Assembly (NCBI GenBank): GCA_025465135.1
Contig: JAODNA010000084.1
Span: 2,599-66,598 of the forward strand
DNA length: 64,000 nucleotides
Direction: 5' to 3'
Source of the DNA: Frankiales bacterium
GTDB taxonomy: Bacteria; Actinomycetota; Actinomycetes; Mycobacteriales; SCTD01
In this document: positions 1-64,000 of the stretch, one piece after another
How the letters are laid out: the number at the start of each line of letters is the position of its first letter
How positions within the stretch are numbered: position 1 is the stretch's first letter
Program-made: the position numbers and the translations under genes
The notes under the pieces: model-generated
The model's input: the letters and a program-made list of their open reading frames with translations, nothing else
Told to the model about the DNA's origin: nothing
Database searches by the model: none

Positions 1-597
1 GATGAGCTCTACCTGCTTGGTGGCCGTGCCGCCACGGACGAGGGTGATGTACGGCGCCGTTGCGCCGTCGACGGTCCACGGCCCCTTGGCGTAGGTGATC
101 CACTCGCGGTCGAAGAACGGCGTCTTGATCGGCGCCTCGGCGACCTCCCACTTCTTGCTCGCAGCGGTGTACCTCACGCCCTGCAGGTGGTCGCCCGTGT
201 AGGGGTCCCAGCCGATGCCGAAGATGTCGCCGCCGGGGCCGCCGACGAGGGCGCCCTCGCCGTTGTAGAGCGGGGTGAGGAAGTCGACCTGCGTCCACGT
301 CTTGCCGTGGTCGTCGCTGTAGTAGGGGTAGCTGCCGCCGTACTCCAGCAGCCGGTTGCCCAGCGTCGACACGTAGGTCTCGCAGCAGTTGCCGCCGGTC
401 GCCGTCCAGTGCCACGCGGTCTTGGTCACGTGACCCTTGGCGTCGAACGTGCGGTAGGCCGCGGCGTGGGACGTCGACGGGTAGGCCTTCGGCGTGGCCG
501 GGGCCCCCGGGATCGGCGGCCCGGCGATGGCGGAGCCGATCGCAAGGGCGGACAGGGCCGCAACGGCCAGCGAGAGGCGACGGGTACGACGGTTCAT
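1..597 (-). CDS. Secreted BNR/Asp-box repeat protein (sialidase-fold-like); its C-terminal part is cut by the window edge
   Basis: Absent from the ORF track because it runs off the edge. Reverse-strand ATG at 597 gives MNRRTRRLSLAVAALSALAIGSAIAGPP (signal peptide). An Asp-box SDDHGKTW is present. Frame checked at 300..241 (TWTQVDFLTPLYNGEGALVG). Confidence 0.7.
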   Translation of the reverse strand, partial: MNRRTRRLSLAVAALSALAIGSAIAGPPIPGAPATPKAYPSTSHAAAYRTFDAKGHVTKTAWHWTATGGNCCETYVSTLGNRLLEYGGSYPYYSDDHGKTWTQVDFLTPLYNGEGALVGGPGGDIFGIGWDPYTGDHLQGVRYTAASKKWEVAEAPIKTPFFDREWITYAKGPWTVDGATAPYITLVRGGTATKQVELI

Positions 598-692
598 GCC
601 CGTTCTCTTCGCGATCCGGGCCGCTTTCCCTGCCCGGGGACTCCACAGGCGGCTCACAGCCTGCTCACAGGCTCGGCCGTCAGACTGACCCG

Positions 693-1400
693 GTGATCAC
701 ATCCGAGTCCGAGGCCAAGCTGCTCGTCGTCGACGACGAGCCCAACATCGTCGAGCTGCTCTCGGCGAGCCTGCGCTTCGCCGGGTTCGACGTGGCGAGC
801 GCCTCCAACGGCGCCGACGCGCTGCAGCTCGCCAGGACCTTCCGGCCCGACCTGCTCGTGCTCGACGTGATGATGCCGGAGATGGACGGCTTCGACCTCG
901 TCCGCCGGCTCCGCAGCGAGGGCAGCCGCACGCCGGTCGTCTTCCTCACCGCCCGCGACGCGACCGAGGACAAGGTCACCGGGCTGACCCTCGGCGGCGA
1001 CGACTACGTCACCAAGCCCTTCAGCCTGGAGGAGGTGGTCGCGCGGATCCGCGCGGTCCTCCGTCGTACCGCCGAAGGCCCGTCCTCGCCGCAGGCCGCC
1101 CGCGTCTCGTTCGCCGACATCGAGCTCGACGACGAGACGCACGAGGTCTGGAAGGGCGGCGTCGCCGTCTCGCTCTCGCCGACGGAGTTCAAGCTGCTGA
1201 GGTACTTCCTGCAGAACGCGGGCCGGGTGCTGTCGAAGGCGCAGATCCTCGACCACGTCTGGAACTACGACTTCGGTGGCGACGCCAACGTCGTGGAGTC
1301 CTACGTCTCCTACCTGCGGCGCAAGATCGACACCACCGAGCCGCGGCTGCTGCACACGCTGCGCGGGGTCGGCTACGTCCTGCGGCGCGCGCCGCAGTGA
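693..1400 (+). CDS. OmpR/PhoB-family response regulator
   Basis: Receiver domain (LLVVDDEPNIVELL, DLLVLDVMMPEMDG) plus a winged-helix output domain (LSPTEFKLLRYF, LRGVGYVL). It overlaps the downstream kinase start. Confidence 0.93.
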   Translation: MITSESEAKLLVVDDEPNIVELLSASLRFAGFDVASASNGADALQLARTFRPDLLVLDVMMPEMDGFDLVRRLRSEGSRTPVVFLTARDATEDKVTGLTLGGDDYVTKPFSLEEVVARIRAVLRRTAEGPSSPQAARVSFADIELDDETHEVWKGGVAVSLSPTEFKLLRYFLQNAGRVLSKAQILDHVWNYDFGGDANVVESYVSYLRRKIDTTEPRLLHTLRGVGYVLRRAPQ

Positions 1401-2860
1401 CCAACCGGCTGCAGAGCCTGTCGGCCCGCACTCCCTTGCGGGTCAAGCTCGTCGCTGCCTTGACGGCCCTCGTCGCACTCGCGCTCGTGGTGACCGGCCT
1501 TGCGGCGGCGACGGCACTGCGCGGCTACCTCGTCAGCCGGGTCGATGCCAACCTCGCTGCGTCGGTGCAGGGCCGCGGTGGCCTCGAGCCGCCGCCGGAC
1601 GGCACCCGCCGGGGACCGCATCGCCCGGACGACTACGCGTTGCAGATCTCGTCGACCGCGGGGGTCGTCGTCCGGCCGTTTGTCTTCGACAGCGCCGGGA
1701 CGTCTCCGCCGGCGCTGCCCACGTTGACCGCTGCGCTGGTGAGCCAGCACCGCGAACGGCCGTACACCGTCTCGTCCAAGAGCGGCGACAGGCAGTGGCG
1801 GGTCCTGCTGCTGCCGGCCACGTTGCAGGGAGCCGACGCGATCGTCGCGGTCGCGACGCCGCTCAGCGATGTCGACAGCACGGTGCAGCACCTCGAGCTG
1901 CTGGAGCTCGCCATCGGCGCAGTGGTGCTGCTGCTCTTCGCCGGGCTCGGCTACGGCGCCGTCCGGACCAGCCTGCGCCCGCTGGTCGAGGTGGAGGAGA
2001 CCGCGGAGGCCATCGCCGGCGGTGACCTCGCGCGCCGGGTGCCCGAGAGCGACCCGCGCACCGAGGTCGGCCGGCTCTCACGGGCCCTCAACGGCATGCT
2101 CGGTCAGATCGAGACCTCGTTCCTGGCGCAGCAGGCCTCCGAGCTCGGGGCCCGCCAGTCCGAGGAGCGGATGCGCCGGTTCGTGGCCGACGCGAGCCAC
2201 GAGCTGCGCACGCCATTGACGTCGATCCGGGGCTTCGCCGAGCTGTACCGGCAGGGAGCGGTGTCCGCGGCCGGTGAGCTGGACCGCGTGATGAAGCGCG
2301 TCGAGGACGAGGCCGCGCGCATGGGACTGCTCGTCGACGACCTGCTGCTCCTCGCGCGTCTCGACCAGCAGCGCCCGTTGCAGCGCGAACCGGTGGACCT
2401 CCTCCAGCTCGCCGGCGATGCGGCCCACGACGCCGCCGCCGTCGACCCGGAGCGCGACGTGTCCGTCGAGGTCACGGGCGATGGAGCGCCCGTCGTGCTC
2501 GGCGACGACGCGCGGCTGCGCCAGGTGTTCGGCAACCTGCTGACCAACGCGCTCACCCACACGCCACCCGGCACGGCCATCCGGCTGAGCGTCGGCGCGG
2601 ACAACGCCAGCGGGCTGGCCGCGGTCGAGGTCAGCGATGACGGCGCCGGGCTGTCGCCGGAGCAGTCAGCCCGGATCTTCGAGCGCTTCTACCGGGCGGA
2701 CGCGTCCCGCAGCCGCGCGCACGGCGGCGCGGGCCTCGGGCTGTCCATCGTCGCCGCACTCGTCGCTGCGCACGGCGGCCGCGTCGAGGTCGAGAGCGAG
2801 CCGGGACACGGATCGACGTTCCGCGTGCTGCTGCCGCTGGCGCCGTCGTACGCCACCTGA
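1397..2860 (+). CDS. Sensor histidine kinase (TM-HAMP-HisKA-HATPase_c)
   Basis: H-box FVADASHELRTPLTSIRG, N/G boxes (NLLTNALTHTP, DDGAGL, GGAGLGLSIV) and an N-terminal TM segment. 4-nt overlap with the regulator. Confidence 0.93.
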   Translation: MTNRLQSLSARTPLRVKLVAALTALVALALVVTGLAAATALRGYLVSRVDANLAASVQGRGGLEPPPDGTRRGPHRPDDYALQISSTAGVVVRPFVFDSAGTSPPALPTLTAALVSQHRERPYTVSSKSGDRQWRVLLLPATLQGADAIVAVATPLSDVDSTVQHLELLELAIGAVVLLLFAGLGYGAVRTSLRPLVEVEETAEAIAGGDLARRVPESDPRTEVGRLSRALNGMLGQIETSFLAQQASELGARQSEERMRRFVADASHELRTPLTSIRGFAELYRQGAVSAAGELDRVMKRVEDEAARMGLLVDDLLLLARLDQQRPLQREPVDLLQLAGDAAHDAAAVDPERDVSVEVTGDGAPVVLGDDARLRQVFGNLLTNALTHTPPGTAIRLSVGADNASGLAAVEVSDDGAGLSPEQSARIFERFYRADASRSRAHGGAGLGLSIVAALVAAHGGRVEVESEPGHGSTFRVLLPLAPSYAT

Positions 2861-2951
2861 ACTCACAGCAACCTGCCAGGTGCCTCCCATGGTTGGCACA
2901 AGCACCGCGGCGCACAGTGGACGTACGGCCTACTCAACGAGGAGTGCGCGC

Positions 2952-3611
2952 ATGGACGAGATCACCAACGGCCCGCAGCAGCACGGGCGCCGTCTCACCC
3001 GCCGGGTGGGCATCGCGGCGGCTGCCGGCCTCGGGATCACCCTCGGCGCAGCCGGCATCGCTGCTGCGGCCGCGGATCCGTCCCCGACGCCGTCCGGCGG
3101 TACGACGGCGCAGACAGCCCCGCAGGCCCCGCCCCCGGGAGCTCCCGGGCCGGGGGGTCCTCGGCGCGGTCCCGGTGGCGGCCATCGCGGCGATCGAGGG
3201 ATCGGCGGCCCGCAGGGAGCCCTGCACGGCGAGTTCGTGGTGCCGGACGGCAAGGGCGGCTTCCGCTCCGTGCGGACCCAGCGCGGCGTGGTGACCGCGG
3301 TGAGCAGCACCGCCCTGACCGTCAAGAGCGAGGACGGCTACACGAAGGACTACGTCCTGACAACGGCCACACTGGTCGACGCCGGCCGCGACGGGATCGC
3401 CACGGTCACCGAGGGGGAGACGGTCGCCGTCATGGCGACGGTCAGCGGCGACACGGCGACGGCCGACGACGTCCGTGACCTGACGAAGATCCAGGCTGAG
3501 CGCAAGATGCTCGCGCCGCGGCGCGGGCCGGGCGCGGCCGACCCGGCTCCGAGCGGGACGCCGGCAAGTCCGAGCAGCTACGACGGCACGGGGGACGCCG
3601 TCGGCGCCTGA
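2952..3611 (+). CDS. Secreted hypothetical protein downstream of the two-component system
   Basis: ATG 2952 is preceded by acgaggag. N-terminus MDEITNGPQQHGRRLTRRVGIAAAAGLGITLGAAGIAAAAA looks like an RR-containing signal, followed by a Pro/Gly-rich linker. The upstream part of track ORF 2637.. overlaps the kinase and was discarded. Confidence 0.6.
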   Translation: MDEITNGPQQHGRRLTRRVGIAAAAGLGITLGAAGIAAAAADPSPTPSGGTTAQTAPQAPPPGAPGPGGPRRGPGGGHRGDRGIGGPQGALHGEFVVPDGKGGFRSVRTQRGVVTAVSSTALTVKSEDGYTKDYVLTTATLVDAGRDGIATVTEGETVAVMATVSGDTATADDVRDLTKIQAERKMLAPRRGPGAADPAPSGTPASPSSYDGTGDAVGA

Positions 3612-4087
3612 CCGACGACGGTGGCGAGGCACTCGGGCTCGGGCTGAAGGGCCTCGACGAGCCTCGTGCTGATCTCGCGCAGCTGCCGCACCTGGTCGGG
3701 CGTGAGCGGGTCGAAGACGTGGCGGCGCACACCCGCGACGTGGCCGGGTGCGGCGGCGGCGAGGGCGGCGAAGCCCTGGTCGGTCAGCCGGGCGATCTGA
3801 CCGCGCTTGTCGGACGCGCAGGTCTCCCGGCGTACCCAGCCCTTGTCCTCGAGTCGCGCGACCGCATGGGACAACCGGCTGCGAGAGCTCTGGGAGCGGT
3901 CGGCCAGGGCGCTCATCCGCAGCGACCGCTCCGGCGCCTCGGACAGGCGGACGAGGATCTCGTAGTAGCCGTGCGGGATCGAGCTGTCCCGCTGCAGCTC
4001 ACGGTCGAGCTGCTCGAAGACCAGCTGGGTGGCGCCGAGGAAGGCGCGCCAGGTCTGCTGCTCCTCGGGGTCGAGCCATCGCGTCAT
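3578..4087 (-). CDS. MarR-family transcriptional regulator
   Basis: Winged-HTH pattern YYEILVRLSEAPERSLRMSALADRSQSSRSRLSHAVARLEDKGWVRRE..DKRG. Confidence 0.85.
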   Translation of the reverse strand: MTRWLDPEEQQTWRAFLGATQLVFEQLDRELQRDSSIPHGYYEILVRLSEAPERSLRMSALADRSQSSRSRLSHAVARLEDKGWVRRETCASDKRGQIARLTDQGFAALAAAAPGHVAGVRRHVFDPLTPDQVRQLREISTRLVEALQPEPECLATVVGQAPTASPVPS

Positions 4088-4179
4088 GCCGCCATCCTAC
4101 GCCGATTCGTTGAGATCTCAACATTCACAGCCGGGTGTCACTCCCCGATTCTGTCCGCCTCCGATGGAACGCTGTGATC

Positions 4180-4710
4180 ATGACCCCGACGTCGCCGCAT
4201 GCCGCCGAGGTGTTCGGCCAGCTGCGCCTCGCCGTCTCGCGGGAGCTCGACACCGCGGAGGTCTCCGCCCTGCTCGACGACCTGATCGGCCGCGGCTGGC
4301 GGCCGTGGCAGCTCCGGCACCGGGTGGGCATCCTGCCGACGCAGGCCAGCAGTCTGCAGGACGCCGAGGTGATCACCGCGCTCCTGCGCCAGCTGCTCGA
4401 GGAGCCCTCGCCGCAGGCGCGCTACGACGAGGAGAAGGTGCGGCGCCGGCGTGAGCGGGCCGACGCCGAGCGGGATGCGCCGGTGCCCGCCGACCCCGAG
4501 CACCGCGACCGGTGGATCGCCGTGATCCGCACCGGCTTGAAGGGGCGGCCCCGGGTGGTGACGCCCGCCCCGATGCGCGTGCGACCCGACTGCGCGCTGT
4601 GCCAGGGCGAGTCCGACTTCTTCGTGCGTCGCGACGTGCACCTGTGCGCGCGGTGCGTCGACCTGCTCGCCGCGGGCGCTGTCACCGCCGAGCGGGAGAC
4701 CGGCAGCTGA
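4180..4710 (+). CDS. Hypothetical protein with a C-terminal CxxC...CxxC zinc-ribbon-like motif
   Basis: ORF 4135..4710. ATG 4180 (MTPTSPHAAE) is preferred. C-terminus reads CALCQGESDFFVRRDVHLCARC. No family recognised. Confidence 0.5.
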   Translation: MTPTSPHAAEVFGQLRLAVSRELDTAEVSALLDDLIGRGWRPWQLRHRVGILPTQASSLQDAEVITALLRQLLEEPSPQARYDEEKVRRRRERADAERDAPVPADPEHRDRWIAVIRTGLKGRPRVVTPAPMRVRPDCALCQGESDFFVRRDVHLCARCVDLLAAGAVTAERETGS

Positions 4711-4715
4711 GCGGT

Positions 4716-5900
4716 CTAGAACAGGCTGGCGAGCACTGACGTGTCGTCATCGGCAGGGCCCGCCGCATCCGCCGCGTCGATCAGTGCCGCGGCGACCGCG
4801 GCCGGCGTGGTGAGGCCTGCGGTGGCGTTCACCAGCACCTGGATGTCGAGCTCGGCCCGGTCCGGACCGCGGCGGTCGATCAGGCCGTCGCTGTACAGGA
4901 CGACCATGGCGCCCGCCGGCACGTGGGCGGCGACCTCGACCGGCGCGGGCAGCAGCTCGGTCGTCTCGAGGGCGAGCGGCTGGCCCGGCTCGAGCTCGAG
5001 CGGGGCGGCGACCCCGGCCACCAGCAGGAACGGCGCGGGATGCCCGGCGCTCGCGGCGCGCAGCAGTCCGTCCCTGGCGTGCACGACCACGGCCGTGACG
5101 AAGCCTCCGTCCGGTGTCTGCGGGCGCAGCGTGCGGTCGAGCAGCTCGAGCAGCTGCGCGGGGCCGTCCGCGGAGGGCGCGAGGGCACCCACGGCGACCC
5201 GTACGGCGGCGGCCCGGCCCGCGGCCGCCAGCCCGGAGCCGGAGACATCGGCCGCCACGAGCCACCGGCCGCCGTGCCCGTCGGGCAGCGCCAGCGCGAC
5301 ATCGCCGCCGAGCGGACCGCTCTGCGAGATCTGTCGTACGGCGGAGTGGGCCTCGTCGGCAGCGGGTTGCGGGGTCAGGCCGGCGATCACGGTCGACAGG
5401 TCTTCCGCCGTCCGATCCGAGCGCGCCGCGCGGGCAAGCGCCGCGCCGAGCGCGGTGGCCAGCCGCTGGAGCCTGACCAGGTCGCTGGGGTCGGTGGCCG
5501 GACCGGTGGTGAGGCTCAGCAGCAAGGCCCCGGGTGCCGCCGTACGGCGGCCGAAGGGCAGCGCGCACCAGGCCGGTCCGTCACCCTGCTGCACGAGCAG
5601 GCCGGTCCGGATGGCCTCGGCCGCAGGCAGCCCGCTGTCGAGCGGAAGGCGCGAACCGGCGCCCATGGTGTCGCAGCCGTAGCCGGCTGAGCCCACGACG
5701 ACCGCGTCGCCGTGACGTCGCTGGAGGACGGCCGCCGCCCGCACGCCGTCGAGGTCGAGCAGCACGCCGCAGAGGGCTTCACAGACGTCGAGGCAGGAGC
5801 CTGCCCCTGCCAGGGCGGCCAGCGCCTCGAGCAGTGCAGCCTCGGAAAGGCTCAGGGCGGGGCGGAGTGCCGGCGCGGGACGCGCGCGACCCGTACTCAC
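4716..5900 (-). CDS. PP2C/SpoIIE-family serine phosphatase with an N-terminal GAF-like sensor region
   Basis: C-terminal PP2C motifs (VAADVSGSGLAAA, VLYSDGLIDR, DDDTSVL). Start moved to GTG 5900, which follows ggggag. The upstream 94 codons of the track ORF are Arg/Ser-rich shadow frame. Confidence 0.8.
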   Translation of the reverse strand: MSTGRARPAPALRPALSLSEAALLEALAALAGAGSCLDVCEALCGVLLDLDGVRAAAVLQRRHGDAVVVGSAGYGCDTMGAGSRLPLDSGLPAAEAIRTGLLVQQGDGPAWCALPFGRRTAAPGALLLSLTTGPATDPSDLVRLQRLATALGAALARAARSDRTAEDLSTVIAGLTPQPAADEAHSAVRQISQSGPLGGDVALALPDGHGGRWLVAADVSGSGLAAAGRAAAVRVAVGALAPSADGPAQLLELLDRTLRPQTPDGGFVTAVVVHARDGLLRAASAGHPAPFLLVAGVAAPLELEPGQPLALETTELLPAPVEVAAHVPAGAMVVLYSDGLIDRRGPDRAELDIQVLVNATAGLTTPAAVAAALIDAADAAGPADDDTSVLASLF

Positions 5901-6021
5901 GGTGCTCCCCCTGCCCGGGTCCTCGAAGGACCCTGCCGCCAGGGTAGGCAGCGGTGGAGGATGCCGTCCATAACCAGCCGGGTGGTTACGGCTGTCTTCC
6001 CGCAACGGACAAGGGGGCCAG

Positions 6022-7524
6022 GTGAGTCGCGAGCTGCCGCTGCCGGAGCACGTGCGGGTGGCGATCGTGGGGAGCGGCTTCGCCGGCCTCGGGGCGGCGG
6101 TCCGGCTGCTGCAGGAGGGGCGCGAGGACTTCGTCGTCCTCGAGCGGGCCGAGGACCTCGGCGGCACCTGGCGCGACAACACCTACCCCGGTTGCGCCTG
6201 CGACGTGCAGTCGCACCTCTACTCGTTCTCCTTCGCCCCCAACCCGGACTGGTCGCGGGCGTTCTCCGGCGCGAGCGAGATCCACGCCTACCTGCAGCGG
6301 GTGGCCACCGACCACGGTGTGCGACCCCACCTGCGCTACGGCGCCGAGCTCCTCGCGGCGGCATGGGACGGCGCGGCCCAGCTGTGGCGGCTCACGACGT
6401 CGCGCGGTGACCTCACCGCCGACGTGCTCATCTCCGGGACCGGGCCGCTGAGCGATCCGCTGGTGCCCGAGCTGCCGGGGCTGGCGAGCTTCACCGGACG
6501 AGCCTTCCACTCGGCTCGCTGGGACCACGGCCACGACCTGACCGGTCGCAAGGTGGCCGTCGTCGGCACCGGCGCCTCTGCCATCCAGTTCGTGCCGGTG
6601 ATCGCGCAGCAGGCCGGCAGCCTGGTCGTCTTCCAGCGCACACCGCCCTGGGTGCTGCCGCGCTACGACCGCGCGATCAAGGCGTCGGCTCGGGCGAAGT
6701 ACCGCGCCGACCCGCGCCGGCAGCGCCGCGTCCGGGCCGCCATCTACTGGTTCCGCGAGCTCAACCTGCTGGCCTTCACGGGCGGTGGCCGGATGTCCCG
6801 GCTCGCCGAGAAGATGGCCCGGCGGCACCTCGCCAAGCAGGTGCCGGATCCGGTGCTGCGGGACAAGCTCACGCCGTCGTACCGCATCGGGTGCAAGCGC
6901 ATCCTGCTCAGTGACGACTACTACCCGGCACTCATCCGGTCGGACGTCGAGGTCGTCACCGCGCCTGTCGTCGAGGTGCGTCCGCACTCGGTCATCGACG
7001 GGGACGGTCGCGAGCACGAGGTCGACACCCTCGTCTTCGGCACCGGCTTCCACGTGACGGACCAGCCGATCGCGGATCGGCTCCGCGGCACCGACGGCCG
7101 CCTGCTGTCCGAGGTGTGGGGTCCCAGCCCGGAGGCCTACCTCGGTACGACGGTGCCCGGCTTCCCCAACCTGTTCCTGCTGCTGGGGCCCAACACCGTG
7201 CTCGGGCACACGTCGGTGGTCTACATGATCGAGGCGCAGCTCGCCTACGTGATGGACGCACTGCGCACGATGGATGCCCGGGGCGTGAGCTCGGTCGACG
7301 TGCGGGCTCGCGTTGTCGAGGCCTTCAACGCCGATCTCCAGGGCAAGCTGCAGGGCACCGTCTGGAACGCCGGCGGCTGCAAGAGCTGGTACCTGGATGC
7401 GGCCGGCCGCAACTCCTCGCTGTGGCCGACGTACACGTTCCGGTTCAAGAGGTCGACGCGCCGCTTCGACCCCGAGTCCTACGTCCTCCAGCGCCGCCCG
7501 ACGGACTCGCCCCCCGGCCGCTGA
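6022..7524 (+). CDS. Flavin-dependent (Baeyer-Villiger/EthA-like) monooxygenase
   Basis: FAD Rossmann motif VGSGFAGLG, GGTWRDNTYPG, BVMO fingerprint FTGRAFHSARW and a second Rossmann motif VVGTGASA. Confidence 0.88.
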   Translation: MSRELPLPEHVRVAIVGSGFAGLGAAVRLLQEGREDFVVLERAEDLGGTWRDNTYPGCACDVQSHLYSFSFAPNPDWSRAFSGASEIHAYLQRVATDHGVRPHLRYGAELLAAAWDGAAQLWRLTTSRGDLTADVLISGTGPLSDPLVPELPGLASFTGRAFHSARWDHGHDLTGRKVAVVGTGASAIQFVPVIAQQAGSLVVFQRTPPWVLPRYDRAIKASARAKYRADPRRQRRVRAAIYWFRELNLLAFTGGGRMSRLAEKMARRHLAKQVPDPVLRDKLTPSYRIGCKRILLSDDYYPALIRSDVEVVTAPVVEVRPHSVIDGDGREHEVDTLVFGTGFHVTDQPIADRLRGTDGRLLSEVWGPSPEAYLGTTVPGFPNLFLLLGPNTVLGHTSVVYMIEAQLAYVMDALRTMDARGVSSVDVRARVVEAFNADLQGKLQGTVWNAGGCKSWYLDAAGRNSSLWPTYTFRFKRSTRRFDPESYVLQRRPTDSPPGR

Positions 7525-7546
7525 GCCCACGTCTCATACGACGGCT

Positions 7547-7674
7547 GACGTGTGCGCGTCGCACGCGTGCGACGTGAGCGTGCGCCGCGCACACCCACCG
7601 GCAGTCGGCTGAGGTGTGCGCGTCCGACGCGTGCGACGTGAGCGTGCGCCGCGCACACCCACCGGCAGTCGTCG
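7547..7674. repeat. Two tandem ~64-bp copies of a palindrome-rich intergenic element
   Basis: 7547-7610 and 7611-7674 are about 95% identical. Copy 1 contains the 18-nt perfect palindrome cgtcgcacgcgtgcgacg, nested between gtgtgcgcg and cgcgcacac. The element lies between convergent genes. Confidence 0.85.
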
Positions 7675-7696
7675 TGGGCAGCGGCGAGAGGGTCGG

Positions 7697-8665
7697 CTAG
7701 TAGCGGGGGCCGACGGCGGCGGGGAGGGCGTCGAGCTCGGCGAGGTCGTCGGCGCTCAGCGTCACGAAGGCCGCGGCGGCGTTCTGCTCGAGGTAGGGAA
7801 GCTTCTTCGTGCCAGGGATCGGTACGACGGAGTCGCCCTGTGCCAGCACCCACGCCAGCGCGACCTGTGCCGGAGTCGCGTCGAGCCGGTCAGCGACGGC
7901 CTGCACGCGCGACACGATGGCGCTGTTGGCCGCCATCGCCTCGGCGGTGAAGCGCGGGTTGCGGGCCCGGAAGTCGGTGCTGTCGAAGTCGGCAGACGTG
8001 ACCGCACCGGTCAGGAAGCCGCGGCCCAGCGGTGAGAAGGGCAGGAAGCCCACGCCGTGCGACGTGCACCAGGGCAGCACCGCGGCCAGGACGTCGCGCG
8101 TCCACAGCGACAGCTCCGACTGAACCGTGGTGACCGGGTGGATCGCGTGTGCCCGCTCGAGCTCGGCGACACCGACCTCGGACAGGCCGAGGTAGCGGAC
8201 CTTGCCCTCGGTCACGAGCTCCGCCAGGACCCCCCAGCTCTCCTCCACCGGCACCGCCTCGTCGACGCGGTGGAGCTGGTACAGGTCGATGCGGTCGGTG
8301 CGGAGCCGGTGCAGCGACGCATCGATGCCGGCGCGGATGTGCTCGGGCCGGCCGTCCCGGGTGATGCCGTCCGGTCCAGCGACGAGACCGACCTTGGTCG
8401 CGAGGAAGGCCTCGTCACGTCGGCCTTCGAGCGCCCGGCCCACCAGCTCCTCGTTGGTGAACGGACCGTAGACATCCGAGGTGTCGATGAGCGTGACGCC
8501 CAGGTCGAGAGCTCGGCGGATGACCTGGACCGACTGCGCGTCGTCGCGCTCGGCGGCGCCGTACGCCCACGACATCCCCATGCAGCCGAGGCCGACCGCC
8601 CCGACATCGGGGCCGTCCAGGCCGAGCCGTCGGGTGGGCAGGCGGGCATCAGTCATGCCATCCAT
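7697..8665 (-). CDS. Aldo/keto reductase
   Basis: AKR motifs GLGCMGMS, DTSDVYG, GKVRYLGLSE, PIPGTKK. The start could be 8665 or ATG 8656. Confidence 0.9.
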   Translation of the reverse strand: MDGMTDARLPTRRLGLDGPDVGAVGLGCMGMSWAYGAAERDDAQSVQVIRRALDLGVTLIDTSDVYGPFTNEELVGRALEGRRDEAFLATKVGLVAGPDGITRDGRPEHIRAGIDASLHRLRTDRIDLYQLHRVDEAVPVEESWGVLAELVTEGKVRYLGLSEVGVAELERAHAIHPVTTVQSELSLWTRDVLAAVLPWCTSHGVGFLPFSPLGRGFLTGAVTSADFDSTDFRARNPRFTAEAMAANSAIVSRVQAVADRLDATPAQVALAWVLAQGDSVVPIPGTKKLPYLEQNAAAAFVTLSADDLAELDALPAAVGPRY

Positions 8666-8753
8666 CTTCCTGTGTCACCCGATCGGGTGACTCGGCACAC
8701 CCGGTCGAGGTCGAAGAACCGGACAACACAGACGTCGACGCCACCTGGAATCC

Positions 8754-17364: not shown

Positions 17365-18392
17365 TGGACCTGCGCGAGAACGTGCCGCTGTCGTCCTGCA
17401 CGACGCTCGAGCTCGGTGGTCCGGCCGCGACCATGAAGACGGTGTACGACGAAGGCGAGGTCGTCACCGCACTGCGCGAGGCCGAGGGCCCCGTGCTCGT
17501 GCTGGGCGGTGGCAGCAACCTCGTGGTCGCCGACGACGGGTTCTCCGGCACCGTCGTGCGGATCGCATCGCTGGGCCGGACGGCGACGCGTGACGGCGAC
17601 GACGTGCTTCTGCAGGTCGCGGCCGGCGAGAGCTGGGATGCGCTCGTGACGATGTGCGTCGAGCAGCAGCTGGCCGGAGTCGAGTGCCTCGCCGGAATCC
17701 CTGGCCTCGTGGGGGCGACGCCGTTGCAGAACGTCGGCGCCTACGGGCAGGACGTCTCCCAGACGGTCATGTCGGTGCGTGCGTACGACCGCGACGCGGA
17801 CGAGGTGCGCACTCTCAGGGACTGCGGCTTCAGCTACCGCTGGAGCAGGTTCAAGGCGGAGGCGCCGCGCTGGGTCGTCCTCGAGGTGACCTACCGGCTG
17901 ACTGACAGCGCCGTGTCGCGGGCGATCCGCTATCCCGAGCTCGCGCGCGCGCTGGGTGTGGACGTCGGAGCGACCGCCCCGCTGACCGAGGTGCGCGAGG
18001 CCGTACTGGCACTGCGGCGGGGCAAGGGGATGGTGCTCGACCCCGCCGATCCCGACACGCGCAGCGCGGGGTCGTTCTTCATGAACCCGCTGCTCGACCC
18101 GGCCGAGCTCGCTGCGCTCAGGGCCCGCGGTGCGCAGCCGCCGACGTATCCCGAGTCGAACGGCCGGGTGAAGGTGCCCGCAGCCTGGCTGATCGAGCAG
18201 GCCGGGTTCGCGAAGGGGCACTTCGACGGCCCGGTCGGCATCTCGTCGAAGCACACGCTCGCCCTCGTCAACCGCGGGGGCGCGCGCACCGCCGATCTGC
18301 TCAGAGTGGCGCGCGCGGTGCGGGACGGGGTGCGCGACGCGTTCGGTGTCGTGCTCGTCCCGGAGCCGGTGCTCGTCGGGGTGGAGCTCTAG
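17364..18392 (+). CDS. murB: UDP-N-acetylenolpyruvoylglucosamine reductase
   Basis: MDLRENVPLSSCTTLELGGPA...VLGGGSNLVV...RDCGFSYRWSRFK...GSFFMNP. ATG 17364 overlaps the rarD stop. The upstream part of track ORF 16905.. is shadow frame. Confidence 0.92.
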   Translation: MDLRENVPLSSCTTLELGGPAATMKTVYDEGEVVTALREAEGPVLVLGGGSNLVVADDGFSGTVVRIASLGRTATRDGDDVLLQVAAGESWDALVTMCVEQQLAGVECLAGIPGLVGATPLQNVGAYGQDVSQTVMSVRAYDRDADEVRTLRDCGFSYRWSRFKAEAPRWVVLEVTYRLTDSAVSRAIRYPELARALGVDVGATAPLTEVREAVLALRRGKGMVLDPADPDTRSAGSFFMNPLLDPAELAALRARGAQPPTYPESNGRVKVPAAWLIEQAGFAKGHFDGPVGISSKHTLALVNRGGARTADLLRVARAVRDGVRDAFGVVLVPEPVLVGVEL

Positions 18393-18634
18393 CCGTCCAT
18401 CGCGTGCAGCATGTCCATGAGCTCCTTGCACTGCGGGCACACGGGGTACTTGTCGGGGTCCCGGCCCGGGAACCACTTCTTTCCGCAGAGCGCGGTGGCC
18501 GGTACGCCGTCGACGGCGCTGCGCAGGATGTCCTCGCGCCGCACGTAGTGCGACATGCGGTTGTCGTCGGTGTCCTCCTCGAGCTCGGTGTCGAGCGCTT
18601 CGGAGGTGCCCTGGCGGACGTCGAGCTCGGTCAT
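18389..18634 (-). CDS. DUF3039-family conserved actinobacterial protein
   Basis: MTELDVRQG...MSHYVRREDILRSAVDGVPATALCGKKWFPGRDPDKYPVCPQCKEL. Start set at ATG 18634. Confidence 0.75.
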   Translation of the reverse strand: MTELDVRQGTSEALDTELEEDTDDNRMSHYVRREDILRSAVDGVPATALCGKKWFPGRDPDKYPVCPQCKELMDMLHAMDG

Positions 18635-18651
18635 GCCGACGACAGTACGAC

Positions 18652-20691
18652 TCAGGCCTGGCGCTGCAAGGGCGTGACCGCGGCGAGCGGCCGGCGGTAC
18701 TCCTCGAGCCACGACTCCACCTCATCCGCCGGCAGCGGTCGCGAGAGGTGGTAGCCCTGGATCACGTCGCAGCCCAGGGCCCTGAGCATGTTCCAGGTCT
18801 CGGCGTCCTCCACGCCCTCCGCCACCAGGCGCAGCCCGAGGTTGTGGCCGAGCTCGATCGTCGAGCGCACGATCACCGCGTCGTTGGAGTTCGTCGTCAT
18901 CGTGAACACGAAGGACTTGTCGATCTTGAGCTCGTTGGCCTCGAGGCGCTTGAGGTAGGAGAGCGAGGAGTAGCCGGTCCCGAAGTCGTCGATCGACAGC
19001 GAGACTCCGAGGTCGCGCAGCAGGCCCAGCACGGTCATCGTGCGCGTGGGATCGACCATGATCGTCGTCTCGGTCACCTCGAGCGTCAGTGACTCGGGCG
19101 GCACGCCCCATCGCCCGAGGAGCCCGGCGACCTGCCGCGGCAGCTCCAGATCTGTCAGGCAGCGCACGGAGATGTTGACCGCGACGCCGAGCGGCGTTCC
19201 GGCGTCCCGCAGCCTGCGTGCGAAGCACAGTGACTGGTCGAGCACCTCGAGCGTCAGCGCGCCGATCAGGCCGGTGTTCTCCGCGATGGGGATGAAGTCG
19301 TCCGGGTAGACGAGGCCGCGCGCCGGGTGCTGCCAGCGGACCAGGGCCTCCAGACCGACGAGGTCACCTGTCGCGGCGTCGCACTTGGGCTGGTAGTAGA
19401 CCCGCAGCTGCCCGTCGCTGACCCCCTCGCGGAGCTCGCCGAGCAGGGCGAGCTTCTCGACGCTGTGAAGGTCGCGCTCGGGCAGGTAGAACGCGTAGGT
19501 GCCGCGGTGCTCCTTCGCGGCGTAGAGCGCCACATCGGCGCGCTGCATCAGCGTCGTGACGTCCGAGCCGTGCTCCGGGGCGAGCGCGATGCCCACACTG
19601 GCCTGCACGTCCAGCCGCACTCCGTCGATGCTGAACGGCTGCATGAGGGCGGCGACGAGTCGCTGGGCGACGAGCTCCGCAGCGGCCCGCCCGTCGAGAT
19701 CACAGGCCAGTACGGCGAACTCGTCGCCACCCAGCCGGGCGACCGTGTCGCCTTCCCGCATGGCGGTCCGGAGCCGCGCGCCCACCTGCCGGAGCAGCTG
19801 GTCGCCGACGTAGTGGCCGAGGGTGTCGTTGATCTCCTTGAAGTGGTCCAGGTCGATCAGCAGCACCGCGGTGCCGACGGCGCTGCGCTCCGCCGCCTCG
19901 AGCGCGCGCCCGGTGCGGTCGCTGAGGTAGAGCCGGTTGGGAAGCCCCGTCAGTCCGTCGTGCAGGGCTTGGCGCTCGCGCTCGGCAGCGAGCTTCGCGC
20001 TGCGGTGGACGGCGGCGATCGGCAGCAGCATGAGGGGAAGCAGCAGCAGGGAGAAGCCGGTCGCGACCACGACGACCGGGGCGAAGGCGAGCAGGACGCC
20101 CGAGGTCGAGAGCTGGAAGCGCACGTCGTCGCGCAGGTGGGGCAGCACGGGCTTGTTCAGTGCCAGCGCGACGACGATGCCGGTCAGGCCGTTGTTGACG
20201 ATGAAGAACACCGCGCCCGCGGCGAGCGCGGGGACGACGTCGTGCACCTGCAGCGGCGTCGCGTCGGAGGCGAACGTCCGGTGGGTCAGCAGGCAGAACA
20301 CCATCCGCGTCACCGCGCCGGACAGGACCAGCTGGGCGTTGTTGAACAGGAGCCTCTGGAGGTTCTTGCGACGTCGGATGTCGTCGAGGCTGACGGCGGC
20401 GACCTGCGCGGCGAGCAGGACCCAGACCGGGCCGAGGATGGCCAGGGCGAGGATGAAGGTGCTGGCGATGGTGACCTCGTCGAGGTCGTCCTCACCGCGG
20501 GAGATCACGATGGGCTGGGACTCGCCGACCACCAGCAGGGCCGCGAGAACCAGCACCGTCAGGCTCGGGACCTCGACCCGTGCGGGCAGGTGCTGCACCA
20601 GCACGTCGGCGACCACGGCAGCGCCGGCGGCGATCACGGCGAACACGTAGGTGTTCAGCCGCGACGGCCGCAGTCGAGCCGCGAGCTGCAC
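18652..20691 (-). CDS. Membrane-anchored GGDEF-EAL protein (c-di-GMP synthase/phosphodiesterase)
   Basis: N-terminal multi-TM region, GGDEF (RLGGDEFAV) and EAL (EALVRW, DDFGTGYSSLSYL, KIDKSF). GTG 20691 is preceded by aggag with a 5-nt spacer. Confidence 0.9.
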   Translation of the reverse strand: MQLAARLRPSRLNTYVFAVIAAGAAVVADVLVQHLPARVEVPSLTVLVLAALLVVGESQPIVISRGEDDLDEVTIASTFILALAILGPVWVLLAAQVAAVSLDDIRRRKNLQRLLFNNAQLVLSGAVTRMVFCLLTHRTFASDATPLQVHDVVPALAAGAVFFIVNNGLTGIVVALALNKPVLPHLRDDVRFQLSTSGVLLAFAPVVVVATGFSLLLLPLMLLPIAAVHRSAKLAAERERQALHDGLTGLPNRLYLSDRTGRALEAAERSAVGTAVLLIDLDHFKEINDTLGHYVGDQLLRQVGARLRTAMREGDTVARLGGDEFAVLACDLDGRAAAELVAQRLVAALMQPFSIDGVRLDVQASVGIALAPEHGSDVTTLMQRADVALYAAKEHRGTYAFYLPERDLHSVEKLALLGELREGVSDGQLRVYYQPKCDAATGDLVGLEALVRWQHPARGLVYPDDFIPIAENTGLIGALTLEVLDQSLCFARRLRDAGTPLGVAVNISVRCLTDLELPRQVAGLLGRWGVPPESLTLEVTETTIMVDPTRTMTVLGLLRDLGVSLSIDDFGTGYSSLSYLKRLEANELKIDKSFVFTMTTNSNDAVIVRSTIELGHNLGLRLVAEGVEDAETWNMLRALGCDVIQGYHLSRPLPADEVESWLEEYRRPLAAVTPLQRQA

Positions 20692-20933
20692 GAGTGCTCC
20701 TGTCGGATCGGCGGGTTGCCCCGGGGTCCCGGCCGGGCGCACCCGGCAACCACGCGGGACAGGTCCCGCGCTAGGTATGTCGTCCGATACGCCCAGGTCT
20801 TGAGCCGCCGCGAGCCTGTTCCTCCCTCGTCCGCGCCGCACGCACCCCCCGAAAGGGGGACCGGAACTCACGGCTACACCTCCAGGCACGTCATGCCGAC
20901 ATATCCCTGTCGGACGAGCGGGAGGGGCGGCGG

Positions 20934-22505
20934 GTGCAGGCGCGGTATGGCCGGGTGCTGTCGTCCCCCGGTGTCGCGCGCACCGTGGTGCCGTACCTGG
21001 TCGGCCGGCTGCCGTCGAGCATGAACCTGCTGGCCCTGCTGCTGTTCATCCGCCACACGAGTGGCTCGTTCGTGACCGCCGGCGGCGTCAGCGCCGCCTT
21101 CGCCCTGGCCGTCGCCGTCTCGTCGCCGGTGCTCGGCCGGCTGGTCGACATGCGCGGGCAGACGGGTGTCCTCGTGGCCACCAGCATCGTGCACCCGCTC
21201 GCGCTCATCGGGGTGCTCGTCGCCGCCTCGCAGTCGGCCGGCGCCCCGGTGGTGCTGGCTGCGGCCGCCCTGGCCGGCGCGTCGCTGCCGCCGATCTCGG
21301 CGTGCATGCGAGCGCTCTGGCCCAGTCTGCTGCGGGACGCGGAGCAGCGCGAGACCGCTTTCGGTCTCGAGGCGGTCGTCGTCGAGATCTGCGAGCTGGG
21401 CGGCCCCTTGCTCGTCGGTGGGCTCACCGCGGTCGTGTCGCCGGGTGCCGCGGTGCTGGTCAGTGCGGTCCTGACCGGCGCCGGAGCGCTCCTGTTCGCC
21501 CTGGCACCCGCCTCCCGCGACGCGGTCCGCGGGGCGTGGCAGACCCGCCGATGGCGGGGTCCGCTGGAGGAACGGGGCGTCCGCTGGCTGCTCGCGATCA
21601 TCGCGTTCTCCACCGCCGGTCTGGCCGCCTTCGAGGTCGCCATCGCCGGCTTCGCGACCGGGCACGGCGGGGCGGCGTCGACGGGGACCCTGCTCGCGCT
21701 GTGGTTCGGCGGGAGCCTGGCCGGTGGCTGGTGGTACGGCGCGCGCCGATGGGCGACGCCCCTGCCCTGGCAGCTCGTCGGTCTCCTCCTGGCGGTCGCC
21801 GTGGGCGCGCTGCTGCCGTTGCTCGCGACCGGCACCTGGACCATGGCCGCCCTCCTCCTCGTGTCCGGTGTCGCGATCGCCCCGGCCATCGCCGTACAGC
21901 TCGCCGTGATGTCCGAGGTCGCACCGGAGCGCAGCCGCACGGAGGCCTTCACCTGGGCCAGCACCGCCAACTTCGTCGGCATCGCCGGTGGCTCGGCCCT
22001 GGCCGGCTGGTCGGTCGAGCTGGCCGGGGTGCGCGCTGGGCTGGTCGCGTCGGCCGGTCTCGCTGCCGTCACCGCGCTGCTGTCCGTCGCCGGGCGGCAC
22101 GGCCTCGGCCTGCCGCGGCTGGCGCACGACGCTGCGGTGGAAGCCGCCGAGGACGCCTACGACCTGGCCGTGTTCGAGGACCTCGCCCAGGAGCGTGACG
22201 ATGCGGTCGCAGCGCTCGCGCGGGCGGCCGAGCGGAACGCCGAGCTGCTGGACCAGCTCACCGCTCTCCGCGGGCAGCTGCAGGACGGGAGCCACCAGCC
22301 GCCGACCGGCCGGGCGGCGTCGGCCGCCGCCGAGATCGCCAGGACCGGGTTGGCTCGCCTCGACGCGAGCCTGGCGGACCTCTACCTGCTCGAGCAGCGA
22401 CGGGCGGCCGTTCTCGAGGACATCGAGCAGCTGCGCGCCGAGCTGCTCTCGTGGGGCCTGCCGGAGAACGTGACAGCCCTGCCGCGGCAGTCGCACGGGG
22501 CGTGA
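20934..22505 (+). CDS. MFS transporter with a ~120-aa C-terminal coiled-coil-like cytoplasmic extension
   Basis: About 400 aa of 12-TM MFS-like sequence. The tail follows: ...DLAVFEDLAQERDDAVAALARAAERNAELLDQLTALRGQLQ...LEQRRAAVLEDIEQLRAELL. GTG start after gggagg. Confidence 0.75.
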   Translation: MQARYGRVLSSPGVARTVVPYLVGRLPSSMNLLALLLFIRHTSGSFVTAGGVSAAFALAVAVSSPVLGRLVDMRGQTGVLVATSIVHPLALIGVLVAASQSAGAPVVLAAAALAGASLPPISACMRALWPSLLRDAEQRETAFGLEAVVVEICELGGPLLVGGLTAVVSPGAAVLVSAVLTGAGALLFALAPASRDAVRGAWQTRRWRGPLEERGVRWLLAIIAFSTAGLAAFEVAIAGFATGHGGAASTGTLLALWFGGSLAGGWWYGARRWATPLPWQLVGLLLAVAVGALLPLLATGTWTMAALLLVSGVAIAPAIAVQLAVMSEVAPERSRTEAFTWASTANFVGIAGGSALAGWSVELAGVRAGLVASAGLAAVTALLSVAGRHGLGLPRLAHDAAVEAAEDAYDLAVFEDLAQERDDAVAALARAAERNAELLDQLTALRGQLQDGSHQPPTGRAASAAAEIARTGLARLDASLADLYLLEQRRAAVLEDIEQLRAELLSWGLPENVTALPRQSHGA

Positions 22506-22788
22506 GTGAGGCCTCCCTCACCTCGCGGTCAGGTGAACAAGGGCGCGCCGGGGTATCGACCCCTCGTGCAGACCATGTCCCCCACGCGTGCGGCGCAGGA
22601 GCGACGGCGTCGTCGTCAGGAGCTCCTCGACACGCTGCGGCAGGCAGCGGAGCTCCGCGCACGGCTGCATCCCAGGGCCAACGCACTCGCCCGGTCCCGG
22701 GCGCTGCTGCACGCCCGCACGACGCGAGGCTGAACCCCGCCGCAGCGGGTAGGCCGCCGGCACGCCTCGTCGACCCTGGGAGAGGGCT

Positions 22789-24417
22789 CTGTCCACACTG
22801 AGCGCCGAGCTTCGTCGTACGGCGAAGTCCGCTTTCGGCTGGGACGAGCTGCGACCGGGACAGCTGGAGGCCATGGAGGCCGTGATGGCCGGCCACGACA
22901 CGGTCGTCGTCATGCCGACGGGCTCCGGCAAGAGCGCGGTCTACCAGGTGCCTGCACTGCTGCTGGATGGTCCGACAGTCGTGGTGAGCCCGCTGATCGC
23001 GCTGCAGCGCGACCAGGTGGCCGGGCTCACCGAGCGGCTCGGTGCCGGGGAGGCGGTCCACGCCAACAGCACGCTGTCCGAGCGGGCGCGGAGCGAGGCG
23101 TTCGCGGCCCTGGCCGCCGGCAGCGTGGAGTTCTTCTTCCTGGCGCCGGAGCAGCTCGGCCGGCCCGACGTGCTCGACGCGATCGCGGCAGCCAAGCCGT
23201 CGCTGTTCGTCGTCGACGAGGCGCACTGCATCTCGACCTGGGGCCACGACTTCCGTCCCGACTACCTGCGCCTCGGCGCGGCGATCGAGCGGCTCGGGTC
23301 ACCGCGCGTGCTCGCGCTCACCGCGACGGCGTCCCCGCCGGTGCGCGACGAGATCGCGGCCCGGCTCCGGCTCCGCGACCCGGTGCAGGTGGTGCACGGC
23401 TTCGACCGACCCAACCTTCGGCTCACCGTCGAGGCGTTCCGTGACGAGGAGCAGAAGCGCGAGGCCGTCATCCTGCGCGCGATGGGGGAGGCCAAGCCCG
23501 GCATCGTCTACACAGCGACCCGCAAGTCGGCCGAGACCTACGCGCGGAGCCTCGCCGACTTCGGGATGACGGCGGCGGCCTATCACGCCGGCATGCGCGC
23601 CGCGGACCGCTCCGCGGTCCACGACCGGTTTCTCGGCGGTGCAGTCGACGTGGTCGTCGCGACGACGGCCTTCGGGATGGGGATCGACAAGGCCGACGTC
23701 CGGTTCGTGCTCCATGCCGAGGTCGCCGACTCCATCGACAGCTACTACCAGGAGATCGGCCGTGCGGGACGCGACGCTGGTCCTGCGCAGGCGGTGCTCT
23801 TCTACCGTGAGGAGGACCTCGGCCTGCGCAAGTTCTTCGCCTCCGGGCTGCCCGACACCCGGTTGCTGCAGAAGCTCGCAACGCTCGTCGGTCACGCAAC
23901 CGGGCCGGTCGCGGCGTCGGACCTCGCGGCCGAGATGGAGGTGACCGCGTCGCGACTGGCCGGGTTGGTCAACCTGCTCGAACAAGCAGGCGCGCTGCTG
24001 GTCGGACCGTCGGGCGCGGTGGAAGCCCTCGCGGGGCCCGACCCGATGCAGGCCGCGGAGCTGGCGATGGCAGTGGCGGAGTCGCAGCGCCGCGTCGAGC
24101 GGTCCCGGATCGAGATGATGCGCGGCTACGCCGAGACGACAGGCTGTCGGCGGCAGTACCTCCTCGCCTACTTCGGTGAGGCGTACGGCGAGGAGTGCGG
24201 CAACTGCGACACCTGCGAGGCTGGCAGCGCCTCGCAGCAACCCGACGCCGCGCTGTCGCCCTACGCCTTGCAGTCGAGGGTTGCGCACGCTTCGTGGGGT
24301 GAGGGCGTGGTCATGAGGTATGAGGGGGACCGGATCGTCGTGCTGTTCGAGGACGTGGGCTACCGCACGCTGTCGCTCGAGACGGTCCGTGCGCGCGGTC
24401 TGCTGACCACCGCGTGA
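22789..24417 (+). CDS. recQ: RecQ-family ATP-dependent DNA helicase
   Basis: Motifs FGWDELRPGQLEAMEAV (motif 0), VMPTGSGKS, DEAHCIS, LTATA, ATTAFGMGID, QEIGRAGRD and Zn-finger CGNCDTC. Motif 0 lies upstream of the first ATG (22873). The frame opens at 22753 and contains only CTG candidates (22789, 22798), so the start is uncertain. Confidence 0.85.
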   Translation: MSTLSAELRRTAKSAFGWDELRPGQLEAMEAVMAGHDTVVVMPTGSGKSAVYQVPALLLDGPTVVVSPLIALQRDQVAGLTERLGAGEAVHANSTLSERARSEAFAALAAGSVEFFFLAPEQLGRPDVLDAIAAAKPSLFVVDEAHCISTWGHDFRPDYLRLGAAIERLGSPRVLALTATASPPVRDEIAARLRLRDPVQVVHGFDRPNLRLTVEAFRDEEQKREAVILRAMGEAKPGIVYTATRKSAETYARSLADFGMTAAAYHAGMRAADRSAVHDRFLGGAVDVVVATTAFGMGIDKADVRFVLHAEVADSIDSYYQEIGRAGRDAGPAQAVLFYREEDLGLRKFFASGLPDTRLLQKLATLVGHATGPVAASDLAAEMEVTASRLAGLVNLLEQAGALLVGPSGAVEALAGPDPMQAAELAMAVAESQRRVERSRIEMMRGYAETTGCRRQYLLAYFGEAYGEECGNCDTCEAGSASQQPDAALSPYALQSRVAHASWGEGVVMRYEGDRIVVLFEDVGYRTLSLETVRARGLLTTA

Positions 24418-25406
24418 CCGATGTCCTCGCGGCCGACGGGACCGAGGTCGACGCCGTCGTCGTCGGTGGCGGGCCGGCCGGGCTGGCAGCCGCGCTGTGG
24501 CTGGGCCGCTACCGCCGCTCGGTCGTGGTCGTCGACTCGCAGCAGTACCGCTCCGCGGCCGTCGAGCACTCGCACGGCTACCTCGGCCGTGACCCGCAGA
24601 CCCCGGTCGAGCTGCTGGAGCGGGGCCGCGAGGAGCTCCTCGCCTACCCGACCGCCTCGGTCCGTACGTCGTCGGTGGCCGGCATCTCGGTGCGCAGCGA
24701 CGGGCTGTTCGCCGTATCCCTCGCCGACGGCGACCTGGTGGCGCACCGCGTCGTGCTGGCCACCGGCGTACGCGATGCCTTTCCCGCCGTACGCGGCTTC
24801 GACGACCACTACGGCGCCTCCGTCTTCCACTGCCCGGCCTGCGACGGCTACGAAGCCCGAGAGCGCGACGTCGTCGCCATCGGGTGGGACGCGCACCTCG
24901 TCGGCTTCGCGTCGACGCTGCTGAACTGGGCCCGATCGGTGACTGTCGTGACCGACGGGCACCGCTTCGCCGGTGACGAGGCGTGCAGGACCACCCTCGG
25001 CGACAACGGGATCGAGCTGGTCGAGCAGGGAGCCGTGGAGTTCGTCGGGTCCCGCGGTGCGCTCGAGGCTGTGCTGCTGGCCGACGGCCGCCGCCTGCCC
25101 GCCTCGCTGGTGTTCTTCTCCCTCGCCCACGAGCCGCAGGTGGCGCTGGCGACCGCGCTCGGTTGCGCACTGGACGACGACGGCTACGTCGTGGTCGATC
25201 GGCAGGGCGAGACCGACGTGCCAGGCGTCTACGCGGCCGGTGACATCACGCCCGGCCTGCAGCTGGTGCAGGTCGCGGCCGCGTCCGGGGTGGTTGCAGG
25301 GGTCGGCGCGGCGCAGTCGTTCTTCGGCAAGACCGGCGCCCCGACATCGCCCGCCCCCGGCCCCGACCCCAGGGTCCGCGACCCGACAGCCCCCCACGAC
25401 GGCTGA
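24414..25406 (+). CDS. Thioredoxin-reductase-like NAD(P)/FAD-dependent oxidoreductase
   Basis: VVGGGPAGLAAAL, redox CPACDG and GDITPG. GTGA overlap with the recQ stop. Confidence 0.85.
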   Translation: MTDVLAADGTEVDAVVVGGGPAGLAAALWLGRYRRSVVVVDSQQYRSAAVEHSHGYLGRDPQTPVELLERGREELLAYPTASVRTSSVAGISVRSDGLFAVSLADGDLVAHRVVLATGVRDAFPAVRGFDDHYGASVFHCPACDGYEARERDVVAIGWDAHLVGFASTLLNWARSVTVVTDGHRFAGDEACRTTLGDNGIELVEQGAVEFVGSRGALEAVLLADGRRLPASLVFFSLAHEPQVALATALGCALDDDGYVVVDRQGETDVPGVYAAGDITPGLQLVQVAAASGVVAGVGAAQSFFGKTGAPTSPAPGPDPRVRDPTAPHDG

Positions 25407-25416
25407 GGACAGCAGA

Positions 25417-25449
25417 ACGCCCCGCTCACCGAGGCGGTGGGCGGGGCGT
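25417..25449. terminator. Nested hairpin between convergent genes
   Basis: acgccccgc-t-caccg-agg-cggtg-g-gcggggcgt. Confidence 0.55.
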
Positions 25450-25468
25450 CCCGGACGAGCCGGTAGGG

Positions 25469-26116
25469 CTAGACGGCGTCCTTGACCCTGTCGCTGACCT
25501 TGTCGAACGCCCCGGTGGCGGCCCCGCCGACGACGGTCGCGGCGGTAGCGCCGAGAGCTGCGGCCCGGCCCGGAACCGCCTTGAGCGTGCCCCTGAGGAC
25601 CTCGCTCGGACGCTGCTGCTCCTCGTGCAGCGACGAGGAGGCGAGCACCGCCCCGGTCAGGCCGGGGATCGCCCACTGCAGTGCCTTGAGCTGCTTCTGC
25701 GCCTTCGCGACCTCCGGCGGGGTCGACGGCAGCGAGGCCGTACCGCCCGCGACGGGCACGTCGCCGGCGTTCATCACCTTCTGCCCGAGCAGACGGCTGT
25801 AGGCGGTCGCGCCGAGCGCGCCGGCGGTCAGAGCGAGCTTGACGTTGGTGTTGGCGAGGACGCCCTTCTGCGCCGCGACCCGTCCCTTGTTGGCCTTGAG
25901 CAGCTGGGCGCCGCCGACGAGGTGGGCGCCGATGGCGACGAGGTTGATCGGTGTCCACCGTCCCCAGCCGGCGTTGGCGACGCGGGCCCGCTGCCGCGGG
26001 TCGTCGACGTCGGCTGCGGCGCCGTTGACGCCGATCGCCCCCATCAGGGAACCGCCGAACCAGGCGGCGAGCCCGGCGTCGTGCAAGAAGTGGGCGAGCG
26101 TGTTCCGGTTCTGCAT
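25469..26116 (-). CDS. Hypothetical membrane protein
   Basis: 215-aa ORF with hydrophobic segments (AAWFGGSLMGAIGV, INLVAIGAHLVGG). No family recognised. Confidence 0.6.
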   Translation of the reverse strand: MQNRNTLAHFLHDAGLAAWFGGSLMGAIGVNGAAADVDDPRQRARVANAGWGRWTPINLVAIGAHLVGGAQLLKANKGRVAAQKGVLANTNVKLALTAGALGATAYSRLLGQKVMNAGDVPVAGGTASLPSTPPEVAKAQKQLKALQWAIPGLTGAVLASSSLHEEQQRPSEVLRGTLKAVPGRAAALGATAATVVGGAATGAFDKVSDRVKDAV

Positions 26117-26264
26117 GGGGGATTCCTCCGCGGTGCGTATCGGGGTCTTGGATTACCTGTTCGCTACCCGGTGGCCGTCCTCGCGAACCGGTCCCGCCGC
26201 TTCCCTCTGCGAGCGCTGTCTGCAAGAGTCCGGCGCACGATCGCGGTACGACGAGGGGGTGCGT

Positions 26265-26747
26265 ATGACGGACACCGAGGCGTACGCCGTCGTCGTGTTC
26301 CGCGAGGAGGGCAGCTGGCAGGTCGGCGTGCTGCCCGAGGTGCTGACCGAGGACCTCGACGGGCTGGTCGCCGCCGTCCGCCAGCAGCCGGGCGAGAACG
26401 GCTCGTTCGCGCTCGTCGACGTCGCCGACGAGTTCTTCGTCGTCGTACGGGTCCAGATGGGTCGGGTGCGGCTGCTGCTCTCGGACGTCACGGCTGCGGT
26501 CGCGTGGGACCTGGCCGCGCAGGTCCTCGAGGCGCTCGGCCTGGACGTGCCTGGCGAGGACGACCTCGAAGACGTCTGGCCGGTCGGGGATCTCGGGGTA
26601 TTTGAGGATTTGGGCCTCGATGAGATGGAGCTCGGTGCCATCCTGTCCGATGTCGACGCGTATGCCGACGAGATGCTCTCGGCCTTGGCCCGCCGACTCG
26701 GGTTCGCGGATGCCTACGAGCGGGTAGTCGACGCCCTCGTGGATTGA
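26265..26747 (+). CDS. tRNA adenosine deaminase-associated protein (copy 1)
   Basis: MTDTEAYAVVVFREEGSWQVGVLPE...FFVVVRV...LLLSD. Acidic protein family found upstream of tadA in Actinobacteria. ATG 26265 chosen inside track ORF 25839... Confidence 0.7.
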   Translation: MTDTEAYAVVVFREEGSWQVGVLPEVLTEDLDGLVAAVRQQPGENGSFALVDVADEFFVVVRVQMGRVRLLLSDVTAAVAWDLAAQVLEALGLDVPGEDDLEDVWPVGDLGVFEDLGLDEMELGAILSDVDAYADEMLSALARRLGFADAYERVVDALVD

Positions 26748-27295
26748 CAGCACGCCCAGCCCCGCCCCCAGCCACCGGAGCCCACCTCGTGTCCTACTTC
26801 GCCGCCGCGCTCGCCCGCACCGGAGAGAGCTGGTCCGGTGTCGAGGTGGACCTCGACGAGATCGAGGACATCGAGGCACTGACAGACCTGATGCGTGACC
26901 TCACCGGCGACGGCCCCGGACCTGCGCTGCTGATGCTGGAGGAGGACGACGAGTACGTCGCGATCGTCCGTGTCGACGGCGGCACCGGGGGGCTCGGGGA
27001 GCCGCGCGTCTTCCTGTCCGACCGCAGGGCCGTCCAGGGCAGCGACGTCGCCGCCATGCTCTGGGAGGAGGCCGACCCGGAGGATGACGAGGAGGAGGAC
27101 GACGACGAGGACGAAGGCACCCGGCCGGTCGCCGAACCCGTCGGCGACGCCGAGCTGCTCGCCGACCTCGGGACCCCGGGAAGCCAGCTCGTCGACCTCT
27201 GCGCGGAGGAGGGGCTGCTGCCGGCAGATGTCCTCACGACGGTCTGCGAGCGGGCCGGCTGCGCGGACGTGCTCGAGGAGCTCCGCGAGGCGTGA
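26744..27295 (+). CDS. tRNA adenosine deaminase-associated protein paralog (copy 2)
   Basis: Alignable with copy 1 (SWSGVEVDLDE...YVAIVRV...VFLSD...PVGDAELLADLG) and carries a poly-acidic insert. TTG 26744 overlaps the upstream stop. GTG 26789 is an alternative start. Confidence 0.65.
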   Translation: MTARPAPPPATGAHLVSYFAAALARTGESWSGVEVDLDEIEDIEALTDLMRDLTGDGPGPALLMLEEDDEYVAIVRVDGGTGGLGEPRVFLSDRRAVQGSDVAAMLWEEADPEDDEEEDDDEDEGTRPVAEPVGDAELLADLGTPGSQLVDLCAEEGLLPADVLTTVCERAGCADVLEELREA

Positions 27296-27750
27296 CGTCG
27301 TACGACGCCCTGATGCTCGTCGCCCTCGAGCAGGCTGAGCTCGCGGCGAGCCATGGCGACATCCCGGTCGGTGCCGTCGTGGCCGGCCCCGACGGGTCGG
27401 TGCTCGGATTCGGCTGCAACCGGCGCGAGGCCGCGAACGACCCCACCGCCCACGCCGAGGTGCTCGCGCTGCGGGCCGCCGGCGCGACGCTCGGCAGCTG
27501 GCGGCTCAACAGCTGCACGCTCATCGTGACCCTGGAGCCCTGCACGATGTGCGCCGGTGCCGCCGTGCTCGCCCGGGTCGACCGCATCGTCTACGGCGCC
27601 GCCGACCCGAAGGCCGGCGCAGCCGGATCGATGTGGGACGTCGTACGCGATCGGCGCCTCAACCACCGCCCCGAGGTGCTCGGGGGCGTGCTCGCGTCGG
27701 AGTGCTCCGATCGCCTGCTCGCCTTCTTCGGGCGGGACACGGTCGGCTGA
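27292..27750 (+). CDS. tadA: tRNA-specific adenosine deaminase
   Basis: CDA zinc motifs HAEVLALR and PCTMCAGA. 152 aa. Confidence 0.93.
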   Translation: MTSYDALMLVALEQAELAASHGDIPVGAVVAGPDGSVLGFGCNRREAANDPTAHAEVLALRAAGATLGSWRLNSCTLIVTLEPCTMCAGAAVLARVDRIVYGAADPKAGAAGSMWDVVRDRRLNHRPEVLGGVLASECSDRLLAFFGRDTVG

Positions 27751-27773
27751 TCCGCTTCGCTAGACTCGTCGGC

Positions 27774-27863
27774 GGTGGCGTGTCCGAGCGGCCGAAGGAG
27801 CACGCCTCGAAAGCGTGTGACGGTGCAAGCCGTCCGTGGGTTCAAATCCCACCGCCACCGCCA
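27774..27863 (+). tRNA. tRNA-Ser (anticodon CGA), CCA encoded
   Basis: Acceptor ggtggcg/cgccacc, anticodon stem cacgc/gcgtg with loop ctCGAaa, long variable arm, T-loop ggttcaaatcc. Confidence 0.92.
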
Positions 27864-28050
27864 CAGCTCTCCCGTGCCGGGGCAGGGCGCAATCGGCAGA
27901 TAGGCCGCGTCGGGCGCCCGACTTTGCGTCTTTCACCCGAATGGCCTATCAAGTTCGCTTCGCCGACAGTGTTCTCTTTCTCCCCAGTGGGTATACGGCG
28001 CCCGAACCGGTCGCGCTCTGTGACCAGACCACCGCACTGGAGTAACGACA

Positions 28051-29607
28051 ATGACCTCTTTGAGCCCTGAGCTGGGCGTCCTCGGCGAGCCCGCCGAAGG
28101 CGCTGTGCGACGGTCCACCGGGACCCGCCTGGCCGTCGCCCTCGTCGCGTTCGTGACGGCGTGGATGGTCGGGGGCGTCCGGGCCACACCGGCGTTCGCC
28201 GATGACGGTGGGGACCGGGGCGACAGCACGTCAGCCGGCGAGCACCGTGACGCACAGAGCCGCGACGGTGGCAGCGGCGACGCACAGAGCCGCGACCGTG
28301 GCAGCCGTGACGCACAGAGCCGCGACTCCTCGGGGGGCGCGGGTTCGTGCTCCTGCCCGAGCGAGACGTCGAAGGGCACCACGCAGACGAAGGCCGACTC
28401 TGCGTCGTCCGACCACGCGAAGTCCTCGACCAAGGGTGACAGCGCGAAGAGCTCGACCAAGGGTGAGAGCGCGAAGTCCTCGGCCAAGGGAGAGAGCGCG
28501 AAGTCCTCGGCCAAGGGAGAGAGCGCGAAGTCCTCGGCCAAGGGTGAGAGCGCGAAGTCCTCGACCAAGGGTGAGAGCGCGAAGAGCTCGGCCAAGGGTG
28601 AGAGCGCGAAGTCCTCGGCCAAGCCGACATCGGGTTCGTCCGAGCAGGCGGCCACCTCGGACAGCCACACCACGACGACCCAGTCCGCATCGAGCGGCGA
28701 CACCCAGCGCAAGCCGAGTCGGCGCCCTGCCCACAACAGTGACGCCTGCCTGCCGACGCCGGTGCCGTACGGGCCGAAGAAGCTCGACGACAGCCATGAC
28801 AGCGAGGGCAAGGCCGGCGACGCCGGCAAGCAGGACGACAGCAAGGACGTGAGTGGGTCGGCCAGCGCCGGTGCGGCGTCGGGTGCTGCCGGCACGTCGG
28901 GCAAGGGCACCGGTGGCAAGGCCAGCGGCGGTAGCGCGAACGGCACGACGACCGGGACGACGACGGGTGCCGGTTCTGCCGGTGCGGCGTCGGGTGCTGC
29001 CGGCACGTCGGGCAAGGGCACCGGTGGCAAGGCCAGCGGCGGTAGCGCGAACGGCACGACCGGTACCTCAACGAGTGCGGGTAGCGCGGGCAACACGGTG
29101 CCGAGTGCCGGTAGCGCGGGCAACACGGTGCCGAGTGCCGGTTCCGCGGGCAACACGGTGCCGAGCGCCGGTAGCGCGGGCAACACGGTGCCGAGTGCCG
29201 GCAGTGCGGCTGTTCCCGGTACGACGACTGTTCCCGGTACGACGACGGGCACGGGTACCACGACGGGCACGGGCACGACGACGGGCACGGGCACGACGAC
29301 CGGCACCGCATCGGGCTCCGGCACGACCCCGGTCACCGCGCCGGTCACTGCGCCGGGTACGACGACGACCGGCACGACGGCGGGTACGGCGACGGTCGGC
29401 TCGACCACCGGCGGCGCGGCGGCACCGGCCACGGCCGGCACGGCGTCCGTACCGCTCGGCGGCACGGCGGTTGCCCCGGCGGCCCGTCCGGCAGCGCTCC
29501 CGTTCACGGGTGGCGGCGAGCTGCCGGAGGAGATCGCCCTCGGCGGCATCCTGATCGCGCTGGGAGCTGCCGTGCGCCGCATCGGGCGCCCGCGCACGAC
29601 CGCGTAG
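28051..29607 (+). CDS. LPXTG-anchored low-complexity repeat surface protein
   Basis: N-terminal TM/signal segment. Repeats KGESAKSSA x~8, GSAGNTVPSA x4 and a duplicated ~38-aa Gly/Ser/Thr block. C-terminus is LPFTGGG + hydrophobic segment + RRIGRPR. Confidence 0.85.
   Translation: MTSLSPELGVLGEPAEGAVRRSTGTRLAVALVAFVTAWMVGGVRATPAFADDGGDRGDSTSAGEHRDAQSRDGGSGDAQSRDRGSRDAQSRDSSGGAGSCSCPSETSKGTTQTKADSASSDHAKSSTKGDSAKSSTKGESAKSSAKGESAKSSAKGESAKSSAKGESAKSSTKGESAKSSAKGESAKSSAKPTSGSSEQAATSDSHTTTTQSASSGDTQRKPSRRPAHNSDACLPTPVPYGPKKLDDSHDSEGKAGDAGKQDDSKDVSGSASAGAASGAAGTSGKGTGGKASGGSANGTTTGTTTGAGSAGAASGAAGTSGKGTGGKASGGSANGTTGTSTSAGSAGNTVPSAGSAGNTVPSAGSAGNTVPSAGSAGNTVPSAGSAAVPGTTTVPGTTTGTGTTTGTGTTTGTGTTTGTASGSGTTPVTAPVTAPGTTTTGTTAGTATVGSTTGGAAAPATAGTASVPLGGTAVAPAARPAALPFTGGGELPEEIALGGILIALGAAVRRIGRPRTTA
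28415..28623 (+). repeat. Intragenic 27-bp tandem repeat (~7.5 copies)
   Basis: Unit aagggtgagagcgcgaagtcctcggcc with minor variants. It is in frame and encodes KGESAKSSA. Confidence 0.9.
29079..29198 (+). repeat. Intragenic 30-bp tandem repeat (4 copies)
   Basis: Unit ggtagcgcgggcaacacggtgccgagtgcc, encoding GSAGNTVPSA. Confidence 0.9.
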
Positions 29608-29620
29608 CAACGCAGCAGAC

Positions 29621-29656
29621 GAGAGGGGCCCGCGCCAACCGGCGCGGGCCCCTCTC
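29621..29656. terminator. Perfect 16-bp-stem hairpin between convergent genes
   Basis: gagaggggcccgcgcc-aacc-ggcgcgggcccctctc. Confidence 0.7.
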
Positions 29657-29662
29657 GTGCTG

Positions 29663-31018
29663 TCAGGGCGCGGTCGTCTGCAGACGCTCCATGGCGAGGG
29701 TCAGCAGGCTGTCCGCCGCCCCCTCCCATCCTTCGCTCTGGCCCCACATGAGGACCATGGCCCGGTTGGCGAGGTGCACCGCCTCGTAGATCGGGAAGCG
29801 GTGGACCGTCGCGTCGGGTCGCAGGGCCAGGTAGCGCTGCAGGAACGCTCGGCGCGCCTGCTCTGCGGCGTCGCTCTCCTCCCAGGTCTCCGGCATCGAC
29901 GGCACGGCATGCGCGCACCACTTGCCGAGATCCCAGCTCGTCTCGGATCGCCCGACGTCCTCGAAGTCCACGAGCGTGAAACGACCGTTATCCTCGAGGA
30001 ACTGGTCGTACTTCAGGTCTCCGTGCGTGAGCACCTCCTCCTCGGCGGCCGCCTTCGGGAGCCGGGACCGGAGCTTGGCGAGCAGGTCACGCAGGAGCCG
30101 CCCGCCGTCGGGGTGCACGAGGGACATCGCGTGCGCGACGTCATCGAGGCGGGCGATCTCCGGTGCGAGGCTCAGCTCGCTGTGCGACCCGAGGCCGCTG
30201 CCGTGCATCGTCGCGAGCGCCTCCGCCGCCGCGACGGCGCCGGCGTGGAACCGCGGGTCGGTCCGGTCGCTGCTCAACGGCAGGCCGGGTGCCGCCTGCT
30301 CCAGGTGCAGCGCCAGCTCGCCGTCGTACGCCAGCGGCTCGACGACGGAGAGCAGCCCGTCCGAGTGCTGGCTCAGCGTCCACAGGGCCTGCATGGTCTC
30401 GTGCAGGTCGCGGCCGCGGTCGCCGCGGTAGACCTTCCCGTAGACGACCCGCTCCGCAGCTCCGGGCTTGTCGACGACCCGGTAGCGCACGGCCGCGCTG
30501 ATCTCCGGCAGGTACCGGACCAGCTCGACGTGGATCCGGGCCGGCGGCGTCTTCGGCGAGTAGCGCGGCGCGAGCAGGCGGCGGACGGCAGGCGGGTCCG
30601 TCGCTGTCGCCAGGGTCGGCAGGTGCGGGTCGACGGGGTAGAACCACCAGGCGTGCTGGGAGGCATCAACGAGTACCGGGTAGCCGAGTCCGTCCAGCGG
30701 CCGGCAGGGTGCGTCGTCGTACAGCTCCGACAGCCACGTCCGGTAGCCCTGCCAGTCCGTCGTCTGGAAGCACGCGCGCGCGACCAGGGTGAGGCTCCGC
30801 GTCTCCGTGGTCCCGCGGGCCGGCCGTTCGATCCGAACGCGGTACGACGCCCAGTAGGCGACCGGCGGCTCCAGCCGGACCCCGAGACGACGAACGCCGG
30901 ACAGCGTCCAGCCGGTCCCGTCGATCGCCACGGCAGCGAGGGCACGGGCGGCGGCGGTGTTGGTCGCCCGCTGCACCAGGTCGAGCGTCAGCCCACCGGA
31001 TGGGCTCGGGCCCGGCAT
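29663..31018 (-). CDS. Aminoglycoside-phosphotransferase/protein-kinase-like fold protein
   Basis: Brenner-type catalytic motif THGDLKYDQF and VDFEDVG. ATG 31018 is preceded by ggaggag. It is embedded among the LPXTG genes on the opposite strand. Confidence 0.75.
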   Translation of the reverse strand: MPGPSPSGGLTLDLVQRATNTAAARALAAVAIDGTGWTLSGVRRLGVRLEPPVAYWASYRVRIERPARGTTETRSLTLVARACFQTTDWQGYRTWLSELYDDAPCRPLDGLGYPVLVDASQHAWWFYPVDPHLPTLATATDPPAVRRLLAPRYSPKTPPARIHVELVRYLPEISAAVRYRVVDKPGAAERVVYGKVYRGDRGRDLHETMQALWTLSQHSDGLLSVVEPLAYDGELALHLEQAAPGLPLSSDRTDPRFHAGAVAAAEALATMHGSGLGSHSELSLAPEIARLDDVAHAMSLVHPDGGRLLRDLLAKLRSRLPKAAAEEEVLTHGDLKYDQFLEDNGRFTLVDFEDVGRSETSWDLGKWCAHAVPSMPETWEESDAAEQARRAFLQRYLALRPDATVHRFPIYEAVHLANRAMVLMWGQSEGWEGAADSLLTLAMERLQTTAP

Positions 31019-31211
31019 GCGCACTCCTCCGTCGGCGGCACCGAGCATGCCACGCGGCCCGCCGCGCAGACCTCCCAAGAATTACGCCATTCGGCCCACT
31101 ACTTTCGGGCCCCCTGTTGGTTACTCTCTGTGTCGATCGACGTCGCTCAGGGTGACTCTTCGGGGCTGGCCGGGGCGACGACGGTGATCGGCGGGCACTC
31201 GCCCGCCGACA

Positions 31212-31506
31212 GAAGGAAGCACTGATCCGGACGGTCCACACCGACGACGCGCAGGCGTCGCACGGAGAGACACGGTCGCCTAGGCCGCCCGGGGAGCTAG
31301 TGGCGAGACCGACCTGCCCAGTGAACAGGACGTCCTCGGACGCCCCGCTCATCGGACGCAGAGGCCTTGATCCGCGTGGTCCTCACCGACGCCCCCGGGC
31401 GCACGGAGGAACACGGTCGCCAGACCGCGCGGGGAGCCAGTGGCGAGACCGGCTCGTTCGGTGGCGGTGCGTCGTGGACGCCCTCTACTTGGACGGGAGT
31501 CCCCGC
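31212..31506 (+). promoter_or_regulatory. Conserved structured 5' leader, copy 1 (two tandem ~105-145-nt units), candidate cis-regulatory RNA
   Basis: Near-identical to 32799-33106. Invariant core cggggagcYagtggcgagaccg at 31290-31311 and 31430-31451. Stem ggtcgcc/ggcga(g)acc. Variable hairpins carry compensatory changes. Confidence 0.6.
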
Positions 31507-32478
31507 ATGCGCACCAACGACACGACGTGCACGTCCAGCTCTACCCGCCGCGCGCCGGTCGCTGCGACGCTCGCGGCGGTGCTGCTCAGCCTTCCTTTGA
31601 CGCTCGCGCTCAGCGGCACCGCCTGGGCCTGCACCTCCTCCGACGGGGGTAGCAGCCAGGGCAGCAAGGGTGGTGGCGACAGCAAGGGCGGCGACCACGA
31701 GGGCAGCAAGGGTGGTGGCGACAGCAAGGGCGGCAGCACCGGTGGCGGCGACCACGAGGGCAGCAAGGGTGGAGGCGACAGCAAGGGCGGCAGCACCGGT
31801 GGCGGCGACCACGAGGGCAACAAGGGTGGTGGCGACAGCAAGGGCGGCAGCACCGGTGGCGGCGACCACGAGGGCAGCACCGGTGGCGGCGACCACGAGG
31901 GCAGCACCGGTGGTGGCGACAGCAAGGGCGGCAGCACTGGTGGCGGCGACCACGAGGGCAGCAGCACGGGCGGCGACGACCACCACGGCGGTAGCACCGG
32001 TGGCGGCGCGACCGGCACCACGGGCGACGACGACCACCACGGCAGCAGCACCGGTGGTAACAGCACGACCGGTGGCACGACGGGCACCACGGGCGGCGGC
32101 CACAGCGGTGGCAGCACCGGCGGGACCAGCACGACCGGCACGAGCATCGGCGGGGGCACGAGTGGTGGGGGCAGCATCACGCCGCCGGTCGTGCACCCGG
32201 TCGTGCACCCGGTCGTGCACCCGGTCGTGCGCCCGGTCGTGCGCCCCGTCACGCGGCCGGTCACGCACCCCGTGACGCGGCCGGTCATCGGGGGTACCGC
32301 GGGAGCGCCGGCCTCGGGTCCGGTCGTCACGGTCCGCGCGGCGACGGCGCGGGCTGCGCAGCCGTCCGCCCTGCCGTTCACCGGCGCGGACCCGTCCATC
32401 CCGCTCGGCATCTCGCTCGTCCTGCTCGGCAGTGGCGTGATCCTCACCGGTGCGGCGCGCCGGCGCGAGCACGCCTGA
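31507..32478 (+). CDS. LPXTG-anchored His/Asp/Gly-rich repeat surface protein
   Basis: Signal peptide MRTNDTT...LALSGTAWA. GGGDSKGGSTGGGDHEGSK repeats, DDHH motifs and a PVVH/PVVR/PVTR 4-aa repeat. C-terminus LPFTGAD + hydrophobic segment + RRREHA. ATG follows ggacgggag. Confidence 0.85.
   Translation: MRTNDTTCTSSSTRRAPVAATLAAVLLSLPLTLALSGTAWACTSSDGGSSQGSKGGGDSKGGDHEGSKGGGDSKGGSTGGGDHEGSKGGGDSKGGSTGGGDHEGNKGGGDSKGGSTGGGDHEGSTGGGDHEGSTGGGDSKGGSTGGGDHEGSSTGGDDHHGGSTGGGATGTTGDDDHHGSSTGGNSTTGGTTGTTGGGHSGGSTGGTSTTGTSIGGGTSGGGSITPPVVHPVVHPVVHPVVRPVVRPVTRPVTHPVTRPVIGGTAGAPASGPVVTVRAATARAAQPSALPFTGADPSIPLGISLVLLGSGVILTGAARRREHA
31666..31965 (+). repeat. Intragenic degenerate tandem repeats (~57-60 bp unit)
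   Basis: Repeated ggtggtggcgacagcaagggcggcagcaccggtggcggcgaccacgagggcagcaag. Confidence 0.8.
32185..32290 (+). repeat. Intragenic 12-bp tandem repeat (~9 copies)
   Basis: ccggtcgtgcac/ccggtcgtgcgc/ccggtcacgc.. encoding (PVVH)3(PVVR)2(PVTR/H)... Confidence 0.85.
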
Positions 32479-32492
32479 TCCAGGGAACTGCA

Positions 32493-32527
32493 CCGACGGC
32501 CCCCCGCTGCGAGCTGGGGGCCGTCGG
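32493..32527. terminator. GC-rich hairpin after the His-rich LPXTG gene
   Basis: ccgacggccccc...gggggccgtcgg, 15 nt after the stop. No T-tract. Confidence 0.55.
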
Positions 32528-32798
32528 CATGCCCCGGCTGTCCAGGCGGGTCACGCGCGAACCCGTTCCACTACAGCGCGTGATGTGCGCCCGGGTCCGG
32601 GCCGCGTGCCCCGCCTGCCCCGGGTGGGGAGTTTTTGCCCGGATGTCGCCTTTTGCGGCAGCAAGTTACGCCATTCGGCCCACTACTTCCGGGCCACTCT
32701 GTAGTTACTCTGTGTGTCTGCTGCAGCGCAGAAGGTGAATCTTTTTGACTCACCCCACGTGATGAAGCGGCAACTGCGGGTATACGCCCGTCGTTGAG

Positions 32799-33106
32799 CA
32801 AGGAAGCGTTGATCCGGATGGTCCACACCGGTTCGCCCCCTTCGGGGACGTGAGCACGGAGAGACTCGGTCGCCTAGACCGTTCGGGGAGCTAGTGGCGA
32901 GACCGACCTGCCCCAGTGAGCAGGGCGTCCTTCGGGCGTCCAGTCACCGGATGCAGAGGCTGTGATCCGCACGGTCCTCACCGACGCCGAACCTGGCGCA
33001 CGGAGGAAGACGGTCGCCAAGACCGCGCGGGGAGCTAGTGGCGAGACCGGCTCGTCCGGTAGCTGGACATCTTCCGATGCCCTCTACCTCGGACGGGAGT
33101 CCCCGC
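32799..33106 (+). promoter_or_regulatory. Conserved structured 5' leader, copy 2, candidate cis-regulatory RNA
   Basis: Aligns with 31212-31506. Cores at 32884-32905 and 33028-33049. Same ggacgggagtccccgc immediately before the start codon. Confidence 0.6.
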
Positions 33107-34714
33107 GTGCGCACCACCACCAGCACTTCAGGCATCACCGGCAAGGCCCGCCGCGCGCCCGTCGTCACGACGCTCGCGGCCCTCTGCCTCGCCCTTCCCA
33201 TGAGCGGCATCTTCGGTGGCACGGCTTTCGCCACTAACGACAAGGCCGCCTCGGATCACGGCGCGTCCTCCGCGCCCGGCCAGCAGAAGAAGGCCGACCC
33301 GGGCAGCAGCAGCGCCACCACCGCGAGCACCGACTCGAGCACGAGCAGCGCCAGCAGCTCCGCGGACAGCACGCCCGGCAACAGCGACCACAGCCAGGGC
33401 AACGCCTCCACGAGCGGCAGCTACAACCAGCCGCAGCCCTACTCGAACGCGGACAGCAACAACACCGGCGCCAACGACACGTCGGCCTCCAACCCCTACC
33501 GCTCGACCCGCGACGGGTCGCCGTCGATGAACGGCAACGGCGGTGGCAACGCGGGCGGCAAGCCATGCGCCGGCTGTGTGGGCAAGGCCGACAACAAGAA
33601 CCCGAAGGGTCAGGCGCCCGGCGGCTCGGACCACAACAACGGCTACGAGTGCGATGGCAACAACGGCATCGGAAAGGGCAACCCGGCCCACACCGGCTGC
33701 ACCACCGGCGGGACGACACCGCCTCCGCCGAGCTGTGTCCCGACGGCGGCCAACCACCACTGCGACACCGACACGCCTCCGCCGGGCTGTGTCCCGACGG
33801 CGGCCAACCACCACTGCGACACCGACAAGGCCTGCCCGAACGGCAGCCCGATGCCGGCCAGCGGCGACTGCGGGGGTGGTGACCACGGCAACAAGAACGA
33901 CAAGGTCACCATCTGCCACGCGACCGGCTCCGCGAGCAACCCCTTCGTCGTCATCACGCCGAACAAGAACGGCGTCGTGCACGGCCACGCCAAGCACGGT
34001 GACGACATCATCCCGCCGTTCGACTACAACGACCACGGCGTGACGAAGCACTTCCCCGGCCTGAACTGGACGGCTGCCAACCAGGCCGCGTTCCACAACG
34101 GCTGCAGCGTGCCGGCAGCCCCGAAGTGCCCGAACGGCTCGGCGATGCCGGCCTCAGGGAACATCGCAGACTGCACCCCGCCGGTTGTCTGCCCGGCCGG
34201 TTCGACGATGGTCAACGGCGTCTGCACCCCGCCGGTCGTGTGCCCGGCCGGTTCGACGATGGTCAACGGCGTCTGCACCCCGCCGGTCGTGTGCCCGTCC
34301 GGTTCGACGATGGTCAACGGCGTCTGCACCCCGCCGGTCGTCTGCCCTGAGGGAACGCAGATGGCACCTGGGGCGACCAGCTGCACGCCGCCGCTGGTGT
34401 GCCCCAACGGTGCGATGGTCGGACCCATCGTGCCCGGCACGGCTCGTCCGGGCTGCCCGATCGAGGGGGGCACCGGCAACGGCGCGCAGACCCCGCCGGT
34501 GTCCGCACCCGTCCCGACCGTCATCGGTCAGGGCACCACGCCGCAGGCCGTGCAGGGCGGCACGCCCACGCCGGCCGTCGTGTCGGCCCGGCCGACGGCG
34601 CTGCCCTTCACCGGCAGCAACGCCGGCCTGCTCGCCGAGGGCGCTGCGCTGATGCTCCTCATCGGCACCGGCCTCGTCGTGGCCGCTCGCCGGAAGGTGG
34701 CTCTCGCCGCCTAG
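33107..34714 (+). CDS. LPXTG-anchored Cys-rich repeat surface protein
   Basis: GTG 33107 aligned with ATG 31507. Signal peptide ...IFGGTAFA, Ser/Asn-rich region, CVPTAANHHCDTD x2, ICHATGSASNPFVVITP motif, CTPPVVCPAGSTMVNGV x3-4. C-terminus LPFTGSN + hydrophobic segment + RRK. Confidence 0.85.
   Translation: MRTTTSTSGITGKARRAPVVTTLAALCLALPMSGIFGGTAFATNDKAASDHGASSAPGQQKKADPGSSSATTASTDSSTSSASSSADSTPGNSDHSQGNASTSGSYNQPQPYSNADSNNTGANDTSASNPYRSTRDGSPSMNGNGGGNAGGKPCAGCVGKADNKNPKGQAPGGSDHNNGYECDGNNGIGKGNPAHTGCTTGGTTPPPPSCVPTAANHHCDTDTPPPGCVPTAANHHCDTDKACPNGSPMPASGDCGGGDHGNKNDKVTICHATGSASNPFVVITPNKNGVVHGHAKHGDDIIPPFDYNDHGVTKHFPGLNWTAANQAAFHNGCSVPAAPKCPNGSAMPASGNIADCTPPVVCPAGSTMVNGVCTPPVVCPAGSTMVNGVCTPPVVCPSGSTMVNGVCTPPVVCPEGTQMAPGATSCTPPLVCPNGAMVGPIVPGTARPGCPIEGGTGNGAQTPPVSAPVPTVIGQGTTPQAVQGGTPTPAVVSARPTALPFTGSNAGLLAEGAALMLLIGTGLVVAARRKVALAA
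34171..34380 (+). repeat. Intragenic 51-bp tandem repeat (3 full copies plus diverged copies)
   Basis: ctgcaccccgccggtcgtgtgcccggccggttcgacgatggtcaacggcgt. Period 51 (34171, 34222, 34273). Confidence 0.85.
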
Positions 34715-34729
34715 CACCACCCGCTCTGC

Positions 34730-34766
34730 ACGACGGGCCCTCGCCGATTCGGCGAGGGCCCGTCGT
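34730..34766. terminator. Perfect 16-bp-stem hairpin between the LPXTG gene and tRNA-Ser
   Basis: acgacgggccctcgcc-gattc-ggcgagggcccgtcgt, followed by cgtt. Confidence 0.7.
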
Positions 34767-34774
34767 CGTTCCGG

Positions 34775-34860
34775 CGGAGGATGCGAGATTCGAACTCGCG
34801 AGGGGTTGCCCCCAACACGCTTTCCAAGCGTGCGCCATAGGCCAACTAGGCGAATCCTCC
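34775..34860 (-). tRNA. tRNA-Ser (anticodon GGA), CCA not encoded
   Basis: The reverse complement gives acceptor ggaggat/atcctcc, anticodon loop ttGGAaa, a long variable arm and T-loop gagttcgaatctc. Confidence 0.92.
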
Positions 34861-34954
34861 TGGGTCCCCCCAGGGGGGCGGACGCGGTTGATCCTAGCCG
34901 CGCCGTACGCGGTGGAAAGCGTCGACCGCCGGTGCCCGCCGTACGTCTAGAGTG

Positions 34955-35056
34955 ACGTCAGACCCCTCGTGCGGCGCCCATCTCGCTGAACTCCCCCAGG
35001 GCCGGAAGGCAGCAAGGGCAGGCGGGCTCTGGGCGGGTGTGCGAGGGGTCCTTACT
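34955..35056 (+). ncRNA. ffs: Signal recognition particle RNA (small bacterial type, 4.5S-like); ends approximate
   Basis: Conserved domain IV sequence cagggccggaaggcagcaagggcagg. Closing helix gacccctcg...cgaggggtc. Canonical position between tRNA-Ser and dnaX. Confidence 0.85.
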
Positions 35057-35074
35057 TCCGCAGGAGGACCGCAC

Positions 35075-36991
35075 GTGAGCCTGGCGCTGTATCGCAAGTA
35101 CCGGCCCGGGACGTTCGCGGAGCTCAAGGGCCAGGAGCACGTCACCGGCCCCCTGCAGCAGGCACTGCGCAACGGCCGCATCCACCACGCTTACCTGTTC
35201 AGCGGGCCGCGTGGCTGCGGCAAGACCTCCAGCGCGCGCATCCTCGCGCGCAGCCTGAACTGCGAGAAGGGCCCGACGCCCGACCCCTGCGGCGTCTGCG
35301 ACTCGTGCGTCGCGCTCGCGCCCAACGGCCCGGGCAGCCTCGACGTCGTCGAGATCGACGCGGCTTCGCACGGCGGTGTCGACGACGCCCGCGACCTGAG
35401 GGACCGCGCCTTCTACTCGCCGGTCGCGAGCCGCTTCAAGGTCTACATCATCGACGAGGCCCACATGGTCTCCCGGGAGGGCTTCAACGCCCTGTTGAAA
35501 CTGGTCGAGGAGCCACCGGAGTTCCTGCGGTTCGTGTTCGCGACGACGGAGCCCGAGAAGGTGCTCGCGACGATCCGCTCGCGGACGCACCACGACCCCT
35601 TCCGGCTGATGCCCCGCCGGGAGCTGACCGAGCTGCTGCAGGACGTCGTCGACAAGGAGGGCATCGCCGTCGACAGGACGGTGCTGCCACTCGTCGTGCG
35701 CGCGGCCGCCGGCTCTGCCCGTGACGGCCTGTCGATCCTCGACCAGGTGCTGGCATCGGCCGGGGCCGACGGCGTGACGCGGGAGGCAGCGGCCGGTCTG
35801 CTCGGTGTCACTCCTGACACCCTGCTCGACGACGTGGTCGACGCGTTCGCTGCCCGTGACAGCGCTGCGGTCTTCGGGGCCGTCGACCTGGTGATGGAGC
35901 GCGGTCACGACCCACGGCGCTTCGCGCAGGACGTCTTGGAGCGGCTACGCGACCTCGTCGTTCTGGACGCCGTGCCCGACGCCGGCGACAAGGGACTGCT
36001 CGACTGCCCCGCCGACCAGCTCGAGCGGATGGGCCGGCAGGCCACGATGCTCGGCACCGCCGGCCTCTCGCGTGCGGCCGACCTGTTCCACGAGGGCCTG
36101 ACCGAGATGCGCGGTACGACGGCGCCGCGCCTGCTGCTCGAGCTCGTGTGCGCCCGCGTGCTCCTCCCAGCTGCTGCGCACGACGCCGGCTCGGTGCTCA
36201 CGCGCATCGAGCGGCTGGAGCGCCGCCTCGACATCGCGACCCCGAGCTCGGGAGCGGTGCCGGCAGCGCACCCCCCTTCCGTCGCGTCAGAGGCCCCACG
36301 CGGCAGCGGTGCACCCGTCGACGGACGCACCGACCCGCAACCGCCGTCGGAGTCGCAGTCGAAGCCGCAGTCGCAGTCGAAGCCGCAGCCGCAGTCGCCG
36401 CCGGCTCCGGTGACGTGGCCGAGCACGGCGCCGCTGGGCGGGGACGACGCCGCTGCACCGGAGACCGCACCGACGGACGCATCCGCGATCGCCACCGCTG
36501 CGGCTGCACCGGAGGACGCGCCGACGGCTGGATTGGACGCGGCGGCGCTGCGCCGGTCCTGGGACGCGGTGCTCGATGCGGTGAAGACGCGCAAGCGCAC
36601 GACCCACGCACGTCTGCTCGACGCGCAGGTGCTGCACGTGCGCGGTCGCCTGCTCACCATGGGCTTCACGACTCCCACCCTGGCCAAGCAGTTCAAGGAC
36701 AGCGTCAACATCGAGGTGCTCCGCGAGGCGCTGGCCGAGGCGATCGGGGCGGACCTCGACGTCGACTGCGTGGTGGCAGGAGCGGCCGCGCCGCCGCCGA
36801 GCACGCCGACGTCGCAGGCGGCCGGTCCACCGCCCACGGCGCACGAGGGCTTCGCTCCGGGCGACGAGGCTGTTGCGGAAGACCCGGACGCACCGCCTGC
36901 GCCGGACCGTGTCCTGAACGGGGAGGACGCCGCCTTGCGTCTCATCGAGAGCGAGCTCGGTGGCAAGGTCGTCGGAACCGTCGGCGAGTAG
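35075..36991 (+). CDS. dnaX: DNA polymerase III subunits gamma/tau
   Basis: VSLALYRKYRPGTFAELKGQEHV, GPRGCGKTS, Zn module CGVCDSC, IIDEAHM. GTG 35075 after caggagg. The upstream part of the track ORF covers the SRP RNA. Confidence 0.95.
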   Translation: MSLALYRKYRPGTFAELKGQEHVTGPLQQALRNGRIHHAYLFSGPRGCGKTSSARILARSLNCEKGPTPDPCGVCDSCVALAPNGPGSLDVVEIDAASHGGVDDARDLRDRAFYSPVASRFKVYIIDEAHMVSREGFNALLKLVEEPPEFLRFVFATTEPEKVLATIRSRTHHDPFRLMPRRELTELLQDVVDKEGIAVDRTVLPLVVRAAAGSARDGLSILDQVLASAGADGVTREAAAGLLGVTPDTLLDDVVDAFAARDSAAVFGAVDLVMERGHDPRRFAQDVLERLRDLVVLDAVPDAGDKGLLDCPADQLERMGRQATMLGTAGLSRAADLFHEGLTEMRGTTAPRLLLELVCARVLLPAAAHDAGSVLTRIERLERRLDIATPSSGAVPAAHPPSVASEAPRGSGAPVDGRTDPQPPSESQSKPQSQSKPQPQSPPAPVTWPSTAPLGGDDAAAPETAPTDASAIATAAAAPEDAPTAGLDAAALRRSWDAVLDAVKTRKRTTHARLLDAQVLHVRGRLLTMGFTTPTLAKQFKDSVNIEVLREALAEAIGADLDVDCVVAGAAAPPPSTPTSQAAGPPPTAHEGFAPGDEAVAEDPDAPPAPDRVLNGEDAALRLIESELGGKVVGTVGE

Positions 36992-36998
36992 CCCCGAC

Positions 36999-38420
36999 TC
37001 AACCGCCGTTGCGGATGTCCCAGACCGTCGTGTCGACTGTCACCGGCTGACCGGCAGGTGACAGGAAGGCACCGGCGCTCGCGCGCCACGCGGCCAGTGA
37101 CGGATTCGTCAGATCCCGGTCGACGGCCGCAGCGCCGCCGAGGTAGGTCGTCGAGATCGCGTGGTTGAGCCCGACGTCGCAGCTCTGGGACTCGAACACG
37201 ACGGTGACGCGGTTGGCGTCGGGGGGCGATGTCTCGCCATCGAGCTGCGGCACGACGTCGTAGCGGTTCTCCAGGGCCAGCACGGAGACCGACGCGGGGA
37301 CGGGCATGCGCGCGATCGGTGAGCCCGCCGTGACGACGTGCGTCACCGTGAACCTGCCGTCCTGGGCGTACTGCTCCGCGGCGCGCATCGCGACCAACCC
37401 ACCCTGGCTGTGGCCCACGAGCATGACCGGCTCATCGCGACCGACCCCGGCGAGCTCGAGGGCGCGGGTGAGCCCATCGACCCGGGCGCTGTGGTCTCCG
37501 GCCATCGTCGTCAGGTTGGTCGCCAGATCGTTGAGGTGGTCACGCCGGCGCGGGTCGACCTGCCAGTCCTTGGTGCCTGGAAGGTCGACGATCCAGGACG
37601 TCGTCGTCGCGCCGTCGGCGCCGACGCGGCTCAGCCTGCGGATGTCGATCTCGCCCTGGCCCTGCCCTTGGGACAGGTCGTCGCGGTGACCGAGCGCGGT
37701 GATCAGGTCACCGACGTTGCGAGGCGCCGGCGGCGCGGACGTGTCGGTGCCGCGACCGGCGACCGTTGCAGATCCGGCCGGATAGAGCATGGCGACCAGC
37801 CCGGCGGCGTGCTCGAGCGAGGACCCGGGTGACGCGAGGTGACCCGGCGCGACCAGGGCGGCGATGAGCCCGGCCGGGCCGAGGCTGAGGTCGAGGATGC
37901 CGGCCAGGAGGGACGGCGCTGCACCGGACGCCTCCTCGGCGACCCCCGGGTGTGCGGACAGGAAGCCGTCGAGATGTCCGCCCCTCACCCAGCCGGCGGT
38001 GGCGATGCCGGCCGGTGAGACGGCGAGGAAGGGAAGCATCGGAAGCGACAGGACCAGGGCGGTGCTCTCGGCCCAGTGGCGGAGGTCGTCGAGGCGCGCG
38101 TCCAGGCGGTCGGCGGCGGCGTAGCGGAGCACCGCGGCATGCAGCGACAGGCTTCGGCCCTCCAACCGGCCGGCCGTCAGGAGCAGTCCGTGCGGACCCA
38201 GGACGGCTGCCAGGACGGCTGCCTCGACCCGCGCGAACCCACCCGGATCGAGGACCGCGCTCGCCAGCAACCCGGTATCAGCCAGGATGCGTCGGGCGTT
38301 GAGTGCGGTGTCGGCGACGTCGAGCGCCGCGAGCTCCAGCACGTGGGCAGCGGCTGCCAGGTCGTCGTACTCGACATCGAGCCCGCCGGCGCCGCCGCTG
38401 ACGTCGATCGTGCTGGTCAC
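36999..38420 (-). CDS. Alpha/beta hydrolase (lipase/esterase-like, GHSQGG) with a ~290-aa N-terminal helical domain; candidate secreted effector
   Basis: GTG 38420 (VTSTIDVSGGAGGLDVEYDDLAAAAHVLE...) overlaps the upstream stop (GTGA). C-terminal region has VMLVGHSQGGLVAMRAAE and AGSPIARMP. The remaining 310 aa of the track ORF overlap the next two genes in other frames. Confidence 0.7.
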   Translation of the reverse strand: MTSTIDVSGGAGGLDVEYDDLAAAAHVLELAALDVADTALNARRILADTGLLASAVLDPGGFARVEAAVLAAVLGPHGLLLTAGRLEGRSLSLHAAVLRYAAADRLDARLDDLRHWAESTALVLSLPMLPFLAVSPAGIATAGWVRGGHLDGFLSAHPGVAEEASGAAPSLLAGILDLSLGPAGLIAALVAPGHLASPGSSLEHAAGLVAMLYPAGSATVAGRGTDTSAPPAPRNVGDLITALGHRDDLSQGQGQGEIDIRRLSRVGADGATTTSWIVDLPGTKDWQVDPRRRDHLNDLATNLTTMAGDHSARVDGLTRALELAGVGRDEPVMLVGHSQGGLVAMRAAEQYAQDGRFTVTHVVTAGSPIARMPVPASVSVLALENRYDVVPQLDGETSPPDANRVTVVFESQSCDVGLNHAISTTYLGGAAAVDRDLTNPSLAAWRASAGAFLSPAGQPVTVDTTVWDIRNGG

Positions 38421-39043
38421 GACAGCGCCGCCCCGACGAACGGGGCCACGCAGGCGCCGAGGTCGGCCGGAGCGACCGGCCGGACGACGGCCCAGCGCAC
38501 CCCGTCGCGGACCTCCGCCGGCTCCAGCGACAGCCAGCCCGACGCGGTCGCCAGCCACACCACGTGACCCATCACGTGCGGCGGCGCAACCACCGTCGCG
38601 CGCAGCGTGCCCAGCACGGCGTCGACGAGCCCCGGTGACCGCGCGACGTCGGCCAGCGGCAGGTGGAGCTCCGCAGCCCGGCCCGTGCCGAGCGGCGGCA
38701 CGCAGCGGGCCAGCTCCTCGCCGAGGCGCAGCGGCGACCACGCGGACACCTCGCGCCCGTCTTCGCCGACCCTCATCACCGATGCGCCCAGCTCGCCACG
38801 GATCCCGAAAGCAGCCGCCACACCGCCCAGCGTCGACACGTGGACCCCGACCCTCGGGGCACAGGTCACCGCGAGTCCGGCAGCCAGGGCCGGCGGGACC
38901 ACACCGTCCATCAGCACGCCCGCGGTGCTGATCGGTCGCGGCGCGCGGTCGATGCCGGGTGGCAGCCGCAGGCCGAGCCGCGCACACAAGGACGCTGTCT
39001 CGCCGGGCTGCAGCGCGAGCCGCCGGGCCAGCAGCGCCGTCAC
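38417..39043 (-). CDS. Hypothetical protein, possibly an EspG-like chaperone
   Basis: 208 aa from GTG 39043, with GTGA overlaps at both ends. The weak EspG-like pattern rests on my judgement only. Confidence 0.45.
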   Translation of the reverse strand: MTALLARRLALQPGETASLCARLGLRLPPGIDRAPRPISTAGVLMDGVVPPALAAGLAVTCAPRVGVHVSTLGGVAAAFGIRGELGASVMRVGEDGREVSAWSPLRLGEELARCVPPLGTGRAAELHLPLADVARSPGLVDAVLGTLRATVVAPPHVMGHVVWLATASGWLSLEPAEVRDGVRWAVVRPVAPADLGACVAPFVGAALS

Positions 39044-39372
39044 GGGAGCACGCCCTCCAGCGCCGACACGGCGGACACCACGAGGCGCTTGGCCGCCCGC
39101 TCCACCGCGAGGAGACGCGCGATCTCCGCGCGGACAGCGTCGGCGTGCCCGCGCATCGCGGCGGCTGCGTCGTCGAGCTCCCCGGCCGCCCGGTCGAGGA
39201 TGCCGGCCTCGCCAGAGACGGAGGCGTGGAAGGCGTCGGCGGCCGGACCACGCCACCGCAGCCAGGTCGACGACCCGCGCACGACCCGGGCACGGTCGCG
39301 CGTCTCCGCTGCGGCCGCGGACAGCTGCGCCCCGAGCCGGTCGAGGTCATCGGGGTCGCCGTACCGGGACAT
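39040..39372 (-). CDS. WXG-like helical protein homologous to the N-terminus of the toxin at 12018..13493
   Basis: MSRYGDPDDLDRLGAQL...WLRWRGPAADAFHASV...AAAAMRGHADAVRAEIA aligns with GDPAQVEWLAREY...GAWVGPAGDAFRKAI...CLSDYARVLRDAQA. Confidence 0.65.
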   Translation of the reverse strand: MSRYGDPDDLDRLGAQLSAAAAETRDRARVVRGSSTWLRWRGPAADAFHASVSGEAGILDRAAGELDDAAAAMRGHADAVRAEIARLLAVERAAKRLVVSAVSALEGVLP

Positions 39373-39484
39373 GCGGTGAGGGTGACAGCGAAACCCGGAC
39401 CAGGCGGCGGCCTGGCCTGCGACTGTGGACAACCGTTGGCCCTAGGCTCGGTCCCGACCCCAGACGGGCCACCAGGGAGACACG

Positions 39485-39811
39485 ATGCCGGCGCAGCCGA
39501 ACATGCAGCAGCTGATGAAGCAGGCCCAGAAGATGCAGCAGCAGATGCTCTCGGCCCAGCAGGAGCTCGCAGCCACCGAGGTGAGCGGTACGGCGGGTGG
39601 TGGCCTCGTCACCGCGACGGTCACGGGGGCGGGTGAGGTGCTGAGCGTCAAGATCGACCCCAAGGCCGTCGACCCGGACGACGTCGAGAGCCTGGAGGAC
39701 CTCGTCGTCGCCGCCATCCGCGACGCCAACCGCGCCGCCGCCGCGCTCGCCGACGAGAAGATGGGGCCCTTGACCGCAGGGATGGGCGGCCTCGGCCTGC
39801 CCGGCATGTAG
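39485..39811 (+). CDS. ybaB: YbaB/EbfC-family nucleoid-associated protein
   Basis: [16 protein letters not shown]...[27 protein letters not shown]. Confidence 0.93.
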
Positions 39812-40411
39812 ATGTATGAAGGCGCCGTACAGGACCTGATCGACGAGCTCGGCCGATTGCCCGGCGTGGGTCCGAAGAGCGCTCAGCGGATCGCCTTCCA
39901 CCTGCTCGCTGCCGACCCGGTCGACGTGCGCCGGCTGGTGTCCGCCCTGACCGAGGTGAAGGAGAAGGTGCGGTTCTGCCGGATCTGCTGCAACGTCAGC
40001 GAGCAGGACGAGTGCCGCGTCTGCCGTGACCCGCGACGCGACCTCACGGTGATCTGCGTCGTCGAGGAGCCCAAGGATGTCGTCGCGATCGAGAAGACGC
40101 GCGAGTTCCGTGGTCGCTACCACGTGCTGGGCGGTGCCATCTCACCGATCGAGGGCGTCGGTCCGGACGACCTTCGGGTGCGCGAGCTGATGGTGCGACT
40201 GCAGGACGGATCGGTGACCGAGCTGATCCTCGCCACCGACCCCAACCTCGAGGGGGAGGCGACGGCGACCTACCTCGCCCGCCTGGTCAAGCCGATGGGG
40301 CTGCGCGTGACGCGGCTGGCAAGCGGGCTGCCCGTGGGGGGCGACCTGGAGTACGCCGACGAGGTGACACTCGGCCGTGCGTTCGAGGGCAGGAGACAGG
40401 TCGATGTCTGA
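39812..40411 (+). CDS. recR: Recombination protein RecR
   Basis: [17 protein letters not shown], Zn finger [16 protein letters not shown], Toprim [14 protein letters not shown]. Confidence 0.95.
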
Positions 40412-40937
40412 CGCTCAGCTGGCACAGGACGTGGCGCTCGACGTCCGGTCCTTCCTCGAGACGCTCGAAGCGGTTGCTGCGGGTGAGGCGGGCGACGCCT
40501 CCATCTCGCTGCTGCTGCTGGACGTCGCGCGCATCTGCGTCGCGGGAGCGCAGCTCGGCGCCCTCACGGACGTCATCCTGGAGTCCAACGTCGAGCCGGT
40601 GGTGCAGTCGGTCCCCGATGTCGACGCCCTGCGCGTCCGGCTCGCGGAGGAGCTCGAGCCGATCGACGAGTACACCGAGGTCTTCGACCCGTACGGCGAC
40701 AACGAGCTCGTGCCGTACTTCCTGTCCGACGACCTCACCGAGATCGCGGGAGACCTCGTCCACGGCCTGCGGCACTTCGACGCCGGCCGGGTCGAGGAGT
40801 CGTTGTGGTGGTGGCAGTTCACCTACCTCAACCACTGGGGCACGCACGCCGGTGCCGCCTTGCGCGCGCTGCAGTCGGTCGTCGCGCATGCACGACTGGA
40901 CGCGTTGCCCGAGCCCGCCCTCGACCTCGGGGAGTGA
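40404..40937 (+). CDS. DUF5063-family protein
   Basis: ATG 40404 overlaps the recR end. Acidic protein ending ...[22 protein letters not shown], commonly found downstream of recR in Actinobacteria. Confidence 0.7.
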
Positions 40938-41815
40938 CCGAGCTCCGGCCGCTCCGGGCCGACGACGTCGAAGCGGCGGATGCGATGGCGTTCGCGTCGC
41001 TGCGTGAGGCTGTCGCGGTCTACCAGCCGGGGGCGCCCCGCTGGCCGGACCGGTCCGAAGAGCGGACCGCGCAGGCGCGGCTGCGCATCGCCCATCTGCG
41101 CGAGACAGACCCGGACGGCGCGTGGGTCGCGGTCGACGGGGAGCAGGTCGTCGGGCTTGCGCTGTCGCTGCGCCGCGGCCCGATGTGGTTCCTGTCGCTG
41201 CTCGCGGTGGACACCGCACTGCAGTCGCGTGGCGTCGGCAAGTCCCTGCTCGAAGCGGCGCTGCGGACGTCGGAGGGAGCGGGCGCAGCCTGGATCCTCG
41301 CGACCACCGACCCGAAGGCGCTGCGCCGCTACGCGGTCGCCGGCTTTGCGCCGCATCCCGGATACACCGCCGTCGGACCCCTGGACCGTTCGCTGCTCCC
41401 CGCCGGGCTCGCCGTACGTGACGGCGACTGGTCTCAGGATGCGGAGCTCGTGGAGGACGTCGTCACCGCACTTCGGGGCGCGCCGTATGGACCTGATCTC
41501 GACGCCATGCGCGCGACCGGGCAGCAGCTCGTCACCGCATCGGACGGCGCGGACCGCGGCTTCCTCGTCCTGCGCGCCGGTACGGTCGGCTCGCTCGGGG
41601 CCACGTCACCGGCCCTCGCGCAGCGGCTCCTGTGGGAGGCGCTGGCCCGCGCCGACAAGCCGGACATCACGATCGACTGGTTGACAGCGGATCAGCAGTG
41701 GGCCATCGACGTGGCACTCGCCGCGAGGCTGTCGCTGCTGTCGGGCCCGTCGTCCTGCCGGCGCAGCGCTCTCGGCCCGCTGACCCCCTACCTCCCGGGT
41801 GGGGCCTACGGCTGA
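40934..41815 (+). CDS. GNAT-family N-acetyltransferase
   Basis: GTG 40934 (GTGA overlap). Acetyl-CoA motif LLAVDTALQSRGVGKSLLEAAL. Confidence 0.75.
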   Translation: MTELRPLRADDVEAADAMAFASLREAVAVYQPGAPRWPDRSEERTAQARLRIAHLRETDPDGAWVAVDGEQVVGLALSLRRGPMWFLSLLAVDTALQSRGVGKSLLEAALRTSEGAGAAWILATTDPKALRRYAVAGFAPHPGYTAVGPLDRSLLPAGLAVRDGDWSQDAELVEDVVTALRGAPYGPDLDAMRATGQQLVTASDGADRGFLVLRAGTVGSLGATSPALAQRLLWEALARADKPDITIDWLTADQQWAIDVALAARLSLLSGPSSCRRSALGPLTPYLPGGAYG

Positions 41816-41866
41816 GCCGAGAGGGCCGGGCAGGAATGCCGACGGCTGTGCCGAAACCCCCGGGGC

Positions 41867-42865
41867 ATGCGGCTACGCCTGGCAGTCACCTTCGTGCTTC
41901 TCGCTGCGAGCACGGCCACGGCTCAGGGTGTCCTGGCGTCCGCACCGGCGTCGTGCGCCCCGCTCGCGGCTCGCGGTCCCCAGAACGGGCACAGCACGAC
42001 CCCACCGCCGCCGGCGCCGGTGCTGTTCGCGAAGGACTTCCGGGCACCGCTGGACTGCGAGTGGGGCATGGTGCTCGGCGGCTGGGGCGGGATCCGCAAA
42101 GGCGCTCCGCTGCACCACGACCCGGTCATCTTCGTCCACGGCAACCACAGTGACGCCGTCGACTGGTTCGGTGTCGCCGACGCGTTCAGGGCAGCCGGCT
42201 ACAGCGACCAGGAGCTGTGGGCTGTCTCCTACAACGGTCTCGGCGGACAGGTCGATGGCGCGCCGGTGGTCTGCCCGTGCCCGCCCAGCCAGCGGGCTCG
42301 CGACTACATGTCCCGCTCGGACGTCGCGCCGTACGCCGCCGAGGGCGGTCAGTACGCCGCCAACGCCGTCAACGTCCCCGACCTCTACGCCTTCACGAAG
42401 GCCGTCTTCGCGTACACCGGCGCTTCGCACGTGCAGTACGTCGGGCACTCGCTCGGCGTGACCGTCATCCGGAAGATGCTCTTCGATCATCCCGAGCTCT
42501 ACCGGCGTACCTCGGCGGTGGTGTCGATCGCCGGCGGCAACCACGGGACGTCCCTGTGCCGTGGCATGGAGGCGACGCTCTACGGCTGCGACGAGGTGGC
42601 GCCGGGCACGCCCTGGCTCAACCGCCTCAACGCCGCGGGTGAGTCACCGGGACCGACCAGGTGGATGGCCATCTTCAACGGCACCGATGACCTCGACCCG
42701 TTCTTCGTCCAGGGGCCGACCTACGACGACCGGTTGAGCCCTCGCCTGGCCGGCGCCACGAACCTGATGTACGGCGACGCCTACCACAGCGACCTGCGGG
42801 TCCGGCCCGACATCGTGGCGACCTACCTGGCGTTCCTGAGCAAGAACAGCTTTCTGCGCAGCTGA
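41867..42865 (+). CDS. Secreted lipase/esterase (class 2 lipase-like alpha/beta hydrolase)
   Basis: Signal peptide MRLRLAVTFVLLAASTATAQG, then VHGNHSD and nucleophile VGHSLGV. Confidence 0.8.
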   Translation: MRLRLAVTFVLLAASTATAQGVLASAPASCAPLAARGPQNGHSTTPPPPAPVLFAKDFRAPLDCEWGMVLGGWGGIRKGAPLHHDPVIFVHGNHSDAVDWFGVADAFRAAGYSDQELWAVSYNGLGGQVDGAPVVCPCPPSQRARDYMSRSDVAPYAAEGGQYAANAVNVPDLYAFTKAVFAYTGASHVQYVGHSLGVTVIRKMLFDHPELYRRTSAVVSIAGGNHGTSLCRGMEATLYGCDEVAPGTPWLNRLNAAGESPGPTRWMAIFNGTDDLDPFFVQGPTYDDRLSPRLAGATNLMYGDAYHSDLRVRPDIVATYLAFLSKNSFLRS

Positions 42866-42868
42866 CGC

Positions 42869-44032
42869 TCACGCGACGCGTTGGCCCTTCGGCAGGTTGC
42901 GGCTCGGGGTGGCCAGCCGCCGGGTCGTGACCCAGAGCGCACCGGCAGCCACCGCCACGTCGAAGGCGAGCCCGTACGGCCATACCGGCCGTCGTCGCTT
43001 CGGCGGGTCGAGCGCGATGCTCAGCTGGCTGCTGTAGCCGCCGCTGACCGGACCCACCTGGCTGTAGCCGACGGTGCTGCGTCCGATCGCCGTAGGAGGC
43101 TCGCGCAGCCCGCGCACGGCTCGGCCCAGTCCACCGAGCGGGTCGATGTCGCGGGCGTCCTGCCGGAAGACGCCGCGCTGCTCGTCGGCTTGCCGCTGGC
43201 GCTTCTGGGCTGCCGTCAGCGGTGGGAGCTGTGGGGCCGCATCGGCGAGGATCACGAACGGGTTCGGGGCCAGCAGCCACCAGGTGCGATCCGTCCGCGA
43301 CCGCGTCTCCTGGAAGGTCTGGGTCTGACCGCAGCCCGCCAGGATCTGGTCACGTTGGGCCTGCGGAAGGTCCTGCGGGAGCTGGCTGGCCGACGGACAC
43401 GGGTTCTGGTAGCTGCTGGTGTAGGGCTCGGTCGTGATCGCGGTGGTGAGACCGAAGGCGATGAGAGTCCCGACCGTGAGGGCGAACACGGCGAGGTAGG
43501 CCAGTACGCCGGACGTCGTCGTACGGGACAGCAGTGCGGACAGCGCGAGAGAGATCGCGCAGACCGTCCCGAGCAGGAGGGCCAGCACGACGGTGACGAC
43601 GGCGACGCGCCCGACGGGCACGCCCTTCTGCGCGATCGCGTAGACGACCAGCGGGAGGGTGACGAAGAGGAAGACCAGTGCCGTTCCCCAGGCCGCAGCG
43701 AACTTGCCGAGGCAGATGTCGGCCGCCGACAAGCGCGTGACCTGCAGCGTCGCCAGAGTCCCGCGCTCGCGATCGCCGTTGACGGACTGCGCGGCAAGAG
43801 CCGGGACCACGAGCAAGGCGAGTCCGAGGACGAACAGCATCAGGCCGCCGTAGATGACGATGCCCTTGTCGGCGACGTCCTCGTTGCTGAAGCCCCCGAG
43901 CGCAGCGCGCAGCAGGCAAGTGAACAGGACCAGGACGGCGAACCAGATCGAGAGCAGCACGCGCCAGCGGCCGGCGCGGATGCGCAGCCGGAACTCCTGC
44001 TGCGCGACAGTCGCGATGCCGTGCGGGCTCAC
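42869..44032 (-). CDS. ABC-2-type transporter permease
   Basis: GTG 44032 (GTGA overlap with the ATPase stop). Multi-TM protein beginning VSPHGIATVAQQEFRLRIRAGRWR. Confidence 0.8.
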   Translation of the reverse strand: MSPHGIATVAQQEFRLRIRAGRWRVLLSIWFAVLVLFTCLLRAALGGFSNEDVADKGIVIYGGLMLFVLGLALLVVPALAAQSVNGDRERGTLATLQVTRLSAADICLGKFAAAWGTALVFLFVTLPLVVYAIAQKGVPVGRVAVVTVVLALLLGTVCAISLALSALLSRTTTSGVLAYLAVFALTVGTLIAFGLTTAITTEPYTSSYQNPCPSASQLPQDLPQAQRDQILAGCGQTQTFQETRSRTDRTWWLLAPNPFVILADAAPQLPPLTAAQKRQRQADEQRGVFRQDARDIDPLGGLGRAVRGLREPPTAIGRSTVGYSQVGPVSGGYSSQLSIALDPPKRRRPVWPYGLAFDVAVAAGALWVTTRRLATPSRNLPKGQRVA

Positions 44033-44949
44033 TGGGTGAGCTCGAGGTAGGCGGCCTCGAGGGCGCCGCCGAGCGGCTGGCACGACACGACCCGGATGCC
44101 GTCGCGTACGAGCCCGGCGAGCAGATCCGCGGCGGCCTCGTCGCCCGTGATCCGCACATCGACCCCCGCCGGGCCGGGCACGTCGTGGTCGTAGCCGTTG
44201 CGGGTCAGTGCCGCGACGAGCGCGTCCGTGTCGAGTGCGCGAAGCCGCCATGGCCGGGCGACGGTGGCCTCGGGCAGCTGGTCCAGGCGGTGCTCCCCGA
44301 CGGTGGCACCGCGGTCCACGAACACGACGCGGTCGGCGAGCTCCTCGAGGTCACCGAGGAGGTGGCTGGAGACGATGACCGCCGTCCCGGCGGCAGCGAG
44401 CGCGCGCAGCAGGTCGCGCAGCTCCACCCGGCTGCGTGGGTCGAGGCCCGAGGCCGGTTCGTCGAGGAGCAGCACCTCGGGCTCGTGCACGAGCGCGCGG
44501 GTCAGGCCGAGCCGCTGCTTCTGCCCGCGCGACAGGACGTGCACGGGCCGGTCGGCGAACTCCGCGAGCCGCGCGAGATCGAGCAGCTCCTGCGCGCGCG
44601 CCTTCGCCCGGGCCGGTCCAAGCCGGTAGGCGTCGGCGAAGAACTGCAGGTACTCCCGTGCGGTCAGGTTGTCGTAGAGCCCGAAGACGTCGGGCGACCA
44701 GCCCATCCGGGCGCGCACGGCGTCGGGCTCGCGGACCGGGTCGAAGCCGGCGACGCGCACCTCACCGGCGTCCGGGACGAGCAGGGTTGCGAGGACGAGC
44801 AGCAGGGTCGTCTTGCCGGCGCCGTTGGGCCCGACCAGCGCGGTGACCTCACCCGGCGCCGCCGTCAGGTCGATGCCGCGCACCGCCTCCACGTCGCCGA
44901 ACCGCCGTCGTACGCCCTGCGCGACCACGCCCGCACCGGTGCTCGTCAT
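44029..44949 (-). CDS. ABC transporter ATP-binding protein
   Basis: Walker A GPNGAGKTT, signature LSRGQKQRL, Walker B LLLDEP. ATG 44949. Confidence 0.92.
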   Translation of the reverse strand: MTSTGAGVVAQGVRRRFGDVEAVRGIDLTAAPGEVTALVGPNGAGKTTLLLVLATLLVPDAGEVRVAGFDPVREPDAVRARMGWSPDVFGLYDNLTAREYLQFFADAYRLGPARAKARAQELLDLARLAEFADRPVHVLSRGQKQRLGLTRALVHEPEVLLLDEPASGLDPRSRVELRDLLRALAAAGTAVIVSSHLLGDLEELADRVVFVDRGATVGEHRLDQLPEATVARPWRLRALDTDALVAALTRNGYDHDVPGPAGVDVRITGDEAAADLLAGLVRDGIRVVSCQPLGGALEAAYLELTQ

Positions 44950-44986
44950 GGCCGCACGGTAGAGCGTTGTCGGTAGTCTTGGGGGC

Positions 44987-46240
44987 ATGGGACTCGTCGT
45001 GCAGAAGTACGGCGGCTCCTCGGTGTCGGACGCCGAGCGCATCAAGCGGGTCGCCGAGCGCATCGTCGCGACGAAGAAGGACGGGCACGACGTCTGCGTC
45101 GTCGTCTCGGCGATGGGCGACACCACGGACAACCTGCTCGACCTCGCCCAGCAGGTGTCGCCGCTGCCGCCGGGCCGCGAGCTCGACATGCTTCTCACCG
45201 CCGGCGAGCGGATCTCGATGGCACTGCTGGCCATGGCGATCCAGTCGCTCGGGCTCTCGGCCCGCTCCTTCACCGGCTCGCAGGCCGGTGTCATCACCGA
45301 CTCGTCGCACGGCCGGGCACGCATCATCGACGTCACGCCGGGCCGCATCACCGAGGCGATCGCCAAGGGCCACATCGCGATCGTCGCCGGGTTCCAGGGA
45401 GTCAGCCAGGACACCAAGGACATCACGACACTCGGGCGCGGCGGCTCCGACACCACCGCCGTCGCGCTGGCGGCCGCGCTTGGTGCGGAGGTCTGCGAGA
45501 TCTACAGCGACGTCGACGGCGTGTACTCCGCAGACCCCCGCATCGTCCCCAACGCGCGGCACCAGAAGACAGTTTCCTACGAGGAGATGCTCGAGCTCGC
45601 CGCTTCCGGCGCGAAGATCCTGCACCTCCGGTGCGTCGAGTACGCCCGCCGCTACCACGTGCCCCTCGTCGTTCGCTCGTCGTTCTCGACCAACCCAGGC
45701 ACCCTGATCACAGGAGACGTCCCCGTGGAGCAAGCCATCATCAGCGGGGTCGCTCACGACCTCAGTGAGGCGCGGGTGACCGTCGTCGGTGTGCCGGACA
45801 AGCCCGGTGAGGCCGCGGCCATCTTCCGTGCCGTCGCCGATGCCGAGGTCAACATCGACATGATCGTGCAGAACGTCTCCGGCGCGACCGACCGGACCGA
45901 CATCTCCTTCACGCTGCCCAAGAGCGACCTCGCCACCGCGATGGCGTCGCTGTCGAAGCTGCAGGCGGCCGTGGGCTTCGAGCAGCTGCTGTCCGACGAG
46001 CACATCGGAAAGGTGTCACTCGTCGGCGCAGGCATGAAGTCGCACCCTGGTGTCACGGCGACGTTCTTCGAGGCCCTCGCCAAGGCCGGCATCAACGCCG
46101 AGGCGATCAGCACCTCCGAGATCCGGATCTCCGTCGTCTGCCGCGACACGACCGTGCCCGCCGCCGTACGCGCGATCCACGAGGCCTTCGAGCTGGGGAC
46201 CGACACCGAGGCGACGGTCTACGCCGGGACCGGCCGCTAG
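44987..46240 (+). CDS. ask: Aspartate kinase (alpha subunit)
   Basis: [33 protein letters not shown] and C-terminal ACT domains. Confidence 0.95.
45725..46240 (+). CDS. ask: Candidate in-frame aspartate kinase beta subunit (internal start)
   Basis: In-frame GTG 45725 is preceded by ggaga 7 nt upstream. The product starts [22 protein letters not shown]. This position is equivalent to the lysC-beta start described in Corynebacterium and Mycobacterium. Confidence 0.5.
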
Positions 46241-46632
46241 CTCCCGTCGGTCACCAGGCGTCGGTGCAGCTCCTGGGTCAGCCCGTGGATCTCGCGGGTG
46301 AGCTGGGTGTTGGTCTTCAGCTCGAGCTCCTGCTCCTGGAAGTCATGGTCGGCCTTCGCCTGCTGGAACGACGCCGCGCGGTTCTGCCCGATCATCACGA
46401 AGGTCGACAGGAAGATCGCCTCCAACGAGACGGTGAGCGTGAGCGTCGGCCAGGGGTTCTTCTCGACGAAGAGCATCCAGACCACGAACACGACGATGTG
46501 GACGTAGACGAACTTCATCGAGCCCGCGAACGACGTGATGGCGTCGGCGACGCGGAGCTGGACGTCGGCAGCGCGGCTCTCGCGGTGGGCGACGACGACG
46601 GGGTGCTGCTGCTGCGGCGTGGTCTGCGTCAT
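46237..46632 (-). CDS. DUF1003-family membrane protein
   Basis: ATG 46632. ...[22 protein letters not shown]...[20 protein letters not shown]... Confidence 0.75.
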
Positions 46633-46717
46633 GTCGCCACTGTGACGGGTGGGACCCCGAACGTGCGGTAGGCGTCGTGTCGGCAGGACTTCGTGGCGCC
46701 GCGGCGAAGCCCTGACC

Positions 46718-48148
46718 ATGCGCATCTCAGCTCGCTGTCGCCTCGCCGCCGCCACCGTCATCGCCGTGTCTGCCGTCGCTGTCGCCGGAACGGCCAGCGG
46801 CGCCACAGCGCCGAAGCCCCCGGCGCCGACCCCGGGCATCGCCTGCGACAAGGGCTCGCTGCCGGAGAAGGTCCAGGGGCGGGCCCCGAAGTCCGACGTG
46901 GCGACCGGTCGGGTCAACCTCGGCTACACCTGCAACGCCCGGATGATCAGCCACTTCGGAGCCACCGGCGGCTACCGCGTGGAGCGCTACGTCGACAAGG
47001 CCGGCCACGAGTGCGCGTTCTACGACTCCTCGCTCCTGTTCCCCGCGTTCGTCGCGGATCAGGGCGCGGAGACGACCGGCACCTACGTGATGGACATGAC
47101 CGACCCCGCGCACCCGGTCCACACCGACACGCTGCGCACCCCGGCGTTCCAGTCGCCGCACGAGTCGGTGCGCCTCAACACCAAGCGCGGTCTGCTCGTC
47201 GCGGACATGGGCAACCCGACGTCCTCGCCCGGGTTCGTGGACGTCTTCGACGTCACGGCCGACTGCCGCCACCCCGCTCTGCAGTCCTCCACCCCGCTCG
47301 GCGTCCTCGGCCACGAGAGCGGCTTCTCCCCGGACGGACTCACGTTCTACGTCGCCTCGCTCGGCGGCAAGACGCTGGCGGCCGTCGATCTGACCAACCC
47401 GATGGTCCCCAGCCTGCTGTGGCTGTCGCGCGACTACTCGCCCCACGGCGTCTCGATCAGCGACGACGGCAACCGGCTCTACATGGCGGACGACGGATCA
47501 GGCACCAAGGGCCTGACGATCCTCGACGTCTCGCAGGTCCAGAAGCGCGTCTCGAACCCGGTCGTCCCGCAGGTCGCTCACCTGACCTGGCCCGAGGTCG
47601 GCACTCCGCAGAACGCGACGCCGTACACACAGCACGGACACGCGTACCTCCTCGAGACCGATGAGTTCGGCTCCGCGGCCAACATCGGTGCGGCCCGCAT
47701 CATCGACATCGCGAACGAGAAGAAGCCCTTCGTCGTGTCCAACCTGCGCCTCGCGGTCAACTCGGCGTCGATGCAGGGACCGGACCTGGAAGCAGACCCC
47801 GGCAACGACCAGCTGTTCCAGGGCTACCAGGGCCACTACTGCTCGCTCCCGAGCCGGGTCGACCCGACCATCGTTGCCTGCAGCTTCATCATGTCGGGCC
47901 TGCGGGTCTTCAACATCTCGAGCCCGTCGAAGCCCGTCGAAGTCGCCTACTTCAACAAGCCCCTGCTCGCCGGGAAGGGCACCAACCCCAACCAGGTCGG
48001 TGCGTTCGCGATGTCGGCGCCGGCCTACGACGAGGCGACGCACGACATCTGGTACTCCGACGGGAACAGCGGCTTCTACGTCGTGCGCCTGACTGCCGCG
48101 GCGAGGGCCGACCGGTTCGCCGCTCGCATCGAGAACCCGGGCAACTAG
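46718..48148 (+). CDS. Secreted hypothetical protein, LVIVD-like beta-propeller repeats
   Basis: Signal peptide MRISARCRLAAATVIAVSAVAVAGTASG. Repeated motifs FVDVFDVT, LAAVDLTNP, GLTILDVS, GLRVFNISSPSKP. Confidence 0.6.
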   Translation: MRISARCRLAAATVIAVSAVAVAGTASGATAPKPPAPTPGIACDKGSLPEKVQGRAPKSDVATGRVNLGYTCNARMISHFGATGGYRVERYVDKAGHECAFYDSSLLFPAFVADQGAETTGTYVMDMTDPAHPVHTDTLRTPAFQSPHESVRLNTKRGLLVADMGNPTSSPGFVDVFDVTADCRHPALQSSTPLGVLGHESGFSPDGLTFYVASLGGKTLAAVDLTNPMVPSLLWLSRDYSPHGVSISDDGNRLYMADDGSGTKGLTILDVSQVQKRVSNPVVPQVAHLTWPEVGTPQNATPYTQHGHAYLLETDEFGSAANIGAARIIDIANEKKPFVVSNLRLAVNSASMQGPDLEADPGNDQLFQGYQGHYCSLPSRVDPTIVACSFIMSGLRVFNISSPSKPVEVAYFNKPLLAGKGTNPNQVGAFAMSAPAYDEATHDIWYSDGNSGFYVVRLTAAARADRFAARIENPGN

Positions 48149-48190
48149 CAACCACCGCGGACGCCTCCGGCCGTCGCGTACGGTCGGCCC

Positions 48191-51667
<3,477 letters not shown>

Positions 51668-51671
<4 letters not shown>

Positions 51672-52132
51672 GGCGCCTCGCGATCGGTCTCGCCCTGTGC
51701 CTCGCGCTGAGCTCGTGCTCGTCCTCGGGCTCGCCCGCCGCTTCGCTGCAGACGAAGATGAACGTCGTCATCGACGCCGCCAACGCGAAGGACGCCGCGG
51801 GCCTGCGGACCGCCGTTTCCGACTTCCTCCAGGAGGTGGCTGCGCAGAGCCAGAACGCCGACATCACGACCATCAAGGCGCAAGACCTGCGCACTGTCGC
51901 CGAGCGCGTGCTGGGCGATGCGTCCCTGCTGGAGGCCGCGCCGAGCCCCTCCCCGGTGAGCTCGCCGTCCCCGTCGCCCTCGCCGCTGCCGTCGCCCTCG
52001 CCCTCGCCGTCCCCGTCGCCGTCCCCGTCGCCCTCGCCCGCTCCGGCGCCGCCGAGTCCCGACGCCGTCCCGTCCGTCGTCGTGACGTCGTCGCCTGCTC
52101 TGCTCGCGAGCCCCGCCGCGCCGCAGGCCTAG
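51668..52132 (+). CDS. Lipoprotein with a (SPSP)n low-complexity tail
   Basis: Lipobox LALSSC. SPSPVSSPSPSPSPLPSPSPSPSPSPSPSPSPAP. Confidence 0.7.
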
Positions 52133-53883
52133 CGCGGACCCGGCAGCCCGAGTCGCCGGGCCACGAAGTCCAGCTCGATGCGCGCCTGCTTCACGCGCTC
52201 GTCGATGACCAGCGAGCCGTGGCCCGCGTCGTAGCGGTAGACCTCGACGTCCTTGCCCAGCTCCGCCGCGGCCGCGAGGTAGTTGTCGATCTGCCGGATC
52301 GGGCAGCGCGGGTCGTTGGCCCCGGCGGTCACGAGAACCGGCGCGACGACGTCGGCGACGTAGGTCAGCGGAGAGCACCGCTCGTAGACGTCCGGCACCT
52401 CCTGCGGTGACCCGCCGAACAGCGAGCTGTCGAAGGCCTTGAGCGGCTCCATCTCGTCCTCGAAGGCCGCGACGTAGTCGGCGACCGGGACGGCGGCCAC
52501 AGCGGCCGCCCAGAGGGCCGGTTGGGTGCCGACCGCAAGCAGGGCGAGGTAGCCGCCCCACGAGGCGCCGTTGATGACGCAGCGCGCCGGGTCGGCCAAG
52601 CCGCTGTCGACGGCCCACCGCACGACCGCTTCGACGTCCTCGAGCTCCGTGAGCCCGGGCCGACCGGTGATCGCGTCGCGCCAGGCGGACCCGTAACCGG
52701 TGGAACCGCGGTAGTTGACGTCGACGACCGCGCAACCCAGGTCGACGAAGGCAGCCCGCTCCGGGTAGAACGCGTCCTCGTCCAGGTGGTGCGGGCCGCC
52801 GTGAACATGGAACAGCGTCGGCCACGGCCCGACCCCCGTCGGCACCGACACCAGCGCGTGGATCGTGCCACCGGGGCCCTTGACGAACGCGTCGGTCACC
52901 GGCACAGAGGACGGCGCGACCGGCTCCGGCGCCCGCAGCACGACAGGGCCGCCGACGGCGAGGATCACGGACGGCTCGGCGGCAGAGGACCAGGAGAACT
53001 CCACGATCCCGCCCGGTCGCGCCGTCGCGTCGGTCACGGAGCCCGCGGGCGTGGCGAGCTGCGTCACCGTGCCGTCGAGCTCAACTCGGTGCAGCGTGGA
53101 CCGGGCGCGAGACTCCGCGACGACGAGCAGGGCACTGCCGTCGGCGTACCAGTCCGCGTTGAGGTCACCGGCCAGGTCGACGTCGAGCCGGTCGACGTGG
53201 TCGGACACGGGATCCCACAGCAGCGGCAGTGGCCGGCCGTCCTGCTCGTGCATCGCGAGCACGACCGCCCCGCCGGCCGGTGAGAAGCCGACGCCGTGCA
53301 GCCCTCGTCCCTCGCCGTCCCACAGATCGCGGATGACCGTGCCGTCGACGTGCATCACGCGAAGCGCGGGATGCCGGGAGTCGCCGTGCTCGGAGTGCTC
53401 GAGCAGCACCAGGCTCTCGTCCCGGGACAGTCCGGCGACGGAGGCGTCGTGGCTGCTCGCGTAGAGAAGGGACGTGCCTTGGGGCCGTACGACGTGGATG
53501 GTCGTCCCGTCGTCCGTCGACGTCCCGATCACCGAGAGCGTGCGTCCGATCTCGAGGCCGGCGGAGTAGCCCGCGGGGACGTGCTGCGCCGCCTGCTGGT
53601 CCGGCCCGCCGCCGAAGGGCTGGCGACGCCAGACGCCGAACTCGTCACCGTCCGAGTCGTCGAACCACCAGATGTGCAGACCGTCCGGGGAGAGCCGGCC
53701 GTCGGTCGTCCCGTTGGGTCGCGACGTCACCTGTCGGTGCATTCCCGATGAGCGGTCCCACGCATGCAGCTCGAAGATGCCGGTCTGGTTGGAGACGTAG
53801 AGGCAGCGGTCGGGCGCGTCCTCGGCCCACTCGGGCAGCCACACCTTGGGTGCGCGGAAGCGCAGCTCCCAGTCGGCCGTCAC
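52129..53883 (-). CDS. S9-family prolyl oligopeptidase/dipeptidyl aminopeptidase-like serine peptidase
   Basis: GTG 53883 (GTGA overlap). N-terminal beta-propeller, nucleophile GASWGGY, then DPRCP and GHG. Confidence 0.85.
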   Translation of the reverse strand: MTADWELRFRAPKVWLPEWAEDAPDRCLYVSNQTGIFELHAWDRSSGMHRQVTSRPNGTTDGRLSPDGLHIWWFDDSDGDEFGVWRRQPFGGGPDQQAAQHVPAGYSAGLEIGRTLSVIGTSTDDGTTIHVVRPQGTSLLYASSHDASVAGLSRDESLVLLEHSEHGDSRHPALRVMHVDGTVIRDLWDGEGRGLHGVGFSPAGGAVVLAMHEQDGRPLPLLWDPVSDHVDRLDVDLAGDLNADWYADGSALLVVAESRARSTLHRVELDGTVTQLATPAGSVTDATARPGGIVEFSWSSAAEPSVILAVGGPVVLRAPEPVAPSSVPVTDAFVKGPGGTIHALVSVPTGVGPWPTLFHVHGGPHHLDEDAFYPERAAFVDLGCAVVDVNYRGSTGYGSAWRDAITGRPGLTELEDVEAVVRWAVDSGLADPARCVINGASWGGYLALLAVGTQPALWAAAVAAVPVADYVAAFEDEMEPLKAFDSSLFGGSPQEVPDVYERCSPLTYVADVVAPVLVTAGANDPRCPIRQIDNYLAAAAELGKDVEVYRYDAGHGSLVIDERVKQARIELDFVARRLGLPGPR

Positions 53884-54899
53884 AGGATCTCCCAGCGGAG
53901 CTCGCCGTTGTCGTCGACGCCGGACACCGCGTCGAGAAAGGCCCTGGGGGACAGGGCTTCTGCCGGTGCCTGTGCACCCGTTCCGGCGATCCGCTGCGAC
54001 GCCTCGACGAGCATGCGCGCGGTCAGGCCGTAGGCGTCGCGGCAGTGCACCGCGACCCGGGCCGAGCGGGTGCCGTTGCGCGCCTCGGCGACGACGAGGG
54101 CGTGTGCCTGGCCGCGTGCCTGCGGGTCGGGGCCCTCCTTCATGCGGTCGACGAGCCGGTGCAGGAGTGGACTCGCCGCGCGCGTCAGCGGCGTCGTGAG
54201 CTGTGCCAGTGGAGCGGCCAGGGCAGCCGCGCGGGTGAAGGCGTCGGGGGCGACGATGCCGCTGCGCACCGACGCGCCCGGCACGTGGAGAGGCACGGTG
54301 ACCCGCTCGCCCCATGGCACCTCCACGGCCGACAGCGGTCCGTCCGGACCTTCGACGACGATGCGTCGCGGAGTGAGGGAGGCAGCACTCAGAGCGCCCA
54401 CGGCGCTCCGGGCCGTACCGCGGGACGGCTTGCCGCCCTTCAGCCGGTAGAGCACGTCGATCTCCGCCGCGACGCCACCGAGCTCCTCGACGGCGATGGC
54501 CGCCGCGAGGTCGCCCGGGATGTAGTCGAAGCCGCAGGCGGGCACCAGCGGGGTCGCTGCGTCGCGGAAGCGGCGGTAGACCTCCGACATGAACGCGAAC
54601 TCGCCGGTCGAGTCGACGTAGGGCGTGCCGGTGCGGACCGCGGCCTCCACGACGGGCATGCCGTGCTCGGCGAACGGTCCGACGCAGGTGATCAGCACCT
54701 CGGCGCCGGCCAGGAACTCGTCGAGCGAGTCCTCGTCGGCAAGATCCACGACGTGCCTGCCGCCGGAGCACGGAACCGCCTCCAGTCGCTCCGCGGACCG
54801 GCCGCCGAGCCGGTGCTCGATGCCGCGACGCGCCAGCTCCGCAGCAACCAGGCGACCGGTGTAACCGGTCGCGCCGAGCAACGCGACGCTGCGGGTCAT
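53880..54899 (-). CDS. Saccharopine-dehydrogenase-like NAD(P)-binding oxidoreductase
   Basis: MTRSVALLGATGYTGRLVAAEL Rossmann start. 339 aa. Confidence 0.75.
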   Translation of the reverse strand: MTRSVALLGATGYTGRLVAAELARRGIEHRLGGRSAERLEAVPCSGGRHVVDLADEDSLDEFLAGAEVLITCVGPFAEHGMPVVEAAVRTGTPYVDSTGEFAFMSEVYRRFRDAATPLVPACGFDYIPGDLAAAIAVEELGGVAAEIDVLYRLKGGKPSRGTARSAVGALSAASLTPRRIVVEGPDGPLSAVEVPWGERVTVPLHVPGASVRSGIVAPDAFTRAAALAAPLAQLTTPLTRAASPLLHRLVDRMKEGPDPQARGQAHALVVAEARNGTRSARVAVHCRDAYGLTARMLVEASQRIAGTGAQAPAEALSPRAFLDAVSGVDDNGELRWEIL

Positions 54900-54968
54900 G
54901 AGTGCCTCCTGGCTGTCCTACGCAGAAGGGCCGCCCGACGTGGGCGGCCCTTCTGCGGGTGGCCGTGA

Positions 54969-55045
54969 TGGTCGGGGTGACAGGATTTGAACCTGCGGCC
55001 TCTACGTCCCGAACGTAGCGCGCTACCAAGCTGCGCCACACCCCG
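54969..55045 (-). tRNA. tRNA-Pro (anticodon CGG), CCA encoded
   Basis: The reverse complement gives cggggtg...caccccg-a-cca, anticodon loop ttCGGga and T-loop ggttcaaatcc. Confidence 0.92.
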
Positions 55046-55062
55046 ATTGCTGCGACCGCAGA

Positions 55063-55929
55063 CTACCGGACCGCAGCGAGTGTCAGCAGGCTCGCCTCCG
55101 GCCGGCAGCAGAGCCGGACGGGGGCGTACGGCGACGTGCCAAGACCTGCGCTCACCTGCAACCAGCCGTCCCCGTACGGCGACAAGCCGCGCGCCCGGGC
55201 GCGGTCGAGGTCGCAGTTGGTCACCAGTGCGCCGACGCCGGGTAGCCGCAGCTGACCTCCGTGCGTGTGGCCCGCGAGGACGAGGCGGTGCCCGTCGCCG
55301 AGAAACGCGTCGAGCACCCTGCGCTGCGGCGTGTGCGTCACGCCGATGCCCAGCCCATCAACTGCGCCGGCCACCTTCTCGTAGCGGTCGCGGCGCAGGT
55401 GCGCGTCGTCGGTACCGGTCAGCGTCACGCGACGACCGCGCAGGGACAGCGTCGTACGCCGATGGGTCAGGTCGATCCAGCCCAGGTCCTCGAGCATCGT
55501 TGCGGCACGCGCCCAGGGCAGGTCAGGGCCGCGGCGTCGGGGCGCCCCGCCGGTGAAGTAGCCGAGGATCGACGGCGGCAGCGGCGAGTAGTAGTCGTTG
55601 TTGCCAGGGACGAAGACCCCTGGCGTGCCGTCCGCCGTGAGGGCACCGAGCGTCGCCCCGAGCAACGGCATGGCGCGCACCGACGACCACAGGTCGCCCG
55701 TGCAGACGACCAGGTCTGGCCGAAGCCGGCCGAGTCCCTGCACCCAACGGGACCGCCGGCCGTGACGCGGCAGCAGGTGCAGGTCCGACAGGTGGAGGAT
55801 GCGAACCGGCTCGCTGCCCGCGGGTAGCAGGGCGACCGACGCGCGCCGCAGGACCGGGAAGTGCGGCTCCGCCAGCGCGCCGATCGCGACGGCCGTGCCT
55901 CCGAGCAGCAGGAGAGGACCGGGGCGCAT
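55063..55929 (-). CDS. Metallophosphoesterase
   Basis: ILHLSDLHL, CTGDLW, GNNDY, GHTHGGQ. Confidence 0.88.
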   Translation of the reverse strand: MRPGPLLLLGGTAVAIGALAEPHFPVLRRASVALLPAGSEPVRILHLSDLHLLPRHGRRSRWVQGLGRLRPDLVVCTGDLWSSVRAMPLLGATLGALTADGTPGVFVPGNNDYYSPLPPSILGYFTGGAPRRRGPDLPWARAATMLEDLGWIDLTHRRTTLSLRGRRVTLTGTDDAHLRRDRYEKVAGAVDGLGIGVTHTPQRRVLDAFLGDGHRLVLAGHTHGGQLRLPGVGALVTNCDLDRARARGLSPYGDGWLQVSAGLGTSPYAPVRLCCRPEASLLTLAAVR

Positions 55930-55956
55930 GGGGCCAGCCTAGGTAGGTTCGCAGGC

Positions 55957-64000: not shown

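Follow-up and report, generated by a model that had tools for sequence, protein, structure and literature searches.

Two adjacent genes for LPFTG surface proteins, in the 64,000-nucleotide window of Frankiales DNA analysed here, are each preceded by a 5' UTR that almost certainly carries two tandem aptamers of a known riboswitch family, c-di-GMP-II-GAG. In both leaders a single short expression platform comes after the doublet, and then the ribosome-binding site of the surface-protein gene. The reading as a whole, which combines this identity with a translational ON mechanism and the proposed ligand, has in our estimate a probability of about 60%. If c-di-GMP is sensed as we infer, a high signal would lead to more wall-anchored surface protein. 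The shared leader has thus already been described as a family, and it resembles the adhesin riboswitches of Clostridioides difficile.

The family assignment comes from the Rfam covariance models. All four units exceed the gathering cutoff of RF03169 (50.0-62.7 bits versus 40) and match the model at full length, from position 1 to 86 of 86, on the + strand. Over the whole window their E-values lie between 4e-10 and 7e-7, and the matches are therefore far beyond chance. Within clan CL00127 the GAG model is the best for these units, its clan relatives scoring lower and being out-competed. The segment GGC-GAG-ACCG, whose GAG we take to be the three positions denoted in the family name, is invariant across all four copies. 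In addition, the pseudoknot complementarity, CGGU/ACCG and CGCC/GGCG with an AG bulge, is present in all four, its 3' strand being fixed by the search pattern. The first-pass annotation had presented the leader as an undescribed RNA, a view to be given up if a known Rfam family were hit; with four gathering-level matches to RF03169, the novelty is lost, while the idea of a non-coding, structured, cis-regulatory leader of riboswitch type is supported.

The similarity of the two leaders, reported before, is real, and includes the identical 29-mer GGGGAGCTAGTGGCGAGACCGACCTGCCC at 31291-31319 and 32885-32913, the GACCGCGCGGGGAGC and AGTGGCGAGACCGGCTCGT common to their second halves, and the GGACGGGAGTCCCCGC found immediately 5' of both ATG 31507 and GTG 33107. 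However, it begins further upstream than had been noted, at a promoter-like block of about 60 nt (31081-31135 and 32665-32719), and 31060-31530 aligned by MAFFT with 32644-33130 shows a mean column identity of 86% and scattered indels of 1-9 nt. Overlooked until now was a tandem duplication of a unit of about 144 nt inside each leader, detected by repeat search. As aptamers these repeat units measure about 115-125 nt, two per leader and four altogether, and the core motif has four matches and no others in the window. Open frames do run through both leaders (ORFs 31300.. and 33038..), which could be taken as an N-terminal extension or a leader peptide; this reading, like that of a protein-binding leader without a ligand, is highly improbable. 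Both frames open at a GTG within the invariant aptamer core AGTGGCGAG, the frame of leader A in aptamer 1 and that of leader B in aptamer 2, and the same spurious start (offset -24) recurs in most related loci; the 1-9-nt indels break any common frame, the conservation tracks the base-paired helices, and the matches to a riboswitch family are at gathering level.

Promoter-like block A (31081..31127, + strand, as are all features of the two units) consists of AATTACGCCATTCGGCC, TACTTT (31100-31105), a 16-nt spacer and TACTCT (31122-31127), and aligns with block B at 32665..32711, which has AAGTTACGCCATTCGGCC, TACTTC (32684-32689), a 16-nt spacer and TACTCT (32706-32711). Transcription of unit A is predicted to start near 31134. 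The composite AAG[GT]T-N20-45-TAC[TCA][CT]T is found upstream of the doublet leaders at five other loci and of leader B, the background being 7 matches over the 1.76 Mb of sequence examined in total; leader A carries the variant AAGAATTAC, which falls outside this regular expression. A sigma-70 consensus scan for promoters found nothing, and a terminator scan found no terminator inside either leader.

In unit A, a hairpin read from the sequence (31190..31207, GGCGGGC-ACUC-GCCCGCC) stands directly 5' of aptamer A1, and RNAalifold retains three of its pairs across the 12 doublets, with some compensatory change. Aptamer A1 covers 31206..31323 (RF03169 50.0 bits; our own model R1 116.1 bits), its pseudoknot strands being CGGUCGCC (31273-31280) and GGCG-AG-ACCG (31302-31311). 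Then comes the inter-aptamer hairpin at 31328..31344 (GG-a-CGUC / CUCG / GACG-CC, read from the sequence), after which no SD sequence or U-tract is found and the terminator scan is negative. Aptamer A2 (31350..31463; RF03169 62.7 bits, E 4e-10; R1 124.2 bits) has a well-paired P1 of 11 bp and pseudoknot strands at 31414-31421 and 31442-31451; the first aptamers show poor P1 pairing in the register of Rfam. Expression platform A (31464..31506) comprises the hairpin GCGUC-GUG-GACGC (31469-31481), CCCUCU (31481-31486), the SD box GGACGGGAG (31491-31499) and the spacer UCCCCGC (31500-31506), and leads into gene A (31507..32478), which by translation encodes a secreted protein of 323 aa. The terminator scan places an intrinsic-terminator-like hairpin with a T-run 3' of gene A (32609..32638, a 9-bp stem followed by AGTTTTTGCC), a site that from its sequence appears to separate the two transcription units. 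Unit B repeats the arrangement, with aptamer B1 at 32793..32917 (RF03169 53.5 bits; R1 121.0 bits), an inter-aptamer hairpin at 32926..32938 (CGUCC-UUC-GGGCG, from sequence and alignment), aptamer B2 at 32946..33061 (53.7 and 128.7 bits, respectively), and expression platform B at 33062..33106, in which the hairpin GGACAUC-UUCC-GAUGCCC (33065-33082) and CCCUCU (33080-33085) precede the same SD box (33091-33099) and spacer (33100-33106). Gene B (33107..34714) encodes by translation a secreted Cys-rich protein of 535 aa. The start codons of genes A and B lie 43 and 45 nt 3' of the second aptamers, respectively.

On the whole, at least 118 stretches contain the core motif, almost all of them from Actinomycetota genomes, and Rfam assigns 18 related loci to the same family, RF03169. 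Doublets account for 12 of 120 arrays. Among 112 homologues, 90.3% of cells pair, versus 29-44% with slid partners, and compensatory changes on both sides occur in 22 of 24 pairs, values reached in none of 500 shuffles; the alignment used for these counts had been fitted to the model. The P1-P2-P3 helices are upheld by compensatory substitution. In the 12 doublets the inter-aptamer hairpin is always at the same position, differing in sequence, and the 16-mer box GGACGGGAGUCCCCGC is identical in nine, where whole platforms are only 50-94% identical and the coding sequences are divergent. In most of the family a start codon preceded by an SD sequence lies 40-57 nt 3' of the aptamer. The downstream products look secreted in 102 of 114 cases, 40 having L[PAS]x[TSA]G with a hydrophobic tail, and their Pfam domains include the surface-protein DUF11 and DUF5979, family-2 glycosyltransferases and RcpC.

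Since the two units are adjacent, with promoters, leaders, signal peptides and anchors all alike, the conservation might be thought to reflect only the youth of a recent segmental duplication, with no function needed. This is very improbable in view of the relatives. Leader A is closer to its counterparts at loci L036 (82%) and L103 (80%), which hold gene A orthologues with doublet leaders, than to leader B (78%), and leader B is closer to those at L082 (88%) and L067 (84%) than to leader A. The widest gap is in the platform, with 83-85% among A orthologues and 94% for B versus 74% between platforms A and B. Gene B orthologues are found at L082, L067 and L087, with the order gene B, tRNA-Ser, ffs, dnaX kept, and orthologues of genes A and B sit on different contigs in the relatives' genomes. 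A canonical c-di-GMP-I riboswitch is present as well in L082, the closest relative. Each leader groups with orthologues from other genomes, so the two are old paralogues rather than products of a recent duplication. The first-pass annotation would have yielded to a recent duplication with no conservation elsewhere; what is found is a widespread element that recurs with compensatory changes, and copies that are old paralogues.

The two proteins had been called unrelated, which holds for their central passenger regions, while signal peptide, stalk and anchor are homologous. The signal peptides share 45% identity over 51 aa (E 3e-7), and the Pro-rich stalk with the LPFTG anchor shares 34% over 139 aa (E 5e-6). 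The gene A product has G/D/H/S/K-rich repeats, a PVVH/PVTR stalk, the LPFTG motif, a hydrophobic segment and an RRR tail (C-terminal end ALPFTGADPSIPLGISLVLLGSGVILTGAARRREHA), and the gene B product has TPPVVCP repeats, the LPFTG motif, a hydrophobic segment and an RRK tail (C-terminal end ALPFTGSNAGLLAEGAALMLLIGTGLVVAARRKVALAA). With their R-rich n-regions and hydrophobic h-regions, both translations fit what is expected of sortase (LPXTG-type) substrates. Pfam and NCBIfam give no family for the gene A product, and Pfam gives a Gram_pos_anchor match for that of gene B which is weak and sub-threshold (E 0.008; 16.6 bits, cutoff 20).

As for the mechanism, control is probably translational rather than transcriptional, and Actinomycetota have been reported to favour translational platforms (PMC12452182). 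The SD box and spacer (GGACGGGAG-UCCCCGC) show complementarity to the adjacent aptamer's 3' half, where the matching segments are the P1 3' strand CUCGUCC and the CGCGGGGAG junction, so that an unliganded, unfolded aptamer would sequester the ribosome-binding site. Once liganded, the aptamer would lock these strands in P1, P3 and the pseudoknot and free the site, making an ON switch, a direction we somewhat favour. The first aptamer has the same complementary segments, so a sharper response would be expected from two aptamers on one platform. The unconstrained minimum free energy (MFE) structure of leader B is this sequestered state, in which 33091-33097 pair with the P1 3' strand (33051-33057) and 33099-33107 with CGCGGGGAGC (33026-33035). 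In RNAalifold and duplex folding, the box GGACGGGAGUCCCCGC pairs with the 3' half of the aptamer in a single conserved register at -19 to -26 kcal/mol, the duplex z-scores against shuffled SD boxes being only -0.0 to -2.0 in a sequence of 72% G+C. The pairing partners are invariant, which makes a covariation test impossible for this pairing. In 82 arrays, complementarity of the P1 3' strand to its own SD region exceeds that to permuted partners in 5000 of 5000 permutations, an effect that is small (5.4 versus 4.8 nt) and inflated by relatedness among the sequences.

[quoted passage not shown] In that scheme ligand binding by the aptamer would release CCCUCU(AC), which would then sequester the SD, and without ligand CCUCU would pair with AGAGG, part of the 5' strand of aptamer 2. 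Indeed CCCUCUAC is conserved in doublets and pairs with GGAcGGG in the MFE structure of leader A, where a local hairpin of CCCUCU with GGAcGGG sequesters the SD both with the aptamer enforced and without, and AGAGG is present in the P1/P2 5' strand of second aptamers only. However, the AGAGG:CCUCU helix would be only 5 bp long, bridging about 130 nt, and neither RNAfold nor RNAalifold ever chooses it, singlets keep the SD box without AGAGG, and the characterised class II switches ahead of adhesin genes are ON switches (PMC6366702). We regard an OFF switch as unlikely, and the ON direction as the better candidate.

The ligand is inferred to be a cyclic dinucleotide, most simply c-di-GMP, and c-di-GMP itself seems a reasonably good choice. 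It had been suggested before as a speculation alongside metals; the clan, CL00127, was correct, and the idea of a metal bound in connection with the His-rich product is unsupported because the family precedes many different secreted proteins. The GAG variant was reportedly set apart by Weinberg et al. in PNAS in 2017 for its differing ligand-contacting nucleotides, with an altered specificity proposed and the ligand left open, and our literature search found no experimental validation of ligand binding by this variant. It may sense another signal, for example another cyclic or linear dinucleotide, to which the surface proteins would answer, and we hold this to be a serious but less probable alternative. 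Rfam separates GAG from canonical c-di-GMP-II, the GAG model outscores its clan relatives here, and the two riboswitch classes in L082 could mean two signals. Against it, the regulon of LPXTG adhesin-like proteins, a pilus component and glycosyltransferases is what c-di-GMP classically controls, class I and class II together serve a single ligand in C. difficile (PMC6366702), and a GGDEF-EAL enzyme is encoded nearby, by a gene which the first-pass annotation had rightly seen in the window (18652-20889, minus strand).

Compared with known systems, the leaders share with RF03169 the P1-P2-P3 architecture, the pseudoknot complementarity between loop and 3' strand, the invariant GGGGAGC-AGUGGCGAGACCG core and the sense-strand 5'-UTR position. 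They differ in being doublets, in the weak P1 of the first aptamer, and in a P3 loop enlarged by 27-38 nt, which the Rfam model handles as an insert; a CCG:CGG helix and a variable hairpin make up this extra segment, with CACCG and GCACGGAG on its flanks, and about 68 of 112 homologues have it. The glycine riboswitch is alike in architecture only, with two homologous aptamers 26-28 nt apart on a single platform; its fold and ligand are unrelated, and nothing in the window leaders points to inter-aptamer tertiary contacts or cooperativity. In Paraclostridium, tandem c-di-GMP-II doublets and triplets stand ahead of surface-anchor genes of COG4932 (Sherlock et al. 2022, PMC9481103), and the likeness is two same-class aptamers in series before a surface-anchor gene, with a sharper dose response expected. 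However, pseudo-cooperative tandems of that kind are described as complete riboswitches with a platform each (PMC9481103), unlike the window leaders, in which the aptamers are separated by only a hairpin of 5-7 bp lacking both a U-tract and an SD sequence; therefore the architecture looks like two aptamers on one platform. That survey, based on Rfam 12.2, has no mention of Actinobacteria (PMC9481103), and in a 2025 survey that included the GAG model, enrichment of c-di-GMP tandems was seen in Thermodesulfobacteriota and Deinococcota and not in Actinomycetota (PMC12452182). C. difficile has four class II riboswitches, all of them ON switches, two of which control sortase-dependent surface proteins (PMC6366702). 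Its class II pilA1 switch is described as acting by transcription termination (PMC6366702), whereas the window leaders are without a terminator and their platform ends in the SD; C. difficile also belongs to another phylum, and the window core is the GAG variant, whose ligand is only predicted. The canonical class II riboswitches Cdi-2-1 and Cdi-2-3, which precede the genes of the sortase substrates CD3246 and CD2831, belong to the same clan and likewise target wall-anchored adhesin-like surface proteins, and their ON response (PMC6366702) is in the direction proposed for the window leaders.

The leaders of genes A and B, the 5' UTRs that end at ATG 31507 and GTG 33107, are further members of a known riboswitch family, RF03169 (c-di-GMP-II-GAG, clan CL00127), so the element is already in Rfam and is no new RNA class. 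The Rfam 15 scan of the whole window gives six matches at gathering thresholds, and four of these are full-length matches to RF03169 on the forward strand, all above its gathering cutoff of 40 bits: aptamers A1 (31206-31323, 50.0 bits) and A2 (31350-31463, 62.7 bits) in leader A, and B1 (32793-32917, 53.5 bits) and B2 (32946-33060, 53.7 bits) in leader B. A permissive Rfam scan of the leader region shows no other credible family, with lower-scoring clan relatives being out-competed. The first-pass annotation had proposed an undescribed RNA and had named a match to a known Rfam family as what would refute it; the four matches do refute it, and its suggestion of a riboswitch, possibly for c-di-GMP, is supported. 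The finding is thus chiefly a corrected label. The GAG family is said to originate with Weinberg et al. (PNAS 2017), where it was reportedly split from canonical class II by its differing ligand-contacting nucleotides, with the ligand left open. We found in the literature neither a functional study of RF03169 or of class II c-di-GMP riboswitches in actinomycetes, nor a validated ligand for the GAG variant.

The sequence of 30900-33400 bears out the shared features first noted by eye, namely the 29-mer at 31291 that recurs at 32885, the second-half blocks common to both leaders, and GGACGGGAGTCCCCGC immediately 5' of both start codons. On the whole, 31060-31530 and 32644-33130 align with 86% column identity and short indels throughout, and the similarity reaches further 5' into a block of ~60 nt. 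Each leader is in addition internally repeated, with a unit of ~144 nt in tandem (repeat families D10-D14) that the earlier reading had missed, so that there are four copies of one element. All four have P1, a 3-bp P2 and an 8-bp P3 with the invariant core GGGGAGC-N-AGUGGCGAGACCG, and between their loop segment CGGUCGCC and GGCG-AG-ACCG there is complementarity that predicts a pseudoknot with an AG bulge. The P1 pairing is good in the second aptamers and poor in the first. Relative to the Rfam model, 27-38 nt are inserted in the P3 loop, forming a CCG:CGG helix and a capping hairpin whose sequence is distinct in all four copies.

The core, searched as a query with 19 specified bases, is present in at least 118 stretches of the species-representative genome collection, nearly all of them from Actinomycetota; the taxa listed include Frankiales/Frankiaceae, Nitriliruptoraceae, Acidimicrobiia and Mycobacteriales MAGs as well as Modestobacter, Geodermatophilus, Nakamurella, Kitasatospora and Planomonospora. 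A covariance model made from the four window copies finds 128 aptamers across the matches listed, and Rfam confirms RF03169 in 18 related loci that were re-checked. Among 112 aligned aptamers, in an alignment fitted to the covariance model, standard pairs occupy 90.3% of cells, against 29-44% when the partners are slid by 1-3 columns. Changes on both sides occur in 22 of 24 pairs, and none of 500 shuffles reaches the observed values; these counts concern the helices, the pseudoknot lying outside their reach since its 3' core is fixed by the search pattern.

The genes downstream of the family are rather uniform. In the 120 arrays (one or more aptamers ahead of one gene) among the matches listed, an SD-preceded start codon typically follows the last aptamer by 40-57 nt. 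By simple rules, 102 of the 114 downstream products in these matches have a signal-peptide-like N-terminus and 40 of 114 have L[PAS]x[TSA]G with a hydrophobic tail, many others being truncated at the locus ends. Pfam matches are sparse across 77 downstream products, with the surface-protein domains DUF11 in seven and DUF5979 in five, besides family-2 glycosyltransferases (three), one ECF sigma factor and RcpC. For the GAG variant, the analysis therefore adds a wide spread in Actinomycetota, targets that are almost exclusively secreted and sortase-anchored proteins, a short platform with an SD sequence, in place of a terminator, 3' of the aptamer, and conserved doublets (two tandem aptamers ahead of one platform) with a common promoter-like element in one lineage.

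In the window, the translations of genes A and B both carry ALPFTG at the C-terminal end, with a hydrophobic stretch and then a basic tail behind it. The two proteins had been called unrelated, which stands for the passenger regions, as these differ, and fails for the ends, which are homologous, with 45% identity over 51 aa in the signal peptides and 34% over 139 aa in the Pro-rich stalk and anchor. Gene A is almost wholly low-complexity (31640-32290): repeats of 27/30 nt encode His/Asp-rich GGGD(H/S)(E/K)G(S/N)K/ST units, and 12-nt PVVH/PVVR/PVTR repeats then precede the anchor. At the DNA level, the part of gene B with the widest conservation encodes a Cys module at aa ~133-205 (33500-33720), STRDGSPS..GKPCAGCVGKADNKNPxGQ..NNGYECDxNxGIGxxNPAHTGC, which is present in 18 of the 114 proteins 3' of RF03169 aptamers in the matches listed. 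Neither gene A, gene B nor the Cys module has a family in Pfam or NCBIfam. A third surface-protein gene (28051-29607, forward strand, 518 aa) has SAKSS/GSAGNTVP/TTGTG repeats, and its C-terminal end runs from ALPFTGG through a hydrophobic stretch to a basic tail; a search with filters off finds no degenerate fifth aptamer 5' of it. Between these LPXTG genes lies a divergent gene of 471 aa (29663-31078, reverse strand), which has no Pfam family and gives weak kinase-fold matches (LxmK-like, APH-like) far under cutoffs. The riboswitch units are flanked by housekeeping genes. Upstream is a tadA-like deaminase (27292-27750, forward; MafB19-deam / dCMP_cyt_deam_1), and downstream are tRNA-Ser, ffs and dnaX. 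The 87-nt tRNA-Ser(GGA) (34773-34860, reverse) is called by ARAGORN, does not appear in the window-wide Rfam scan at gathering thresholds, and is 100% identical in the related locus L087 and 97.7% in L054. The SRP RNA (34958-35056, forward; Rfam) falls inside the span of the longest dnaX ORF (34952-36991, forward), which matches Pfam DNA_pol3_delta2 from aa 61; the overlap indicates that the 5' end of this ORF is spurious and that the true dnaX start is downstream of 35056.

Doublets make up 12 of the 120 arrays in the matches listed. Among the 12 aligned doublet leaders, those nearest to leader A are from loci L036 (82%) and L103 (80%), and those nearest to leader B from L082 (88%) and L067 (84%), while leaders A and B are 78% identical to each other. 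The platform separates them most clearly, with 83-85% between A and its relatives and 94% for B, against 74% between A and B. The MAG BP_342 carries both L103 and L082, and the MAG Frankiaceae 3_4_m_bin13 both L036 and L067, in each case on separate contigs. L082, L067 and L087 keep gene B, tRNA-Ser, ffs and dnaX in this order, and over the stretch that begins at gene B's 3' end and includes dnaX the window has 77-86% nucleotide identity with BP_342 (JAWWOH01) and Frankiaceae 3_4_m_bin13 (JAENVS01). The leader identities, the separate contigs and the conserved gene order together mark leaders A and B as old paralogues retained in several genomes. The cross-genome groupings contradict a recent segmental duplication with no conservation elsewhere, the case that the first-pass annotation had set against its own reading. 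A tRNA-Sec (L103:4330-4420, reverse; RF01852, 73.1 bits) adjoins the gene A orthologue in BP_342.

The promoter-like block lies at 31081-31127 for A and 32665-32711 for B, with predicted transcription starts near 31134 and 32718, and also occurs in L082, L091, L088, L036 and L103. It is a composite of AAGTT..., TA(C/G)TT, a gap of 16-19 nt and TAC(T/C)(C/T)T, and six of its seven matches in the 1.76 Mb of sequence examined are 5' of doublet leaders. A scan for sigma-70 consensus promoters found none, and the composite may be the site of an alternative sigma factor or an activator. As for a BldD box, GTTACTCT-TGTGTC is by eye no more than a partial match. Units A and B are divided by a hairpin and T-run at 32609-32638 that resemble a terminator.

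Several points favour c-di-GMP as the ligand. The regulon of the GAG-variant aptamers is a classic c-di-GMP output. The GGDEF-EAL gene noted ~10 kb upstream is confirmed as that of a MASE9-GGDEF-EAL protein (18652-20889, reverse; EAL E 8e-70, GGDEF E 5e-47), a c-di-GMP-metabolising enzyme. The closest relative, L082, has a canonical c-di-GMP-I riboswitch (132-209, reverse; RF01051, 59.9 bits); the gathering scan of the window has no match to this class. The L082 riboswitch and the gene B orthologue are ~3 kb apart, and the riboswitch's target gene is truncated at the locus end. Against these points, what defines the GAG variant is a changed binding core, and its aptamers may sense another signalling nucleotide.

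The terminator scan gives no terminator-like site inside leader A or B, and the segment between the two aptamers is one 5-7-bp hairpin of variable sequence with neither a U-tract nor an SD sequence. The second aptamer is followed by a variable hairpin, the pyrimidine tract CCCUCUAC and then the 16-mer GGACGGGAG-UCCCCGC up to the start codon. Nine of the 12 doublets share this 16-mer exactly, with whole platforms just 50-94% identical and coding sequences divergent, and GGACGG(G)AG is found in many singlets too. The 16-mer has its complement in the adjacent aptamer's 3' half, where the P1 3' strand CUCGUCC matches GGACGGG and GCGGGGA(G) matches (G)UCCCCGC, and RNAalifold and duplex folding place the pairing in a single conserved register, with -19 to -26 kcal/mol; the duplex energies give weak z-scores against shuffled SD boxes at 72% G+C. 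Within doublets the partners are invariant, which leaves no covariation there to test. In more distant lineages both partners change in concert (for example UCCGUUC/GAACGGA, CCGUGUGG/CCACACGG, ACCCC/GGGGU), and in all 5000 permutations an array's complementarity to its own partner is greater than to permuted ones. From the complementarity, the co-changing partners and the permutation result we infer a translational switch, in which the unfolded aptamer would sequester the ribosome-binding site and the liganded aptamer would release it, an ON switch favoured partly by analogy. It may instead be an OFF switch, with expression falling upon ligand binding. Masking the P1 3' strand in 84 arrays, each folded from that strand to start+18, gives no consistent change in predicted site accessibility, which leaves the direction inferred, and the MFE fold of leader A hides the SD sequence within a local CCCUCU hairpin whether or not the aptamer helices are enforced, while the unconstrained MFE of leader B pairs the 16-mer with the aptamer 3' half; such single-leader folds are unreliable at 72% G+C with no pseudoknot or ligand energy. 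The ON direction of the C. difficile class II riboswitches argues against OFF.

The complementary segments are present in the first aptamer as well (-12 to -20 kcal/mol), and under the ON reading a doublet may need both sites filled. The doublet may be a genuine device of two aptamers on one platform, with AND-like, cooperative control, where a single unliganded aptamer, whichever of the two it is, can sequester the ribosome-binding site. The module as a whole, from promoter-like block and doublet to SD box and signal peptide, may have spread as a cassette before differing passenger domains in Frankiales-like actinomycetes. That such a device, such a spread and a ligand other than c-di-GMP all hold together seems unlikely. 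We found no description in the literature of actinobacterial single-platform doublets, the P3-loop insertion or the shared promoter-like block. The loci would be well-defined test cases, having two leaders whose targets are clear and a plausible anti-SD helix for mutation, and could show if the GAG variant reads c-di-GMP and if two aptamers on one platform cooperate. The c-di-GMP effectors known from actinomycetes, BldD and RsiG among them, are proteins, and a GAG variant that reads c-di-GMP would let this signal act on the make-up of the cell surface directly through RNA in these organisms. Translational platforms are reportedly favoured in Actinomycetota (PMC12452182). In C. difficile, each of the four riboswitches of class II is an ON switch, and two control sortase-dependent surface proteins (PMC6366702); in Paraclostridium, tandem class II doublets are, as here, also located ahead of surface-anchor genes (PMC9481103).

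Follow-up and report, generated by a model that had tools for sequence, protein, structure and literature searches.

Two neighbouring genes for secreted surface proteins lie in a 64-kb stretch of actinobacterial DNA (the window), each preceded by a leader in which a conserved core recurs twice. The locus raises the question of what these repeated units are, whether they work as RNA, and how two of them in series may govern one gene. The core, CGGGGAGCYAGTGGCGAGACCG, is 22 nt long and is found in four copies on the + strand of the window, at 31290, 31430, 32884 and 33028; no further copy is present in the 64 kb even with three mismatches allowed (chance expectation 0.02). The same four positions had been given in a preliminary description of the sequence. 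Both consensus strings given there fit all four units letter by letter and the variable hairpins were quoted correctly; there the number stands for the leader and the letter for the first (A) or second (B) unit in it. The unit starts (TGATCCG) hold at 31223, 31368 and 32810, but the fourth lies at 32963, 10 nt away from the 32953 reported. The positions of all elements are collected in Table 1.

Table 1. Elements of the two leaders and their genes, in window coordinates
Feature	Position	Strand	Evidence or remark
Leader 1		+	
Conserved upstream boxes AATTACGCCATTCGGCCCACTAC; GTTACTCTCTGTGTC	31080-31102; 31120-31134	+	candidate promoter/operator region
P0 hairpin GCGGGC-ACUC-GCCCGC	31191-31206	+	directly 5' of unit A; in MFE fold
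Unit A aptamer	31206-31323	+	RF03169, 50.0 bits
Unit A P1 (weak), AGG with CCU	31214-31216 with 31313-31315	+	motif coordinates
Unit A P2 5' strand; kink-turn-like NNN-GAU	31218-31220; 31221-31226	+	
Unit A P3; P3-loop insertion hairpin	31227-31234 with 31285-31292; 31239-31267	+	
Unit A pseudoknot strands	31273-31280 and 31302-31311	+	
Bridge hairpin between aptamers	31314-31361	+	MFE, RNAalifold, pair counts
Linker hairpin GGACGUC-CUCG-GACGCCC inside bridge	31328-31345	+	
Unit B aptamer	31350-31463	+	RF03169, 62.7 bits
Unit B P1, 11 bp	31350-31361 with 31453-31463	+	
Unit B P1 4-bp extension, CCGC with GCGG	31345-31348 with 31464-31467	+	
Unit B P3; insertion hairpin	31372-31379 with 31425-31432; 31384-31408	+	
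Unit B pseudoknot strands	31414-31421 and 31442-31451	+	
Expression platform	31448-31509	+	P1 3'-strand/SD-window duplex, -13.2 kcal/mol
Anti-SD (P1(B) 3' strand); hairpin H	31452-31467; 31466-31483	+	
Second pyrimidine anti-SD CCCUCUAC	31481-31488	+	
SD region GGACGGGAGUCC; GGGAG; ATG	31491-31502; 31495-31499; 31507-31509	+	
Gene 1, 323-aa secreted repeat-rich protein, C-terminal LPFTG anchor	31507-32478	+	ORF, translation
Intrinsic terminator, 9-bp stem then T-run	32609-32636 (stem 32609-32629)	+	ends gene 1 transcript
Leader 2		+	
Conserved upstream boxes	32664-32686 and 32704-32718	+	candidate promoter/operator region
P0 hairpin GCGGGU-AUAC-GCCCGU	32776-32791	+	5' of unit A
Unit A aptamer	32793-32917	+	RF03169, 53.5 bits
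Unit A P1, GCA(A)GG with CCUGC	32798-32803 with 32907-32911	+	
Unit A P2 5' strand; P3	32805-32807; 32814-32821 with 32879-32886	+	
Unit A insertion hairpin; pseudoknot strands	32826-32861; 32867-32874 and 32896-32905	+	
Bridge hairpin CUGC/GCAG, CC/GG, GUGA/UCAC	32908-32956	+	MFE, RNAalifold, pair counts
Linker hairpin GGGCGUCC-UUC-GGGCGUCC inside bridge	32923-32941	+	
Unit B aptamer	32946-33060	+	RF03169, 53.7 bits
Unit B P1; P3	32946-32956 with 33051-33060; 32967-32974 with 33023-33030	+	
Unit B insertion hairpin; pseudoknot strands	32979-33005; 33011-33018 and 33040-33049	+	
Expression platform	33046-33109	+	duplex -15.4 kcal/mol; sequestor helix in MFE and consensus
Anti-SD (P1(B) 3' strand); hairpin H	33050-33065; 33065-33082	+	
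Second anti-SD CCCUCUAC; SD region; GGGAG	33080-33087; 33091-33102; 33095-33099	+	
GTG start	33107-33109	+	agrees with public gene call P0001, 535 aa, 100% identity
Gene 2, 535-aa secreted Cys-repeat protein, C-terminal LPFTG anchor	33107-34714	+	ORF

Family identity of the repeated units

The window was scanned in full against Rfam 15. All four units matched RF03169, the c-di-GMP-II-GAG riboswitch aptamer, which is an actinobacterial variant of the class-II cyclic-di-GMP aptamer, with scores above the gathering score of 40 bits and with model positions 1-86 of 86 covered in every unit, which bears out the earlier suggestion of tandem aptamer-like riboswitch domains. Under clan competition (CL00127) the GAG model was the best one at each of the four sites, 12 lower-scoring matches from the same clan being suppressed, and the canonical c-di-GMP-II model (RF01786) was top-scoring at none of them. 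The family and the window units have in common the strings GA..CGGUCGCC..GGGGAGC.AGUGGCGAGACCG, and an Rfam scan at permissive threshold yielded nothing more in the region except tRNAs and the SRP RNA. The four units are members of a catalogued riboswitch family and do not represent a new RNA.

Leaders 1 and 2 are paralogues with 84% identity across the roughly 450 nt that run from the conserved upstream box to the start codon. When the units are aligned, A resembles A and B resembles B more closely than A resembles B inside one leader; the duplication of the unit is therefore older than that of the leader.

Aptamer architecture and helix covariation

The Rfam structure comprises the closing helix P1, a 3-bp P2 and an 8-bp P3, together with an asymmetric internal loop in which NNN-GAU stands opposite GGA. 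This loop carries what, by the k-turn consensus, looks like the sequence signature of a kink-turn, and is called kink-turn-like here; a kink-turn is also part of the canonical class-II fold. The strings UGAUCCG-NN-YGG and CCG-YN-CGGGGAG of the preliminary description are the two strands of this motif plus P3, although P1, P2, P3, the kink-turn-like motif and the catalogued family had all been missed there. Within the P3 loop, a variable hairpin is found between CACCGA and GCACGGAG, forming a structured insertion of 22-36 nt.

GTDB species representatives were scanned once with GGAGCNAGTGGCGAGACC, which gave 120 eight-kb loci (individual loci are designated by L numbers), and these were searched with a covariance model made from the window's own four units. 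The model detected 104 further copies in 94 loci, nearly all from Actinomycetota, including Frankiales/Frankiaceae, Mycobacteriales (in the GTDB sense), Modestobacter, Nitriliruptoraceae and Acidimicrobiia. Metagenome searching with the pattern GGCGAGACCN{120,150}GGCGAGACC returned 120 loci, none of which contained an aptamer, the pattern being too unspecific. Across the 108-sequence alignment P1, P2 and P3 are paired in 89.1% of cases, as against 63.8% after shuffling and 32-45% in slid registers; 491 cells are changed on both sides, and both-side change is seen at 20 of the 21 pairs. The window architecture, with a hairpin between C[AG]CCG[AG] and NACGGAG, 5' of the pseudoknot strand, is present in 45 of the 108 sequences. 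Their first four stem positions are paired in 91-98% of cases, through 26 distinct 4-nt stems, compared with mostly 18-58% in slid registers (82% at one slid position), so that the structure-preserving variation first noted in four hairpins extends to the homologues. More distant copies (Nitriliruptoraceae and others) carry the variable hairpin 3' of CGGUCGCC.

The CGGUCGCC strand is complementary to GGCGAGACCG, which is located just 5' of the P1 3' strand, and in every one of the four units the two can form 8 bp, leaving a 2-nt bulge, either as CGGUC/GACCG plus GCC/GGC with GA bulged, or as UCGCC/GGCGA plus GG/CC. The complementarity of GGUCGCC and GGCGAGACC had been recognized before with a bulge of 1 nt; the complementarity is real and the bulge is of 2 nt. 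We take this pairing to be the pseudoknot by which class-II c-di-GMP aptamers are characterized. Its two strands hardly vary (CGGUCGCC is present in 102 of the 108 sequences, and the 3' strand was a fixed part of the search pattern), so the pseudoknot rests on complementarity and not on covariation.

Organization and conservation of the leaders

The aligned leaders keep a common order: the upstream boxes are followed by the P0 hairpin, unit A (AAGGAAGC...GACCUGCCCCAGUGA) and a covarying linker hairpin, and then come unit B (GCAGAGGC...GGCUCGUCCGGUAG), whose 11-bp P1 has a covarying 4-bp extension, hairpin H, CCCUCUACCUNGGACGGGAGUCCCCGC and the start codon. The upstream box has only two copies in the window, at 31080 and 32664 (chance expectation 0), and is conserved in related leaders; a sigma-70 promoter scan found no promoter. 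The P0 hairpin occupies the same place in other leaders and shows both-side changes (for example GUGGGU/ACCCGC in L098), while the extension of P1(B) varies among CCGC/GCGG, CCAG/CUGG, CUGG/CCGG and GCCG/CGGC. The linker hairpin that follows A and the hairpin H that follows B are homologues. Two hairpins had been drawn earlier in the segment after unit A. The small one is real and covaries; the other, CCUG...CAGG, can be drawn in both window leaders but was rejected as a conserved fold, the corresponding bases being UUGG in L120 and CUGG in L098, where CUGC pairs further downstream instead.

The A+B doublet is conserved beyond the window. Five GTDB loci (L050, L074, L075, L098 and L120) hold doublets with both copies on one strand. 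Two of these, L120 and L098 (Frankiaceae, Actinomycetota MAGs), are syntenic with the window and share about 85% identity with it across ffs-dnaX, which marks the host as a Frankia-like actinomycete. A sample of the 554 homologues of gene 2, encoded at ten loci, was examined for upstream aptamers: eight of the nine loci with enough upstream DNA carry the doublet, the ninth, L250, has a single A-type aptamer on the same SD platform, and the tenth is cut by the contig end. Altogether, about 10 other actinobacterial genomes or metagenome contigs have the A+B arrangement ahead of homologous genes.

Downstream genes and genomic context

Both downstream proteins have a signal peptide, low-complexity repeats and an LPFTG motif followed by a hydrophobic segment and a basic tail. 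Gene 1 has a GC3 of 0.89 and in-frame DNA repeats, and its product matches no Pfam or NCBIfam family. The gene 2 product gave a weak match to Pfam Gram_pos_anchor (16.6 bits, under the cutoff) and to no other Pfam or NCBIfam family; several of its 554 homologues are named LPXTG cell-wall-anchored, and it belongs to a large actinobacterial LPXTG protein family. Between 30950 and 33200 no terminator-like site was found except the one that ends gene 1, and the two genes are therefore separate transcription units.

Unit B is separated from the start codon by 56-58 nt in the two leaders (ATG at 31507, GTG at 33107), which are roughly 400 nt long. This spacing agrees with the family as a whole, in which the start codon follows the aptamer (pseudoknot) by 20-76 nt in 72 of 85 cases; nearly all the downstream proteins have a signal peptide, and 27 of the 67 complete ones have an LPxTG C-terminus. 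The window also encodes a MASE9-GGDEF-EAL protein (18655-21045), about 10 kb from the leaders, so enzymes of c-di-GMP turnover are present.

Proposed sequestration of the Shine-Dalgarno sequence by unit B

The 3' strand of P1(B), CUCGUCC-GGUAG, is complementary to CUACC..GGACGGG of the Shine-Dalgarno (SD) region, and this complementarity is kept in all of the roughly 10 other A+B leaders. The resulting sequestor helix is the RNAalifold consensus of 10 tandem leaders (-22.5 kcal/mol), with 95.6% of positions paired against 39-48% in slid registers; in the same consensus, GAC from the pseudoknot strand is paired to the GUC that follows the SD. It is the MFE structure in four of seven leaders (window leader 2, L120, L098 and L074). 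Over the whole family, a P1 3' strand pairs better with the pre-start window of its own locus (-10.98 kcal/mol, reached by none of 2000 permutations) than with those of other loci (-9.6 kcal/mol). Computed SD accessibility showed no clear difference between P1 3' strand blocked and free, and unconstrained MFE folds of the 390-nt leaders gave no clear contrast either; the comparative evidence was relied on for this reason. A second anti-SD, CCCUC, competes. An alternative role of the SD region, with CGGACGG as a mimic of the P3 5' strand, was rejected, as P3 varies while the SD region is constant.

Without ligand, the P1(B) 3' strand and the last bases of the pseudoknot strand would pair with CUACC..GGACGGGAGUC and hide the SD sequence. 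Ligand at unit B would stabilize P1(B), withdraw the anti-SD strand and free the SD, allowing translation of the LPFTG surface protein; stabilization of P1 and the pseudoknot by ligand should thus turn translation ON. From the computed complementarity, the leaders are most likely translational ON switches. We hold with good, if not complete, confidence that each leader carries an A copy and then a B copy of the RF03169 aptamer, which probably act through a shared platform as a translational ON switch for an LPFTG protein. As the putative ligand, c-di-GMP or a signalling nucleotide close to it is the most likely candidate.

The bridge hairpin and possible coupling of the two aptamers

The segment between the aptamers can form a hairpin made of CUGC/GCAG, CC/GG and GUGA/UCAC around the linker hairpin, termed the bridge, which excludes both P1(A) and P1(B). 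In leader 1, CUGCCC and GUGA, from the P1 3' strand and tail of unit A, are paired with UCAU, GG and GCAG of the unit B P1 5' strand. Folded singly, all 11 distinct leaders form the bridge (-19 to -28 kcal/mol), and it is also the RNAalifold consensus; its pairs are present in 93% of cases as against 33-54% in slid registers, in a sample of 11 leaders from about six lineages with few compensatory events. These are GUGC/GCAC in L050 and GUGU/ACGC plus CUUGC/GCAAG in L075; the bridge is broken in L246. It appears in the MFE fold of the full leader 1 and, together with the sequestor helix, in that of 32900-33120. Much of this complementarity is an automatic result of A and B being duplicates. Another candidate, the linker 5' strand GCGUCC as an anti-P1(B) strand (GGAUGC/GGACGC), was rejected, its pairing not being kept in L075 and L074.

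The stretch from A to B holds neither a terminator nor an SD or ORF, and pairing with the SD is made only by the P1 3' strand of unit B. As unit A lacks all three elements, a single expression platform probably serves both aptamers, which would give a steeper response to ligand. Before ligand is bound, the long bridge hairpin would join the P1(A) 3' strand to the P1(B) 5' strand; ligand at A would stabilize P1(A) and open the base of the bridge. Since the bridge excludes both P1 helices, ligand bound at A should make it easier for B to fold. Taken as a whole, a cooperative, digital ON switch of two aptamers and one platform, with A licensing B and a ligand that is perhaps not c-di-GMP, is a tentative and rather doubtful picture.

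Alternative explanations

The invariant 22-nt core would also be expected of a protein-binding site, but it is extremely improbable that it acts at the DNA level, as an operator or as a repeat of another kind: P1, P2, P3 and the insertion hairpin show helix covariation, and the copies match a curated RNA family and stand in sense orientation only, ahead of start codons. Comparison with homologues had been proposed beforehand as a test of the stems, and it found them maintained, with covariation; being sense-only in 5' leaders and covarying in its helices, the element behaves as RNA. Unit A might instead be a decaying, non-functional copy that leaves unit B to act alone, in keeping with a P1(A) of only 3-5 bp in the window (P1(B) of leader 1 has 11 bp) and with the lowest Rfam score, 50 bits, for unit A of leader 1. 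We regard this as improbable, given that every conserved core nucleotide, P3 and the insertion-hairpin pairing are kept in about 10 independent leaders, and that the A type is the commoner singlet form elsewhere. More weight, though still rather little, is given to two independent riboswitches in series, in which A would have a cryptic platform (a Rho-dependent or U-less terminator) and the bridge would be a by-product of duplication. The multiple platforms listed for known c-di-GMP-II doublets and triplets (PMC9481103) speak for it, as do the homology between the linker hairpin and hairpin H, the A-type aptamers that stand alone elsewhere (for example in L250, L115 and L082), and the fact that CUGC/GCAG and CC/GG of the bridge follow from the paralogy of A and B. 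However, neither a terminator-like site between the units nor an SD or ORF after A is present, and GUGA/UCAC lies outside both P1 helices, yet has compensatory changes in L050 and L075.

The aptamers may also be genuine and respond to another signalling nucleotide, such as another cyclic dinucleotide or a linear product like pGpG, an alternative with a sizeable chance of being right, albeit short of an even one. Rfam separates RF03169 from canonical c-di-GMP-II, and RF03169 wins the clan competition here. We know of no experimental demonstration of the ligand of the GAG variant. In the 2017 PNAS work of Weinberg et al., the variant was reportedly defined by binding-site nucleotides that differ from those of canonical class II; its ligand is said to have been left open there, with a different signalling molecule suggested for such variants. 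The literature searched contained no ligand test of the GAG variant, and the 224-RNA paper does not mention it. Against this stand the gene context, secreted sortase-anchored surface proteins, which is the classical one for c-di-GMP (PMC6366702, PMC9481103), and the GGDEF-EAL enzyme encoded 10 kb away. Being compact and well conserved, with a read-out by SD release, the leaders would be good constructs for finding the GAG ligand.

Comparison with known systems

Four more members of a catalogued riboswitch variant are in themselves annotation. The window units share the P1/P2/P3 layout and the conserved strings of RF03169; they differ in that the model treats their P3-loop insertion (CACCGA-hairpin-GCACGGAG) as an unaligned insert, in their occurrence as A+B doublets, and in a P1 that is much shorter in A units than in the model. 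What is added is incremental: the A+B doublet is conserved and has one SD platform, the P3-loop insertion marks a subtype, the tie to LPXTG proteins of Frankia-like actinomycetes is tight, and the bridge helix is a candidate. The analysis suggests bridge-mediated coupling as the only possibly new point. [quoted passage not shown]

In C. difficile, class-II c-di-GMP riboswitches turn ON the expression of sortase-dependent surface proteins (PMC6366702). The window leaders share with RF01786 and the C. difficile switches Cdi-2-1 and Cdi-2-3 the fold type, with a pseudoknot that is putative here, the LPXTG gene class and, probably, the ON polarity (PMC6366702), and differ from them in the binding-site variant and in the host, Actinomycetota instead of Firmicutes. 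Whereas the C. difficile switches control transcription termination, no terminator is present in the window leaders, where the SD would be masked by the P1 3' strand.

Tandem c-di-GMP-II arrays have been described as 59 doublets and 9 triplets, mostly from Paraclostridium, that precede surface-anchor genes (Sherlock et al. 2022, PMC9481103), and are listed as pseudo-cooperative, with multiple expression platforms. They likewise place aptamers of the same class in series before surface-anchor genes, but there with several platforms, and here with none for unit A. The release used there, Rfam 12.2, is older than the GAG model, so the actinobacterial doublets probably fell outside the survey. The tandem glycine riboswitch also consists of two homologous aptamers followed by one expression platform; the glycine aptamers use tertiary contacts, whereas the only candidate link in the present leaders is the alternative bridge helix shared by A and B. 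If the coupling through the bridge is true, it would provide a simple secondary-structure route to tandem-aptamer cooperativity, unlike the tertiary contacts of the glycine riboswitch.

Genomic context of the riboswitch-controlled genes

The second riboswitch-controlled gene (gene 2) adjoins a classical cluster composed of tRNA-Ser, the SRP RNA (ffs), dnaX and recR. The synteny of this cluster is common to six other loci (L120, L098, L244, L245, L248 and L249), where, as in the window, a riboswitch-controlled LPXTG gene lies directly upstream of ffs-dnaX. At 10 kb upstream of the genes under riboswitch control, an ORF codes for a MASE9-GGDEF-EAL protein, a membrane sensor that combines a diguanylate cyclase domain with a phosphodiesterase domain. 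A third gene whose secreted, repeat-rich product carries an LPFTG anchor at its C-terminus is located directly downstream of another tRNA-Ser; this gene has neither a riboswitch nor a copy of the conserved upstream box.

Features of the window and their coordinates
Feature	Position	Strand
MASE9-GGDEF-EAL ORF	18655-21045	-
tRNA-Ser, upstream of third LPFTG gene	27774-27863	
Third LPFTG gene	28051-29607	+
In-frame tandem repeats of LPFTG genes	28245-29405, 31662-32287, 33714-34347	
Two conserved upstream boxes	31080-31134 (leader 1), 32664-32718 (leader 2)	
Cys-containing motif NGYECDGNNGIGKGNPAHTGC, gene 2 (also in L011, L051)	33500-33710	
Antisense ORFs within gene 2	33643-34527	-
tRNA-Ser	34773-34860	-
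SRP RNA	34958-35056	
dnaX	probable start 35075 (cluster segment 34773-36991)	
recR	39812-40408	

Conserved boxes and aptamer subtypes

Unit A, the first aptamer of each tandem, is preceded in both leaders, at a distance of about 70-125 nt, by a pair of conserved boxes with the sequences A(A/G)TTACGCCATTCGGCCCACTAC and GTTACTCT(C/G)TGTGTC; both boxes are also recognisable at L120, L050, L075 and L074. No sigma-70-like promoter was detected, and the boxes may therefore represent an alternative-sigma promoter or an operator.

Alignment of loci L002-L113 defines two architectural subtypes of the aptamer family according to the place of the variable hairpin: 5′ of the pseudoknot strand CGGUCGCC, between CACCGA and GCACGGAG, in the Frankiales-like subtype, and 3′ of that strand in the subtype of Nitriliruptoraceae and Acidimicrobiia. 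The arrangement of the copies also differs, with three aptamers spaced about 2 kb apart on a Nitriliruptoraceae chromosome (L014, 3158-7210), each followed by a separate secreted-protein gene, and a divergent pair on opposite strands, separated by about 210 nt, at L106 (4224-4657).

Surface proteins

The antisense ORFs in gene 2 have a GC3 of 0.90-0.92, equal to that of real genes. The + strand coding sequence has a GC3 of 0.92 and encodes a signal peptide and the LPFTG anchor; the high antisense GC3 is most likely an artefact of this low-complexity, GC-rich sequence. The Cys-containing motif NGYECDGNNGIGKGNPAHTGC of gene 2 is a conserved, uncharacterised domain with no match in Pfam, found again in proteins downstream of other c-di-GMP-II-GAG riboswitches. 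The DNA of all three LPFTG genes of the window is tandemly repeated in frame, the period ranging from 12 to 84 nt; examples are a 57-nt unit (×5), CCGGTCGTGCAC, encoding PVVH (×5.5), and a 51-nt Cys-repeat (×3.5). Such repeats are typical of variable surface proteins.

Follow-up and report, generated by a model that had tools for sequence, protein, structure and literature searches.

Organization of the locus

Three genes on the minus strand lie between dnaX and ybaB-recR in the window, the whole 64-kb stretch of DNA that was analysed. They are g1 (39040..39372, 110 aa, N-terminus MSRYGDPDD), which codes for a WXG100-like/T7SS_signal-like helical partner; g2 (38417..39043, 208 aa), a compact EspG-family chaperone candidate; and g3 (36999..38420, 473 aa), an effector candidate in which a helical N-terminal domain is followed by an alpha/beta hydrolase. 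The start codon of g1 was chosen from the alignment with its orthologues. Overlapping GTG and TGA codons (GTGA) join g1 to g2 at 39043-39040 and g2 to g3 at 38420-38417. The GC3 frame plot, with its strong signal, shows changes of the minus-strand frame at ~39040 and ~38420, and an independent gene caller returned proteins of 110, 208 and 473 aa on Logan contig L004 from the same sample. The preliminary description of three genes linked by GTGA overlaps is thus supported by the GC3 plot, the overlaps themselves and the independent gene calls. Its view of the 783-aa ORF at 36999..39350 as a composite was also correct: this ORF is a mechanical artefact, namely the g3 frame extended upstream into Arg/Pro/Gly-rich nonsense. 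Among sequencing runs, matches to the sequence came from soil DNA runs only, and no RNA runs with the cassette sequence were found. Another secreted class-2 lipase gene is located 2.5 kb from the cassette.

The neighbouring genes are all on the plus strand. dnaX, whose actual start follows the SRP RNA (34958-35056), ends at 36991, and its stop codon is 7 bp away from that of g3. On the other side are ybaB (39485-39811) and recR (39812-40411). The 112 bp that separate the divergent genes g1 and ybaB (39373..39484) contain clade-conserved blocks in the alignment. One of them, TAGGCTCGG, is a -10-like element before ybaB that is present also in 11/45 cassette-free loci; the TGTGGACA block is restricted to cassette-bearing loci. 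Simple consensus scans found neither sigma-70 promoters nor intrinsic terminators, and such scans are uninformative in an actinobacterium with 72% GC.

The cassette is an old insertion

We compared the locus with 50 other dnaX-recR loci from metagenomes (RecR 74-89% identical). None of them contains g1-g3, and in ~45 of them dnaX is contiguous with ybaB/recR, upstream of them and on the same strand. Hence, the cassette is an insertion of an opposite-strand operon into an otherwise contiguous dnaX-ybaB-recR cluster, as had been proposed. Four independent relatives (L001, L006, L007 and L008) carry it at the same dnaX/ybaB site; this, together with a separate contig that covers 36400-39529, led us to reject an assembly chimera. 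Comparison of the dnaX-recR interval among relatives also shows that the cassette is not universal at this position but confined to the window's own clade. Since the cassette proteins have diverged to 57-66% identity across the four same-site relatives, the insertion is old and fixed in one clade rather than recent.

How the cassette arrived was considered as well. Insertion of a mobile element with flanking repeats is unsupported, short repeats being found at chance level only. The tRNA-Ser and SRP RNA are not at the insertion junctions, both lying upstream of dnaX. A YbaB-fold paralogue is joined to the cassette in Lentzea, and the YbaB-fold proteins EspL, EspD and EspH have been proposed as T7SS chaperones (PMC6109436). 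As an explanation for landing beside ybaB, such a paralogue is unsupported: it occurs in Lentzea-type cassettes only, and at their other end.

g1 resembles WXG100 proteins

The product of g1 contains a WxG motif, W40-R41-G42 (39247..39255, minus strand). W40 is shared by all 26 orthologues compared; the glycine is kept in the window clade and is a serine in most other lineages. Both size and motif agree with the description of WXG100 proteins as ~100-aa helix-turn-helix hairpins with W-x-G in the turn. The window protein scores below threshold for WXG100 (PF06013, 15.6 versus 27.3), TIGR03930 (16.7 versus 44.85), T7SS_signal (15.6) and PPE (23 bits versus 26, at model positions 31-103 only). 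Orthologues pass the gathering scores for WXG100 (33.9 and 29.3 in Lentzea and Segniliparus) and T7SS_signal (41.3). Moreover, the g1 family profile matches S. aureus EsxA (2vs0, E-value 1.9e-4) over the whole length, as well as EsxB structures, and aligns the g1 tryptophan on the WxG turn of EsxA. The invariant Trp, the EsxA/EsxB matches and the scores of the orthologues bear out the earlier WXG-like label, and membership of g1 in a WXG100/T7SS_signal-like family is largely supported at the sequence level. The window-clade proteins lack the conserved C-terminal PPW...WLEVG extension of the orthologues. PE or PPE motifs are absent from the N-termini of g1 and g3.

The preliminary description called g1 clearly homologous to the N-terminus of the toxin encoded at 12018..13493. 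The similarity is real (pairwise E-value 4e-4), but "clearly" is an overstatement for a modest 29% identity over 77 aa. A second T7SS_signal protein in the same window scores 72 bits.

g2 is predicted to have an EspG fold

The AlphaFold2 (AF2) model of g2 (pLDDT 91.6, pTM 0.86) was compared with the PDB using Foldseek. The top 15 matches are all EspG3, EspG1 or EspG5 (E-values 8e-10 to 8.5e-8, probability 1.00, TMq 0.62-0.76), and the next match has an E-value of 1e-2. On the Pfam model ESX-1_EspG (PF14011) the window protein scores 26.5 bits versus a threshold of 27, and two orthologues are above it with 38.5 and 40.3. The assignment rests on Pfam and Foldseek, since the g2 family profile found no EspG chain among PDB sequences, only designed coiled coils. 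From its model, g2 is predicted to have the EspG fold with its two quasi-symmetric alpha/beta subdomains, and the question mark that had been attached to the EspG-like label can be removed. Compared to its ~265-aa orthologues, g2 of the window is ~55 aa shorter as a result of three deletions.

g3 combines a helical N-terminal domain with a hydrolase

We found 335 homologues of g3, nearly all full length. The AF2 model (pLDDT 88.3, pTM 0.80) predicts strands that alternate with helices from aa 218 to 471, and this part contains a GHSQGG nucleophile elbow with Ser338 (37398..37415, minus strand). The elbow reads GHSQGG in 71/96 family representatives and GHS[LE]GG in most others; the nucleophile Ser is invariant in the alignments of homologues. 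So are, in 54 homologues, the candidate triad residues Asp388 (37257-37259), Asp394 (37239-37241) and His420 (37161-37163), all on the minus strand. Pfam matches to PGAP1 (PF07819, 26.2 versus a threshold of 24.3) and Abhydrolase_8 (PF06259, 23.3 versus 20.5) are above threshold, and there is a weak Tle3 match (E-value 0.012) below it. With the full model, Foldseek returned weak, generic matches to alpha/beta hydrolases (esterases, lipases, TesA; best E-value 4e-3). PF26363, the "Phospholipase-like" family given for three relatives in precomputed annotation, had no match in our Pfam scan. The invariant Ser/Asp/His and the two above-threshold families uphold the earlier claim of a GHSQGG serine-hydrolase domain behind a helical region, and the C-terminal part of g3 is predicted to be an alpha/beta hydrolase with an intact Ser-Asp-His triad. 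The helical region itself had been put at 290 aa; according to the AF2 model it is shorter, ~215 aa.

This N-terminal domain (aa 1 to ~215; 37776..38420, minus strand) carries the conserved motifs GGxGG (9-13), LxPxG (57-61), GPxG (75-78) and HPG (157-159), and its AF2 helices are 18-46, 49-74, 79-134 and others to 210. Two stretches, aa 121-141 and 170-193, are hydrophobic (Kyte-Doolittle up to 1.85-1.9); the hydrophobic stretch is variable in length and missing in Blastococcus. A YxxxD/E-type motif, Y100-A-A-A-D104 (38109..38123, minus strand), is located where the first helical bundle ends, within a long AF2 helix. In 54 homologues Y100 is invariant and D104 at least 90% conserved, and both are invariant in sets of 15 and 25 sequences. 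No features of a Sec or Tat signal peptide could be read from the N-terminal sequence, MTSTIDVSGGAGG. With its conserved YxxxD and no Sec signal, g3 looks like a T7SS substrate as these are described.

Profile searches found no relatives of the N-terminal domain in Pfam or among PDB sequences (the latter gave only designed coiled coils), similarity to PE, LXG, WXG100 or T7SS_signal was not detected, and g3 has no PE or LXG Pfam match. We considered that the domain might be a WXG100 paralogue and rejected this idea, as hhalign finds no relationship to the g1 family. A search of protein representatives with the domain returned 578 clusters; of 96 matching representatives at least 400 aa long, 95 carry the same hydrolase. 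A polymorphic toxin with a shuffled N-terminal domain is rejected on these grounds. Because it is almost never joined to any other C-terminal domain, the N-terminal domain may belong integrally to the enzyme instead of serving purely for export.

The cassette family in Actinomycetota

The g1-g2-g3 order is repeated, mostly with -4 overlaps, in ~80 loci with unrelated neighbourhoods across Actinomycetota, in Frankiales-like, Pseudonocardiales, Micromonosporales and Geodermatophilales genomes. No fewer than 578 clusters (at 50% identity) and 281 species genomes belong to the family. We did not find a published description of this cassette in full-text literature searches. Some genomes contain several copies, and some copies are located beside integrases or transposases. 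The dN/dS values of the cassette genes are 0.26-0.63 versus 0.02-0.07 for recR and ybaB, which indicates that the cassette evolves fast but under purifying selection. T7SS core genes (EccC, EccB, EccD, mycosin) were found neither among the scanned large ORFs of the 64-kb window nor, among 108 Pfam families, in the flanks of 39 other cassette loci.

Elsewhere the cassettes usually have longer g1 and g2 and a fourth gene, which codes for a ~150-aa lipoprotein. This gene directly follows g3, with translational coupling, in 58/81 loci. The lipoprotein has no Pfam family, and an HMM of its own family gave no match in the window or in L001, L006, L007 and L008. The arrangement agrees with the partner-toxin-immunity order known for T7SS toxins and with the lipase-lipoprotein pair TslA/TilA (PMC10730906). 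Most economically, the lipoprotein is read as a putative immunity protein acting outside the cytoplasm; g3 would in that case be a lipase toxin directed at other bacteria. The window clade, which lacks the putative immunity gene, is a poor fit to a self-toxic antibacterial lipase.

Proposed function and alternatives

We consider it probable, though well short of certain, that g1-g2-g3 serve a type VII (ESX-type) secretion system as an orphan substrate cassette. The g3 protein, which has no Sec signal, would be synthesized in the cytoplasm. Its N-terminal helical domain and the WXG100-like hairpin of g1 would form a helical bundle with a composite WxG + YxxxD export signal. The EspG-fold g2 would keep the g1-g3 complex soluble, probably by shielding hydrophobic helices, pass it to an EccC-type ATPase and itself stay in the cell. 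Outside, the hydrolase domain with Ser338, Asp and His420 would cleave lipids of the envelope or membrane, as an esterase or lipase. In the window clade the cassette is slimmed to three genes, has no lipoprotein gene and is fixed between dnaX and ybaB. In favour of this reading are the translational coupling of the three genes and their recurrent order, the WXG100, EspG and YxxxD features, the lipoprotein gene after g3 in most loci, the YbaB-fold paralogue of Lentzea, the second T7SS_signal protein of the window, and the evolution, copy numbers and mobile-element neighbours of the cassette. Against it stand the negative search for T7SS core genes in the scanned ORFs of the window and at 39 other loci, the scores of the window's g1 and g2 just below Pfam thresholds, the missing similarity of the g3 N-terminal domain to PE, LXG, WXG100 or T7SS_signal, its near-constant pairing with one hydrolase, the position of Y100-D104 inside a long AF2 helix, the weak structural matches of the hydrolase and the absence of the putative immunity gene from the window clade.

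The role of the enzyme after export can be read in another way. g3 might be exported by a T7SS and yet be no antibacterial toxin, but a secreted or surface esterase/lipase for remodelling of the producer's own envelope lipids or for nutrient acquisition, comparable to the mycobacterial PE-lipase LipY, with the lipoprotein as a surface anchor or cofactor. We regard this as a real but minority possibility. It is consistent with the retention of g1-g3 under purifying selection in a clade without the lipoprotein gene, with the obligate pairing of N-terminal domain and hydrolase, unlike in shuffled polymorphic toxins, with the position of the cassette among housekeeping genes and with the other secreted class-2 lipase 2.5 kb away. 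However, a coupled lipoprotein after the enzyme in 58/81 loci is the classic toxin-immunity layout, and fast evolution, multiple copies per genome and integrase or transposase neighbours also argue against it. Alternatively, the cassette could be unsecreted. Its products would then form a hydrolase complex in the cytoplasm or at the membrane, with the EspG-like and WXG-like proteins as general assembly partners and the hydrophobic helices of g3 as an anchor in the producer's membrane. The hydrophobicity of aa 121-141 and 170-193 (Kyte-Doolittle 1.85-1.9), the constant association of the N-terminal domain with one enzyme (95/96), the pTM of 0.80, which suggests a compact two-domain g3, and the lack of nearby T7SS core genes in the scanned large ORFs of the window and at 39 other loci all point this way. 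We nevertheless find it rather improbable, as three independent conserved T7SS hallmarks (WXG100 fold, EspG fold and YxxxD) occur together, and the EspG and WXG100 families are known from T7SS contexts only (PMC11217815). Furthermore, the length of the hydrophobic stretch is not constant, Blastococcus lacks the stretch altogether, and an extracytoplasmic lipoprotein partner implies action beyond the cytoplasm.

It is very unlikely that the window-clade copy is a decaying remnant heading to pseudogenes. The g1 protein lacks the PPW...WLEVG extension, g2 is shortened by ~55 aa and there is no fourth gene, as could be expected from decay, but five loci at 57-66% identity have kept all three frames open, together with the two -4 overlaps, the triad, WxG and YxxxD, dN/dS is below 1 and the GC3 signal is strong.

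To our knowledge, descriptions of EspG chaperones tie them specifically to the PE/PPE substrates of ESX systems in mycobacteria, and we know of almost no effectors of non-mycobacterial type VII systems in Actinomycetota. The four-gene cassette of WXG100-like partner, EspG, lipase and lipoprotein is a candidate family of such effectors, and it may show EspG-assisted export as it was before the PE/PPE expansion. We suggest, as a speculation that we would give only a limited chance, that the PE/PPE-EspG mode of export is not a mycobacterial invention. The cassette would then be an old, Actinomycetota-wide family in which EspG is the chaperone both of a WXG100-like protein and of a lipase whose helical export domain has not been described before; it would normally be guarded by the lipoprotein as immunity protein, and a slimmed, immunity-less version would have become fixed in one soil lineage, in the ffs-dnaX-ybaB-recR cluster. 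The divergent control region that this version has in common with ybaB would suggest an effector domesticated for a non-antagonistic role. The three-gene version can be viewed as a natural experiment in which the enzyme was kept, the putative immunity gene was lost, and the partner and the chaperone were each shortened.

Comparison with known systems

In type VI secretion, Tle phospholipases with Tli immunity proteins also combine a GxSxG lipase effector with an extracytoplasmic lipoprotein, and g3 has the weak Tle3 match (E-value 0.012). However, this match is below threshold, and the secretion system and targeting domains differ.

Mycobacterial PE/PPE-EspG substrate complexes include PE25-PPE41-EspG5 and PE5-PPE4-EspG3, and LipY is a PE-domain lipase of ESX-5. 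The cassette shares with them a small helical partner with a WxG turn, a partner in which YxxxD/E follows a helical hairpin, a dedicated chaperone with the EspG fold (here g2, by Foldseek) and translational coupling of the genes. The enzyme domain is fused behind a helical export domain, as in LipY. In this sense the PE/PPE-EspG-lipase-like layout proposed in the preliminary description fits a WXG100-like g1, an EspG-fold g2 and a hydrolase g3 with YxxxD, though not as members of PE/PPE: g1 and g3 score below the Pfam thresholds for PE (PF00934) and PPE (PF00823) and have no Pro-Glu or Pro-Pro-Glu N-terminal motifs. Unlike PE, the N-terminal domain of g3 is ~215 aa long and has no detectable homology to it. 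In contrast to the mycobacterial systems, the cassette lies outside any ESX locus, with no ecc genes among the scanned large ORFs of the window or at the 39 loci, and g2 is shortened to 208 aa. The hydrolase is PGAP1/Abhydrolase_8-like and not of the hormone-sensitive-lipase type, nor PE-PPE (PF08237).

The S. aureus system TslA-TlaA1/TlaA2-TilA (PMC10730906) is similar in having a T7SS-linked lipase/esterase with small helical partner(s) and, as in most cassette lineages, a lipoprotein encoded beside the lipase. In TslA, however, the order is reversed (lipase N-terminal, helical domain C-terminal) and there is no sequence relationship; TilA belongs to DUF576, whereas the cassette lipoprotein has no Pfam family, and the cassette, unlike the TslA system, includes an EspG-fold chaperone.

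Finally, the LXG modules of the Firmicute T7SSb, consisting of an LXG toxin with Lap proteins and, for EsaD, the EspG-fold EsaE, have at the family level the same order of partner, chaperone, toxin and 3' immunity-like gene. LXG toxins likewise have a ~200-aa helical N-terminal domain and a C-terminal enzyme, and their modules are also orphan cassettes away from the secretion locus. Unlike these modules, the cassette belongs to another phylum and presumably to the T7SSa subtype, its copy in the window has no immunity gene, the LXG motif and Pfam match are missing and the N-terminal domain is unshuffled (95/96). Overall, the best reading of these analogies is that the cassette would work like PE/PPE-EspG-lipase or LXG-Lap-EsaE systems while being a member of neither the PE/PPE nor the LXG families.

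Three overlapping genes between dnaX and ybaB-recR

The reading frame indicated by third-position GC switches at ~39040 and ~38420 within 36999-39372, delimiting three minus-strand genes: g1 (39040-39372, 110 aa), g2 (38417-39043, 208 aa) and g3 (36999-38420, 473 aa). GTG/TGA overlaps join g1 to g2 at 39043-39040 and g2 to g3 at 38420-38417. The same soil sample yielded a Logan contig that covers 36400-39529 unbroken, and an independent gene caller made the same 110/208/473 split on it. These data agree with the three-gene, opposite-strand operon with GTGA overlaps proposed in the preliminary description. They also agree with its view of the 783-aa ORF (36999..39350) as a composite: it is the g3 frame extended upstream into Arg/Pro/Gly-rich nonsense.

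The stops of g3 and dnaX (+, ending at 36991) converge with 7 bp between them, and g1 diverges from ybaB (39485-39811, +) across a 112-bp spacer; recR (39812-40411, +) follows. Because an SRP RNA (34958-35056, +) overlaps the beginning of the mechanically called dnaX ORF (34952..), the true dnaX start is placed downstream, near 35080 ('LALYRKYRP'). A tRNA-Ser(gga) lies at 34773-34860 (-). The segment downstream of recR (40377-42865, +) encodes a DUF5063 protein, found at the same position in the sister locus L001; a GNAT acetyltransferase (40805..41815, +); and, at 41867..42865 (+), a class-2 lipase (PF01674) that has a signal peptide. Elsewhere, four c-di-GMP-II-GAG riboswitch aptamers form two tandem pairs (31206-31463 and 32793-33060, +), scoring 50-63 bits in Rfam. 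The second pair directly precedes the gene (33038..34714) for a 558-aa Ser/Thr/Pro/Cys-repeat protein whose C-terminus weakly resembles an LPXTG anchor. The ORF at 18652..20889 encodes a GGDEF-EAL protein.

We compared the dnaX-recR interval in 80 metagenome loci around RecR proteins 74-89% identical to that of the window. Fifty have a same-strand dnaX upstream; dnaX-ybaB-recR is contiguous in ~45 of them (ORF-extension artefacts discounted), and none of the 50 carries g1-g3 at this junction. The cassette was found at exactly the same site in four relatives (L001, L006, L007 and L008, MAGs labelled Actinomycetota or Frankiales), whose g3 is 57-66% identical to the window copy versus 95-99% for RecR. 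Absence from the 50 loci, together with the shared site at this g3 divergence, confirms that the insertion, as originally claimed, is real; it is also an old one that has become fixed in a single clade. Neither flanking repeats nor genes of mobile elements mark it. Three of the 50 actinobacterial loci, L097, L109 and L134, carry unrelated genes between dnaX and ybaB (low-molecular-weight phosphatase-like; TetR-like; an acyltransferase, HAD and lipoprotein set), so this junction tolerates insertions repeatedly.

Fold assignment of the cassette proteins

All Pfam matches of the window g1 are sub-threshold (PPE 23 bits, T7SS_signal 15.6, WXG100 15.6); orthologues score above the thresholds (WXG100 33.9 and 29.3 bits, T7SS_signal 41.3 bits). 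A 26-orthologue profile aligns over its full length to S. aureus EsxA (2vs0, E 1.9e-4) and also matches EsxB structures, placing the invariant Trp of the family on the WxG turn. Judged by these alignments, g1 qualifies as a WXG100 hairpin protein. Its homology to the N-terminus of the T7SS_signal protein at 12018..13493, earlier called clear, is present but modest (29% identity, 77 aa, E 4e-4). That 491-aa protein lies in another WXG-like operon (11725-13780, -) with a 96-aa gene and a 100-aa downstream gene; its N-domain matches T7SS_signal strongly (72 bits), and neither its C-terminal domain nor the two small proteins have a Pfam match. An S15/alpha-beta hydrolase is encoded at 10143..11786.

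The window g2 scores 26.5 bits for ESX-1_EspG versus a threshold of 27, and its orthologues 38.5 and 40.3. The 15 best PDB matches of its AlphaFold2 model (pLDDT 91.6) are all EspG3, EspG1 or EspG5 (E 8e-10 to 8.5e-8, TMq 0.62-0.76), and the following match has E 1e-2. The middle protein, suspected to be EspG-like, thus has an EspG fold in this model.

No signal peptide was found in g3. Its N-terminal region is helical in the AlphaFold2 model, as described, but spans ~215 rather than 290 residues, the hydrolase occupying residues 218-471. The N-domain has invariant GGxGG, LxPxG and HPG motifs and an invariant Tyr100-x-x-x-Asp104; we found no Pfam or PDB relatives of it and no kinship with g1. 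GHSQGG (Ser338), Asp388/Asp394 and His420 are invariant, and PGAP1-like and Abhydrolase_8 match above threshold: g3 is an alpha/beta hydrolase, as its GHSQGG motif had indicated. Structural neighbours, in the PDB profile search too, are weak and generic (esterases, lipases, TesA; best E 4e-3).

A widespread cassette family

Scanning a single genome for each species returned 281 g3 relatives. The g1-g2-g3 order is near-universal in 80 fetched loci, mostly with 4-bp overlaps, and the cassette occurs in genera such as Lentzea, Actinokineospora, Actinophytocola, Blastococcus, Actinoplanes, Micromonospora, Plantactinospora, Pilimelia, Dactylosporangium, Krasilnikovia and Segniliparus, and in Egibacteraceae and Frankiales MAGs. 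Neighbourhoods are mutually unrelated (108 Pfam families, 112 flanking ORFs), with no T7SS core family among the 108. Integrases or transposases adjoin some copies, and some genomes hold two. The g3 N-domain profile hit 578 clusters in a search of 1.84 billion representative proteins; among the best 150 matches listed, 95 of the 96 proteins of at least 400 aa carry the same hydrolase behind it, so this domain is unlike the shuffled heads of polymorphic toxins. In one MAG, a g3 homologue runs into a GNAT/CoA-ligase (Pat-like) gene (L024:6004-9804, 1266-aa ORF); this probably reflects misassembly or the loss of a stop codon and not a true fusion.

Outside the window clade, g1 is 140-175 aa long with a conserved C-terminal PPWxxWP...GDxxWLEVG extension, and g2 has ~265 aa. 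The gene directly after g3, often overlapping it by 4 bp, encodes a lipoprotein in 58 of 81 loci (L002:7398-7865, L010:7389-7829, L011:7383-7850, L035:7341-7802 and 54 further loci). The product (about 141-167 aa), a candidate immunity protein, has a signal peptide, an L-x-G-C lipobox, a C-terminal KYGPRP motif and no Pfam family. A different ~280-aa protein takes its position in Actinokineospora. In Lentzea a YbaB-fold paralogue (L035:7799-8209, L066:7793-8206; PF02575, 26-30 bits) follows as a fifth gene, recalling the YbaB-fold ESX-1 proteins EspL, EspD and EspH, proposed T7SS chaperones (PMC6109436). The window cassette happens to adjoin the housekeeping ybaB.

The window clade version

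Here the cassette has three genes: g1 lacks the C-terminal extension, g2 is ~55 aa short through three deletions, and a lipoprotein-family HMM found no match in the window or the four sister loci. All five same-site loci have kept the reading frames, the overlaps, WxG, YxxxD and the triad intact. Versus the sister loci, dN/dS is 0.26-0.63 for the cassette genes and 0.02-0.07 for recR and ybaB. The cassette genes are thus maintained and under constraint, yet non-synonymous change is 30-50 times faster than in the neighbours. The g1/ybaB spacer (39373-39484) holds non-coding blocks conserved in all five loci. One, TAGGCTCGG (39443-39451, +), is a TAnnnT -10-like element that lies 37 nt upstream of the ybaB ATG; as it is present in 11/45 cassette-free loci, it is ancestral. 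Another, TGTGGACA (39424-39431, +), is invariant in 5/5 cassette loci, occurs in 0/45 cassette-free loci, and could serve as an operator or belong to the g1 promoter.

Predicted role and comparison with known systems

The best-supported reading of g1-g2-g3 is a predicted type VII secretion substrate module. The WxG of g1, paired with the YxxxD of the g3 N-domain, would form a composite signal; g2 would act as an EspG-type chaperone, plausibly covering the hydrophobic helices of g3 (aa 117-193), and the hydrolase would be active outside the cell. T7SS core genes were not seen in the scanned parts of the window. At the family level, the order partner, chaperone, enzyme, lipoprotein agrees with that of T7SS toxin loci (partner-toxin-immunity) and with the lipase-lipoprotein pairing of TslA-TilA (PMC10730906), suggesting that in most lineages the enzyme is an antibacterial lipase. 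In the window clade, which lacks the candidate immunity gene, a role that is not self-toxic, such as envelope-lipid remodelling or lipid scavenging, is about as likely.

Full-text literature searches returned reviews of EspG and T7SS variants, but nothing on the cassette, PF21725, or DUF1023 in this context. On purely computational evidence, the cassettes make up a large and uncharacterised family of candidate effectors for the T7SS of non-mycobacterial actinobacteria, one that lends itself readily to testing. Of the PE/PPE-EspG-lipase logic first invoked, the EspG fold, WXG100 hairpin and hydrolase hold, but the proteins fall outside the PE and PPE families, and outside LXG. The cassette is predicted to work like PE/PPE-EspG plus LipY, and like LXG-Lap-EsaE, and its general logic is already known.
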